This document shows, one piece after another, positions 1 to 64,000 of a stretch of 64,000 nt of DNA. The notes under the pieces were generated by a model. That model was not told the origin of the DNA and searched no databases. It saw nothing but the letters and a program-made list of their open reading frames with translations. Source of the DNA: Raillietiella orientalis (Eukaryota). Position 1 is the stretch's first letter. Each line of letters begins with the position of its first letter. The position numbers and the translations under genes are program-made. Location of the stretch: positions 186,001-250,000 of the forward strand of contig JAYWIR010000043.1 in NCBI GenBank assembly GCA_036172245.1. The letters are read 5' to 3'.

Positions 1-297
1 AGTTACGGAAACCTTGGGATTTTCGCTGCGTTCTCTGGGGGCGTTGCTTTCGCTACGCCTTTAAAAGGCGGCAACGGAGTCACCTTCTTGACAGTCGGGA
101 GATCGCTCCGCTCATGCAGAGTCCGTGAACTTGCTCCGCGGCTCGAAGTATTGTGCGCTTGACAACTTAATCAGTTCATTGTGCTCGTGTGTGCCCGGAA
201 AGGGGAAGTTTTCCAGAAGAAACAAAAAAAAAGAAGCGGCGAGGAGATCGCGGCAAAAGACCTGCAGTGGTCCCGTGCAGCAAGACCAACTGCCAGA

Positions 298-2031
298 ATG
301 CAGGCACCTAGAAGAGGAGTGGAGAGACCGTCGTCTTCCATGGAAGCCTTGGAGGTAACGTGCCGCAACGGCGAGGCGGTGGCAGGCATGCCGAGGATCG
401 CGCCCGCGGCGGGCTTTGCTGCGCCGGCAGAGGCGACGCCGAGGATCGTGCCCGCGGCGGGGAAGGTCGCGCCTGCGGCGGCGATGCTGAGGGTGCCGCC
501 CGCGGCGGTAACGGCGGCAACGTCGAGGATTGCGCCCGCGGCGGTGGCGTCCCAGGCGGGACCCGCGGGCGTCCACGCGGTGCAGGGAGCGACGCCGTCT
601 TGTTTGGCTGCGGCGTCGCAGCCCTTTTGATATGCGTAGGTGGCGGCTGGACAGGCGAGTGTCCACCCACCTCGGAAATTCGGTAAGCCGCTTAGCGGAA
701 AAGTACTAAAAGTGGACGGTCCAATAGTCGAAATAGGCCTCAACGTGAAGCCCATTATCTTCAAGACGGGGCTAATAAAATTTAATAACATCAGGGAGGT
801 CTATTTGTCCCTCGACAAGACGGACATAGACTTTGATCGCATTCAGGCGATCATTCCATCAAACAACGGGTTCACAGTCTTTACAGACTGTGAAAACATT
901 AGAGAGCGATTGATCCAGAATGGGATCAATATACAAGGACGGATGGTTTGTGGTATTGGCGAGATGCCATACACAACCGTCTTTTTAAACGGCATCTCCA
1001 TCCTCACACCGCAACTAGCGGTGTGGAATTACTTGGAGCAGTTTGGGGAAGTTCTGGACCTTGATTTCCAGAACTTCTCTGGAAACATATTTTCTGGCGA
1101 CATGATCGCCAAGATGAAGTTGAGGGAGAGAGCGGTGATCCCTGGATTGGCCGTTATTGACGAACAATCCCAGGGAGTGAATGTGCGTTACCGGCAACAA
1201 CCGGTATTCTGCACCGGGTGCAAGCAGTTCGGCCACAGGGCCGGGGCTTGCCCAACGTGTCGTTGTTTCCGCTGCGGCAAAGTAGGACATCAAGTCCGAA
1301 ACTGCCCGCAGCCGGAGGTGTGCTCCTTCTGCAAGAAACACGGACATGCGAAATGGAGCTGTCCGGAGTTTAAAAACTGCAGAAGGATTCGAGGTCTCTC
1401 TCCCGTGAGAGAGAGAAACATCAAGGAGGCCGAGCAGCCTCAGAAGGCAGGAAGGCAGAAAAAAGTGAAAGAAGCCGTCCCATTGTCGGCGGACGGCTTC
1501 ATAGACGTGGGAAAGAAGGGAAAGAGGAGGATGCTCGTCAAGGAGCAAGGAACTCCTCAAATCCTGGAAGCAGCAGAGCAGGAAGGCGAGAAGATGGAGG
1601 TAGCGCAGGAAGGCGCGAAGGAAGAGAGACAGGAAGCCACTAAAGTGTCGCAGGAAGCTCTGCAGACTACGGAGGAGTTGGCAACACTGGCGGAGGAGAT
1701 CATGGAGGTGCAAAGCGGTCCTCAGCAAGAGAAAATCTTGCAGAAGATCTGCACTGCACAAGAGAACATCAACCAGGTGGTGGAGGTCGCTGAACGCGAG
1801 AAGTTAGAGGAACAGCTTCTCGACGTGAAGGCGAACTTCTGCGCCAAAGTCGAAATAGAGGCGCTATCTCGAAAATTGATCGCGCAGGCGGAACACTCTA
1901 CGGAGGAGGCGGAAATTACCGACCTCACAGGTACGGAGAGTGACGCCGGCAGCGAAAAACCCGCTGCTTCTTCATTGTCTGGAAGAGCACGCTCTCTCAG
2001 ACAGAAGAAGCTCAGGAAGGCCAAAAAATAG
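298..2031 (+). pseudogene. ORF1 (gag-like nucleic-acid-binding protein) of family A copy 1
   Basis: ORFs 181-630 and 640-2031 are in one frame, split by TGA 628-630 and TAG 637-639 (Ser codons in copies 2/3). Knuckles CTGCKQFGHRAGAC, CFRCGKVGHQVRNC and CSFCKKHGHAKWSC at ~1210-1362. Start could be ATG 298 or 340. Confidence 0.88.
385..570 (+). repeat. GC-rich degenerate coding repeat in the ORF1 N-terminus (PRI(A/V)PAA-like units)
   Basis: Recurring gccgaggatcg(c/t)gcccgcggcgg at ~390, ~438, ~485 and ~523. Equivalent tracts at ~5970-6140 and ~11555-11780. Confidence 0.75.
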
Positions 2032-2044
2032 GTCTTCCCCTTTT

Positions 2045-5000
2045 ATGGCCTCTTCCCTATCGATCGCCAGGAGGATAAACATCGCCTCCTGGAACGTAAA
2101 CGGTGTGGTCGACCAGGGAAAAAGAAGAAGGATTGTGCGGACCATCGCACAACAAGACATCGTGTGCCTGCAGGAGACCCACAGGATGGGTCTCGAGATA
2201 AGCCAGCGAATAGAACGGCGATTCAATGGGCAGATGTTCGTCAACGAAGGAGAACGGAACACGAAGGGTGTGGCGGTGCTAATAAAGAACCACTTAGCCC
2301 CCACTATTCTGGATGTGTTCTGTCCCCAACCCGGACGAATCATCGGCGTGCGACTGGCCTGGTCCGCGACTGTTCACCTTATCCTGGTGAACGTGTACGG
2401 GCCGCACAGGCTAAAACATCGTTGTGCGGAGGCGCCGCATGCAACACTCCGGCAAAAGGTCGCCCCTAAGGACGTCGTGATAGTTGCTGGCGATCTCAAC
2501 ATCTTGGATGAGATCATTCATTCGGAAGACGCCAGAGGAAGGACGGCGTATCGACGGCTATCCGAGGAGTTCGGACTGGTCTGGCGAACAGCAAGCCACA
2601 AGCCAATCGATCACGTCCTGCACAGCACCGAACTTGGGAACCGCATCCAGGGGTTTCGCGACACTATGACTACGGTGTCCGATCACCCCCTGGTGCGGTT
2701 TTCCCTAAGAACGGAGAATCCTCGTCGGAGGCAAGGCACCAGGGCGGCGCTCATCAGCATGCCCGCCTGGTTCGAAACCCATCCTGGACATCAGGCTGTC
2801 CTGGAGGCGATTCTGAGGGCAACAACAATCCGAAGAGTTGCCGACTGGGACAGCCTGAAACACAGGATACACCTGTTTGCGAACATGCAGTTCGGGGATA
2901 GGCGCTTGAGGCAAGAGGCGTACCGGGAGCTGAACATCCAAGATCGCTCCCTCTCAAAGTACTTCGATCAGTACGAGAGTCGGTACGTCTTCAATAACAT
3001 AAAAGGGGAAGTCGGCGTGCTGGAGAAGAGAAATCTGGCAACAGATATCTTCTGCATCCAGTACGACGGCCAAAAGCGACAGTCGTCTGAGGACATCGTG
3101 GATGCCTTTCACAGGCATTACACGAAACACTTTAGGCAACAACATCTCTGTCGCTCTAGTCAACAGGCCTTTCTGAGCTACCTCGAGAAGAGGACCGACG
3201 ATCTCCAGCGGAACAGACTGGAGGAGGAATTCTCCGAAGACGAGGTGGAGACTGCGTTTGGTCAACTACGCAAGGACGTGGCAGCGGGCCTTGAAAGCGT
3301 ACCCATCTCTCACTATCAGCGGTACCTGCATGCCTGCTTGCGTTTGTTCTTCCAGTTAACCCTCTGCATCCGCGAAGAAGGAAGATTTTCACAGTCCTTC
3401 TACGAGAGTCGGATAAGATTGTTGCCAAAAGGAGGCGACCTCACGCAGGTTGCTCAATGGAGGCCAATGTCGATCCTGAACTCCGAAGCCAAGTGTTTGG
3501 CGAAGATGTGGTCCAACCGCTTATTCTAGGTCATGTCGAGGCTCATCTCTCCGGTGCAAACATGTGCAGTCCCTGGACGTCACATGTCGAACAATGTCAA
3601 GTGTGCTTAGGCTACCGTGGAACTCAGCCGATACGTCGGCGAGAACCAGGCGCTGGTGTTCACTGACATGGAGAAGGCTCTCGACTCTATCGATCATGGG
3701 ATGCTGCTTAAGGTTCCGGAGAAGCTAGGCCTTCCGGAACTCTTCAGCAACTTTGTGAGGGTGGTACTCCAAAACCAGTACTGCCGAATCAAAATCAACG
3801 GCCAGGAGACGGCAGCAATCCCGATGGAACCAAGAGTCCGGCAGGGCGATTCGCTAAGTCCGATGCTGTTCGTCATCTACATGGAGGCGTTGTCGTCCGT
3901 TATCGAGAAGAGCGGACGACTGCAAGGCATAACAATCGATGGCCAGCGTCTTACCCATCTGGCATACGCTGATGATCTTCTCTTCTCTATCAAGGGAGAG
4001 AGAAATCAACGAGCGTTTCTGGATGTGGTAGACCTGATGGATCAAGACCTGGGTCTAAAGATCAACGCCCAGAAAAGCCAGCTCTTTCCCGTTGGAATTC
4101 TCGATGTCTCCGCTCTAGCGGGGACAGGATTCCGAACGGTGGACAAGGCCAAGTACCTGGGTGTCTACATTGGCGACGTCTCTGCGTCGAAGCTATTGTG
4201 GACCGAGATCCTAGGGAAAGCGGCCAAGGAAGCAGCCAACTACACCCGAACGGACCTTGGAATGAAGCGAAAGGCCAACATATGGAACAAAGTACTCCTT
4301 CCAAAAGTGCTCTTTAAGGCGGCCTCAGCGAGGATGAACAAGGACACCAATAGGGAGTTCGACAAGCTGCAGAGAAAAAAACTGTGGGGCCACTATCGCC
4401 CAAGAGTCCGACTAAAACACCTGTGTCGTTCCAGGGAAGAAGGCGGTTCCGGGATGAAGTCGCTTGGACACTCTATAGAAATCATGGATACGCGACACAT
4501 CCTGGACATTGCCTCTCACTGGGGTGATTGGCCGTATGCGGCACACAGCGCCTTGGCGTTGTTGTTGAACAACTCGAAAGGCCTGATGACTGCGATGCAA
4601 GGCCGAACAGGCGAATGGAAAAAAATCGACCAAACCTGGACGACGAAGAACGGCTGGTGCGAAAGCACAAAACTAAGATCGTGCCGAGAAGTAGGGAACT
4701 CTGGCGTGACGAGTCCATCCTGGTGATCCCTTGGATGCTTCCTGTCCCGCCGGACACGAGAAGCTGGATTTACCAGCGGTCCAGGGTTACCCTTCAACGA
4801 ATCCAAGAGTGGAAACGAGGAGGGTACCTACATCGCACTCGTATACTTAGGTATATAGAGATGATGTTAGGAAGGTTTACCCACATGACTCGCGAAGTGT
4901 GGTTCAACCAGAACGACTTTGCGTGGTCCAGGGTAACCAAAACAAACGTTCGCAGACTAATTTAAGAAGAAGAGCGTGATATCAGTGCCCTCCTGGAAGC

Positions 5001-5562
5001 CGCCGATCGCCATGGGAGTGAACGGATCAACGTGTTAGCGATTGGCACGACACTCTGGAGGAGTGACCTTCAGCCGGGCACCCAGGATGACCTCCTGATG
5101 TTTTATCATGGAGGAATCCAGAGTGGGTTCCGATTGCAGCACTACACCGGAAGAAGGGAAGATCGAGACAGCACAGCATGTGGAGACATCGACACGAGAC
5201 TTCACGTCTTGACGTGTCCCACATTGCTGCATGACTGGCTGATCCTGAAAAGGATCATCGGACTTACGAACAGATCCGTAATGTAGATCCTCGCCGGGAT
5301 GTTTCAGGGGAATGGTAATGTTCCCTGTTACAATCCCATGGTGGGGACGACCATCGCCCTCTTCATCACCGCCATACTTGTGCGGTGGTGGAAAATGAGG
5401 AAAGCCAGGAGAGCCGCACCACCGATGGAGATCCTACAAGGGCTCTTGAAGAGGGAAATTGGCATCAGGAACTGCGGGAAGATCCACGCCTGGACGTACC
5501 GATTCATCCTGAAGAGAATCCAGGACGACGCCCGGGACCATCCGGCTAAAATTTACCCCTGA
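2045..5562 (+). pseudogene. ORF2 (APE endonuclease + reverse transcriptase) of family A copy 1
   Basis: APE motifs SWNVNG, CLQETH, NVYGP, AGDLN, IDH, SDH. RT motifs WRPMSILN, DMEKALD, RQGDSLSP, YADD, KYLGV. Disrupted by TAG 3527, TAG 3608, a 1-nt deletion near 4645, TAA 4963 and TAG 5284. Confidence 0.92.
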
Positions 5563-5881
5563 AAAGCAGAACTCTAGGGCAACCCAAGGACCCCCAAGTG
5601 CAAAATGTTTGTATTGAGTGAATGAGAGTGCGAATGTAAATTTTGTATTCTTATAGAAAAATAAACTTACCCCACCCCTTGTGGGACTTGGGGAAACCTG
5701 CCGAGTCGGCGAACTTGCTCGGCGGCTCAAAGTATTGTGCTCTTGACAAAGGAATTCGTTAATTGTGCTCGTGTGTGCCCGAAGAGGGGAAGTTTTCCAG
5801 ACGAAACTAAAAAAAAGAAGCGGCGAAGAGATCGCGGAAAAAGACCTGCAGTGGTCCCGTGCAGCAAGACCAGCTGCCAGG

Positions 5882-7616
5882 ATGCAGGCACCTAGAAGAG
5901 GAGTGGAGAGACCGTCGTCCCCCATGGAAGCCATGGAGGTAACGTGCGGCAACGGCGAGGCGGTGGCAGGCATGCCGAGGATCGCGCCCGCGGAGGGCTT
6001 TGCTGCGCCGGAGGCGGCGACTCCAAGGATCGTGCCCGCGGCGGGGAAGGTCGCGCCTGCGGCGGCGATGCCGAGGGTGCCGCCCGCGGCGGCAACGGTG
6101 GCGACGTCGAGGGTTGCGCTCGGAGCGGCGGCGTCCCAGGCAGGACCCACGGGCGTCCACGCGGTTCAGGGCGAGACGACATCTTGTTCGGCTGCGGCGA
6201 CGCAGCCCTTTTCCTATGCGTCGGTGGCGGCTCGACAAGTGAGTGTCCACCCACCAAGAAAATTCGGGAAGCCGCTATGCGGTAAAGTCCAAAAGGTGCA
6301 TCGACCAATCGTGGAGTTAGGGCCGAATGTGAAGCCCATCATTTTCAAGACTGGGCTGATCAAGTTCAATAAAATCAGGGAGGTGTATCTGTCCCTCGAT
6401 AAAACGGACATGAATTTTGATCGCATACAGGCGATCATACCAGCAAACAACGGGTTCACAGTCTTCACAGACTGTGAAGAGATTAGAGAGCGATTGATCC
6501 AGAACGGAATTCAATATAGAAGGGAGGATGGTTTGTGGTGTTGGCGAGATGCCATACACAACCGTCTTTCTGAACGGCATCTCCATCCTCACACCGCAAC
6601 TAACAGTGTGGAACATTTTGGAGCAGTATGGGGAAGTTCTGGACCTCGAATTCCAGAACTTCTCTGGAAAAATATTTTCTGGCGACATGATCGCCAAAAT
6701 GAAGTTGAAAGAGGGAGCTGTGATCCCTGGATTAGCCGTTCTTGACGAACAATCCCAGGGAGTGAACGTGCGTTACCGGCAACAGCCGATATTCTGCACC
6801 GGGTGCAAGCAGTTCGGCCACAGGGCCGGCGCTTGCCCAACGTGTCGTTGTTTCCGCTGCGGCAAAGTAGGACATCAAGTCCGAAACTGCCCGCAGCCGG
6901 AGGTGTGCTCCTTCTGCAAGAAACACGGACATGCCAAATGGAGCTGTCCGGAGTTTTCAAACTGCAGAAGGATTCGAGGTCTCTCTCCCGTGAGAGAGAG
7001 AAACACCAAGGAGGCGGAACAGCCTCAGAAGGCTGGAAGGCCGAAGAAGGTGAAAGAAGCCGTCCCGGTATCGGAAGACGGATTCATACAGGTAGGGAAG
7101 AAAGGAAAGAGAAGGATGCTCGTCAAGGAGCAAGAAACCCCTCTTATCCTGGAAGGTGAAGAGCAAGAAAGCGAGAAGATGGAGGTAGCGGAGGAAGGCG
7201 CGGAAGAAGAAAGAGCCGAAGCCACTCCGGTGTCGCAGGAGGCCCTGAAATCTACGGAGGTGTTGGCATCACTGGCTAATGAAGTCCTAGAGGTGCAGAG
7301 CGGTCCCCAGCAAGAGAAAATCTTGCAGAAGATCTGCAATGCACAGGAGAAGGTCAACCAGGTTGTGGAAATCACCGAGCGCGAAAAGCTCGAGGAACAG
7401 CTTCTCGACGTAAAGGCGAACTTCTGCGCCAAGGTCCAGATAGAGACGCCATCTCGAAAACTGATCGAGCGGGCCGAACACTCGACGGAGGAGGCGGAAG
7501 TAACCGACCTCACCGGAACAGAGAGTGACGCCGTCAGCGAGAAGCCCGCTGCCTCTTCATTGTCTGGAAGAGCACGCTCTCTCAGACAGAAGAAGCACAG
7601 GAAGGCCAAGAAATAG
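5882..7616 (+). pseudogene. ORF1 of family A copy 2 (frameshifted)
   Basis: ORFs 5765-6745 and 6528-7616 are joined by a +1 insertion at ~6510 (ggaattcaat vs gggatcaat in copy 1). The three CCHC knuckles are intact. Confidence 0.88.
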
Positions 7617-7629
7617 GTCCTCCCCTTTT

Positions 7630-10600
7630 ATGGCCTCTTCCCTATCGACCGCCAGGAGGCTGAACATCGCCTCCTGGAATGTAAACGGTATGGTCGACCA
7701 GGGAAAAAGAAGAAGGATTGTGCGGACCATCGCACAACAAGACATAGTGTGCCTGCAGGAGACCCACAAGATGGGTCTCGAGATTAGTCAGCAAATGGAA
7801 CGGCGATTCAACGGGCAGATGTTCGTCAGAGAGGGAGAACGAAACACGCAGGGAGTGGCGGTCCTAATCAAGAACAACTTGGCCCCCACTATTCTGGAAG
7901 TGTTCTGTCCCCAACCCGGACGAATCATCGGCGTGCGACTCGCCTGGTCCGCTACTGTTCACCTCATCCTGGTGAACGTGTACGGACCGCACAGGCTAAA
8001 ACATCGTTGTGCGGAGGCGCTGCATGCAGCACTCCGTGAAAAGGTTGCTTCCAAGTACGTCGTGATTGTTGCTGGCGATCTCAACATATTGGATGAGATC
8101 ACTCACTCCGAAGACGCCAGAGGAAGGACGGCGTATCAGCGGTTATCCGACGAGTTCGGACTGGTGTGGCGAACTGCAAGTCACAAGCCGATCGATCACG
8201 TCCTGCACAGCACCGAACTTGGGAATCGCATCCAGGGTTTTCGAGACATTATGACCACGGTGTCCGATCACCCCCTGGTGCGGTTTTCCCTAAGAACGGA
8301 AAATCCTCGGCGGAGGCAAGGCACCAGGGCGGCGCTCATCAGCATGCCCGCCTGGTTCGAAACCCATCCCGGACATCAGGCTGTCCTGGAGACGATTCTG
8401 AAGGAAACAACAATCCGAAGAGTCGCCGACTGGGACAGCCTGAAACACAGGATACACCTGTTTGCGAACATGCAGTTCGGGGATAGGCGCTTGAGGCAAG
8501 AGGCGTACCGGGAGCTGAACATCCAAGATCGCTCCCTCTCAAAGTACTTCGATCAGTCCGAGAGTCGGTACGTCCTCAATAACATAAAAGGGGAAGTCGG
8601 CGTGCTGGAGAAGAGAAATCTGGCAACAGATATCTTCTGCATCCAGTACGACGGCCAACAGCGACAGTCGTCTGAGGACATCGTGGATGCCTTTCACAGG
8701 CATTACACGAAACACTTCAGGCGACAACAGCTGTGTCGCTCTAGTCAACAGGCCTTCTTGAGCTATCTCGAGAAGAGGACCGACGACCTCCAGCGGAACA
8801 GACTCGAGGAGGAGTTCTCCGAAGAAGAGGTGAAGACTGCGTTTGGGCAACTTCGCAAGGACGTGGCAGCGGGCCCTGACAGTGTACCCATCACGCACTA
8901 TCAGCGGTACCTGCACGCCTACCTGCGCTTGTTCCAACAGTTGACCCTCTGCATCCGGGAAGAAGGCAGACTACCTCAGTCCTTCTACGAGAGTCGGATG
9001 AGATTGATGCCGAAAGGAGGCGACTCTACCCAGATCGCCCAATGGAGGCCAATCTCGATCCTGAACTCCGATGCCAAGTGGTTGGCGAAGATCTGGTCCA
9101 ACCGCTTAGGCAAGGTCATGTCGAGGCTGATCTCTCCGGTCCAGACCTGTGCAGTCCCAGGACGACACATGTCGGACAATGTCAAGTGTGCCCAGGCCAC
9201 TGTTGGACTCAGTCGATACGTCGGCGAGAACCTGGTGCTTGTGTTTACTGACATGGAGAAGGCCTTCGACTCCATCGACCACGGGATGCTGCTGTAGGTT
9301 CTGGAGAAGCTAGGGCTTCCGGAACACTTCAGCAACTTCGTGAGGGCGATACTCCAGAACCAGTACTTCCGGATCAAGATCAACGGCCAGGAGACGGCAG
9401 CAATCAGGATGGAACGAGGAGTCCGACAGGGCGACTCGCTAAGTCCGATGCTGTTCGTCATCTATATGGAGGCGTTGTCGTCCTTTATCGAGAAGAGCGG
9501 ACGACTAAGCGGGATTACCATCGATAGCCAGCGTCTTACCCATCTGGTATACGCCGATGATCTACTCTTCTTCATCAAGGGAGAGAAAAATCAGCGTGCG
9601 TTTCTGGATGTGGTGGACCTGATGGAACAGGGCTTGGGCTTAAAAATCAATTCCCAGAAGAGCCAGCTTTTGCCCGTCGGAATACTGGATCTCTCCACTC
9701 TAACGGGTAGTGGATTCCGTACGGTGGACACGGCCAAGTACCTGGGAGTCTACATCGGCGAAGGCTCTGCGTCGAAGCTGCTGTGGAACGGAATCCTGGG
9801 GAAAACGGCCAAGGAAGCAGCCAAGTACACCCGAACGGACCTTGGGATGAAGCGAAAGGCCAACATATGGAACGGAGTACTCCTTCCGAAAGTGCTCTTC
9901 GGGGCGGCCTTCGCGAGGATGAACAAGGACACTACTAGGGAGTTCGACAAGCTGCACAGAAAAACACTCTGGGGCCACTATCGCCCAAGAGTAAGACTGA
10001 AACCCCTGTGTCGTCCCAGGGAAGAAGGCGGTTCCGGGATGAAGTCGCTTGCACATTTCATGGAAATCATGGATACGCGACACATCCTGGACATGGCCAC
10101 TTACTGGGATGACTGGCCGTATGCGGCGCACAGGGCCTACGCGTTGTTGCTTAACAACTCGAAAGGCCTGATGACTGCGCTGCTAGGCCGAGCAGGCAAA
10201 TGGAACAAAATCGACCCAACCTGGACGAGGAAGCAACGGCTGGTGCGAAAGCACAAAATTAAGATCGTGCCGCGAAGCAGGGATCTCTGGCAGGACGAGT
10301 CCATCCTGGTGATCCCTTGGTTGCTTCCTGTCCCGACGGACACGAGAAGCTGGATCTACCAGCGGTCCAGAGTTACCCTACTGCAAATCCAGGAGTGGAG
10401 GCGAGGAGGCTACCTACATCAAACACGTATACTTCGGAATACAGAAATGATGTTAGGAAGGTTTACCCACAATACCCGCAAAGTGTGGTTCAACCACAAC
10501 GACTTCGCATGGTCGAGGGTAACCAGAACAAACCTCCGAAGGTTTATCCAAGAAAACGACCGTGACACCACTGCTCTCCAGGAAGCCACCGAACGCTACG

Positions 10601-11148
10601 GGAGTGAACGGTTCAACCTGTTAGCGATCGGCACGACGCTCTGGAGGAGTGACCTTCCGCCGGGCACCCAGGACGACCTCCTGATGTTTTATCACGGAGG
10701 AATCCAGAGTGGGTCCCGATTGCAGCACTTTACAGGAAGACGGGAAGACCGAGACTGCGCAGCATGTGGAGACGACGACACGAGACTTCACGTCTTGACG
10801 TGTCCCACACTCCTGCAGGACTGGCTGATCCTGAAAAGGATCATAGGACTTACCAACAAGTCCGTTATGGAGATCCTCGCCGGGATGTTTCATGGGGATG
10901 GTAATGTTCCCTGTTACAATCCCATGGTGAGGACGATCATAGCCCTCTTCATCACCGCCATACTTGTGCGGTGGTGGAAAATGAGGAAAGCCAGGAGAGC
11001 CGCACCACCGATGGAGATCCTACAAGGGCTCTTGAAGAGGGAAATCGGCATCAGGAACTGCGGGAAGATCCACGCCTGGACGTACCGATTCATCCTGAAG
11101 AGGATCCAGGACGACGCCCGAGACCATCCAGCTGGAATTCCCCCCTGA
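7630..11148 (+). pseudogene. ORF2 (APE-RT-CCHC, ~1172 codons) of family A copy 2, one premature stop
   Basis: ORFs 7525-9297 and 9340-11148 are in the same frame, separated by a single TAG at 9295-9297 (AAG in copy 1). Motifs DMEKAFDSIDH, GVRQGDSLSP, YADD, KYLGV and C-terminal CAACGDDDTRLHVLTC. Confidence 0.93.
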
Positions 11149-11464
11149 AAAGCAGAACTCTAGTGCAACCCAAGGACCCCCAAGTGCAAAATAATTGTAT
11201 TGAGTGAATGAGAGTGCGAATGTAAATTTTGTATTTTTATAGAAAAATAAACTTACCCCACCCCTTGTGGGACTTGGGGAAACCTGCCGAGTCGGCGAAC
11301 TTGCTTCGCGGCTCAAAGTATGGTGCGCTCGACAACTTAATCAGTTATTTGTGCTCGTGTGTGCCCGGAGAGGGGAAGTTTCCAGACGAAACTACAAAAG
11401 AAGCGCCAAGGAGAACACGGCGGAAGACCTCCATTGGACCCGTGGAGCAAGACCAGCTGCCAGG

Positions 11465-13252
11465 ATGCAGGCACCTAGAAGAGGAGTGGAGAGACCGTCG
11501 TCCCCCATGGAAGCCATGGAGGTAACGTGCGGCAACGGCGAGGCGGTGGCAGGCATGCCGAGGATCGCGCCCGCGGCGGGCTTTGCTGCGCTGGCGGCGG
11601 CCATGCCAAGGGTCGACCACGCGGCGACGACGGCGGAGGTCGTGGCCACGGCGGCGACGCCGAGGATCGTGCCCGCGGCGGGGAAGGTCGCGCTTGCGGC
11701 GGCGATGCCGAGGGTGCCGCCCGCGGCGTAAACGGTGGCGACGTCGAGTGTTGCGCTCGGAGCAGCGGCGTCCCAGGAAGGACCCGCGGGCATCCACGCG
11801 GTTCAGGGTGAGACGCCATCTTGTTCGGCTGCAACGGCGCAGCCCTTTTCGTATGCGTCGGTGGCAGCTGGACAAGCTAGTGTCCACCCACCAAGAAAAT
11901 TCGGGAAGCCGCTATGCGGTAAAGTCCAAAAGGTGGATCGGCCGATCGTGGAGTTAGGGCCGAATGTGAAGCCCATCATTTTCAAGACTGGGCTGATCAA
12001 GTTCAGTAATATCGGGGAGGTGTATCTGTCCCTCGATAAAACGGACATGAATTTTGATCGCATACAGGCCATCATACCAGCAAACAACGGGTTCACAGTC
12101 TTCACAGACTGTGAAAAGATTAGAGAGCGACTGATCCAGAACGGAATTCAATATAGAAGGGAGGATGGTTTGTGGTGTTGGCGAGATGCCGTACACAACC
12201 TTGTTCCTGAACGGCATCTCCGTCCTCACACCGGAACTAACGGTGTGGAACTTTTTGGAGCAATATGGGGAAGTTCTGGACCTTGAATTCCAGAACTTCT
12301 CTGGAAATATATTTTCCGGCGACATGATCGCAAAAATGAAGTTGAAAGAGGGAGCTGTGATCCCTGGATTAGCCGTTCTTGACGAACAATCCCAGGAAGT
12401 GAACGTGCGTTACCGGCAACAACCGATGTTCTGCACCGGGTGCAAGCAGTTCGGCCACAGGGCCGGCGCTTGCCCAACGTGTCGTTGTTTCCGCTGCGGC
12501 AAAGTAGGACATCAAGTCCGAAACTGCCCGCAGCCGGAGGTGTGCTCCTTCTGCAAGAAACACGGACATGCCAAATGGAGCTGTCCGGAGTTTGCACACT
12601 GCAGAAGGATTCGAGGTCTCTCTCCCGTGAGAGAGAGAAACACCAAGGAGGCGGAACAGCCTCAGAAGGCAGGAAGGCCGAAGAAGCTGAAAGAAGCCGT
12701 CCCGGTATCGGAAGACGGCTTCATACAGGTAGGGAAGAAAGGAAAGAGAAGGATGCTCGTCAAGGAGCAAGAAACCCCTCTTATCCTGGAAGGTGAAGAG
12801 CAAGAAAGCGAGAAGATGGAGGTAGCGGAGGAAGGCGCGGAAGAAGAAAGAGCCGAAGCCACTCCGGTGTCGCAGGAGGCCCTGCAATCTACGGAGGTGT
12901 TGGCATCACTGGCTAATGAAGTCCTAGAGGTGCAGAGCGGTCCCCAGCAAGAGAAAATCTTGCAGAAGATCTGCAATGCACAGGAGAAGGTCAACCAGGT
13001 TGTGGAGGTCACCGAGCGCGAAAAGCTAGAGGAACAGCTTCTCGACGTAAACGCAAACTTCTGCGCCAAGTACCAGATAGAGACGCTATCTCATAAACCG
13101 ATCGCGCAGCCGAACACTCGACGGAGGAGGTGGAAGCAACCGACCTCACTGGAACAGAGAGTGACGCCGGCAGCGAGAAGCCCGCTGCTTCTTCATTGTC
13201 TGGAAGAGCACGCTCTCTCAGACAGAAGAAGCTCAGGAAGGCCAAGAAATAG
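11465..13252 (+). pseudogene. ORF1 of family A copy 3
   Basis: TAA 11729-11731, the same +1 frameshift as copy 2 (~12147) and a further frameshift near 13110. CCHC knuckles present; one extra Ala-rich repeat unit. Confidence 0.85.
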
Positions 13253-13265
13253 GTCTTCCCTTTTT

Positions 13266-14255
13266 ATGGCCTCTTCCCTATCGACCGCCAGGAGGCTGAA
13301 CATCGCCTCCTGGAATGTAAGCGGTATGGTCGACCAGGGAAAAAGAAAAAGGATTGTGCGGACCATCGCACAACAAGACATAGTGTGCCTGCAGGAGACT
13401 CACAAGATGGGTCTCGAGATTAGTCAGCAAATGGAACGGCGATTCAACGGGCAGATTTTCTTCAGCGAGTGAGAACGGAACACGCAGGGTGTGGCGGTCC
13501 CAATCAAGAACAACTTGGCCCCCACTATTCTGGAAGTGTTATCCCCAACCCGGACGAATCATCGGCGTGCGACTGGCCTGGTCCGCTACTGTTCACCTCA
13601 TCCTGGTGAACGTGTACGGGCCGCACAGGCTAAAACATCGTTGTGCGGAGGCGCTGCATGCAGCACTCCGTGAAAAGGTTGCTTCCAAGGACGTCGTGAT
13701 TGTTGCTGGCGATCTAAACATATTGGATGAGGTCACTCACTCCGAAGACGCCAGAGGAAGGACGGCGTATCAGCGGTTATCCGACGAGTTCGGACTGGTG
13801 TGGCGAACTGCAAGTCACAAGCCGATCGATCACGTCCTGCACAGCACCGAACTTGGAAATCGCATCCAGGGTTTTCGAGACATTATGACCACGGTGTCCG
13901 ATCACCCCTGGTGCGGTTTTCCCTAAGAACGGAGAATCCTCGGCGGAGGCAAGGCACCAGGGCGGCGCTCATCAGCATGCCCGCCTGGTTCGAAACCCAT
14001 CCCGGACATCAGGCTGTCCTGGAGACGATTCTGAAGGCAACAACAATCCGAAGAGTCGCCGACTGGAACAGCCTGAAGCACAGGATACACCTGTTTGCAA
14101 ACATGAAGTTCGGAGATAGGCGCTTGAGGCAGGAGGCGTACCGGGAGCTGAACATCCAAGATCGCTCACTCTTAAAGTACTTCGATCAGTACGAGAGTCG
14201 GTACGTCTTCAAGAACATAAAAGGGGAAGTCGGCGTGCTGGAGAAGAGAAATCTG
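13266..14255 (+). pseudogene. Truncated ORF2 (APE domain and linker) of family A copy 3
   Basis: SWNVSG, CLQETH, NVYGP, AGDLN, IDH and SDHP motifs spread over ORFs 12165-13472, 13489-13926 and 13800-14348 by frameshifts. Confidence 0.87.
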
Positions 14256-15160
14256 TACGCCAAAGTACTTGAAACACCTGCCCGTGAAGATCCCCAAGCG
14301 GATCCAGTCCGGCCGTCCGGCCCACGCCGTATTTTCAAAAAGCAGTGAAGATGTAGGAACGATTGTGGATTTGTGTCTATTCTCCTAGAGGCCCGTCGCG
14401 CGGCGCAGCAACTCAAAGAAATCTTCGAGCACTGACGCCGGGGTGGACCCTGGGAGCAGGAGCAGAATGTCGTCGGCGTAGACCGACACGGCAGGCGTGC
14501 CGGGACACGAGCTTGGCAGGGTTGTAAGAGTCTCCCTGTATGCCCTCAGCACCACCTCGATGTAGATGCTGAAGAGCAAGGGGCTCATACTGTCACCCTG
14601 CCTTATGCCACGCCGAACCGGCTCGCCGTACACGTGCCGGCCGCTAAAAGAGATGTTTATAAGAGCGAGGCGCCAGCAGGAGCGCAGGTAGGCCCTGAAG
14701 ACGGCCGGGAACCCCAAGCGTTCCAGGAGCTCCAGAAGGAGTTCCTGGTCGACGCAATCGAACGCTTTACGCAGATCGACTGCGACCGCAAGGGCACCGG
14801 GCGCGGCTCTTCCTTGAAGTGCGTCCCCTCCCTGGTTAGAGGAGAATCCATGCTTGTCTTGACCTCCCTGGTCTTCGCTTTGTTGCAACTGCCACCATGT
14901 ACTGGCGAGGAACAGGTTGGCTTCCATGCTTCGTCCCGGAACAGCGTATGTCTGCTCCGAACTCACCACGGATTCCGCCACCCGTCCCAGTCGCTCAGCC
15001 CAAAGGTTGGCAAGCAGCTTCGCATCCGCATTCACTACTGTGATGGGACGCCAGTTGCCTAGGTTGCGATAGTCTCCTTCTTTCAGTAGGAGACGTACTC
15101 AAGCTGACCGGAACGATTTGGGGATGTCCCCTTGTTCTCGGATCAGCATGCAAAACCGAT
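14256..15160 (-). pseudogene. Reverse transcriptase fragment of a second L1/Tx1-like family (B)
   Basis: Minus strand reads GNWRPITVVNADAKLLA...DLRKAFDCVD...GIRQGDSMSPLLF...YADD...KYFGV with in-frame stops. It abuts family A copy 3 tail-to-tail. Confidence 0.88.
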
Positions 15161-15445
15161 GCTAAGGGGGGCCAGCTCCGCCACGAAGCCTTGATAGGAC
15201 ACCGCGGGCAGACCGTCCTCCCCTGGTGCTCCGCGCCATTGTTAGGCCCCGCCACGTATTGCAGATGCGAGCAGTCCCGACATCGGTCCCCGACACGGCG
15301 CCCTGCAACCTGCAAATGGGTGCAGGGTGGCCACACCTGGGAGGAGAAGTGAGGACAGAGATCGGCAGCATTCACCGCCGGTTCTGAGAATAGGAACGGT
15401 TAGACTGCATAGCCCTGTCCCCGCCCTCCCACCCAATTTCTTTAT

Positions 15446-16084
15446 TTATTGTCCCATCCCCTCCCGTTCCGAACTCTCAGTGTGCCCGTCCTGCGTTCCG
15501 GGGAATCTACTCTCCATTTTCTGTTCCCCTTGCCTGGATACGCAGTTCCCAGTTGATATTACGAATAAACGTCTCTGCGCAACCGGGTAATAAACGATAA
15601 CGCTGCATTCTTTAATTTGCTCGCTTCCCTGCTGTTTTTTCTGGCGGTACGCGAGCTTTTTGTCCATCCTCCTCTCCTTCTTTGATTTTTTGGCAGTAGC
15701 CACATGCACCCCATGCTCCTGACCGGCTCCCTCGACTTGTTGGGCATGTTTGCACATGACCTCAACGTACTGAATCCCGCTGCAGATGGTCATAGCGCTG
15801 AGCTCCTCTTTCACATCGAGAGCCCGCATCCCCTTCGAAAAGGCGCGCCCGCTCTCTAAAGAATATAGATTGCCTACCTTGTAGAACAATGAGGGGTTAT
15901 ACCCCTCCTCCACATAGGTGGACAATTTCACCGTGGCTGCAGGCGATGGCGCCGACACAACGGCGCTCCACGCCCGCGCTGCAGCGGGGACCGATTCTGT
16001 GGGGGCGGATGCCTCCACCTCCATCGCCTCTGGGGGCGGCGTTGCCGCTGCCCCCTGTCCATCCCTGGTGGTCCCGTCAGGCAT
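15446..16084 (-). pseudogene. Probable ORF1 fragment of family B
   Basis: MPDGTT...PPPEAMEVEA...ARAWSAVVSAP resembles the family A ORF1 start (EAMEV...SYASVAA), with a Lys/Arg-rich tail. Same strand as and upstream of the family B RT; a possible knuckle remnant (RCGHPAPIC) at ~15335-15310. Confidence 0.55.
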
Positions 16085-16175
16085 CGCTGCCTGATCGACC
16101 ACCGAACCACACGACGCTTGCACTAGGGGAGAGTTCCTGGCACGAAGAGCACCGAGAAAACACGTCCGCCCTCGA

Positions 16176-17480
16176 GCGCATAAGGCGTTCGGCTGCGTCG
16201 ACCAGGAACTCCTTTTGGAGCTCCTGGAACGCATGGGTCTCCCGGTCGTGCTCCAGTCCTATCTGCACTCCTGCTGGCGCAGCGCCATAATAAATATTGG
16301 TTTCAGCAGCCGGCACGTGTACGGCGTGCAAGTGCGCCGCGGCATCTGGCAGGGTGACAGCCTGAGCCCCTTGCTCTTCAGCATCTACTTCGAGTTGGTG
16401 CTGAGGGCATACAGGGTTACTCTGGCAACCCTGGCGAGCTCGTACGCCGGCACGCCTGCCGTGTCGGCCTATGCAGACGATCTTCTTATGCTGCTTTCCG
16501 GGTCAACCCCGGCGAGTGCGCTCGAGATCTTCTTCGAGTTGCTGCGCCGCGGGACGGGCCTCGAGGTAAACAGGACGAAATCGGGGTTACTATTCGCGGA
16601 CTCGACGCGGGCCGGACGGTCGGACTGGATCCGCTTGCGGATCCTCACAGGCAGGTACATGAAGTACCTTGGCGTTCCTTCGGGGGCTTCTGCGCTGCAG
16701 AAGCCTGGTCCGACCGTCTCCAAAAGGTGGAGTTGGAGATCGGCCCTTTCCGGGACGGAACGTTTTACTTGCAGGAACGGGCCGCGGTGTGGAACGCTTT
16801 CGCGGCCCCCCTCCTTCGCCCCCTAATTTTTGTGTGCCGAACACCACCACAAATAAGGACACGGACAAGGGGCCTCATACGGAAAGCCCTCTGGCGCAAC
16901 CGGAGGCCCCGCGTGCGGCTCAAAGACTTGTGCGCTCCACGCAGGGACGGTGGACTTGGTCACCTGACGTTGGAGCGCATGGAGCGACAGCTCCAATTAC
17001 GGAAACTTGCCCTTGTGGCAAAGTATTGGACCGCACCCTGGTGTGCACCCACAAGACTCCTCGCTCACAGGGCAAGCGGCTGCCAAGGATTGACCTCAAT
17101 CCTAGTAGCCAACGACCGCAGCCTGAACCATTGTGGGTTTCAGCTGCGGGATTTGGTTGCCCTGTTGAGAGACAATCCGTGGATCTCCTGCATCCCTGCG
17201 GACTGGACTACCTGGCTCCAGGAGTCGGCTTCCGCATGGGCCAAAATCAACGGCTCCAGGGACGAGGACTTCTCCTGCCTCCGTAGAGGCAAGCACGCTG
17301 GTCAGCCACTGCAGGAGATCGTCCGCAGCCCACGGAAACTTCTAGAGGCCTCCTTCACCCCCCTTGCCCCGTGCTGCCCTCCCTTAGGGAAGTTCGGAAC
17401 AGCCAGCATGAGGCATCGTGAGAAGTGTCCTGCCTCATCGGAGGCAGGAAAAAACTATTGAAGGCGTGGACGTCAAGGGA
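16176..17480 (+). pseudogene. Second RT fragment of family B, opposite orientation
   Basis: KAFGCVDQELL...GIWQGDSLSPLLF...YADD...KYLGV, then after a frameshift RPRVRLKDLCAPRRDGGLG (family A: RPRVRLKPLCRPREEGGSG). GC drops after ~17480. Confidence 0.87.
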
Positions 17481-19968
17481 ACTAGCACTAAAATAAGCAC
17501 CCAATCCCTATGGGCCACTTGTTGAACCTTCTAAAACAAAGCACATTAGATTGCAAACTAATGCATGTTTACTTCTGTTGCTTCGGATTCCTTATTTGAA
17601 GGTATCAAAAAAGTGAGAAATGGCTTCGAAAGCGCAAATTCTCCCTAAAAAACAGGAGTGTTCATCAGTCCATGAACTTATGAAGATATTCAAGCAAGTT
17701 TGCAGGGTCAAGATAAGTTTTATAGAGGCTTTCTGGCAGAAACAGTCACCTTCAACTCACGGCTGAAACAATGCATTTACCAAAGTGCAACGGAAAGCAA
17801 AAGATGTCTGTCGCTGATTGCCTGACGTCTGTCTCTGTTTCTTGTGATTTATATCTAAGATGCTGGGATATGCTTGGCTGCGGAAACTTTTGGCGTACCT
17901 CACTACACGTTGCTTTATGTTTTTTCCTTTATCATGACAGCTCTTTGAACTCAGTGGTACCTTGGCAGTGTCGTAAATAAGGCGAGAAAAATCTATCGCA
18001 AAAGATTTCTATCCGGACACGCTATGGACAGTCTAACTTTCCAATATCGTGAGATTCCGCAACCATAGATGGTGTTTATATTGGCTAGCAATCTGATTGG
18101 GACTTGAAAGTATTCCTGCCAATCGCGGCAAGCCTAGAGATTAATATTTCCTCGGACATCCACGAATGTTTCCTTCTTGACTTAGCATAGTCTCGCTGCG
18201 CCCGCAATGTGAATGTCTACTTGAAAAGAGGTCCATGCTCTTACAGACTCCTCAGCATATGAGGTATTTCTATCGAATACCCAGTTCTCAATAAGTTGAG
18301 CTTCTTCATTTAGCGCTTGTGAGATCGAACTCCACATCATGGAGATACGCATGCATCGCTTTAACTGTATGATCGACACAATATCGATCAAATCTGCTAA
18401 TTTCAGGAATCCCTGATTAGAGCAGTAATATTGCAGGCTTGCAAGTTGCGGACTTGCTCGGCAAAATCGAGAATCGTAAAGGTGCGCGAAATTTGTTGTC
18501 CAGTACAACAAATTTCGCATCGGGCTTCCCTGATATATGAGCTATTTCCTAGTTTCAGCCGCAGTGCTTCGGGGAAATATTGAGCGAAACATTGAGCTAC
18601 AGAGTAGGTGATATGTTCGTGATGTCTCACAATACGATAGCTACCACACTGGAAGAGAGTCTCATACACGAAACGTGTTTGCACCTGCTTGACCAAAAGC
18701 TTGCGTGTTGTTTAGAGCTTGCATGTTGTTTTATTTCAAGAATCTCTTTGTTTGCCCCGGTTTCGTATCAGATTCCAGTCTCATACGATTAAGACCTTGG
18801 CATAGAAATCACCTGAACGTGTTCTTAAGCTTTCAATGGATAATAAGTCCGGCTTGCCTGAACGCTAAAACTTGAACTGCAAGATAAATGATCGTCCGGC
18901 GGGCCCATTTTGGTTACAACTGACACTATGGGATCAGCCAAACGATCGGTTACGGTGCCTGACACGACAGTGATCAGCAGTTGCTTGCTATGGAGAGGGC
19001 GATAGCTATGGAAGTCAAAACCTGCTAAGAAATGTTTAACGAGTCTCCTGCCGAAACAACTAGCTCTAGCAACTAACCACGCAAGCGTCGAGCTCAGCAC
19101 TCCTCTTCGGAAGATTGCAAGTGCATCAGGTTCCGGTGAGTATAAGTCGTAACGGGAAAAGGGTTTGGGTGCGTTCCTAGAGTCGATGCCTCTTTGAGGA
19201 TCCTGGTGGTAACAAACATTCTATGAAATTCTAAACATCTGATGCGAAGGTTTCCATGCAAACAGCTATTGTGCAGTCTATCCTTAGTCCCGGAGAAATC
19301 TTTTGGTTTCTGATTCTCATCTTTGCTATAGATTGTGCAGCTGAATCTCTTGAGCATGTCGCTGATATTAATATTTCTCAGTTCCAGGGATCTGTGCTGC
19401 CTCTTCTAATCTGCACTGCCTTCTTAGGATCATCAGTACAATCCACACTTGCTAGCGAAAACATCAATTTAATGTTTTCAGCTTCAATTCGTCGGTGCTC
19501 ACATGACCGAGAATTTTAGAGATTACACCAAATTGTTTTGCCATTCCTCCTTTACAATGGAAACGCCATCTGCGCTTCCCTCTTCGTATTCTTAGCACGT
19601 ATCCTACCCGTAAACCTTTGTTCACTATTGCACCATCATCGATACTACATGTCCGACTTTTTAGCATGAGATCCTGCATTTTTATGCTTCAAATGCAATA
19701 GCCGCATCGAGAAGTGCTCGTTGTCATGGTCTGATCTTACAAGCATCGAAAAGGTGCTGTGAATAAACGTTTCTCGCGATGCCTTCAGAAACTGTCACTG
19801 ATCGCCCTCAGTGGGCAACCTTGATTTTGTGCATGTTTCTGCGGCTTTATTGGGATTAGTTATGCTCTATCTTTAAACAGCCGTCTTTAGCTATAAAATT
19901 CATCAAAAGAACCCAAATGTTTCAACTATGGATGGTTTCACGATGTAAACAAAAGGTCAACATTACTT

Positions 19969-20010
19969 CATTAACACAACTTTACTTTACTTTACATTAA
20001 CACAACACAA
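19969..20010. repeat. Short duplication plus microsatellite next to the U2 fragment
   Basis: cattaacacaac occurs at 19969-19980 and 19995-20006, around (tttac)3. Confidence 0.7.
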
Positions 20011-20035
20011 TCTTAGCCAAAAGGCCGAGAAGCGA
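20010..20035 (-). pseudogene. U2: U2 snRNA 5' fragment
   Basis: Reverse complement is TCGCTTCTCGGCCTTTTGGCTAAGAT, identical to nt 2-27 of canonical metazoan U2 as I recall it. The rest of U2 (Sm site, 3' stems) is absent. Confidence 0.85.
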
Positions 20036-20384
20036 AGTCGTCATTAGTAGACTACTTTTTGAGATCCCCACCAATGTAAAACTTTTATTGTGATCTGAGA
20101 TGAGCACTTATTTTCAGGTTTCTTACAAAGGAACCAAGTGATTTTCACTTGGTGGGAATAATCGAACTGAATTACTCAACATCATGGCCTTAATCAATAT
20201 GGATTCTGTGACACAACCGTGATGCAACTGTCTTCAGATACCTCCCCAGGGCAACGTATGGCTCTTGCTTGCATCCTACATGCAAGTCTACTGTGACTCC
20301 ATATGTAGCATATTAATTGCATTCATGAACACACTGAGATCAGCGATTCGTGAAATTATCAGGAAAAGCGATGTTCTTATAGGA

Positions 20385-20640
20385 AAAACACGAAAATGAA
20401 AATTAACGCATTAATAGGAAAACGCAGAAAAATAGTAATTGATGAGGCATTATTTGAAAACAGAGGATATAACAAACGAGAACCTGAAGCAATGCACGTG
20501 GAGACAGTATAACGATCTTCCAAGGCCGGGATGATGAAAGGCAATGCTCCACTAGGGTGAGTACACTGTACACCTGCTCTCTTATTAACTGATAATAGGA
20601 AAATGGATTTATAGAGAAACAACGCAGTAGTTTTCTGGGT
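20385..20640 (+). mobile_element. Possible decayed Merlin/ISXO2-like DDE transposase fragment
   Basis: IGKRRKIVIDEALFENRGYNKR resembles the Merlin motif IGG..IVEIDESKFGKRKYNRG. Downstream IIGKWIYRETT resembles IIKKWI.PGTTI. Stops and frameshifts lie between; by-eye match only. Confidence 0.45.
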
Positions 20641-23600
20641 TCTATCTGCAGGACCGATTGGTTATCGATAACCTTCGTTACAAATATCCACGGATCCTAA
20701 TTTTATGTATTAGATAAGTCACATTTCTGATACTCTGAATTACAATTTTCTAATTTGTTACCAATTAGTTCCACCCTACAAAGAACACATCCTACTGATA
20801 ACTGAAATTCATTCCATCTCTGATGTATTTAAATAATGTATATTGTGCTAAAGGTTGCATATTGATGTCAGCCAGAAATACACACACAGCAACAATAATG
20901 ACTGTCATCTCTAATTTAACACTAGACCTCTGAAATAACAATAATTTCACATGACAACCAAAAACCAACTTGAAATAAACTTTGGGAATGTTTGCCTGAA
21001 AGCTGCAGCAAATTTTTGATTGTCAAAGCATACCTTGCATCAACATGCATTTTTCATGTCTTTGTCATTTGATGCTTCCAATGTCATAGACAGAGCTTCT
21101 GAGGTAAACGTGAGTTAACCTCTACCAACCAAAGAGACTTATAATTTATATGAAAACTGGGACTTGAAAACTTGTTTAAAGAAAGTTAAGCAAAGGAACA
21201 AGTTGAATTTCAAATCACAGAAAAGATAGCTGCCAATTACCATTTGTGGGGATATGATAGCAAAGGGAAAATAAGAAACATTTAATCACAAATTTTATTA
21301 GAACATGTAAAAGAATGTACCAAGGATTTTCTAAAGAAAAAATTAAACATAGCTCTGATGCACACAAGTGATCTCAACAGTCAATCTTCAATGCTGTTCA
21401 ATGTAGGAGCTGATATTACTGTTGTTTACTTGCTCATATTGGTTGTTTCCAAGAGAAAATACCACTTCATTAATATGCTACACCGTTATCTATATCCTAT
21501 CCAAATCAAAATGTCTTTCTTTTCATTCTTTTTAAAAATATCACTATCACAATATAATTCTGGCTACATTTGAATACCGAATCTTTCTTCTGATTAGAAT
21601 CAAAGTGTGGCACAACATCACCTTTTTTTTTGGAATTTCTTCAAACAAATGTTTTCCTTAAAAAATACAACCAAAGATCACTTACTATAAGTATATCAAG
21701 AATTCCGGTTATTCAAACTTCTTCATCATTCTAGCTTTTCAACCAACTGCAAAAATCCACATCACTTAAATATTCACATGTTTAAGATGATGGCCAATAA
21801 TCTTAGAAGTGGAATCATGTGCTTCAAACATAAAATCAGATTGCAGGGTTAGCAAACTGTTTATAAAAAATTCTAGGTTTACTGCAAAGTTAAAAACTGC
21901 GATGAATAACAAAGGACAATATGAAACGGACCAAATAATAAACAATGCTTCAAATAACTTTCATAACTTAATATAACTACAATCTTTAGTGAAATCCATA
22001 TACATTAAATGCAAATATAATACAGCAAATTTATGAGATAAGAAAAAAAGTATTTTGTGAACTTGAACTCAGTTCTTCTTAGAGGTATTTTCTTAGGTTA
22101 AGCATCATACAACCTCAGTGAAAAACATCATCAGAGTCCATACTAATAACATATGGAATATAATAATGCTATAAACTGAATGGAAATTAATGCATTAATC
22201 TTACCATATCAGAGCTCTTGATCCAATCTCATATCATGAGCAGCACAATTCATATTAAACAACGAATATTGGTTGTGTGCACACATATCTCATCCTATCT
22301 TGTCTACATGGTCATTATGTTCATAAGACATTTCTTAATCAACAACATACATAAACAAATTTTTTCAGTTGTTGAATAACCTTTGTTGTTGGCATATCTA
22401 TTTTTGCAGCATCCTTCTACAATTACAGACAGACATCCAGCACATATTAAATTTTCCTTAGATGACTATTCCATATTCCAGAATACATCATTCTTAAAAT
22501 ATACAATTCCCTCCTCTTTATTGGCTGTTTTATAATAATTTTGATACATATCTACTAAGACGATTTTGTGATAATGACTTCACATTAGTTGAAAATAAGG
22601 ACAGGGAAATGTAAAAACTACTGAGCAAACACTGTTGATTCCATGCAAGCATGGTAAGGATTTGAAAAACACCAAAATTTTATGCTCCAATACGTTGAGT
22701 AATGCATTTAACTGATCACAATTTAACCAATCCAACTGACTAACGAGTTGTTAAAACTGACTAACCCACATCAATACAGTATGTCACCGATGAGGCTTTA
22801 AATACGTGAATAACTGAAGTATAATCGCAACACTTGGGATCAGGAAAGAACTCACATTAGAGTTTAGGAAATTTCATGATTAATAAGCAGTTGGAAATTA
22901 TAACTTAAGTATGCTTACAACGGCTACACAATGATTATTAATATATATACATGTTGAAATAAACGAAACTGAATTCTGATAAGCAGCTCCCCAAAACAGG
23001 CGACTAAGAAATCAAATCGTAGTATTGTATAATCTAGGCGTGTGAATAACTGAAACTCATGCATTAGATAAGCAGCGAAAGTTGCACTTCAATAAAATAT
23101 AACTTTCGCAGCATTTTCTTTGTCAGGTACTCTTGTGTTGCACATTATTAAAAAACAATGATGGCAATACAAAATACCTGAAATCAAATACAATATCACT
23201 TCGGTTGGGGAGAAGTTCCTGTTACCCTTAACCTCCTCATGCGACTGCACCGGAAGCAGTAGCTGCCAGTACCAACATGCATTTGATTCTCAAAAGTTGA
23301 TGTTATTTGTCATAGAGTTGATGTAGGAACATCAAGTAGAAAGGCTCTTTGAACGCAAATGTTTCACATGAACCATAAACCAAGTCCACATGCTTAGGAT
23401 GCTATAGAGATGCCATAATCCTGCTTTTAAATGTATATAATTTTTTTAACGGTTCTAAGCTTCGATACAACGGGTTATACTCTTTTGTTAAACATAGCAC
23501 TGAGATAGAATCAAAGCAGCGTCAAACATTTCAGGAACAAATTCAGGAGCGAGCCACCTATGACAAAAGCAATCTGAATATATTTGCCTCATATCAACCA

Positions 23601-26600
23601 TTGCAATAATTTCCATTTTTGAATTGTTCATTTAATGTGTAGGCAATTAAAAGAAAAAAGAAAAATCAGGAAGAATGAGATTTCAGGCAGATTGAGACAG
23701 ATTGTAGCACTTGCTCACAGTTAATGAAATTATTCTCATGATGAATCGACGTATTGAACTTTTTCGAAAGGAAGAAAAGGAAATTTGAGTAAAAAATGAT
23801 GAAAAAAATCATGAACAAAAGTAGAATAATGCTTGATACAAAATTCGGTTTTCAAAAATTCATCCTCTCACTTTCTTCGTTATGTCTGCTTAATGTGGTT
23901 TTCTTGGATTTAACTTTTGTTCCGCTAAGCAAAAGATTGTATACCGCTAACCATGCATTTACATCTTCATGCTCTCTTCTCCATTGCTTCTTCTAAGGTA
24001 TATTCTACTTCTCTTCCTATTTTGAACCTTAAGTTCTTTGAACCAATGTTTCCCTTCTCATTGCAAATAATGAACGAATGCACCGATGTACTTCCTTAAT
24101 AATGTACATGACGAAAGTATTTTGTTTCATTTTTCGTGGAAGGTATTTCCACATGAACATGGTTTTCTTAAAAGTAACTTTTCCTGTTTAGGATGCTTCA
24201 ATAAGCATCTACTTGCTTGTAATGAGAACAAATTATAGGGATCCTGGTCACAAATTTTCCATAATCTATGCCAATCACATGTCTTTTTCAAAACTGTACT
24301 TGCAATGTTCCATGGAGGATGAACATTGTAAAAGGCGTAATTATTTTTATGAATACGGAATTGTAAGTATATGTTGAAATCAAAACGTGACAGTGATTTG
24401 GTTGCTAAATATCTTTTGCTATCTTCACGGAGAAGATTCGTTGTTTTTCTGTTTCTCAGCTCTCTTTACGGAATTGCTTCGAATTCTCTCCTTTTCACAC
24501 ACGCACAAAAGAAGAATAAATGCCTGCTAACCGAAATTCACAACTTAGTGACCAAGTTCAGATTCGGATCTAGAGATCGTCCTTGCTTTTCTCTGTTCCA
24601 ATTCTTTGGACGTAGCTTGGGATGAAAGATGCCAGACGAACAAAAAAGCAAGCTGGAAACCTACATAATGGAATACTAAGATGGAAGGATATGGATTCCT
24701 CACTAAGTTTCCAATGCAAACACGACATCAAGTAAACATTTCATTTCAAACACTACAGATCACTCGAAAACAAATATTGGATATTCTTCTGGATGACATT
24801 AGCAAGAGAGGAAATACCCATGTTAAAAAAATAAGGTGGTGTATTTTCGAAAAGAGCAAGATAAGTAAACGGAACTTCCTGCAGAAAAGCGCGCCTTCAA
24901 TCGAGTGCAGAGCAAGAATTTGCCGAACCATTCCTTCATCCAAAGATGACGTTGATGGAGATGCTTGCTGAATTGTTTTATTAGGAAGAATGCTTCCAGT
25001 TTGTTGATGATGACGATGGCTTAATATTGGTTGGCTGTTATGTAAACAGTTATTTCGGCATAGCATTTTGCTCAGTATCCTTTCGTTAAATAAAAACGGT
25101 GCAGAAAGGAAAGCTGCGAGAAAGTGAGATATTTTCCTGAATCACTTGAATTCCTAAAAGCAAAAAGCGAACAACTTTCTGGAACGCTCTAAAATAAATT
25201 GTGCAAGAAATGAATGGGAGCTGAGCTATGAATTCCATAATAGAGGCGGGAGAATTCCATGAAATTCTGGTATGAAGCCAATTAGATAGGGCAAATATTT
25301 ATGGAACTCAGGATGTAACAGTTGGAACACCCGATATCTTCAATGTCTCGAAAGATGTGCAAAAACTGAATCAACAGAGGCTTGTTGAACAAGTCAAAAG
25401 ATTGTAAGCATACCACTTGAAGCAGTGCGCTCAACTGGGTTCCAGAATAGATAATGTCAATTGCTCTCTAGACCATTGTAAATAGGTTGTGTTGTTCGGT
25501 GGTAGAACCATTCCGTGGTGGCAAACATGATCCTAAGAAACCGTATTCGAAAGCCATAAGCAGAAGTAATGTTGTCTCGAGAATGGTGATAACGATGACA
25601 TTGCACAAGACCTACTACAGCTGAGGGATTGTTCCCTTGTTTACCATCTGGAGTTCCTGAGGGGAAACTGCGGTCTTTCAGGTACACAAATGGATCGTTT
25701 TCGATTTCTGTTGCTTCCTACTACTATTGTTGCGAATGGAGATATGTAATAATAGCAAAGGAGTTCACTTCTGATCTATTCATGAGCAACCAGTTTTCAC
25801 TTAAATCAACACATTAGCTTGTTTCAGTTACGCTCCCGTATGCCTTCTACACAATCCTATGACAACATTTCATCAGTTTTTGCACTTTTTCTGTGATTTT
25901 CGCGCAGCTGGAGTCTGGACTCCAACAGACATGAATCCCAGATAGAGAGAAGCATAGAGAAATATGAAGTGGTGCTCAGATAAAGAATGGGTTCATTTGC
26001 TATTCGTCAGATGACCGTAACCAGTCGTCAAAATCCTCATGACTCGGTTCTTCGGTTTTACTACGGCGTAGAACTGAATTCAAGGCTTAGTGGCAGCAAA
26101 GAGTTCTTTTTTTAAAAAAAATGTTCCCCTCTTGGAAAAGAGAAGCTGTGAAATAGAAGAATTAAGCCAATATCGGAATTCAGGAATCACTTTCAGGAGA
26201 GGTCATTGGCAGGATTTTCGATTCGTTATTTGGTTTCTTTTTCAAACTGCAGATAAGGTGAACTCTATCTGCGGTCACTCCAAAGATTTGAAGCGACTGA
26301 AAAGGTCGAAATTTCAACTGCCCTCGTTTATGTTTAGCTAAAACGGCTGCAACGGGGAATCCCAAATTCTGAGCTGGATAACGCAGGTACCGGAGTCTGT
26401 GAAAACGTGAGCACTCCTCTCCTCGTTTCCCGAGCTTCTGCAGTCGCCATCAAGAGTTGTGCAAGGAAACCAAGGTATCAGTAGTTGTTGAGTTACAAAG
26501 CAAATCTTAAAGAGGCTGGAAGCGATGCGAAAAAACATAATGGTTTGTACTCTTATAAAATGGAGAGAGAACTTTGAATCAACGCACTTCAAATAACCGT

Positions 26601-29600
26601 GATTCACAGATTTGTTCCACGCTAACTTATGAAATATCCTAACTTATTTTATTTTATAGTCATCTCTGGTTTTACTCTAACCGGAAATCGTGCATTTAGC
26701 ATTGGAATATCAAAATTCGTCGATACGGTAGTTCACCTTCATCCGACATACTGTCACTTCTCAATTCACAATTAATTATTCGTTATCCTGTTTTCACTGT
26801 AGAATGCTTCGAGTCCAATCTAATGCACCCCATGGTGTTAAATGCTCTCTATTATCAAGGTGTTGATTTGCCGATCTCGTTTTATCCAATGTGCTTTCCT
26901 CAAGTTCCTCTTCTTCGGTTTGTATTTAATTAGAACTATCAAACAGCTGGGAAAGTCGACTGCATCGAAGACATTCCAAAAATGCTAACTGAGGTATTCC
27001 AACTGCTTGAGTTGGCAAATCATCTCAAGCTAGCAATTTTCAACCCCAATGTGCCTCTGATCCTTCGATATGGAATTTTCAATCCGATGAATTACGAGGC
27101 AGTGATCGTAGAACGAATCGATGTCATTAACGATGCTGTGCCCCCATAATCAGTTCGCAGCCCTTACCATTGTGATGGCATTGTGAAGGCGTTTGCCAGG
27201 ACCGCAACAGATGACTTCCCATGTACCGGTGGATGGAGATTTGTGCAACTTTGTAGTTGGCACAGAGTGAGTTGAAATAACTGGAGTGTCAGGAGAATTC
27301 TCCCTGGAGAGGCGGTGGAAGATTCCACGAAAAGTCAGAAATGCTCGTATCTGTTCTACAAAATTGCGTAGGAGCACAATCCTTGCCATCAGAGGAAGTG
27401 TACATTGCTCGCTTGAACGAATGCATTTTTCTGGAGCAGACAAATTGTTGTTATGGTAAATTACTGTTTTGCCTCCGAGTGCTTTTCTCATGACCGTGAC
27501 ATTCGGAAGCTGTTTCCTATAGTTCCATTTTCGAGTGCATCTGTCGACACCTGTGGATATCATGTCTCTTTCAAATTCCCTGCTGAAATTGATAGAAAAG
27601 TATGTTCTCAACAGGTGTCTCTTTTCAATGATATCTATTCTTCAACGTCTGTGGCTCCCTTTTCTGTTTCTGATAGTCTGCCGCTGAGTCGCGGCGAGAG
27701 TTTGCATCTCATGAGACTTTTGGGTTGAACAACGTACCATTTATTGCACCTTCCACGCTATATATTAGCAAAGTACCTTGATGTGTTAGATTGCAGGTGG
27801 CGGACGGGGTGCTTGTTTTAAGAATATGGTACTTCCAATTTCCTGGTATATATCAAGCAACATGTGCCACCTACGAGAAGTACATATTAGACAAAAGGGA
27901 TTTTGTCTTGAGAAATCCTTGCGTCCAAGGGTGCTACGTTCAGGTGGCGCTTTCTTGTATGAATCAACGGGACCGACTCGTCATCGGCATAGTCAGCTCC
28001 TTGCACAGCATCCCAAAACGCTACATTTGAGGCTAATAAAAATTCTTCCTTGATAAATGCGATCAGCTTTTGGAGGACAGTTTTGTATACCGGATGAAAT
28101 GTCCTTTTAATTTTTATAATCGTATTCTTTGAATTCGTATTGGGTATTCGGTTTAGGTATTCTCTGCTAAGTGGTTTGTGCGTCTGTGTAATTTAAACTT
28201 TTCTTTGACGAAGGATGTGCGTTCTGGTTGCGCAGCGAAAAAAAATGCTTCGCTTTTTTTTTTTTTCATGAATAAATCTTCCATGTTCGAACCAGCTGCT
28301 CTAAGTTCTTTTCGATTTGTTAGAGTAAAGAGTTGACGGGCTTGCAACTGCCCTCGGACATGTGAGGTCCTCGTTGGCAGAACTGTTTCATCGCTCATTG
28401 GGTGAGCGCACAAGTAGTTCAGCACGCTGCTAGCCCAACTTGCAAAGTTGTACGCACATTGAGCCACTCGTGCATCAAGTTGCATTTCCTCTTCGCGTGG
28501 TGGTTGCTGATGAAGAACCAGTAGCGCGTACTAACGGAGCAACCGTGCCCTTCATTTCTTTAAATCTCTGGCTATCTTCATCGGTGATCTAGTCATCTCC
28601 ATCGATCTCGATATCAATGCAACAAAAGAAAAAGATTTAAAATCCCCAACCATGATGATGGATGCTGGATACTGGAGCCGGCTCGAGGCGCTAATGCATA
28701 GTAAGACTAAGGAAGGCATACCTGCTTTCAAAGTTTCATGGAATGGACATCAATAAAACAACAATAAATCAAGAAAACATCAATAGAAAAGAGCACCGCT
28801 GGCTTATTTGGTGAGAAAAGGCTTTTGGTTCGAAGATCTCTGAATTTATTAGGCTTCGCACCCTTTCGCTCTCTCATAGGATCATTGTGGATCGTACCAA
28901 AGACATGGTTCCTTATATAATTTCTTCTCATTAGGTTTTTCTTGAGTTGGTACGCTCATTATGACTTCAAATCCAATGTGATGGGAAATTTACAGCTGGA
29001 GGGTCGACTCTAAAGGAAGCTGCATGTACACTTTCCAGGTTTGAGTGGTGCTTTTCCTGTGTTTCCACCTCTTCTCCTGGAAGCACTAAGATTACTATAT
29101 TCGATATAATACGCATAACTGAGTAAATTATGATGATGCAATGACTCTGGAGATAGGAATCGCATACCATCTATTCCTTTGTTTTTTGACAGAAGACTCC
29201 ATCGTAAATATTAGATGTAAACATAGATTTATAGCACCTTCGACGAAATATTTCCACAGGAAACGCGGAAGGAAATCAAAGATTGCTTAGTTTCTTTCGC
29301 GAGTATTAGATATAAATAAATCAGAGTTTTCCATTCACACAAAGCCTGGAAGAATGGCAGACCATCAATCCCTCCGAACACGGAAATAGATAGTGTGATG
29401 TAGCTGGATTCAAAGGGGAATGGAATGTGACAAGAGAAAAGAAGCTCAATGATCTATCTTGCTATGGAACTTCATGGTTCTTTAGGGTCGGTTTAGTGGA
29501 ATTGATTGTGAAGGGAATTTGTAAAAACTTTGGAAACGATTTGGCCAGAAAAATTGCTGATCCACACGAGATAAATGTCAGTATCCACCAATTTCGGTGC

Positions 29601-32600
29601 CAGATGTTCTCTGCATCAAGTCGCACGCATATGCTGCCAGGATTATGCATCCCAGATTTGCAAGCTATATCATTCTTGTAGAAGATATCGATTTTCCTTT
29701 AGAGTCTGGATTTTTCGCCTCCTCAGTCATTGGAACTCCACACCAAGAGTTTCCATATATGCTAGGTATCTGCATATCTGGAAAATGAGCAAAGAAGCAA
29801 GCCAAACTCATCAAGGAAGGCAATGGAGGCAGAGAATAATTAAAGAATCAGATGAATGCGGAAGATGGGAATTAGGGATGAGTTAGAGAAGGTGGAGAGC
29901 CACCTCATCTCCTTACACTTTGGGGACTTCTCCGTATGCAGAGAAGTTGCTGGTGGATTTGTCATAAAGTCATCGCAACCAGTTCTCCATCAGTGAGTGG
30001 GCTGAGGACTTACTCGATCATCAGTTTTAACGATTAAGAACACGCTCTTCGACGGAGTCTCACAGGCATTCAAGGTCCTCGGGTTACAACAAAAGACAAA
30101 AGAGAAAGAAAAATAATGTCTGCTCGTCCTTTCAGCAGTTGCTCTGAAACCATTCTCTTTTGTTCCCTTCTCCAACTCACGATCGTAGGGACGTCCGTCG
30201 GTGGAATTGAAGCATTCCTTTCCGGCAAAGAGTTATCCAGAGGTTTCTGTAATTATCGTCTTCAACACAAAGAGGAAGTTACCCCACTCGTGAGACAACT
30301 ACCTGCCCCTAACCATCTACCAGACATCCCTATTTTCCGTCAGTCCCTCGTCATTTTCCCAATTTTCCTCTTTTCTCCCCTTTGCTGTGGATTCAAGTTC
30401 TTCTGCTGTCAGTTGCTCCATTGGATCGTTAATGAGCAGATAACTAACTTTTAGAAGCTCGAAGGTCCGTCGCCATCGCAACGGATAACTCAGCAGCCTT
30501 GAATTCATTTATCAACTCATTTGAAGATCCAGTTGCATCAACTTATTTGAGGATGCGAGACTCAGTGTCAGATCGTTGCACTGAGAAGCAGCCAGCGGCG
30601 TCTTGTGGCAATACACTGTCTGGTGGTGTTAATCCGCCAGTTTCAACGAAGGAAGTGATAGGCAAGAGCTGCTCAACTCCTGAATATGATTTGACACTCG
30701 GATGGAAACCGTGAATTCGCTCTTGTGCGTTGAGGTTGCAGCTGCAACCAATGTGAGGAGTATATAGGAAAGCACGAAAGATCTGCGGACATAAATGTTC
30801 ATGTAAAGACTCTCTTCGTCTGTCTGCATCTCGTGGAAATCGTGACCCTCGAATACTAAGTGCAGGCTCCAAAGGAATATGCAACACGGAAATGTAGCTT
30901 GGCTCCAAATATTTGCAACACTAAAAAATGTGACATCTTCTGGCGATCTTAAAATGGCACTTCGGTTCTCTGAAGAATCGGAGCAATCTCTACTCCGGTT
31001 AATCTAATGAATCCTGCACGAACCTCATACTATACAAAAATTGAAATCCTTTGTAGAATTCTTAACCTGAATCCTTGCTTAAAGCACAGAAAGTCTTAAG
31101 TCCAAGGGGTACCGACGAAAGTTTTTTCCATCAACGTAAACCCCAGGAGCCCCCGTATTTTCTCTGTGACTTGCATCGACGATGAAAGCAATTACCCTCT
31201 ATATGTTTCACGCATCTCACGCACTTGTGTACTCACCAGAAGCGGTTTCGAAATTAGCTGCAGCGATAAAAAGGCACTTCGTGTTCCTTATCTTCTTAAT
31301 GATCAAATGAGTAATACCCAATTAGGGAATGTGGCATCAGACCCGTGAAAGTCTTTCATAGATTGCTAAAGAGATAGGTTATAAGCTTACGTGTCTTTTT
31401 GCTTCCCACGGAGGAGGAAGAAAGTATTTTTTCTGCTTAGAATTTCAACCAAATTCGGACAGAATTTTTTCTGTTTCTAACGTTGGATTTCTTTTCAATA
31501 AAGGATTTTCTCCTGAGATTCTTTCAGCCCAAATGATTCGAGGGGTGATGATTATTCCCCTAACTTGCTTTTGAGAAAAGGTGAAAATGAGATTGGAAAG
31601 CTTAAACCGGCAATATGCACGCCTCTGCAAACATCCTCGGCTATGATATTGCCCGTGGGCATCCCCTCTGTATGTTTCCGAAAGATCACCCGAATCTTCG
31701 ATACTTGGACTGAGGTCGCTCAGGATGGCGGCTTTGGCTATATTCTGCTTTAATGTCCAAATGCTTCTCAGGGGAAGGCATTGAGGTATTTCTCATGTGG
31801 AAGGAATCCGTCTTCCATTCTCCGTGATGAGTCATAACGTGATCGCTGTAGTGAAGCGATTCTAATCATGTATTAATAAGAATAATCTTGTTATATCATG
31901 TTTCCATTCTTATCAACGGAAGAATCTGGAAACGCAATCGATAATGGGCTCACTTTAGCTCAAAAGTTCTTGTTCAGTCTTGCGATGAGACTTCTGACCC
32001 GCTGGTTGTGATGAAACTGAGAAGCGTTTTGGAGATGTGTTTGCTTTCTTCCAATCACATGACTTGAAGAAGTAAAGGAGACATCTCTTTTCACCGAAGC
32101 TCGATGCTTTGGAAGAGATGAGGCCTGAGATGACGAAGTGATGATGAATTGAGGACGCTTGATGCCGCCTAAAAGAAATATTTGGAAGCAGCTCGTACCT
32201 TCTAACAGCTGTGTCAAGAATCTTCTAGGTGACTTTGCATCTCGAAAGGCGAAATGTGCCCTTGAAGAAGCAGAGGAATGGACGTTGAGATGCGTACCCA
32301 TTTTGCAGTTTGCAATAATTCAGGATACTGTAGGATGCAAAATATGGGAATATGATCAAGTAGGAAATGTTCAAAAGACTTCTTGAAAGAAAGAAAACGT
32401 GCTTACTCATCCTTCATCCTGAATAAATCTGAGCAACTGATCCGTCTTCTATCTCTGCATGCTTTTTGTTGCAGGAACCTGTGCTTGCTAAAATGTTTGC
32501 CGACATACTGTGGGCAAATGAGTAACAACATGGTCATTAGTCATTTTTGTCCATGGAGAATGCATTCGATGGATTCTTGCAACCCAGATATCGTGATGGG

Positions 32601-33439
32601 AATCCTCGTGGAATTCTGTGCTCAGGCGCCATCGTGTTAAACTACAGATTAACAAAGAAAAGTGGATTACAGAAAAGTGGAGTTGCAAAATTTCTGAGAT
32701 GGCCTCTAATTTTCCACAGCATGAGCAAAGTGCATTTCGGGCTCTAATCTATTTATTATTTCAGAAATCTTTTTAATCGTTTCTTTTTTTTGATCATTCT
32801 TCCATGCTAGATTAAGAGTCAATCCACATCTATATTCTAATTGGCTGGGGCTACTAGGGAGTGATTTCCTACGCATTCCATGCAGCCACGGAGGTCACTG
32901 AACAAAAGTGACCTCCTTCTGCAAAAGCTTAGAATTCTCCTTACTATTGAAAATGGAATCCTTTGCTATCAAAGAAATTTTTTCTTAATAAACATTTGAA
33001 TTGCTTTTTCCCGAAAGTCGCAAGAACTTCCTTCGTAAAGTTAATAACAGTTCCCGTTTTAATGAAGGCGCGTTTCCGAATTTGGATACGTGCTTTGAGA
33101 GCATTAAAGAGTGAATATTCAAGGAGTTGAATTCAGCTATTAGTGCATACTCGTAACTGATTTGCATCAAGAAGGAACCAACGGTTTTAAGAAGGGTTCG
33201 CTAAGTGGGATGAGCTCCTCTAAACTCGTAAAATTCAAAGAATTTCACAGGATTAAAGGAGACAGAAAGTGTACAGAAGGAAGACTTTAGTTATTCCACC
33301 TGTAAAAAACCACTCGAGAGATTCCATGAAGGTTATGTTGCATGAAAGGGGATTGATATGCTAAATGTCCTTCCCATGCTAATGATAATAGGATCCGTAC
33401 TTTAATGCAAAACAGTACATGGAAGCTGTTAACAGGGAC

Positions 33440-34060
33440 GGTAAGGACACTGGGGATGTGAAATCAAATCATGGAAAAACAGAGGTATGGTCCCTACGAG
33501 TTTCAGTAGCACATCTCATGGAAGAAAAGCGAATGGACCGCATGCTGAAAGTGTTTCATTTCTCAGACAGCAAAGGATTGAGCTCTTCTGGAAATGAGTC
33601 ATTGAAGACGACCTCGCAACAACGATTAAAGAAAAATACATTGGTCCACACGGAGAGATGGGTGTTGTGTGGCTTTTAGTAGGATTTGGAACACTCCTTT
33701 CCCAGAAATCCAGCTTTACTGGAACTATAAACGAGGAACAACGTTGACTTGAAGACACTAAGCCAAGCTGCGTTTCAGGAGCATCTGGTCCACATCAGTA
33801 AAAATGGAGCTGTTTTGAATCACACAGCATCATACTCATGTGATGGCCAGTATCGAGAGGAATATCAAAAGAGTTGAAACTGTGCATGCTTGTTAGTCTT
33901 GTTCTCCAAACGCTGCTGCATTGGATAATCATCTCTTTGGATCCCTTCAAAACTCACTCGGGGTTTTCAAGAATGTTCGAGTACGTGAGGAGTCTAAACA
34001 TCCTGAAGGTCATTTTTGGACTCTAAACTTCAAGATGGGAAAAGCGCCCAGCAGAGGGGA
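33440..34060 (+). mobile_element. Decayed mariner transposase relic
   Basis: Colinear degraded motifs: VAHLMEEKRMDR (WVPHEL...DR), WVLCGF**D (VMLCVWWD), LSQAAFQEH...KNGAVLNH and SPNAAALDNHLFGSLQNSLG at 33903-33963 (YSPDLAPSDYHLFRSLQNSL). Confidence 0.7.
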
Positions 34061-37000
34061 CAGTAGCACAGGTGAAGGAGCGCACTCTGCTATTGAACCA
34101 GAAAACATTTCATCTTAACATTTCGTTCTGCTCTTTCCCCCGTAAAACGTTTACATGCGTTTCGTGAGCTCCTCTCGAAATCACAGAGATTCAGTTGCAT
34201 GAAAATCCATCCGAATTCGCATACGTCCGCGCTGTGCACGGAGCTTCGTTCCCGGAAAGACTCTAGGGTGTTTATGAAAAAAATAATTCTTCGACGCTCA
34301 TCGGGAAAAGGAATTTTCTCTATGTTGCTTGCAAAACCTCAGATCTATAGGAAGCAAATATTCTCGAGGCTTTTTGTTGTTGGCGCCATTTCCTTCAGAC
34401 TTTCTTCACGAAGAGCATTACGTAACTCAAGATGGCTACCTTGAATCCTACCTTGGATCCTCTTAAGATGAATGTCTACAAGTGCGAGTGCACAATGATG
34501 TTGCATCAACGACTCAAAGATCTCTTCCTCGCCCGGAGGCAATGCTCTTGACCAAAATGTACTAAACCAGCACACAGAACTCTTCCTACTGCATCACCTC
34601 ATAATGAGCAATGTTTTATGTTCTCAGAAAGAGATCCACTAGAGTTGAGAGAAATGCTACATCGATGAAGCGTGTATTCCAAGAGGTTTTGAAATGTGGA
34701 ACACTGAAGATTGAATGGGAGCGCATCCCTAAAGTTCTGCACAACCTCAATCCTCATCCTCCAAAACCTGATGCGGAGACAGATCAGCAAGTTTAGCTAC
34801 TATATCAGTATTTTGCCATTAGAAACGATAGTAGCAGACGAGCCTATTCGCAAAACTCTAAACCCGTTTACAATCACAATCATTCTAATGTGAAGTCAAG
34901 TGAAGGGGCCGAATGGGAATGGGAAAGTAAGGGAGCCTCAGGGCAGGATGGAAGGAATTCTTTACTTTCTCGATCCTTATATATTCAGCTGTTTCTCCCT
35001 TTACCCACAATTCCTCCCTGCGGACTTCCGAGTCTGACGTTGTTCCCGTAGATAGACATCAAGCTTCATCCGATAACAGTTTTTCTGGTTTATCACTGCA
35101 ACTGTACCTTAAAAATAGATCAGAAGCCATCAGGAACACTTCGGAAATGCCACTGGAGATGGACTCTAGCCTGAATATCTGAGCAGCTTCAACTTCATTC
35201 CGGGACCAGTAGCTCCTGGTTTTCTGCGTGTACGTAAGCCTCCGCTCGTTCAGCCGTGTACCCGATGCAGTGGTTTTCCATTAAGCCCAGAGAAGGAAAA
35301 GTCTTGAGTAGTGAAGATTTCACTCTTGGAAACAAACGCTTTCTGATCTGGAAAATGGCACACGATAACTGCTTTTCTGTCCTTTAGCATCTCGAACGTT
35401 TCCTCTAACATTCAGCAAAGGAAAGATCGACTCATAACCATCTATTCGGAGTGATTTGTCGTAGATGCGAGAGCAAAGTATCGATCTTCCTCAAAGTTGC
35501 TGTCAAAAGAGGGATTCGAAGAGTCAGAGAATGAGGTGATCAATTGGTTGCCAGGACAGTCGAAATGAGTGGAAAGGTGTTCGAGCTTGTACTGTTCGGT
35601 TTGATCCCTTCCTCCTTTAAAGATGCCGAAGGGACTGTTCCATGCATTATTCTGAAGTTTCTGTACGATTTGAGTTTTGAAAGAAAATCTCAGACAGCTT
35701 CATATTTGCATGGCTATGGAAGACAAAGTCTTCAAGAAAACTCTGCATACTGCTGCAATGTCATCAAAGAAAGGCTTGCTAAATAATCATAGCTCTCAGG
35801 AGCTATTCAATTTCTGACGCTTCATCTAAAAAGCAAGCTTTAAGAAGGATTGCCAGCAACGTTTCGTCACCCCTATTCCGCCGATCCTTGGGATACTTGA
35901 TCCTCCTTCAACCAATGTCACATAGCTAGAGGAAGATACGAATACAAAAGGATGACTGCAGAGTCGGTTGGCTTCCTCTGACGAACATGAACTCAGGAGT
36001 TAGCAGGACCTGAGAGAGGGACAGCCAAGTGAAAACTAGGCTTAGCCGCGAAATTAGGATGCCAGTGAAGCATCTGCGACTTTCGAAAATATGAAACTGC
36101 GAGTCGAAAAATGTCGAAACCCTCACTGACTGAGTAGCTTTCTGTATCAGCTCTTCCTTTGTTTCTTTGTAGATTCATGTTGCTTCCTGATCTCACATCC
36201 GCGGCGGAAGAAGCCACGGCAAATCCTGATCTAGTGCACGTGCCATATGAACCGCAGGATGCTCGGAGACCTTTGAGGTAAGATAAAGAGTCTGTTGCAT
36301 GGACTTCCTATTTCACTTTAGTATGGGAAACATCTCCCTACGAAGGAGCCTTCTGAATAGGTGGTACTTCTGACAAGGAACTCGGTAGACATGGCTGATT
36401 TTAGTCGCTTAAAAGTAAAGGGTTATCTTCATGTGACTTGTCTGAGACTGATGGTTTATCCGTTCACTTTCTATTAAACCGAGATTGGAACAGCTGAAGA
36501 AAAACAGCCCTCTGCTGCAAAAGATGCAGCTATCCTGTATAGCGTATACCCTGGAGACTCATAGGCACCCTCGTCCATTTACTTAAGGCTTCAACATGGC
36601 TAGGTGGAAAAAAGATTCTTGAAAAAAGTGCTGATTAGATGAAAGGTGATCTGATCTTTTTCACTGGGAGTCTTTTCTGAGAAAGGAGTGACTGACAGTC
36701 AGAGGAGAAGTATTGTATAGGAAATTCGTCCAGCTCCAAGGATTCTTGATTCAGAAATGAAGCTGCGAATGATGCCCAGATTGGATTACAATAGAGCAAC
36801 CCTGTTCCGACTATAACCCAACCTGTCCACCCAACGGGTCATGAACGATTGTAAAAGCAGAAATGCTTCACATTTATTTCCGGCAGCGAGCTTCCGTTAC
36901 TCAGTAAGACCATTTGCCCTCCTTCCTAGAGACTCACGTGCTAAAGCTGCAATGAACGGGTCATGAATGCAAGGAATGCAAGGAAGAATTCTCCCAAAGG

Positions 37001-40000
37001 CTCACAGAAGTTGAGTGATATTCCAATTGCACGATAAAGGATGAAAGAAACAAACTGCGTATCTTTCGATCCTCGTAGATAACAAAACTTCTTTTCAAGG
37101 GATGTTGACTACCTCAAGCCTCCGAATGGAGTCTCCCCTGATTTTTAGCTCACAGCTGTTTGGGTTACTGTGACCGTAGCACCTTCCGTGAACATCAGCA
37201 TGGTTGCTGATGATGGCTGATGACAGTCTTGGGAGTTATTCTCCATGCTATTAGCATGGAATCCTGAGTCCCTGGTTACGATGAGGGAACATGTGATGAT
37301 TCTCTGATGCAAATGCAAATTAACAAATGCTAGCAGGCAGTGCCTCACGGTAATGCATAGTGTGCAAAGTCTTTCACGGTCGTTTCCGTCATGAAAGCTG
37401 GACAGCAGCACCGTTTGAGGGATGATAGTGCTGCCTTTTGCTTCTATTGAGGGAATCTTCACCTAAAGAACTGATTCCAGGATAAGCGCAGGAAACTTTT
37501 TGATGCTCTGAAGACTCTCAGAAATAGGAGAATGAAAAGATCTCTAGAGGCGGGAGCACAATTGTGGTCTTCAGAGACTACAATTATGTTCCAGTTTCAG
37601 AAGTATGTTTCTCGGCATAGCTCCAATCTTTCCCGATTCTGTGCTTTTTCTTCCTGATTCAGTCAGATCCGTTTTGATTCCCTATTGGTTTTATAATTCG
37701 GAGCTGCTTCAGTCAGCAAGCACTCAGGAGACAGCTGATAATCTTTTACCTCTCTCATGGTTCGATCTTCGTGACAGAGGCAAACAGTGTTTTTGGTGAG
37801 CCCATTCTCAGTCAGTTCTTTTCTTGTAATTTCTTTGTCGGATTTACTGGGGCTCTATTTGTCAGATGGGGTCTTCGCTTCCAAAAGCGTTTTCGGCGAT
37901 ACACATAGCAGAGAGAGCTGTGTTTGTTCATCTTTCGTTTTGTTTCCTTTTACCAGTGTTCGGAAACTTTTGAGAATTTCTTTCATTGGTTTCCTTTCGT
38001 CTCGAATGTTTCCTATCCTTAACAGCAGACAGAGTACGAGAAGCTTTGCCTCCTCAAAACATGCCTATGGACATTCTGCCACAGAGAAAGGTAACATACA
38101 GTTACCGAGAACTATTAAACCAATTCGGATTCCAGAAATTAGAAATGCATTACTGTGCAACAATTGCCAGCAAGAAACTCATCATACTTATAGAAGAAAG
38201 AAAAGTTATCAAGAAGCTGTAAGTGAGATTCTAAGATATAACCTTCAACTTCTCTCTTTCATCTTTCCCACAGCTTCCTGACTGCCTCAGCGATAGGCAC
38301 AAAAAGACTTGGAAATTTATTTCAGGATAGCGCTGAAGACCTCCATGTCGACACCAGAATGAAAAATTCTAGAACGATGATTTTCAGTATGTCGAAGCCC
38401 TCAATCCGAAGTATCCGGACGTAATTTCCAGGTAGTGATTTCATTTTCAGTCGACATGAGTCATTTAAAGAGCAGAAGACAGCTTGAGGTGAGAATGTTT
38501 CAATTGCTTCTGCACTACCAAGAGAATAGGAAGATACTAGAGACAGAACCAGTGAACATTTGAAGTCGAATTGTGGTATCCGCCAAATCAGCATCAGTAT
38601 CTCTGAATTGGAAACTGACCAACTCAAATAACTGGGAGAGAAAGCATAGGGAGTCTCCAGTCAGCAGCACCTGCTGGCTCAAATAAATTTTGCACGGGTG
38701 ATTAAGAAAATCCTCAATAAAAGTGTGCGTAGCAAGAACACCTCACTTCGATGTTCGAAAGGGATGAAGAACATCTCAAGGGGTCCGGGAAAAAACCTCG
38801 CTGATGGGGATTTTTCGAGATGACAACTCTAAATGTGACAGTGGCGAAGGAAATGCCGATGATGAAAATCTTTCATTTGTCAGGGATGCAATCAGCAAGA
38901 GAAAAACCAAATCTCTCGTTCCAAATTGATACAGTGAAGATTACCCAAGGCCGGACATGAAGAGAACAACCGCAATGAAGGACGAATAATCAGAGATCTT
39001 CATTATCGTGTATTTTGAGAAGGAAGAAAAGGCTACGTGAACGCCTGTGCAACTGAACGAAGAAACCTAATGGAACAGCTCTTTGCAGTCCACACATGGC
39101 AGCCACATACTTTACATGTTCTCCCTTCTCGGAGTCCTCAACGGTCTCCGGTGCCTCGGACACTTAGGTTTAAAAGAGGATTTTCAGCTTTGCTGCTCGT
39201 CCCGTGACCTCTTGACCTGCTTTTGTTTTCCTTAGTGAATGAGTCATTCACATGCAGCGGTGGTTCTCGAGTTTTGGAGTATCGAATTTTCGGAATGCAT
39301 GTTCCAAAAGTGACGAATTTCTGAACAGAAAAGCGACCATTTTGTGTGAGCCCTCTTTTTTTTAGGGGGGGCGGGAATGGGGGGCATCTTTTACCACCTA
39401 TTATTTGTTATTTGCTTTTCGGAAGCCTGCGATTCACTACTGCTTCTGAAAGCAGCTCACGAATTTCAGAGGCGTTTTCGCGATTTCGCTTCCCAATTTG
39501 CAAATGGGAATGGGGCAAATCAAGCCCCCGCTTGCCTGTGATACCTGTCATTTGGGGCAGGTTTTCCACTGGTCACAGGGAAGGTCCTGAAGATGGCTAC
39601 AGTACAAGCTGTTCTATCCAGAGCGCTTTTATGATTTCCATTAATCCAATGTAGTTGAAAATCTTTCAAATTCTCTTCCCATGGATTTTGGATTGCGTTT
39701 GGCAAACCTCAATTTGCAAAACTGCATTTCCCTTTTATGATACTGAAGGACTCTTCTGCTTCCATGTAAAGGAAAATAGGTCTGCATTTTTCCATGACTG
39801 AGAGTTCATCGTGTATGCATTCTTCTCCGCATATTAACAATATATAAAAATTGATGCCATGACAGAAAAAGACATTGGATCATGTAAAAATCATGGTTGG
39901 AAACACTCACCTCAACCGAAGAGTTATAATTTAGAAAAGGATCAGCGGGAAGAAACCAGCAAGGTCTGTGAGTTGAAAAAGATGAAGTGATCAATAATAA

Positions 40001-42009
40001 CAGTATTAACTCTTCCGTGTCTCGGGCTTGCTGAGAGCATCTGCGATCGAGCTGGAGGCTGCCATGGTTGCCTACTACCTCGGCATGTGGGCTTGGAAGC
40101 GTGGAAATCGAAAACATAGCGCAACTGCGCCGTGAGCATTTGGTCTGAAATCATCGCAGCAACGTCCTGGAGGAAAAGCTCCGGGAGCTCCAGCAGAAGA
40201 AGCTTCCAGCATCCCTTAGCAATTTTCGTTTTCCAGCGTTTGCCAACACACAAATGCAACGGTGCATCATGGTCTGTTGGTATGTCCATTCGTACAACAG
40301 TAGGGACAGAATTGATGAAAACGTGTATTGATTTTATCCATAGTCCTTTCCGATGGTTGAGATCGCGGAAAGGAGCATTCGCAAGGAATTGGTTTGTTGA
40401 AGAGGCCAGTGCGCTCTCTCTGCTGTACATTTCCGAAAAAATGCATACAGGAAAGGCTTGAGGTCGGAAATCGTGTACACGTTATATGGGCTGCTCCAGG
40501 AACCACTGAATGACCGGACAGGAGTTTCATCGTGTCACAGGTGCCTGAGAATCGAGAATCGGTTAATTGAGAAACTCTCAGCGACCCCGTCTACGAAATC
40601 ACAAATCTTCAAACGTTTCATCTCAACCAGAAAGGACATCTGTCGGCTCAACCATCACCGCATGTTTTCTTTTGTTTTTTTTTCTTCCCTTTATAAGCTG
40701 GCATTTAAATTGTACGTGACACTGCGGTCTTAATCGAAGCGCGAAGGAAGGATGTCAAAAGAAACTAGTTACTCTGCCGGATGAGATTGCCCCAACTCTT
40801 CCTGGGGAATCCGCAGACGACACTTTCGCCTCATCACACCCCACGTGAGTAACAGAACTGACTGGAAACCTGGAAGCGGCTCTTTGAAAACAGCAAGTAA
40901 TACCTTGATGACTGAAGGGAATATGCAAATGGGGAAGCGTAGTAAATGATCAGTCACATCCCGGTTTCTTTTATTTTAATATTCTGCGCTTGGATCTCCC
41001 GGTTTCTGGATTTCCTTTGAGTTTCTTCCGGAGGAAAACCAGCTCGGAACTGATTGGATCTGGAAAGAGCATTTTCCTGCGTTTCATTCCACGAAGGCGG
41101 CAGCGACTCGTACGTTCCATATTGAAGTGAAAGAGATGGCCCAAAATCAATCCTGGAAATGCACTGACTTTTTCCATTTGGAACAGTTTTCACTCCTTAA
41201 TCGCAGAGTACTTCTATAGAGATTCTGCTCTTGTCTCAAATTCGAGATCCGTTCCAAGAGAAGAGAATCGAGAGGATCGATCCTGAAGATGGGGAGAGCG
41301 ATGCTGCCTTCAGGAGATGCGTGTTCTTCCTTCTTCCGTTTCCAGTTCCTCTGTTTTTCAACTGTTCATTAGGGATTGAATTACTTGATTGCTTTCTTCA
41401 TGTAACAGAAGGGAGGAAGTGCTAACATTCCAGATACGTATGCTGAAAAATTTAAATAAACATCAAACACGCGAAATCACCCGAGAGGGAAACATAGGTG
41501 AGTTATTCAGTATCGAGAAAGGATTCTCTTCCTCAGATCAAGAAGAGAATTTCCCATCTCACTCCAGAGAAGGTAAATAGATCAGAAATCTCTATGCATT
41601 CACCATGATGAAATCTGAAGCGTGTTCTCAGCACGGCACCATGGAACACATGCAATTTCAGTCTCTCTCTGAATTCAAGAAAGCTCCAAGTGGGATCAAA
41701 TGGCTAAGTAAAGCTACCAATTTTTTCAATTTACATTTTTCCAATCAGTTCGACTTTTTCTAGGTGCAGTGGCAGCAGCTGTGTTTCTTAGGGTCTTTAC
41801 CTCTTTGGAAATTATCGGATAAAAACAGAGGTCCTTGAAACTGTGGTGTGAAAGCCTACGACGTACAAATAGTAGAAAATTTTCGTCAGCTGCGACAGAC
41901 TTTCCCCAATTCAGACAGGAGTGTCAGTCAACTCTCTGAGAAAAAAATATGAGGTGAAATATAACTTCTCCTTTTTTTTTTCTTTCGGATTGAAGAGAAA
42001 GTTTTTCAT

Positions 42010-42440
42010 TTGGTTCCATTTGTTTCTACGGATCGCGTCATTTTGACACGAAAAAAATGTATTCCTCGTTGGTAAAAGTCTCTGGTCTTCAACAGTCTTG
42101 TCATTATCCCGAAAATTTTGTCTAATAACGGCACTCTCCACTTGCCAAATGGAAGTCTGGTGAAAGGGAACCAGCCTCATATATGATCAGCAGCTCAGCA
42201 GCGATGCCATTCCTCTGGGACTTGTTTTCTAGTGTCATGTGTCGTGGCAAATACTGTGAACAGACTTTCGAGTACCCCAGATGCTAAATTACTTCGTTCA
42301 CATTCACTCCCTTTATTAATTCCCTGCTCAGTGCTAGCACCTTGTAAGTGACACCTTGATCTTACCGCATGATTTCATCAGCACGTCGCTGTTGTCGGGT
42401 GCCAAAGCAGAAGTTTGGGAGTAGGACGGGGCATTGAGCT
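42010..42440 (-). mobile_element. Internally deleted mariner transposase relic
   Basis: RADEIMR*DQGVT...HLGYSKVCSQYLPRHMTLENKSQRNGIAAELL (HTH/linker; cf. LGYRKVCARWVPR.LT) is followed directly by SPDFHL and KTRDFYQRGIH...VETNG (mariner C-terminus). Confidence 0.75.
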
Positions 42441-45400
42441 GCTAATCACATAGACGGAGGTCATTATTTGACGACCGCATTTGCTTTTCAAGATCTTGAC
42501 ATTCTGTCGGCAGCGGTTCTCTGTTAACCTGTAGAATTAGTTAAGCCCTGTGCAGACTCTCTACTTTGTCTTCTTTAGCCTCTTGGAATCGCATCAAAGC
42601 CCTGTGACTCATCGCGCCATCAGACATCATTCCAAAGCGCTAATTGCCTCAGCTGCAGTAATTGTGCTCCTTTGGAAACCCGAGCCAACACTTTTAATAA
42701 ATAATCATCGGCACGAAAGCTCAAGCACATGAACAGATCATTACTTTTAATCGAAAGTTGCAAAAGTTATCATGGCGCTGCTCCCATTATCCACATTCGT
42801 CGTGCAGTCTCCCGTCTTACGCTTTTCTGGGTAAGCAGTGGTCTCTTCACCATCATTCCTATAGATATTTTTGCCACTCATCCTGGAAACAAATGATCCC
42901 AAACCGCAGTAATGCAGTAGAAATTTGAATGCACACAATAAAAGACTCTTCCGTCAAACTCACGAATTTACAAATGTGAATTCTTTCCTTAACCAACCAG
43001 AGCCGACAGATACATTGCGTGTATATCGAAGGTTAGGTTCATAAAAAAGAAGACGGCGCCATTCTGCGCCCACGGGGCGCGTTTTCTGGAGGCCGAGAGG
43101 AAGATTGAAATGCCGCGCTATGACAGCAGCTTCTTTCGTTGCTCTTGTCATTCAAGATGACTGCTGTTCGTGGTCAGCGCATGGACGTGTCTCATTTCTT
43201 CACCTTGCTGCGTTTGGATGAGGAATTCTCCCTTGAATTTCGGGGACACAACTCCTTTCACCATGCTGAACATGTCTTGCCTTTCAGCGAATTTCGTTTG
43301 CTGGTGGCCACGTTCGATTTTCCATCTGCTTTTCTGAAGGTTTCTGAATCCCTTCCCGCTCCTGTAAGAGGGAAACATGGAAGAGTACACGAGCCGTGCT
43401 GAGTAGTCGAAAAAGCAGACAGAACCGGAAACTGAAGATGGTACAGTCCTCTCGCACAAGAAAATTTTTACAGTTTCTCCTCGTACTACTCTTGACTGGA
43501 CACTGTGCCAGCTCGGTGTAGTGTGCACCATGCACTACAGACTGCGCAACAGGTGAGTCTGAGCAGAATGGAGTAATCTGATGGCGCTCAAATGCATACT
43601 TCGCTCCATAAAAACAGTCTAGAAACTTTTACAACTGCTCGAAACTGTTCGCAGTAATGCGAACCAGGTGTTGTAAACGCTTTCATAAGCTTTGTGAGCG
43701 ACTGCTAGAGGATGGCAGAGGTGATGGTGATTCACGTTTATTGCGAGAACTTTGATTGGTGGATGATTGTGTTGGGAATGTTTTTGATAAGGGTTGCTTG
43801 TCTTCATAAATTTCCGAAACTTCCGTTCCTGAGGTCCGTTACAAGTCAGTCCCGATGGCATTCTACCATTCGTATATCTCAGGAGTGTTGTGAAAAAAAT
43901 AAAATAAAATGGAAGCAGTGCGGTTTTTTGAATACAGGAAGAAATTGCGCAGACTGACATGCCTTTTTTGCTTTGGCTGAGGAAGATCTTCTTCATTCCC
44001 GCATCATGTTCAATGCTCCTTGCAAACGGGGATGTTTTCTGATATGCCTTGCAGGCACAGAGACGCGGTGCACTCGGTGCATTCACCAGAACGCGCAGGA
44101 TCGAGACATCCAACATTTACGTCATTTTAAGTGTATCCAGAAAAAAGACGTGATAAAACAGGAGCATGCTCTCAGATAGGAGAGGAACAGTAGAGTCGTA
44201 CATTCGCACGTGGATGGTGTGGAAGATGTGTAAGGTGTATCGGAAACAACGGATAAGTGGATAGTGTCAGATACACGGATCGGACTGGGAGGACGTGGGT
44301 TTCGTGGACACGGGATGCTGAGAAACGGGATGTGGGATATGTAAGCTGCATCAAGTAATGAACCCAAGATTATGGAAAGTGGGGGAAGCGAATGGAATTG
44401 CGACTTTCTTTGATGAAAGTCGCAATTTCATCCTCACGAGAAGCTATGGCGTCGCTATGATGCACTGGAAAATCGGTATTCCTGCTCCGAACACGTCGGA
44501 CGAGCTCCCGAACGAGACTCTGAGGTTTCTCGTTTCCGAAGAATCCAAGCGAAATCTTCCCCGATGCAGCCGAGGCTGCCAAGTCTGCTCAACATCATGG
44601 CTCGAAGAGCCAAGTAGATGTCAGAGTCCATTTAGATGAATTGAGCTTTTAGAGATCACCAAGCGACTCTTTCAAAAGGAATTCAGTAAGGTCGTAGTGA
44701 AACGAAACATACAATTGATGGAAACTGTTAAAAGGAAAGTGAAGCTCTGAAGATATTCCCGGCCTACCGGTGTTCCCCCAATTTTGTTTGGCGTCTTGCT
44801 TTAGTCTTCGAAAAACAAAGATGGAAGGAACAACCGGCTATCGCGAATAAAGAATTTTTCATTTTTATGCTGGCAAATGAGGTTTTTCGTTTCTTCTTAG
44901 TCTCAATGAGGTTCTTAGTTAGGTGCTGTGGAAATGGACACAGTGGTGGAATCGAAACTCTCTTCCATGCGTGAAGAAAACAGCTGAGGATTCCGAGTCG
45001 CTCTTCAGAAGCAGAAAAGAAACAAAATGCACTCGGGATAAGAATAACAAAGTTGCAGGAGGCAAAATGACGGACATGTCCTCGTGCAAAAGGGGTCACT
45101 GAAACTCTGGTAGAGACGAAGACATCAGCACCAGTGTCTCTTCATTTGCACCGCTACGAAAAACTTAGACAGAGGAGCTTTTGCAATTGCGATCAAGCCC
45201 CAGAGCACGGCACCTGCATAGAGTATTTTCGTCTCTCTTTTAGTAGGAAGCGAATTTATTCGAATAAACAGGAGCCATGAAGGAGTGATTCCTTTTTTTC
45301 ACCAGCATGTAGCGACTCGGGAATTCTTGCTTAGAGTACTCATGTAATTAGAAATACTTTAAGCCGTTAGTTGGAATGTTCACTTTGAAGATGAGATCAA

Positions 45401-46529
45401 TTGTCTTATTATCGCATTATCTAAGAGCTTACCTCAAAGCGTATTTCCCTAGAGCACTGTGATGTTTGCTGATGCTTCAGCGTAGGGCAAAGCGTGTGAA
45501 AAATGGGAGTGGACAAGATCATTAACGTGCTGATCAACATTTTAGTTGCACTTGCTGCGGAGAACATGTTGTAAAGCATATCGCTTTTTTAGTGAGCATC
45601 TTCCCATATGCTACGTCACTTACACTCATTGAAGTGAGTAGGAAGCAGGGAGCAGAAGTCCAGAGTTAAGTAGGGACATTAATTTCTGACAAATAAACAC
45701 CATTTCCTAAATTTCTATGGATCCCTTTGGAAAGCAAGGAGGGATGCTTTTGGGGCATAGTTTCGTCGCGCTGCAACGGAACTATGAAATGTGCAAGAGC
45801 ACGCAGATTGAAGTGTTTGAGTTGGCAGGAGCACGTTTGCAGCGTGAGAACTCGATGTGCACAAACATCCCCAATCTGGATCAATAAGGAAAGAGAGAGT
45901 CCTGGTACTGAGTGTGTACGGGGACTCATGGCCATTTTCTTCGGATCGGAAATCCTTCTTTTCTGTCTTCGCAGTTCTTCGACACGGTTCCACGCCACCC
46001 GAGGGTGAGTGATGCTTCAGAATAGGGGGTACCTGGGAGGGGTCCGTCCTATGAATCCAGGAAGGACCCGGAGTCTGTTCCTCTCTCGCCTGGCGAGGGA
46101 TCCCCGGAAATGGAGATCACCTCCACCCTGGTTGTCTCCGAAGGGGAATCTCCTTCCTTATTCTTTCTGAAGAGACCCTTGGAGGGGCGCGCTTCAGTTT
46201 TTCATCTCTAAAGGGAACCCAGAAAGGACCCTCTCCTGAAATTTCTTCTCCGGAGGGATCGCTTGCAAGAGATCCGCTCCTGTTTTTCCTCTTCTGAAGA
46301 GAACCCAGATGGGACGCTTCCGAATTTAGAAGGACGCAGCTTCCCCGAAGGGATCGGGTCGCTTCTCTGCACTCTCTGGAGAGATGGTGGAGACACACCT
46401 ACTCCATCAGTCCGATGCGAAGGGGTCCCACCCGGAAAGGGAATCCTCTCCTTCACAACAGGAGGGGAGCTCCACTCCGTGATTCCTGGAAGGACTCGGA
46501 GGTCGACTCCCATTTGCCCCGGCCCTCAT

Positions 46530-46681
46530 CGGAAGCATGCGGTTTTAACCGCTGCCAGTTCCGCACCCGGCCAACCAGCGTCATCATGTGGGGTGAACTG
46601 ACGCACTGCGTCGATTCCTTCGCAGTATTCGAACCCACGACGCGTGGTGACCACCGTAACCATACGGCCTCCGACGCGGGC
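46530..46681 (-). mobile_element. Possible tRNA-derived SINE
   Basis: Minus strand: A-box-like AGGCCGTATGGTTA (46670-46657) and B-box GGGTTCGAAT (46636-46627) at tRNA-like spacing, then a GC-rich body. No complete cloverleaf seen. Confidence 0.4.
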
Positions 46682-47444
46682 AACCGGACCATTTGGTCTT
46701 CTTTTGAGATTTTTCAGCATCTGCGTTATTGAAAAAAATGAGGCCCAGGTGACGAATCGCAAAGTGCAGGAAAATGCGAAGAGTGGAAGTGCCTTCGAGG
46801 CGACAAATCCAAAATGCTTTAACGGAAATTCATGCGGCCATTCACTCCGCTTCCTTGTCATAATGGTCATCGCATTGCATTCGTATTTGACTTTTAAAGA
46901 GCTTCTTATCGTACGCAAGGTAGTGGAAGGAGGAGACAGTTAGCACCACAGTTAAGGAAGATGAGCTGGGTGATTTCTTTGAAACTCATTTCGGTAGACG
47001 TATTTCCGACCAAAAACTTGGATGCAGAGAACACTCGGTCGAACACTCAGGTTGGAATTTTGGAATAATGTTAGACATTTTACGAGTGAAGAAAGCAAAG
47101 GTATCATCCCTCAAAGTGTTGGACGGATAGTGACTGGATCATGCATCACACATATTTTTCCTTGGACACTCCTAGGACTTTTGGTTTTAAAATAAGATTT
47201 CGTGGTTAATATGTGTGTGGAATTGTCCATTGAGAAAAGAATGGCAAATCTCATGAACCGATGGTATCTTATATCCATTTGCAAGATTTCATGATCCAAA
47301 GCAGAGATCAAAACCTTCGGGCCAGTATATCGATGTTTTCTTTGAACGTGGGGAATGAACTTATAAACATACAACAGTGATATGGTACGATATCAGTGAG
47401 ATCTTCAAGAATCACATACAGAAAACAGTTCCAAAAGAGTAGAA

Positions 47445-47975
47445 CTGAATTGCACACCTGAAAGGAGAGTCTGAAGAGTGAGAAATAAAGGATAGAGAAA
47501 CCGGAAGCCGAAAAATCCATGAAAGGACGAGTTCCTCGTGCTCCAAAAATCCTCCGCTAAGTTCACCTTATATTTTCCTCGTTAGTCATCCACAAGAAGG
47601 CAAATAATGCTTTCATTGCTCAGCTTGTAGATGGACGCGCAGAAATACAGATCATTTCGGCTCTCGATAGAAAGACATGAATCAGCTCGCAGTCTTCATT
47701 ACAAAGCATTCAGTTCCGATGGACCCTAACATGAGTGTTTGGTGAATAAAAATCCTCATTGGATTTCCAAAAATCATGCTTTCTTCTTCCTTCTTTGGAC
47801 TTCATAGAATATCCATTCTTACTGGAATCCTTAGCGATGTCCGCTCTCAATACCAAAGCATCAACTAAGCTCCTCTATTCCCACTTGTAAACAGCAAACC
47901 TCTCCAAAATCTCATGTCATGACATCTCGGGTTCCTGCGCTCTCAGACCGATAAAATTCTTGGAATCCATACAAA
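47445..47975 (-). mobile_element. Heavily decayed mariner transposase relic
   Basis: Ordered remnants: VWIPRIL (WVPHEL), EWIFYEVQRRKKK (EKWIYYDN.KRKK), IHQTLML, ELIHVFL and DFSASG/YPLFLTLQTLLSGVQF (DLAPSDYHLF.SLQN.L.G..F). Confidence 0.5.
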
Positions 47976-50900
47976 TAACAGAATCTGTATCGAGACGACC
48001 AGAGAGAGCTTATTCCGCACTGATGGAGGTAAAAATGGATGGCGCTTGCGGTAGAGGAAATTCGTCAATATCAGATAAGAGATGATCATTGGGGCTGTGT
48101 TGCTCATTAGCGACTCGGAGACTGCTTCTCCTTAGAAAGAGATGGAAAGGCATGAAAAAATTCCTTCCCAACAGTGAGCAGCGTGGTTCATGCTAGTCAG
48201 GTTTGGGATTTCAAAAGCTGCCCTTATGAGCATCGTCGTATGGCGGGGGAGCATTTTCTTAGGCATTTTCTACACCTCAAATCACAGACGTTTGATTTCT
48301 GAAAATGCCGTTCAAGATGCCATTATGGCAAATGCTCACCAGAGCGTTCTTCACGGTCTCTGTTTCTTGGCTCCCGAGTCGCTGAATGATTGAAATTTGC
48401 ATTGCTGATTTCCGTGTGGTCACTTTCTTGGAATCGGTGCAATTCTCCACGAATCTTTCAGCCCCCCCTCCCCTTTGGATTTTGCATACTCCGGTAAAGC
48501 AAGGATTTCAAACCTGCCTTGCTTACGCGCCTTTCCAGGAGCATACGCCGATCCCCCTGGGAAATTCTGTCCTCAAACTCGGAGGAAAAGGCATTTCGAT
48601 TTCGAAGCAATTATTTTGCGAGTCGCTTATAAGGATTTATTTCATTTATTTATTTCTTTGAGTGCCGCTGGATAATCCAGAAATGCTCTAATGGATTTCT
48701 TCATATCCCCGTAGCTTGATTTTTGACCTCCGGCTACTCTTTAACCGCCTCCATCATAATTCATTCTGAGTGTATCTGCAAATTTGGCGTTCATGTGCGA
48801 AATACGGATGGACATGAGACTTCGCATTTCCATTCCTCCCACCACCTTCTTCACTGAATTCGAAACTTCGAGCTGGACCATCACAACTGTGCACATAATA
48901 AGCATATGTCCAATGCGTGTGTGTTCCATACGTGCTTACCACATGCACAAAGGTACGATCTCTATCTGTACTTCTTACTCGATTACGGTGTCTTTTACAC
49001 GTAACATATACACGTTTTCTTCGTGTCTGCATAGGGGAGTACATCTTCATGCGGTACTTATAATATGTTTCATTTGACACGAAGGGAAACACGTGGTGAA
49101 AAGTTCTGTGTTGGAGCTACACTGACTGCAGTTCATCTGAGGTCATTCCTGTGAGTGTACGTTCGAAAAGACAGCCTTCTTAAGTAACTTCTTGGTTTCG
49201 ACTTGTGAAAAATCTTCGAGGAGTTAGTTTTTCTTAAACTAGAAGCACTCCTCTTCTTGTTTTCACGTAAGAACAGACAGACGTTCCTGCAAAGCATCTG
49301 TACACGGAAATCGGTCATTTCGAAATAAAAGAGGGAAGCTGAGTATAGCATGGAATATTTTCATCTGATGTTCACCCTGACTGTTACGGTTTCCAAACGA
49401 TCGTACGTGCTGTGCGGTTTTATCTACCTCTAGAAAGAATAATATATGCACGTCGCATGCTGAACCATATCAGTAAGCTTTCTTTCCTTGATATGCAGAT
49501 CATCCGAACACATACCGAAGCGTGTTTACGAATTCCATGTAGGTGCGCACCTCGGAGCATGAATACTTAATTATCCTTAAAGCAAGTTGATACTTCCATG
49601 CAGGAGCATCTTCCTCCGATAATCTCCCTTTCAGATCTGTGCTTTTCGTGCTTTTTCCCTTCCCATTTTCCTAAATTTACTTGCGGCACTTAGAGCCTCT
49701 CCAGCATCATGAATTAAGTCTTCATCTTGTTTCCCTCCAGCACGGATGAGAGTAAATATGTAAGCACACATAACACAAATATCATTCTGCCAGCATTCCC
49801 AGGAATGCGTCCCAACTGAGGCGCGCTTCTTTTCCTGCACTTTTCATCAAATTTACATGCATTGGTGGGATTCGGCGCGAGGATCACTCGCGAAAACACC
49901 TCAGTTGATTCTGAAGGAACTCTCTCGGAGGAGTGGGAAAGTGTGTTGGCAGCGGATCGGCAGTGCACACCGCATTGAGGTGTATCGCCGAGCCAGGTGC
50001 TCGTTGTCCATGGTTGGCGTCGTCAGAGACCACTGAGCTCGGCCTGGAAATCCATCCCTAAGGTGTTCCTTTGTGTCGAAGCTGCACAAGTAGGATAACG
50101 TGTTCCATCCAGATAGTGGAGTGCCCATGATAAAATAAGATGGACGAAGCGAAATGTTGGAATCGGGAGAGCAAGAAAGGTACCCTTGAAGACACTCTTC
50201 ACCATTTAGGAGGAAGACTGTTCGAATTTGTGCTTTTATAATCACAATCACAAATTCTTCTCCCCTTTCTTTTTTTATTCATAAGCGTACTGAATGCAGC
50301 GATTACTATCCATTCACATTTCTTTCGAACTCGATGCACTTATGATGTGATCGTGTGCTGATTTCCCGTCGCAGTCGTGTTTGAGATTCTGTTATTCGTA
50401 TTGGCAATGTGATCTCCTGCTTGTGCCAACATTGTTTTGCTGTATTTGGAAGGCCCTTCCTGGCAGATGAGCTTCTTCTGAGACTGGCTGTATGTTCGAG
50501 GAAACAGATTAAACCTTGAGAAAGTAAAGTATGCTTCCCACTTTTCGAAATTTCCATTTTGATTTCTGTCACGAAAACTGTGTGGCTCGATTTGGCTGCC
50601 GCCTTACGAGGAGGATGTCTCTACAAAGCAGAAGATAGTTCGAACGTTCTGGAACTTCCTGTCTCCGACGTTTCATAAGGCACTGTGAAAAGCGTTATTT
50701 CCCATTTTATCAGTATGTATGTATCACAGAGGAATTACTGTGTATGGGAACTATGGATTCCAACGATCTTCCTCGAATCATCTTTGAGCAGCATCCCTGA
50801 TCCCGAACCACGAGAATTATGATGCCCAACTTTGATCCAGACTTCTTCCTCGACACTCCTTTCCGTATCTGCATCAAAGTGAATTTTTCACCTATTCAGC

Positions 50901-53900
50901 GGCGACCTTTATGAAATCCATTTCAGTTCCGCTACGTTGCTATGCACCTCGGCAAACTTCTTTCAGAAAGTTTCCTTCCTCTTAGTTCCCTTGCTGTTGT
51001 CTCCGCTACACCTATTTGCTACACAGTGGATGTGTCACCTGAAACAGGATTCCAGGCGTAATTCCAGTCCAAAAATGAATTTGTGTCACCATTAATAAAG
51101 GCTGAAGCAATGTCACAAACTCTTATGTAACTTTCCTCTGCAAAAAAATTGCTTATTTGACTCATCATCTACTTCGTCTTTATTTATCTTCTGCATCCCA
51201 GCCCAATAAATCCTTGTACTTGTTCATATTCATAATCTTTGTGCACTTCTCAGATTATTTTCTATTCTAAGAGTTTCTTAGATCGTCAAGGGTTCTTCTG
51301 CTTGTCTCACATCCTTTTGATAGCGGAGATGGAATGGAAATGGAAATGCGGTTCCTTCTTATTGACAGTGTCGGACGATTTGGTTAAGGCTTACTAAGGA
51401 AGTTCATGACATAAAGAATAAAATGTGTTGTATTTGCGTTACCATTTTTCTCATCAATTCAAAGGAGTACATTGTATCAGTAAGTGACAGAATTAATATT
51501 AAGTATTAATTAGCACTTCGCGTTGCACATTGAAAAGCTAGCTGCTGTATGTACGACTGCCTTTTTAAGCAAACACACTGGTTTATGTACTAGATCATAA
51601 TTGTGACTGCCGATTCCATCAGTCAGCCATCAAGTCGCAGTGAACCTTTTAGTTCTTTGGAGAATTCGTGCTTTTAGGGAATGGTCCACGTGGACTTTAG
51701 GGGAATTCCAAGGAAAACATCCTCTTCGATAGCAGAAGAACTTACAAACAGAAAGCGTTGTGATTCCATACAAACAATGATTTTAAGGGAATTCACGAAT
51801 TTCTGAGGTGTACCGGTTGTTGATTTATTTTCCAATAAGCTATTCATGGCTTTTCAAAGGAAAAAAAAAAAAACAGATATCAAGGTATCCTATTTTTGGA
51901 AAAAAAATAAAAAATGAAAATACGATAATGATGCCTTAATGAGAGAAAAGACGATAATGACATCCATTCAGTCTTGAAGATTTCCTTGGGTGCCGCCATA
52001 TCAAGTGAGGGCACGTTTGAGTGCAGTTCTGCTCATCGACAAACAGCTTCCCAGCTCAGTAACACAGAGAGATCGATTGAGAAATGGCCACATCTCAATG
52101 AACTTTGGATAGCGCCAAAGAAAAATTAATTCAAACTTCCTTGCCAAGTACTGGAACCTTATCGGTTCCTATGGATGCTCTGTTCAAAGTTCTAGACGGT
52201 ACTGAGTGTGTACTAGCCAGTACTATGTGGTTATCCCGTGTTTCGTTTATCTATATCTGATCTTAGCTGATCATGCCTTTTCTAATTGCTTCCGGTTGTG
52301 TTTCCCTGCGGCCGCGCGTTCCGCACGTTCCGCTCTAACTTTTTCCAGCATAGTGCAAAAGAGATCGTTATGCCAATGCTTTCTTTCTATGGCTTTCGGA
52401 TAGTCACTTCTCGGCACGCACTTCACGAGTGGCACTTTTCCATTTTGCTAATTTGCCCCGTCTCCCCACGTGGACTTGTTTGTCATAAGGCAATAAGGGG
52501 CCGTTTCTGTATTGTGGGGCTGATCGCGGAGTCGGTAAGCAGTCCGCCAGAGAAGAGACTCTGAGCTTCTAGCGTTAATGATTGCATGATAAATTGCAAA
52601 GCATATCATGGAAATGATGTGTCCCTGTTTTGCCCTTGTTTTGTTTGCCGAGTGAAGAATGATCTTCTCGTGTGTGAGGATTTGAACCACACTCGATCTA
52701 AGCCCTTTCCAGAACTCTGTCAAAGCCTTTTTTTGCTAAAATACTCTCCTGAGCTGCAGCAGTAGCAGCAGAGAACTTTCCTCTCCACAAAGTGGGCACC
52801 TATTGGAGGCTCTGAACGAGAGAGGGGAATATTTATGGACTCACTTTCTGTTTTAGTATTTTTTTTTTTTTTAAAAAAAAACACTTAATAGGGGTATAAT
52901 GATACACTTTCTTAGCTGTGGCAGAAGTTGTTTCTTAATTCTGTTTCAAGACGTGATATATGCTTTGCTCATGCTTTCGCAAGCCCAATTTTGCATTCGC
53001 CTATTCCATGTGGAAAAGTTGCAGTTCTCACTGGAGGAGGAAGACAGAATGCAGGCCACAGCGCCATCATGAACTCATATCTCTGCGAAAGAGAAAGCAC
53101 AAACTTTGATGAAAAGCAAGAGGAAGCCGCCAGAATGATTGAGTGTTCCCACATAATGGAAACCACTGTCTGCAGTTGCCTGGTCAGCTTTGTTCCGCGG
53201 CTTCATTGGAAAGACAAAGATGCTATCTAAAGAGAATTGTTCCTTGTCAACAGACCCAGGGGGCTTCAACCGTAGTTTCCGAGAGCATCCAAAGAACTGG
53301 ATGACTTTAGATAAATTGATTTTGTACAGACGCGATCGTTGCTGTCGAAACAAGAAAGACTACGCCGCTATGGAACTACCTGCAAATGACGCCATCTTTT
53401 TCTGTACTTGGAGAACTCTCCTGTACAAAGGATGAGCTGACTACAATGGTGAGGGAACTGTCCAAAGAAATCTGCTCGACATTTCGCCCTGGAACAAATG
53501 GAGCCAGCGCCGCGCCGGCGGCCGTGTGGCGCCGACTCACGCGGAAGGAATCTTCCACGAGGACGAATCGTCCTGGATCCTGAGAGTGAGTGAGGATGTC
53601 AGGCAGACCACAAGCGAAGGTTAGGGAAGCGAGCGGAACAAGACCGAAGAAGAAAATTTTCCGTTCTCTCCATTGGATGTCACGTCTGTTTCTGGTGCCA
53701 TGGGAGTCGGTTGAGTAAATAGATGTGAGACGGGGGATCAAGCAGAGCAGCACCTATTTCATGAAAAAGGTAAGAGGATCAATCCGAGATCCCTTCCGCC
53801 ACTCTTTCAAATTCAGATTCATCCTACTTTTTTTCCTTCGTATTAAGAAGAGGAAAGAAGTGATGCAAATCCCTTCGCGTCACGGTTCTTCCCAATGATT

Positions 53901-56900
53901 TCTAAGGAAGGCCGCTAATGATTGCAATGAAAGATAACTGCTGGCGGGAAAAAACGACTCTTATGAAGACAACATCTTCACTTTTCAGACACGGAAACCA
54001 ATCTTCACCTTTCCGGATATCTCCCTTACTTTGCAGCATATTCGTCTTGCTGATTTCCAGCTGAGGAAACAGAAATGATTAAGAAAAGATAAAGTGTGAG
54101 GAGGGGAGCAGCCATAACCTGTTGCGATGGTGGAGCTTTTATTAATGTCCATGCTGGAGTATTGTACCTTTTAGAACCATGGAGGCATCTCGAATCAAAA
54201 ATCTTACTTTTTTCGAAACAAATCCAGAGATGACTGTACGTACACCCAGGCGCAAACCAGATGGCCATGCCGTTTTGCGTTTTTGTCTCAACTTCACCAC
54301 GAAAGCTACATCTTTATATGCCATTTTTTTCTCTCTGAGAGGTATCTCCAGCACTCAAAACGAATATTAAGTATTCCTCTCAGAGGGATCTCATAGGACT
54401 GTCTCCTTTAACCTAAAAGCTCTTCCCTTCTGATCGCTGAGATTCTAATCCGGTTCTCAAGATGTGTCTCATTCCTAGAAAAAGAAAAGAGTCATTTGTC
54501 TTTAAGAAGAATTATGAAGTGAATTTCGTGATTGCAGTAAACCTCTGGAGTGCTTCTCCCCACTCATTGACTTCCTGAACTTACGTCCGCTTTGTCATCC
54601 TGGAAATTCGCTAGGGATCTCGAAAAATTCCTGCTTATTCCCTATCTTCCAGTCTCTGTTCTCCGGGTATGAATCGGCGTTCAGGTGCATTATGCATCCC
54701 CACGGAGAGCAAGATGAATTTATCTTTAGAGGAGGAGGAAGAGTATTGATTACAACCTTTATGCGATAGGAAGGTTCATAAGTGAGAGTTCTTATGAGAG
54801 CTAGGATGGAAGAAAACGTAGATGTTCGATAAATGTTCATTGTTCCAAGCTCTTGCAGTCTCTTTTCAAGAAGTCGCATGATAAGATTCCAGTTTATGGG
54901 CCAACCCCACTCTCAGGGCTAAAAAATCTGTGTTCCAGCTGCCCAGCGAAAGGACAAAGCAGTATTAAGTTGCAAAGTTGTGAGCTTTACTCTAGACGTG
55001 AGACGCAGCAAAAGAGACCACGGTCGGTGGAGATGGGTAGGCAAAGAAAAGTGATCTTCCGAGGGCATGATACCTCACTTTCAGAAACCGTGGAATGGCC
55101 ACAAGTTTCACATCGACAAAAGTGCTTCTCACCTCGCTGGAAGCGGATAACGGCTAAAGAACTAACGTGGGAAAGACTGTTAGTGTTGGCTTTTCCAACA
55201 GAAGCAATGATGCGATGCCCACCCGCATTCTGAAGAAATGCTATGAAAGATTGGCTCTCGATACTTGAGTGCTTCCAAAGGGGAAGGTGATGCTGCCTTT
55301 CTATGGAATCATCTTTACATCCGATTCTATAGCGTGATTTGGACATGTCGGCACATGATATGGTTCTTGAAATGATCTCAATCTACGAGAAAAGTGACGG
55401 AACGCAGCAAACTTTTGCAAAGAGAAGTGGTACGTCCCACTTTTAATGCCCATGGAATTGTGGGAAAAGTTAGACTGAGACTCTCACAGCTGGTGAAGAT
55501 TTTGCGGAAAATTCGAAGTACCCCCAGTGGACATGCATCCTTGGCAGGAAGAAACTCGCGAATGCGTCGGAGTTTCCACGAGAAACGAAAATAGGATCGG
55601 TTGCAAGACCTGCTGTGAAGGAGCAAAAGAGTGATTGATCAGGACCTGCATCTCGATTGCATCAAGAATAAAAGAAACTCCCCATATCCGTGAGAGAAGC
55701 CTCCATAAAAGAAATCCACACTCCTCAGAAATCCACACTCGAATCGCCCTGTTGCAGGTGAGATTGGCTACGTCGAGGAAAATGAATTTCCAGTGCTAAC
55801 CAGATTGAGGATAGTATTATTTCAGATGGCTCAAGTATAACATTAGTACAGCCTCAAGGGAGCAGAAAAAGCTTTTCCTCTTTCATCCTTTCGTCCTTCA
55901 TCTCAAGAAAAATGGGGCGCACGAGCTACGAGCACAGCTGCTGAAGTAGAAAGTTCTTTCTGATAAAACTCAGGATGGAACATGTGCTCAAAAAATATGA
56001 CCAAGCTGCAGAAAGAGAGCTCACTAAAAGAAAGAGAGCGAAGAAAAATGTCCACTTCCTTTGATCGTTCTTTCTCAGTCTTCTTTGAAAGTGAGCTTGG
56101 CTCTCCCCAGTAGGCATCCTTGCTGCACCAACTCACCTGACCACCCACGTCGTCAGCTGACAGTTCCATAAACCATAAGTTGGCTTACAAAGCTGGTTTG
56201 CAAATCTTCTACCCACTAGATTTTCCAAAAAACCACGCCCCTTTTGATTGTGGTCTCTCTAACGCATCGAGACCGAACTTTTCCATTCCAACCCTTCAAT
56301 AGTTCCTATCCCTGCTGAGGAATAGCAGGTTCAAAAGGTTAACGTGAGGAATAATCTAAATTCCTTCCACCCCTCCCACGACCAGAATTCATGAAGTCGT
56401 TGATGTCTTCCGATGTGTAATTAGGCGGGATGTTCCATTGCACCAGGGGGAAGTAGGTAAGGAAGGAATAGCACAAGTTAACTGGAGCTGGAGTGGTCAC
56501 AGTTTGGGACTCAGATCGCAAGAGGGGTGAGTAACCATCCAGATGTTCCACCCTCTCAATTGCGACAACAAAAGGGAAGAGGAGGAAGGCGCCCTTTAGT
56601 TTAAAGACTGAAAGATCCTCGAGCACCAGATCAGATTCCTTTTGTCCCTCTTGTGACAAAGTATTGCTTGCTAGAAATCATGGATCTCTGAAGGATACGT
56701 GAAAAAGGATGGCGATTGAGAAACCTAGATTTCCTGTCGCATTTTATCCAGAGGGACAGTGGAATGGAAACACGATCGGATTGTGCAGCCGTGGTTGTCC
56801 ACGTTGATTTCGCCTTTCTCTGGCCGCTTTGAGGAGTCTTGGTGCTGGAATGCGCGACGTGAACAGGCGAGGAGCTCAATGCAACCATGAGCGAACAAGA

Positions 56901-59900
56901 GCCAGTGACATGAGAAGACATTTATCGAGCGGAACGCCCGAGGCACGCGTTTGAGGCACGCGTAGACGAATGCTCGCACATCTGCCATGAGCGATCACAC
57001 TGGGAGATCCCCTCGACCTGCAACGCTCGAGATATACGCGATGCTCGCGCTCTGTGCATGGAATCACAAACACGGCAGTTCCATGACATGACCCGTGTGG
57101 AACGATCTCGCATTGTGTCCGGGAGCAAGCGAGTCCCTTAATTTGAGGATGAGCTGCATCAGCTACTCGTCTCTTGCACGAGGATCGGAAATTTCTTAGG
57201 GAGGCTCTTGCTGAGGCTCGTTGTGGGGGGTCTAGACATTGGGACTTTCCAGATAAATAAGCAAGCTCTTGAATAAGGTAAGGGTAGCTGCCATCGATGC
57301 ATTACCTGTTTTCCTGAGCTCTAAGATCCTCATATTTCTTCCTGAAGAGGAAAAACAAATGGGTTCGCTTGATATAACGCCGCTGCTAGTCTGAAGCCCG
57401 GAGTGTGTTACTTTTCCAATGAGTCTCTCATAGGAAAGAATGCTTGTGGGTTCGTCCTTGGTGGAACGGCACTACTCTTCCTCATACTCGAATTTCCTAT
57501 TGGCTTGATCAGGTAGGTCGATGAAGGCATCTTGAGCAAGCGTCCCGGAGAGGCACGAGAGGAGAGATCATCATTGGCAGCACCATACAATTTGCAGGGA
57601 GACTCAGGGTGTGGCTCTCACATTTCCGTGATGACAAGGCGAATTCAGAGCTCCCTAGAAACACTAGGAGGAGCACAAAGAGAGCGGTTCTGTTGCGAGG
57701 TGGGAGTGAGTTGAGTGCGGTACTGCCTCACACGATGCTGCGACATCAAGCTGCTTTTGAAGGTATCCGACGCTCGTCTCGAGTACGTCGGATTCCTCCA
57801 GGACAGCACTTCCGAGAAAGGTATTTATTTCAGACTTTTCATGGACTGCGGAAGAGCGGGCCCACCACTGTTCCAGTGGCATACCTGCTCCATTTGTCAG
57901 GAAGCAAAGCAGGAGGATTCTCAGAGGTCGCAGTAAGGAATCACGGATTTTCCTTTTCAGATCACACACTGCTGTTGCTTCCCATTCGGTCGATGACATA
58001 CGAGCAGATGAAACTGGGAAGAACCTTCAGTGCGGTTTCATCTCGAGCAGAGCGGCACGCTGCGCAGCACAGGGAAAGTCCTCGTTGATTTCACCCGTGG
58101 GGAGTAATGCCAGGGGGTAGGGACTCGTATTCTTAAAGGGAAGTCTGAATTTACTACACCAAGTTGCCTCTCGAAGCCGGGCTGATATATCCACCACTTC
58201 TTGGCACCGGAGATGGCTGCACCAAGTGTGGAAAACGCTGTTACCACAAGAGGAAGCGGAACAGAGGGAGGAAACAGGGATGGCAGGAGCACGGCACGGT
58301 GTCGCATGTGGTGAAATCTGCGGAAAGTTTGGTGCATTGAAGGTGTGGTGAGACAGATTCGGTATTTGGAGCATAGTGCCACACACGTCATAGTTTCCTG
58401 ATGAGGCGGAAGAAAACAAAACCAATATGGAAATGAAAAACGAGAATGAAACACTGTGATCCCAACAGAGGTGCGATCAAAATAAAAGTGTCGAAGGGAA
58501 GTGTTTGTGTGCGACTGTGAGCATTTTAACGGGTTATGGCTGTTTAAAGTATTGCTAACTTAAGGGCTAAGATGATGGGATGTAGACGAATGTCCACAGA
58601 AGAGGCAATGCCTTCGAAGTGATCCTCGAACATTATAAACAGAAGAAACCGTGATGATTTTCCAAAGAATAAGCATCCGGAGAAGGAGAGAAGAGAGACT
58701 CATACAGCAAACGCCGCCGCTCTGTTCTTCGGCTGCAGCTCTTGGTTGATGCAGAGATTCCTACAGATTTGCTGACGCTTGCAAATCTAGTTGCAAAGCT
58801 CTGAAAGGAAAAAAATGTGATTTAATTCATCCAACTAAACAGATAACAAAAGACAGAAAGAAAGGGTTAAGCACATCGCAATGAGGGAGGAAATAAAAAC
58901 ATAAAGTCTTCTCAAAAACGAAGAAAAGTGCGACAGATGCAGACATTATCGCACCAACTTGGATCCTTAGAAACAAAGGAATTCCGATGAAAAGCGGATT
59001 GATGAAGGAGTCATCAAGAATACTGACATTTTCGAGAAACACGAGATGTGGACCGAGGGAGGCTGAGTATTCCGGGTACGTGAGAACAGCCCCCTAATAT
59101 TGTGCTATATATGAGATACATTTTGCCTCTGGTAAAACGTGCGAGTTATCCGGAATGTTCCTTTGTGAAAAACAAGAGGACCAAAATTAACGATGTGTGA
59201 GCTCCGATGGCCAGGGGAAAAAACAGAGCTCAGGGTCGCCACTGAAGAGAAGAGGAATCCGTTGTCGCGTTTGCAATGGTAATCAATTAAATGTATCTTT
59301 GTGCAGTTGGTTAGGATGTCATCGATTGATCATCGCCATTTCTAAAATCTGGGAGATTGCTGTATCCCAGAAACGCCTTTTCTTTTTTGGCTGCCTTCGT
59401 GTAAGAGTGGCAAGCGTATTTCTGAAGTTCCAGGTGGCTGGACAGAAGATGGAAAGATTTTTTTCCCACGGAGCTACCTTAAGAGCTATGCCTAAGACAT
59501 GTATCAGGACGACAGTTTGTATAGAGAGATGGCATCGCCCCTCGCTTATTTTATGACTTCTAATGCACTCTCTGCTGTGACCAATGCTCCCCATACAACT
59601 TTGGTGTTTCTTTTTTATTCATTGTTTTTCTTTTTTAGTCTCCTATCTTAACAAAATAGATGTAGGGTTGATCGAAAGACTGGGAACAATCTGCTGTTCA
59701 AGAAAATCCTGCAATTGACCTACTGCTGATGATAGGACCTTGTTGAAAAAGTGAATTGAGTCTCCGTTTCCACCGGGTCCAGGTTGTTACGATGAGAGAT
59801 CGAAAAAGCAGAGGAAGGAACATACGGTACATTTACGTGTAGCAATTGGACAAATGTATTTTTTCGAAGGACAGAAAGTATGCATCACGCTCCTTACGCT

Positions 59901-62647
59901 GTTCCCAGAGTGGTGGAAGATTCTGGAACGATTCAATTAATTGACAACTGCACACTGTTCTTCTTTAACAAAAGGAACGATTAAAGAACTGTAAAAGTAA
60001 TTTGCTTTCGAAGATGCACTTCAGTGTCTTCGCATAAGTTTGCAAACAAAATTGTCACGAGGAGACCAAGTTAGAGTCTAGACCGACTATTCCGTTGCTC
60101 TGGAGATTTCAGGGTTGCCATGTCAACGAGAAAAAAAATGTGAAATTTTGTTCGCCGAACTGACAGCAAGGAGGGCAGTTAGCAGCTGGCAATCTTTATT
60201 CATCATCCTCGAAAAAGATGCTTCCGTGGCAGTCACAAAAGCAGAATACTTGCTGTGACTGCTGGCGAAAGTATCTTTTGCAAGGATGATGAATGAAGGC
60301 TGCAAACATCACCACTTATTAACATCTGAATCAGGAAAATCGAATTTATCAGTAATAGAATTGGACGGACTCGAGTTCAATCTCCTATACTGACTGGAAG
60401 GTGTCTCGGAGAAAATCCAATAGAGCTCACACACAAAGAGTTTCTCTGTGTCCTTCTTTTCTTAGAATATTCATTCTATATTTCGGTTTCCTCACTGGCT
60501 CAAAAGAGTTTCGGAAGAATGCCTTCTCTGATTAGGATTCCCTGGCGTTTCCAGCTCGAAGCACAAAATGTTCTCCAAGTTGGGAACTGTGCTGATTAGA
60601 CATTTAGGAAATGATCATTAGCTGTCACGATCCTTAGCGACAGTCTCAGTGACACACCAGCAATTTCAGTGGTCAGGAAATCGGTTTTGGAAGCCTGCGA
60701 TGCTCTTCCGAGGGAACGGGTCCAGCAAAGATCTGAGCATCGGAGGAGGAAGTGCTCGAGTTTAAGGAGGGAAAAGGCAGTGAATTTTCAGAGCATTCGA
60801 CACCAGTGGTCACTTTTCATGGAATTGGCAACTCGAAATGACGTCCTTTTCCGTTGTGCCCCAATAACAACAAGTTGCTGTCATTTTCGACCAACTGGCC
60901 ACTCCGTTTCGTGGGGCTGTCGCGACCCCGCGCGTTCCTTCCGCGTTTCGTCGGAAGAGCAGAGAGGAATGGCGGCTGCCGGTGGTGCTTCTGCGCAAGC
61001 GCAGAGGGAAAAAAAAAAGGACTCGCCAGTGGTGCTTCGGCGAACTTCAGAGCCACATAAATCAATTCGCAGAATCTTAAAAAGGCATCGATTGTTTCAT
61101 ATACCTATGAACATTCTCTGTACACAGTCGAGTATTCCGATCAGGGACCTTAAAAAGGAACCTTTAGACACACATCCGTTTCGTTAAGGTTTATTTGGTT
61201 CGTCATACGGAGAATTTCACATCCGTATGAGCGTTTCCTACGGTTTGCCATTGAGAGGAAGATTATTCGAGTATCACCTCAACTTTCCAAATGGTGATTG
61301 GTGTTTTCTCTTTTTCTCTTAAGAAAGCTTGATGATGGTCCTTGCGCGAAATTTGGGGAGAATGGTGAGAAAGGAATGGCAGAAGAAATAAATCGTCATT
61401 TCATGGAATTTAATCATTACATGTGGATGTAAAACGAGGTCATATTCTCGTAAAAAGTGCCTCTCATTTGAGTTGAAATTAATGTTCATTCTGTAGTGTT
61501 TCATTTTAACTAAATAGTAGATTATTTAATGGAATGAGTTTTTCCGGAATCCTCCAAAAGTATTGTTATTATAGTGTAAAAGGAAAAATCAAGATATACT
61601 TCAATTTATGAGCACCATAAAAGCATAGTGTAAGGGTATGGCATTCGGCATAAAAGAGTCTGTAACTTGCCAATGGGGAAAAAAAGGATGAAAATTCATT
61701 TTGCAGTGAAAGTGCTCTGACTGATTGAAAATGGAGAACGAATTAGAAAAAAAGAACGCTCTGATGAACATTCCGAATAATTTTTAAAAGCAGTTTGATT
61801 TACCTACAAATTTTCTTTCAATCCAAGTACAAGCGGGAAGCACGCAAGCATTTCCCCTATAGCAAGGAGGAGAGATTCCTCGATGAGGCTTGGGATTAAA
61901 GGGACAGAAATACATATGCATTGAGTTCCGTGTCTAATCATGCTTGAGCTGCTGGAAAATAACATGCTCGTCTCATTAAGTGATGTTGCAGTTGTTCTGG
62001 ATCATTTTTGCGCTGCTGAGGCAGTTCTTTTCATCCTGTAATCAAAGGATGCACCCAGAACCTGAAATTGCTCGTAATAGGGTTACGATGCTCACTTGGA
62101 TGCATACAACACGTTTCCCTGATGCTTACTTTAGGAATAGGCTACACGGGAGTTCATTAGAGCAGGCATCGAGGAGAGATGCCTCAGCACAAACTCCATG
62201 TCCAGAGCGCTCCCCGGAAGCATTGCAAACATCCACGAACATTAACGTCACGCCTGCTGTGTTTTCCATTTCTGCTCGATTTCGAATTCCGGCTTCGAAG
62301 TGAGTCGCCCCTCTCTTCCGAGATGGAACTCAGCTCCTGCAGCCAGCTTCCTCGCAAGAGGATACGGAGCTCATGATGGATGAGCAAAAAGGGTTCGTGC
62401 TTTCAGAGCACCGAGAACCCGAATCAAGGACTGGACGATTCTAGTAAGCAGCCATTTTTGTGCTTCGGAGAACCCATCGCAACATCTTCGCAGTTTGGTG
62501 ACGGCACTTCAGGAAAAAAGAGAAGTCCTAGAGGATCTTTGAAAGATGCATGCAACTACCAAGTCACCAATTGAAAACAGAGAAGACAACAACATCCAAA
62601 CACGCACGCTGCCAGTGTCACCTTATAAATAAATCTTAAAAACCCAA

Positions 62648-62850
62648 TGGACATCCCTAAACAAATAATTCGAGGAAACTGATTAAACTGGAATAAATTG
62701 GGACAGAATGGACACTTACAATTTCTAAGCCTTCACCGCTGCCGATGTCTTAATTGAAAAAAGTGATGTGTGTGGAGTATGGATGATTCGAACAAGATGA
62801 TGAAGTGATAGAAGGGTTCACTCTAGGAAGGTTCCTCGGTCTTCGCCGTC
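62648..62850 (+). mobile_element. Possible mariner transposase N-terminal relic
   Basis: MDIPKQIIRGN*LNWNKLGQN and FEQDDEVIEG...GR resemble mariner M...K..IR..LLYEFKLG.N and F..GD..LED..R.GRP. Weak match. Confidence 0.35.
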
Positions 62851-64000
62851 AACTGAAGATGGCTTCATCACGCTTATTTTCCATGCGCAAGTCGTGAGAC
62901 TGGTAACCCTGTGTTCAATCTGAAGCTCAGGATTGGAGACATTGTGTTCCAGCTTCCCCGTGTGCCTGTGCCTTTCTGCGTCCTGTCTAAGGTTCTGTCA
63001 AGTCCTATCCACTTGAACGCCAGGAATGTGGCTGAAGAAAGGAGTGCAGTCCCACAGTCCATTCGCCACTCGGACTTTGGTGCATGCCGAGGGCCACGCG
63101 TGCGTTTCGCTTTTACGCACTCTCGCACGGTTCCTCGCAAAGTTTCCCTGTTCTTCCCTTGCTTGGATTCTGGGAACTGCTTCCATTACAATGTGCTTTT
63201 TTCCCCTTCCATTCCCGGCTACCACACGTTTTTGCTCCGTTAGTACAAGTTGCTTTTCGCGAGAAAGCTGAGCAAACTTTCGGAAAGTTCAGCCTTCCCC
63301 TCACACGATCGGAAATTTCAAGTTCATCTCTGGTCTGATGGGGGAGATGCCTAGTTTGTCCGGTCTTTTTTTTCTTTGTCTGCTATCGGAAATTCATAGT
63401 GCTGGATGCCACGCAGGGAATCTTCCAGATAAGCTGAGCATCCGTGAGTCCGATATTCGCATTTCTCTGGAATTCATGGTAACATCGAGTATTGAGAGGT
63501 TGAACCTTCCAAGGTTAAGCATTTGAGGAACGATACTTGGCGAGATGAACTCATTGTGATGTGAAGAAGTGCACTTTTTGCTTTCAGAATAACTGCTACA
63601 GGAATGGCTGCCTGACCATCCTCATCAGGCGTTGCAGCGGAAGGGCATTTTTGTTGAAAGCACGTACGTGGAAGCAAGGGGTCCCTGGAAGATGCTTTAC
63701 GCGTTCATCAGGAAGCTCTTCTGGAAAGAGAAAAGGCATTCTGGAAGACTTGCAGACGACTGCAGATATTCTTTGGTCATACTGCTGATGTAAGAGAGGT
63801 TCCCGCCGCATCCACCGGACGTCGACGAATGAAATCGTTCTTTTCCTGGAATTACGAAATCTTTTCCAAAGTTTTAGGCAGCAGTTTTCTTTTCTGAGTG
63901 GTTTCGATTCGTTGTTAGTCGGAGAAACTCCCTTCCTTTTCCTCCTGCTGAACACATGGCGCGCTGATATTAGCGGAACCTCAGCAGTGGGCTAATTGCT

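Follow-up and report, generated by a model that had tools for sequence, protein, structure and literature searches.

In the window, that is, the whole 64-kb stretch of DNA that was analysed, at least three copies of a single LINE family with a 5.6-kb unit form a genuine head-to-tail, spacer-less array. The joints between the copies are exact, the divergence between the copies bears the mark of selection, and the copies have decayed to unequal degrees, all of which was observed directly. We propose that the array was built by repeated retrotransposition homing on the family's own terminus, an explanation to which we assign an even chance. When the middle copy (c2) was used as a blastn query against the window, exactly three matches were obtained, namely c2 itself and the copies on either side of it (c1 and c3), and the remainder of the 64 kb yielded no further copies of the element. 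The three copies are collinear and in one orientation, with a repeat spacing of 5583-5637 bases, and the match of c3 spans only c2 positions 1-2924, so that c3 comprises no more than 2.97 kb from the 5' side of the unit. The array and its borders are as follows.

1 to 13, plus strand: possible 3' terminus of an upstream 'copy 0', AGTTACGGAAACC as against the element end ACTTGGGGAAACC
14 to 114, plus strand: 101-base segment left of c1, which fails to align with the element 3' end
115 to 5698, plus strand: copy c1, 89.8% identity to c2 over 5586 bases (blastn)
5686 to 5719, plus strand: joint of c1 and c2, ...ACTTGGGGAAACC followed directly by TGCCGAGTCGGCGAACTTGCT
5699 to 11284, plus strand: copy c2, the least damaged copy
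11272 to 11305, plus strand: joint of c2 and c3, same as the joint of c1 and c2
11285 to 14255, plus strand: copy c3, 93.7% identity to c2 (blastn), 3' side missing
14256 to 16258, minus strand: fragment of a different LINE family, 'B', cut in the reverse transcriptase (RT) domain and adjoining the broken end of c3
16095 to 17461, plus strand: second family-B RT fragment (tblastn 16179-16592 and 16685-17110; Pfam RVT_1, E 7.6e-11)

The 34-base joint, ACTTGGGGAAACC running into TGCCGAGTCGGCGAACTTGCT, is present twice in the window with 0 mismatches (34/34 bases), and none of 100 shuffled sequences gave two joint matches. Neither poly(A), spacer nor recognisable host DNA was found in either joint. 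An earlier note on this DNA had described three spacer-free copies in the same orientation with identical first and second junctions, and the blastn and joint matches bear this out. It had also taken the sequence upstream of c1 to be unrelated; this sequence indeed fails to align with the element 3' end, but homology starts at 115 and not at 113. Among the contigs listed from X1, the one public run containing this sequence, none bridges a joint with at least 31 bases on each side, so the order of the array rests on the assembly. Given the 6-10% divergence between the copies, an assembly duplication artefact is unlikely. The element is matched by 311 X1 contigs, which fall into identity classes of 42, 68, 79 and 122; the organism thus has many diverged paralogues of the element.

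Judged from its sequence, the unit is a previously unrepresented LINE of the L1 superclade. Its ORF1 carries CCHC knuckles, its ORF2 encodes an AP-endonuclease and a reverse transcriptase, and its 3' UTR is structured; these parts are distributed over the copies as follows.

298 to 2031, plus strand: c1 ORF1, from the ATG at 298 to the stop at 2029-2031
2045 to 5562, plus strand: c1 ORF2, from the ATG at 2045 to the stop at 5560-5562
5563 to 5698, plus strand: c1 3' UTR
5882 to 7616, plus strand: c2 ORF1, stop at 7614-7616, with a +1 frameshift near 6510
7630 to 11148, plus strand: c2 ORF2, from the ATG at 7630 to the stop at 11146-11148, interrupted by a single premature TAG at 9295
about 7669 to 8271, plus strand: endonuclease domain of c2 ORF2
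about 9013 to 9753, plus strand: RT domain of c2 ORF2
11149 to 11284, plus strand: c2 3' UTR, with AATAAA at 11246, ending ...GGGGAAACC, A tail absent
11465 to 13252, plus strand: c3 ORF1, from the ATG at 11465 to the stop at 13250-13252
13266 to the break, plus strand: c3 ORF2, from the ATG at 13266

In c2, Pfam identified zf-CCHC (E 1.4e-4) in ORF1, and in ORF2 it identified Exo_endo_phos with an E-value of 9.4e-17 and RVT_1 with E-values of 7e-10 and 1.3e-16. The ORF1 knuckles match retroviral nucleocapsids and Lin28, and folding the N-terminal part of ORF1 as a single sequence was uninformative (pLDDT 31). Among solved structures, ORF2 is closest to human LINE-1 ORF2p, with E-values of 2.7e-29 in the N half and of 9e-17 to 5e-16 in the RT half; R2 proteins gave E-values of 3e-8 to 1.7e-12 in this comparison, which covers solved structures only. 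As in APE-type elements of the L1 superclade, the AP-like endonuclease precedes the RT, the RT is nearest to L1 ORF2p, and ORF1 lies upstream. The best database proteins are only 22-36% identical, L1/Tx1-like and mostly unnamed, the automatic name 'Transposon TX1' being attached to one of 49 protein matches. The nearest Atlas clusters bear RVT_1 and zf-RVT, but a Pfam search of the last 382 residues of ORF2 detected no zf-RVT. What stands of the previous label 'Tx1-like' is an L1-superclade LINE with APE and RT, as supported by Pfam and the solved structures, and the assignment reaches no finer level than this.

The 3' end of the unit carries no poly(A) or simple-repeat tail; both complete copies end ...GGGGAAACC, and the next copy follows directly. 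Tail-less 3' ends are typical of stringent, often site-specific LINEs, unlike L1 proper. The 3' UTR folds with a minimum free energy of -33.6 kcal/mol (z -3.3; equally good shuffles, 0/200), and its final 48 bases are the same in c1 and c2. We take the structured 3' UTR and the 48 identical terminal bases to indicate a probable stringent 3' end, and we count them in favour of homing.

The divergence between the copies is mostly synonymous. Between c1 and c2 there are 567 substitutions and only 2 one-base indels, and the differences at codon positions 1/2/3 are 17/13/43, 31/20/68, 25/20/91 and 46/49/108 in four coding segments, which confirms the many synonymous changes reported before. The dN/dS comparison between copies that the earlier note had proposed gave, for c1 and c2, a dS of 0.25-0.34, a dN of 0.04-0.08 and an omega of 0.18-0.30 over the four segments. 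The summed pN/pS is 0.26 for c1 and c2 (Fisher P 2e-57) and 0.43 for c2 and c3 (P 5e-5), and private changes are synonymous in 13 of 25 cases in c2 (P 0.002) and 20 of 52 in c3 (P 0.011), against a neutral share of 0.23. Given these pN/pS values and 2 indels against 567 substitutions, the copies are not the product of a recent DNA duplication but were derived from selected source lineages, and the former view that they represent separate lineages under purifying selection holds. A near-identical block is shared by c1 and c2 at 8310-8660, with a longest identical run of 134 bases (permutation P 0.0002), which means that sequence exchange between copies or lineages occurs.

All three copies are dead, a fact absent from the earlier note, which is here corrected: each bears stops or frameshifts, so the copies are under no present selection. 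In c1 we found premature stops at 628, 637, 3527, 3608, 4963 and 5284 and a 1-base deletion near 4648, and in c3 stops at 11729 and 13470 and six indels relative to c2, one of which is a 54-base insertion. Taking c1 as the outgroup, we counted 74 private substitutions in c3 and 47 in c2 (P 0.018), and 6 private indels in c3 and none in c2 (P 0.016); c3 is the most decayed copy. Private lesions number 7 in c1 and 1 in c2 (P 0.035). Since c2 is less decayed than c3 and bears fewer lesions than c1, the middle copy appears to be the youngest, which looks consistent with insertion at an internal joint and inconsistent with growth from one end only. These age tests are weak (P 0.016-0.035), and defective source RNAs, instead of age, may account for the numbers of lesions. 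In addition, the +1 frameshift in ORF1 is common to c2 and c3 and thus indicates a common defective ancestor; this points to DNA-level duplication or trans-mobilised dead templates more readily than to two autonomous insertions.

At the left border, window positions 1-13 agree with the element 3' end at 10 of 13 bases, including all of the final 7. Matches with three mismatches or fewer are expected by chance about 18 times per window on both strands, and this match ends 2-3 bases from base 16, where an X1 contig (record 1) ceases to match. Because the window begins at this point, the evidence for the end of another copy is suggestive only. If 1-13 does belong to a further copy, then the constant partner at all joints would be the 3' terminus and not the TGCCGAG 5' end. 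The segment at 14-114 may represent a 5' leader of c1, either specific to that lineage or transduced, or else flanking host DNA or a target; it has no relatives elsewhere in the window and no Rfam or tRNA matches. In the X1 contig mentioned above, bases 16-114 run into the 5' end of a related element, with differences at 1 of 99 flank bases and 10 of 305 element bases, and the contig diverges to the left of base 16. As this contig carries the segment, and no element 3' end, in front of the 5' end, the TGCCGAGTCGG-type 5' end is not always occupied.

At the right border, a further correction to the earlier note is that c3 is cut on its 3' side; the cut, at window position 14255, corresponds to position 8622 in c2 and falls after the endonuclease domain and before the RT domain. 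Loss of the 3' side is an unusual mode of truncation for LINE copies. The adjoining family-B fragment was matched by ORF2 residues 478-751 in tblastn (15161-14250, 32% identity) and by Pfam RVT_1 (E 1e-21 at 14385-15098, minus strand). It is the right limit of the array and resembles a deletion or rearrangement scar. The two family-B RT fragments lie in opposite orientations.

Under the explanation that we favour, the array would have been assembled by independent rounds of retrotransposition, whose sources were diverged lineages under active selection. In every round the incoming copy would be joined precisely to the end of a resident one, so that the family would home on its own terminal sequence and its own copies would serve it as a safe landing site. 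The endonuclease/RT complex would nick the end of a resident copy and prime reverse transcription there. The recognised terminus may be the 5' end TGCCGAGTCGG, as the earlier note supposed, or the 3' end ...GGGGAAACC, with a slight preference for the latter. In this scheme c2 was probably inserted last, into an older joint of c1 and c3, and a later deletion would have taken the right part of the array, and all copies decayed. The fixed insertion site in the element's own 5' end that had been suggested previously is at most a candidate: its basis is two joints only, and the single visible non-joint 5' boundary, to the left of c1, differs from them. Both visible 3' ends run into the same 21 or more bases, which are themselves the 5' ends of the next copies, yet the identity of the two joints could be due to descent instead of mechanism. 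It also counts against homing that the TGCCGAGTCGG-type 5' end is not always occupied and that the rest of the 64 kb contains neither a further copy nor a solo target. The 21-base 5' motif had one chance match, in an unrelated metagenome contig of 64% GC. Judged on three copies, a short duplicated target may also be concealed within the first bases of the '5' end'.

A single event might instead have generated a concatemer, if, in the course of one target-primed reverse transcription, the RT came to the 5' end of its template and switched to the 3' end of a second RNA of the family, or if it copied a read-through multimer RNA. We consider this rather unlikely, although it accounts for exact joints between full-length 5' ends and 3' ends without spacer, A tail or host DNA, and copies of different sublineages are expected if different RNAs were copied. 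Moreover, if 1-13 is the end of a copy, the position of the joint would be set by the 5' end of a longer c1 RNA that includes the 101-base leader, instead of by a fixed site in the DNA. However, a concatemer predicts equal ages, with which the comparisons of c3 and of c1 with c2 disagree, and this conflict can be escaped only if decayed copies were the templates. To our knowledge, there is no genomic example of an L1-type element for which template jumping onto full-length partners took place three times running. The R2 reverse transcriptase does produce exact head-to-tail joints between successive templates by template jumping, but, in the portions of the source available, this concerns in vitro reactions and transgenes and not natural multi-lineage arrays of an L1-type element (PMC11371274).

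It is unlikely that the family is specific for a host target that is regenerated by target-site duplication, so that repeated hits build an array in which TGCCGAGTCGGCGA... is the duplicated target. The period would then be the element plus the duplicated target, which three copies cannot distinguish from an element 5' end, and c1 does start with a degenerate version of the motif beside non-element DNA. In a second X1 contig, a 3' end resembling that of c2 is followed by 14 bases of the 5' motif and then by 292 bases off the array, as such a target would have it; this contig also weighs against homing. In extracts of the respective sources, R1 tandems with identical 33-nt rDNA duplications are explained in this way (PMC5932611), and Utopia-1_NVit occurs occasionally in tandem in U2 genes (PMC4640811). 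Against this, no known multicopy RNA gene is present at the array or next to it (in the 64 kb, 0 Rfam hits at gathering thresholds and 0 in the tRNA search), a permissive Rfam scan of 1-420 yielded only two chance-level hits (E 0.12 and 0.67), and no solo target occurs in the other 50 kb of the window. A host target anchored by the flank also predicts a monotonic order of ages, whereas it is the middle copy that appears youngest.

We regard as very unlikely that one insertion or dimer was multiplied at the DNA level by unequal crossing-over or replication slippage, with gene conversion producing the mosaic similarity. The shared frameshift of c2 and c3, which are the closest pair, the exchange seen between c1 and c2 at 8310-8660 and the identity of the two joints would fit, but neutral decay of dead duplicates gives neither the synonymous bias nor the scarcity of indels, and the first duplication would need break points exactly at the element ends; for c1 and c2, this explanation is largely contradicted. 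The 5' half of c2 is 91-99% like c3 and its 3' half just 86-88% like c1, which contradicts an origin of c2 as a simple crossover product of c3 and c1. Finally, serial addition to a chromosome end with 3' ends toward the centromere is most improbable: the head-to-tail layout in one orientation with the most decayed copy rightmost is that of known telomeric LINE arrays (HeT-A/TART and GilM/GilT, as excerpted from PMC10088271), but none of nine telomere-type motifs occurs on either strand of the window as two or more tandem units, both joints lie at the same full-length 5' base where terminal erosion gives variable 5' ends (an extract of PMC5932611), and c1 is not the least decayed copy.

Repeated insertion has been put forward for other arrays. 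Partial accounts describe Drosophila non-LTR tandems as arising via repeated insertion at the same site, with the 33-nt rDNA target duplication between R1 tandems and most non-LTR dimers consisting of a 3' end and a 5'-truncated copy (McGurk and Barbash 2018, PMC5932611); in contrast, the present array has no recognisable host spacer and its 5' ends are untruncated. By description, Cnl1, a LINE-1-like element of Cryptococcus, forms self-nested subtelomeric arrays, mostly of 5'-truncated copies beside telomere repeats. The present copies resemble it in lying against others of their own family in one orientation, and they stem from diverged lineages and show unequal decay, but they abut end to end without interruption, have full-length 5' ends at the joints and are accompanied by no telomere repeat in the window. 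Successive retrotranspositions also yield one-orientation head-to-tail arrays of HeT-A/TART/TAHRE and of Giardia GilM/GilT (from parts of PMC10088271 and PMC5932611); the A tails at joints, variable 5' ends (in Drosophila) and chromosome-end location of telomeric LINE arrays were not seen in the present window. The element is like the Tx1-clade LINEs Tx1L, Keno and Mutsu in its ORF2 with APE and RT, zinc-knuckle ORF1, precise 3' joints and lack of a long A tail, but the targets of those elements are host multicopy sequences (U2, 5S, microsatellites) or, in the case of Tx1L, another transposon, and no such target was seen at the present array. As far as the excerpted sources go, most target-specific non-LTR families fall into three groups, among them the Tx1 clade (PMC4640811), and Tx1-1_ACar is listed as telomere-associated (PMC10088271).

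LINE tandem arrays formed by repeated insertion have thus already been described in flies, fungi and protists, landing beside its own kind is a behaviour known from a few other retrotransposons, and the present scope is one locus of dead copies. The multi-lineage array means that several sublineages were active together and exchanged sequence. Returning to homing, its fullest form, which we hold tentatively and rate below an even chance, is a LINE that would recognise its 3' end ...CTTGGGGAAACC or its palindromic 5' end GCCGAGTCGGC and place full-length copies end to end, even into existing joints, so that rival sublineages pile up in private arrays, a safe harbour of their own making that needs neither a host target gene nor poly(A) nor spacer. 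If homing on its own ends is true, the family would offer an APE and RT that act together on a short, defined sequence, of interest for targeted insertion tools, and it would be a LINE that spares its host without depending on a host multicopy gene.

We conducted blastn analysis of the middle copy (c2) against the whole window and obtained three plus-strand matches, which are collinear, and no others. Analysis of direct-repeat families likewise gave a period of 5.6 kb. The copies and the string found at the joints between them are as follows.

115-5698, plus strand: first copy (c1), 89.8% identical to c2 across 5586 bases (blastn)
5699-11284, plus strand: c2, the blastn self-match
11285-14255, plus strand: third copy (c3), 93.7% identical to c2 and spanning c2 positions 1-2924 only (blastn)
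5686-5719 and 11272-11305, plus strand: 34-base joint string, with exactly two occurrences and no mismatches

Two matches of the joint string were reached in 0 of 100 shuffles, and an A tail, a spacer and host DNA are all absent from the joints. The three collinear matches and the doubly occurring, mismatch-free joint confirm the head-to-tail array that the earlier note had claimed. Among the contigs listed for X1, a public sequencing run whose contigs match the window, none bridges a joint by at least 31 bases on each side.

The coding regions of the element were located in c2.

ATG 5882 to stop 7614-7616, plus strand: ORF1, with a CCHC zinc knuckle (Pfam)
ATG 7630 to stop 11146-11148, plus strand: ORF2, with Exo_endo_phos (E 9.4e-17) and RVT_1 domains

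Every unit of the array carries an ORF1, and the gap between the two frames in c2 is 13 bases. In comparisons with solved structures, the ORF1 knuckles match nucleocapsid and Lin28 chains over at least two knuckle lengths; single-sequence structure prediction of residues 1-260 gave an unusable pLDDT of 31. Among solved proteins, human LINE-1 ORF2p comes nearest to ORF2 (E 2.7e-29 and about 1e-16), with R2 proteins clearly weaker. The 3' UTR of 136 bases has a fold more stable than all 200 of 200 shuffles (z -3.3), carries AATAAA 33 bases ahead of its end and is identical between c1 and c2 over its last 48 bases. The element ends in ...CTTGGGGAAACC (in short form ...GGGGAAACC), and its 5' motif is TGCCGAGTCGG. 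Among the first bases of the 5' end lies a palindrome of 11 bases, GCCGAGTCGGC; c2 and c3 have it intact, and c1 has a degenerate form. Based on the ORF1 and ORF2 domains, the closeness to LINE-1 ORF2p and the structured 3' UTR, the element is an APE-type LINE with a stringent 3' end and no A tail, placed to the level of the L1 superclade. The N-terminal part of ORF1 also contains imperfect tandem repeats (390-508, 6025-6129 and 11622-11681, with periods of 48, 21/36 and 27 bases) encoding Ala/Pro-rich PRI(A/V)PAAG-like units, and c3 is expanded there by 54 bases. Base composition is 54-56% GC with a CpG observed/expected ratio of 0.90-1.00 over 1-16000, where the array lies, and 33-47% GC with a ratio of 0.51-0.87 over 20000-64000; CpG decay is not evident in the array elements. 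A scan of 1-400 for bacterial-type promoters and terminators, which has no bearing on a eukaryotic element, found nothing.

Next, we compared the copies with one another. Between c1 and c2, 567 aligned positions differ, and the only indels are two of one base each. Nei-Gojobori estimates over four coding segments gave dS of 0.25-0.34, dN of 0.04-0.08 and omega of 0.18-0.30 for this pair, with a summed pN/pS of 0.26 (Fisher P 2e-57); for c2 and c3, dS was 0.06-0.08 and pN/pS 0.43 (P 5e-5). When the private changes of c2 and c3 were scored with c1 as outgroup against a neutral synonymous share of 0.23, 13 of the 25 in c2 (P 0.002) and 20 of the 52 in c3 (P 0.011) were synonymous. Given this synonymous excess in both measures, the divergence arose mostly in functional lineages under selection. 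The earlier note, which had proposed separate lineages under purifying selection and a dN/dS comparison between copies, was right in this respect, and its overall interpretation is partly supported. A selected-lineage origin agrees with the X1 data, in which the first 17.5 kb is matched by 311 contigs that divide into identity classes of 42 (at least 99%), 68, 79 and 122 (below 90%), and many contigs alternate among c1-, c2- and c3-like sequence. Sequence exchange does occur, since a block at about 8310-8660 in c2 is almost identical to about 2725-3075 in c1. The two copies agree there without a difference over stretches of 134, 84 and 60 bases (permutation P 0.0002), and c1 has two private sites where about 17 are expected; the block reflects either gene conversion or recombination, or else constraint at the level of the nucleotides. 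We also considered c2 as the product of unequal crossover between c3 and c1 and rejected this, as its 3' half is merely 86-88% like c1 and its 5' half 91-99% like c3.

All three copies are dead, and they carry the following lesions.

c1: premature stops at 628, 637, 3527, 3608, 4963 and 5284; a 1-base deletion near 4648
c2: stop at 9295; a +1 frameshift near 6510
c3: the +1 frameshift shared with c2; stops at 11729 and 13470; three more frameshifting indels; a 54-base insertion; truncation

The two early stops are private to c1, because an X1 contig across 551-899 has neither. Private substitutions number 74 in c3 against 47 in c2 (P 0.018), private indels six against none (P 0.016), and private lesions seven in c1 against one in c2 (P 0.035). 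With less decay than either neighbor, the middle copy looks youngest, on age tests that are weak and would be confounded if the RNAs copied were already damaged. The +1 frameshift reads ATTC in c2 and c3 and ATC in c1, and c2 (6495-6552) and c3 (12132-12189) are identical across the 58 bases around it (911-967 in c1). It separates the N-terminal part of ORF1 from the knuckle-bearing part, with an in-frame ATG 15 bases downstream (6528). The c2-c3 pN/pS is about 0.4 in each half of ORF1, so that later divergence is still synonymous-biased. The lineage may have tolerated a split ORF1, or may have moved by mobilization in trans; given the identity over 58 bases, the frameshift may also have spread through a short conversion tract.

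On its right side, the array terminates in a scar rather than a natural end. Here, c3 stops at 14255, between the endonuclease and RT domains, and its broken end adjoins a fragment of another LINE family (family B) on the minus strand, itself cut within the RT domain at exactly the break in c3. Two family-B fragments in opposite orientations occupy 14256-17461, their RT being about 32% identical to that of the array element, and this transposon-rich patch has the look of a scar left by deletion or rearrangement. Inversion or twin-priming was rejected for these fragments, as the opposite-strand joins in X1 are more simply read as intact paralogues matching two partial copies. On the left, homology of c1 starts at base 115, and the sequence upstream neither aligns with the element's 3' end nor is related to any other part of the window. 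Bases 1-13 (AGTTACGGAAACC) agree with the 3' terminus at 10 of 13 positions, including the last seven of seven; chance alone yields about 18 matches of this quality per window. This match stops 2-3 bases short of base 16, where X1 contig matching ceases: in one X1 contig of 519 bases, bases 16-114 are fused to a related 5' end, and the sequence diverges left of 16. Over 16-419 there are 11 differences between this contig and c1, at least eight of which shift it toward the c2 state. The contig may represent an allele, the locus from which a 5'-transduced leader came, or another target already occupied. Were base 13 the end of a further copy ('copy 0'), c1 would possess a leader of 101 bases absent from c2 and c3, and the constant at the joints would be the 3' terminus, or merely RNA ends. 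Copy 0 stays a lead because only 13 bases are visible.

How, then, was the array built? A retrotransposition-linked process would have set the copies precisely end to end, as suggested by the exact joints of 3' end to full-length 5' end and by the origin of the copies from diverged selected lineages with unequal decay, the youngest in mid-array. We favor, at about even probability, repeated insertions homing on the family's own terminus. The earlier note proposed the 5' end as the homing target, and the first bases of that end hold the palindrome; two observations, the match at bases 1-13 and its closeness to base 16, point elsewhere. Template jumping, in which a single target-primed event jumps between RNAs, is a less probable origin. 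It accounts for the exact joints and for a joint that depends on the leader, and PMC11371274 describes R2 proteins that jump from full-length cDNA to more templates and yield head-to-tail tandems in cells; however, it predicts copies of equal age. Somewhat less probable still is a regenerated host target, which PMC5932611 gives as the explanation of Drosophila R1 arrays with 33-nt rDNA spacers. With three copies it is indistinguishable from a motif at the 5' end, but the window shows no detectable RNA gene or multicopy target of another kind, and the age order along the array is non-monotonic. DNA-level amplification is improbable, its sole support being the frameshift common to c2 and c3; simple duplication followed by neutral decay is contradicted by the pN/pS of 0.26-0.43 and by an indel-to-substitution ratio of 2:567. 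Telomere-type terminal addition is the least probable, as telomere repeats are absent from the window and the 5' ends at the joints are not variable.

We also searched for relatives. The RT half matched 49 proteins, all at 36% identity or less, the best at 31% across 36% of the query; ORF1 searches at near and shorter lengths gave no matches, and the protein searches found no further family copies. The family has little representation in public protein data. The Atlas gave generic RVT_1/zf-RVT clusters only. Against metagenomes, the 24-base 3' terminus had no matches and the 21-base 5' motif had one, exact and 22-23 bases long (contig L001, 1501-1521, 64% GC), which we rejected as a chance match, the contig being otherwise without similarity. 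X1 was the sole holder among public runs (short Logan contigs, share 0.33), with next to nothing in two others (X2 and X3), and no RNA run was listed among the holders. No description of this family or layout was found in open-access literature text, which does not by itself show absence. Tandem arrays of non-LTR elements made through repeated insertion are documented from several systems. They include R1 arrays and, also in Drosophila, many tail-to-internal dimers (PMC5932611), occasional tandems of Utopia-1_NVit in U2 genes (PMC4640811) and telomeric non-LTR arrays (PMC10088271). In contrast to these, the joints here are spacer-less, untruncated and A-tail-free, and the sublineages stacked differ by a dS of about 0.3. 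The array family is new, and the behavior it shows belongs to a known type.
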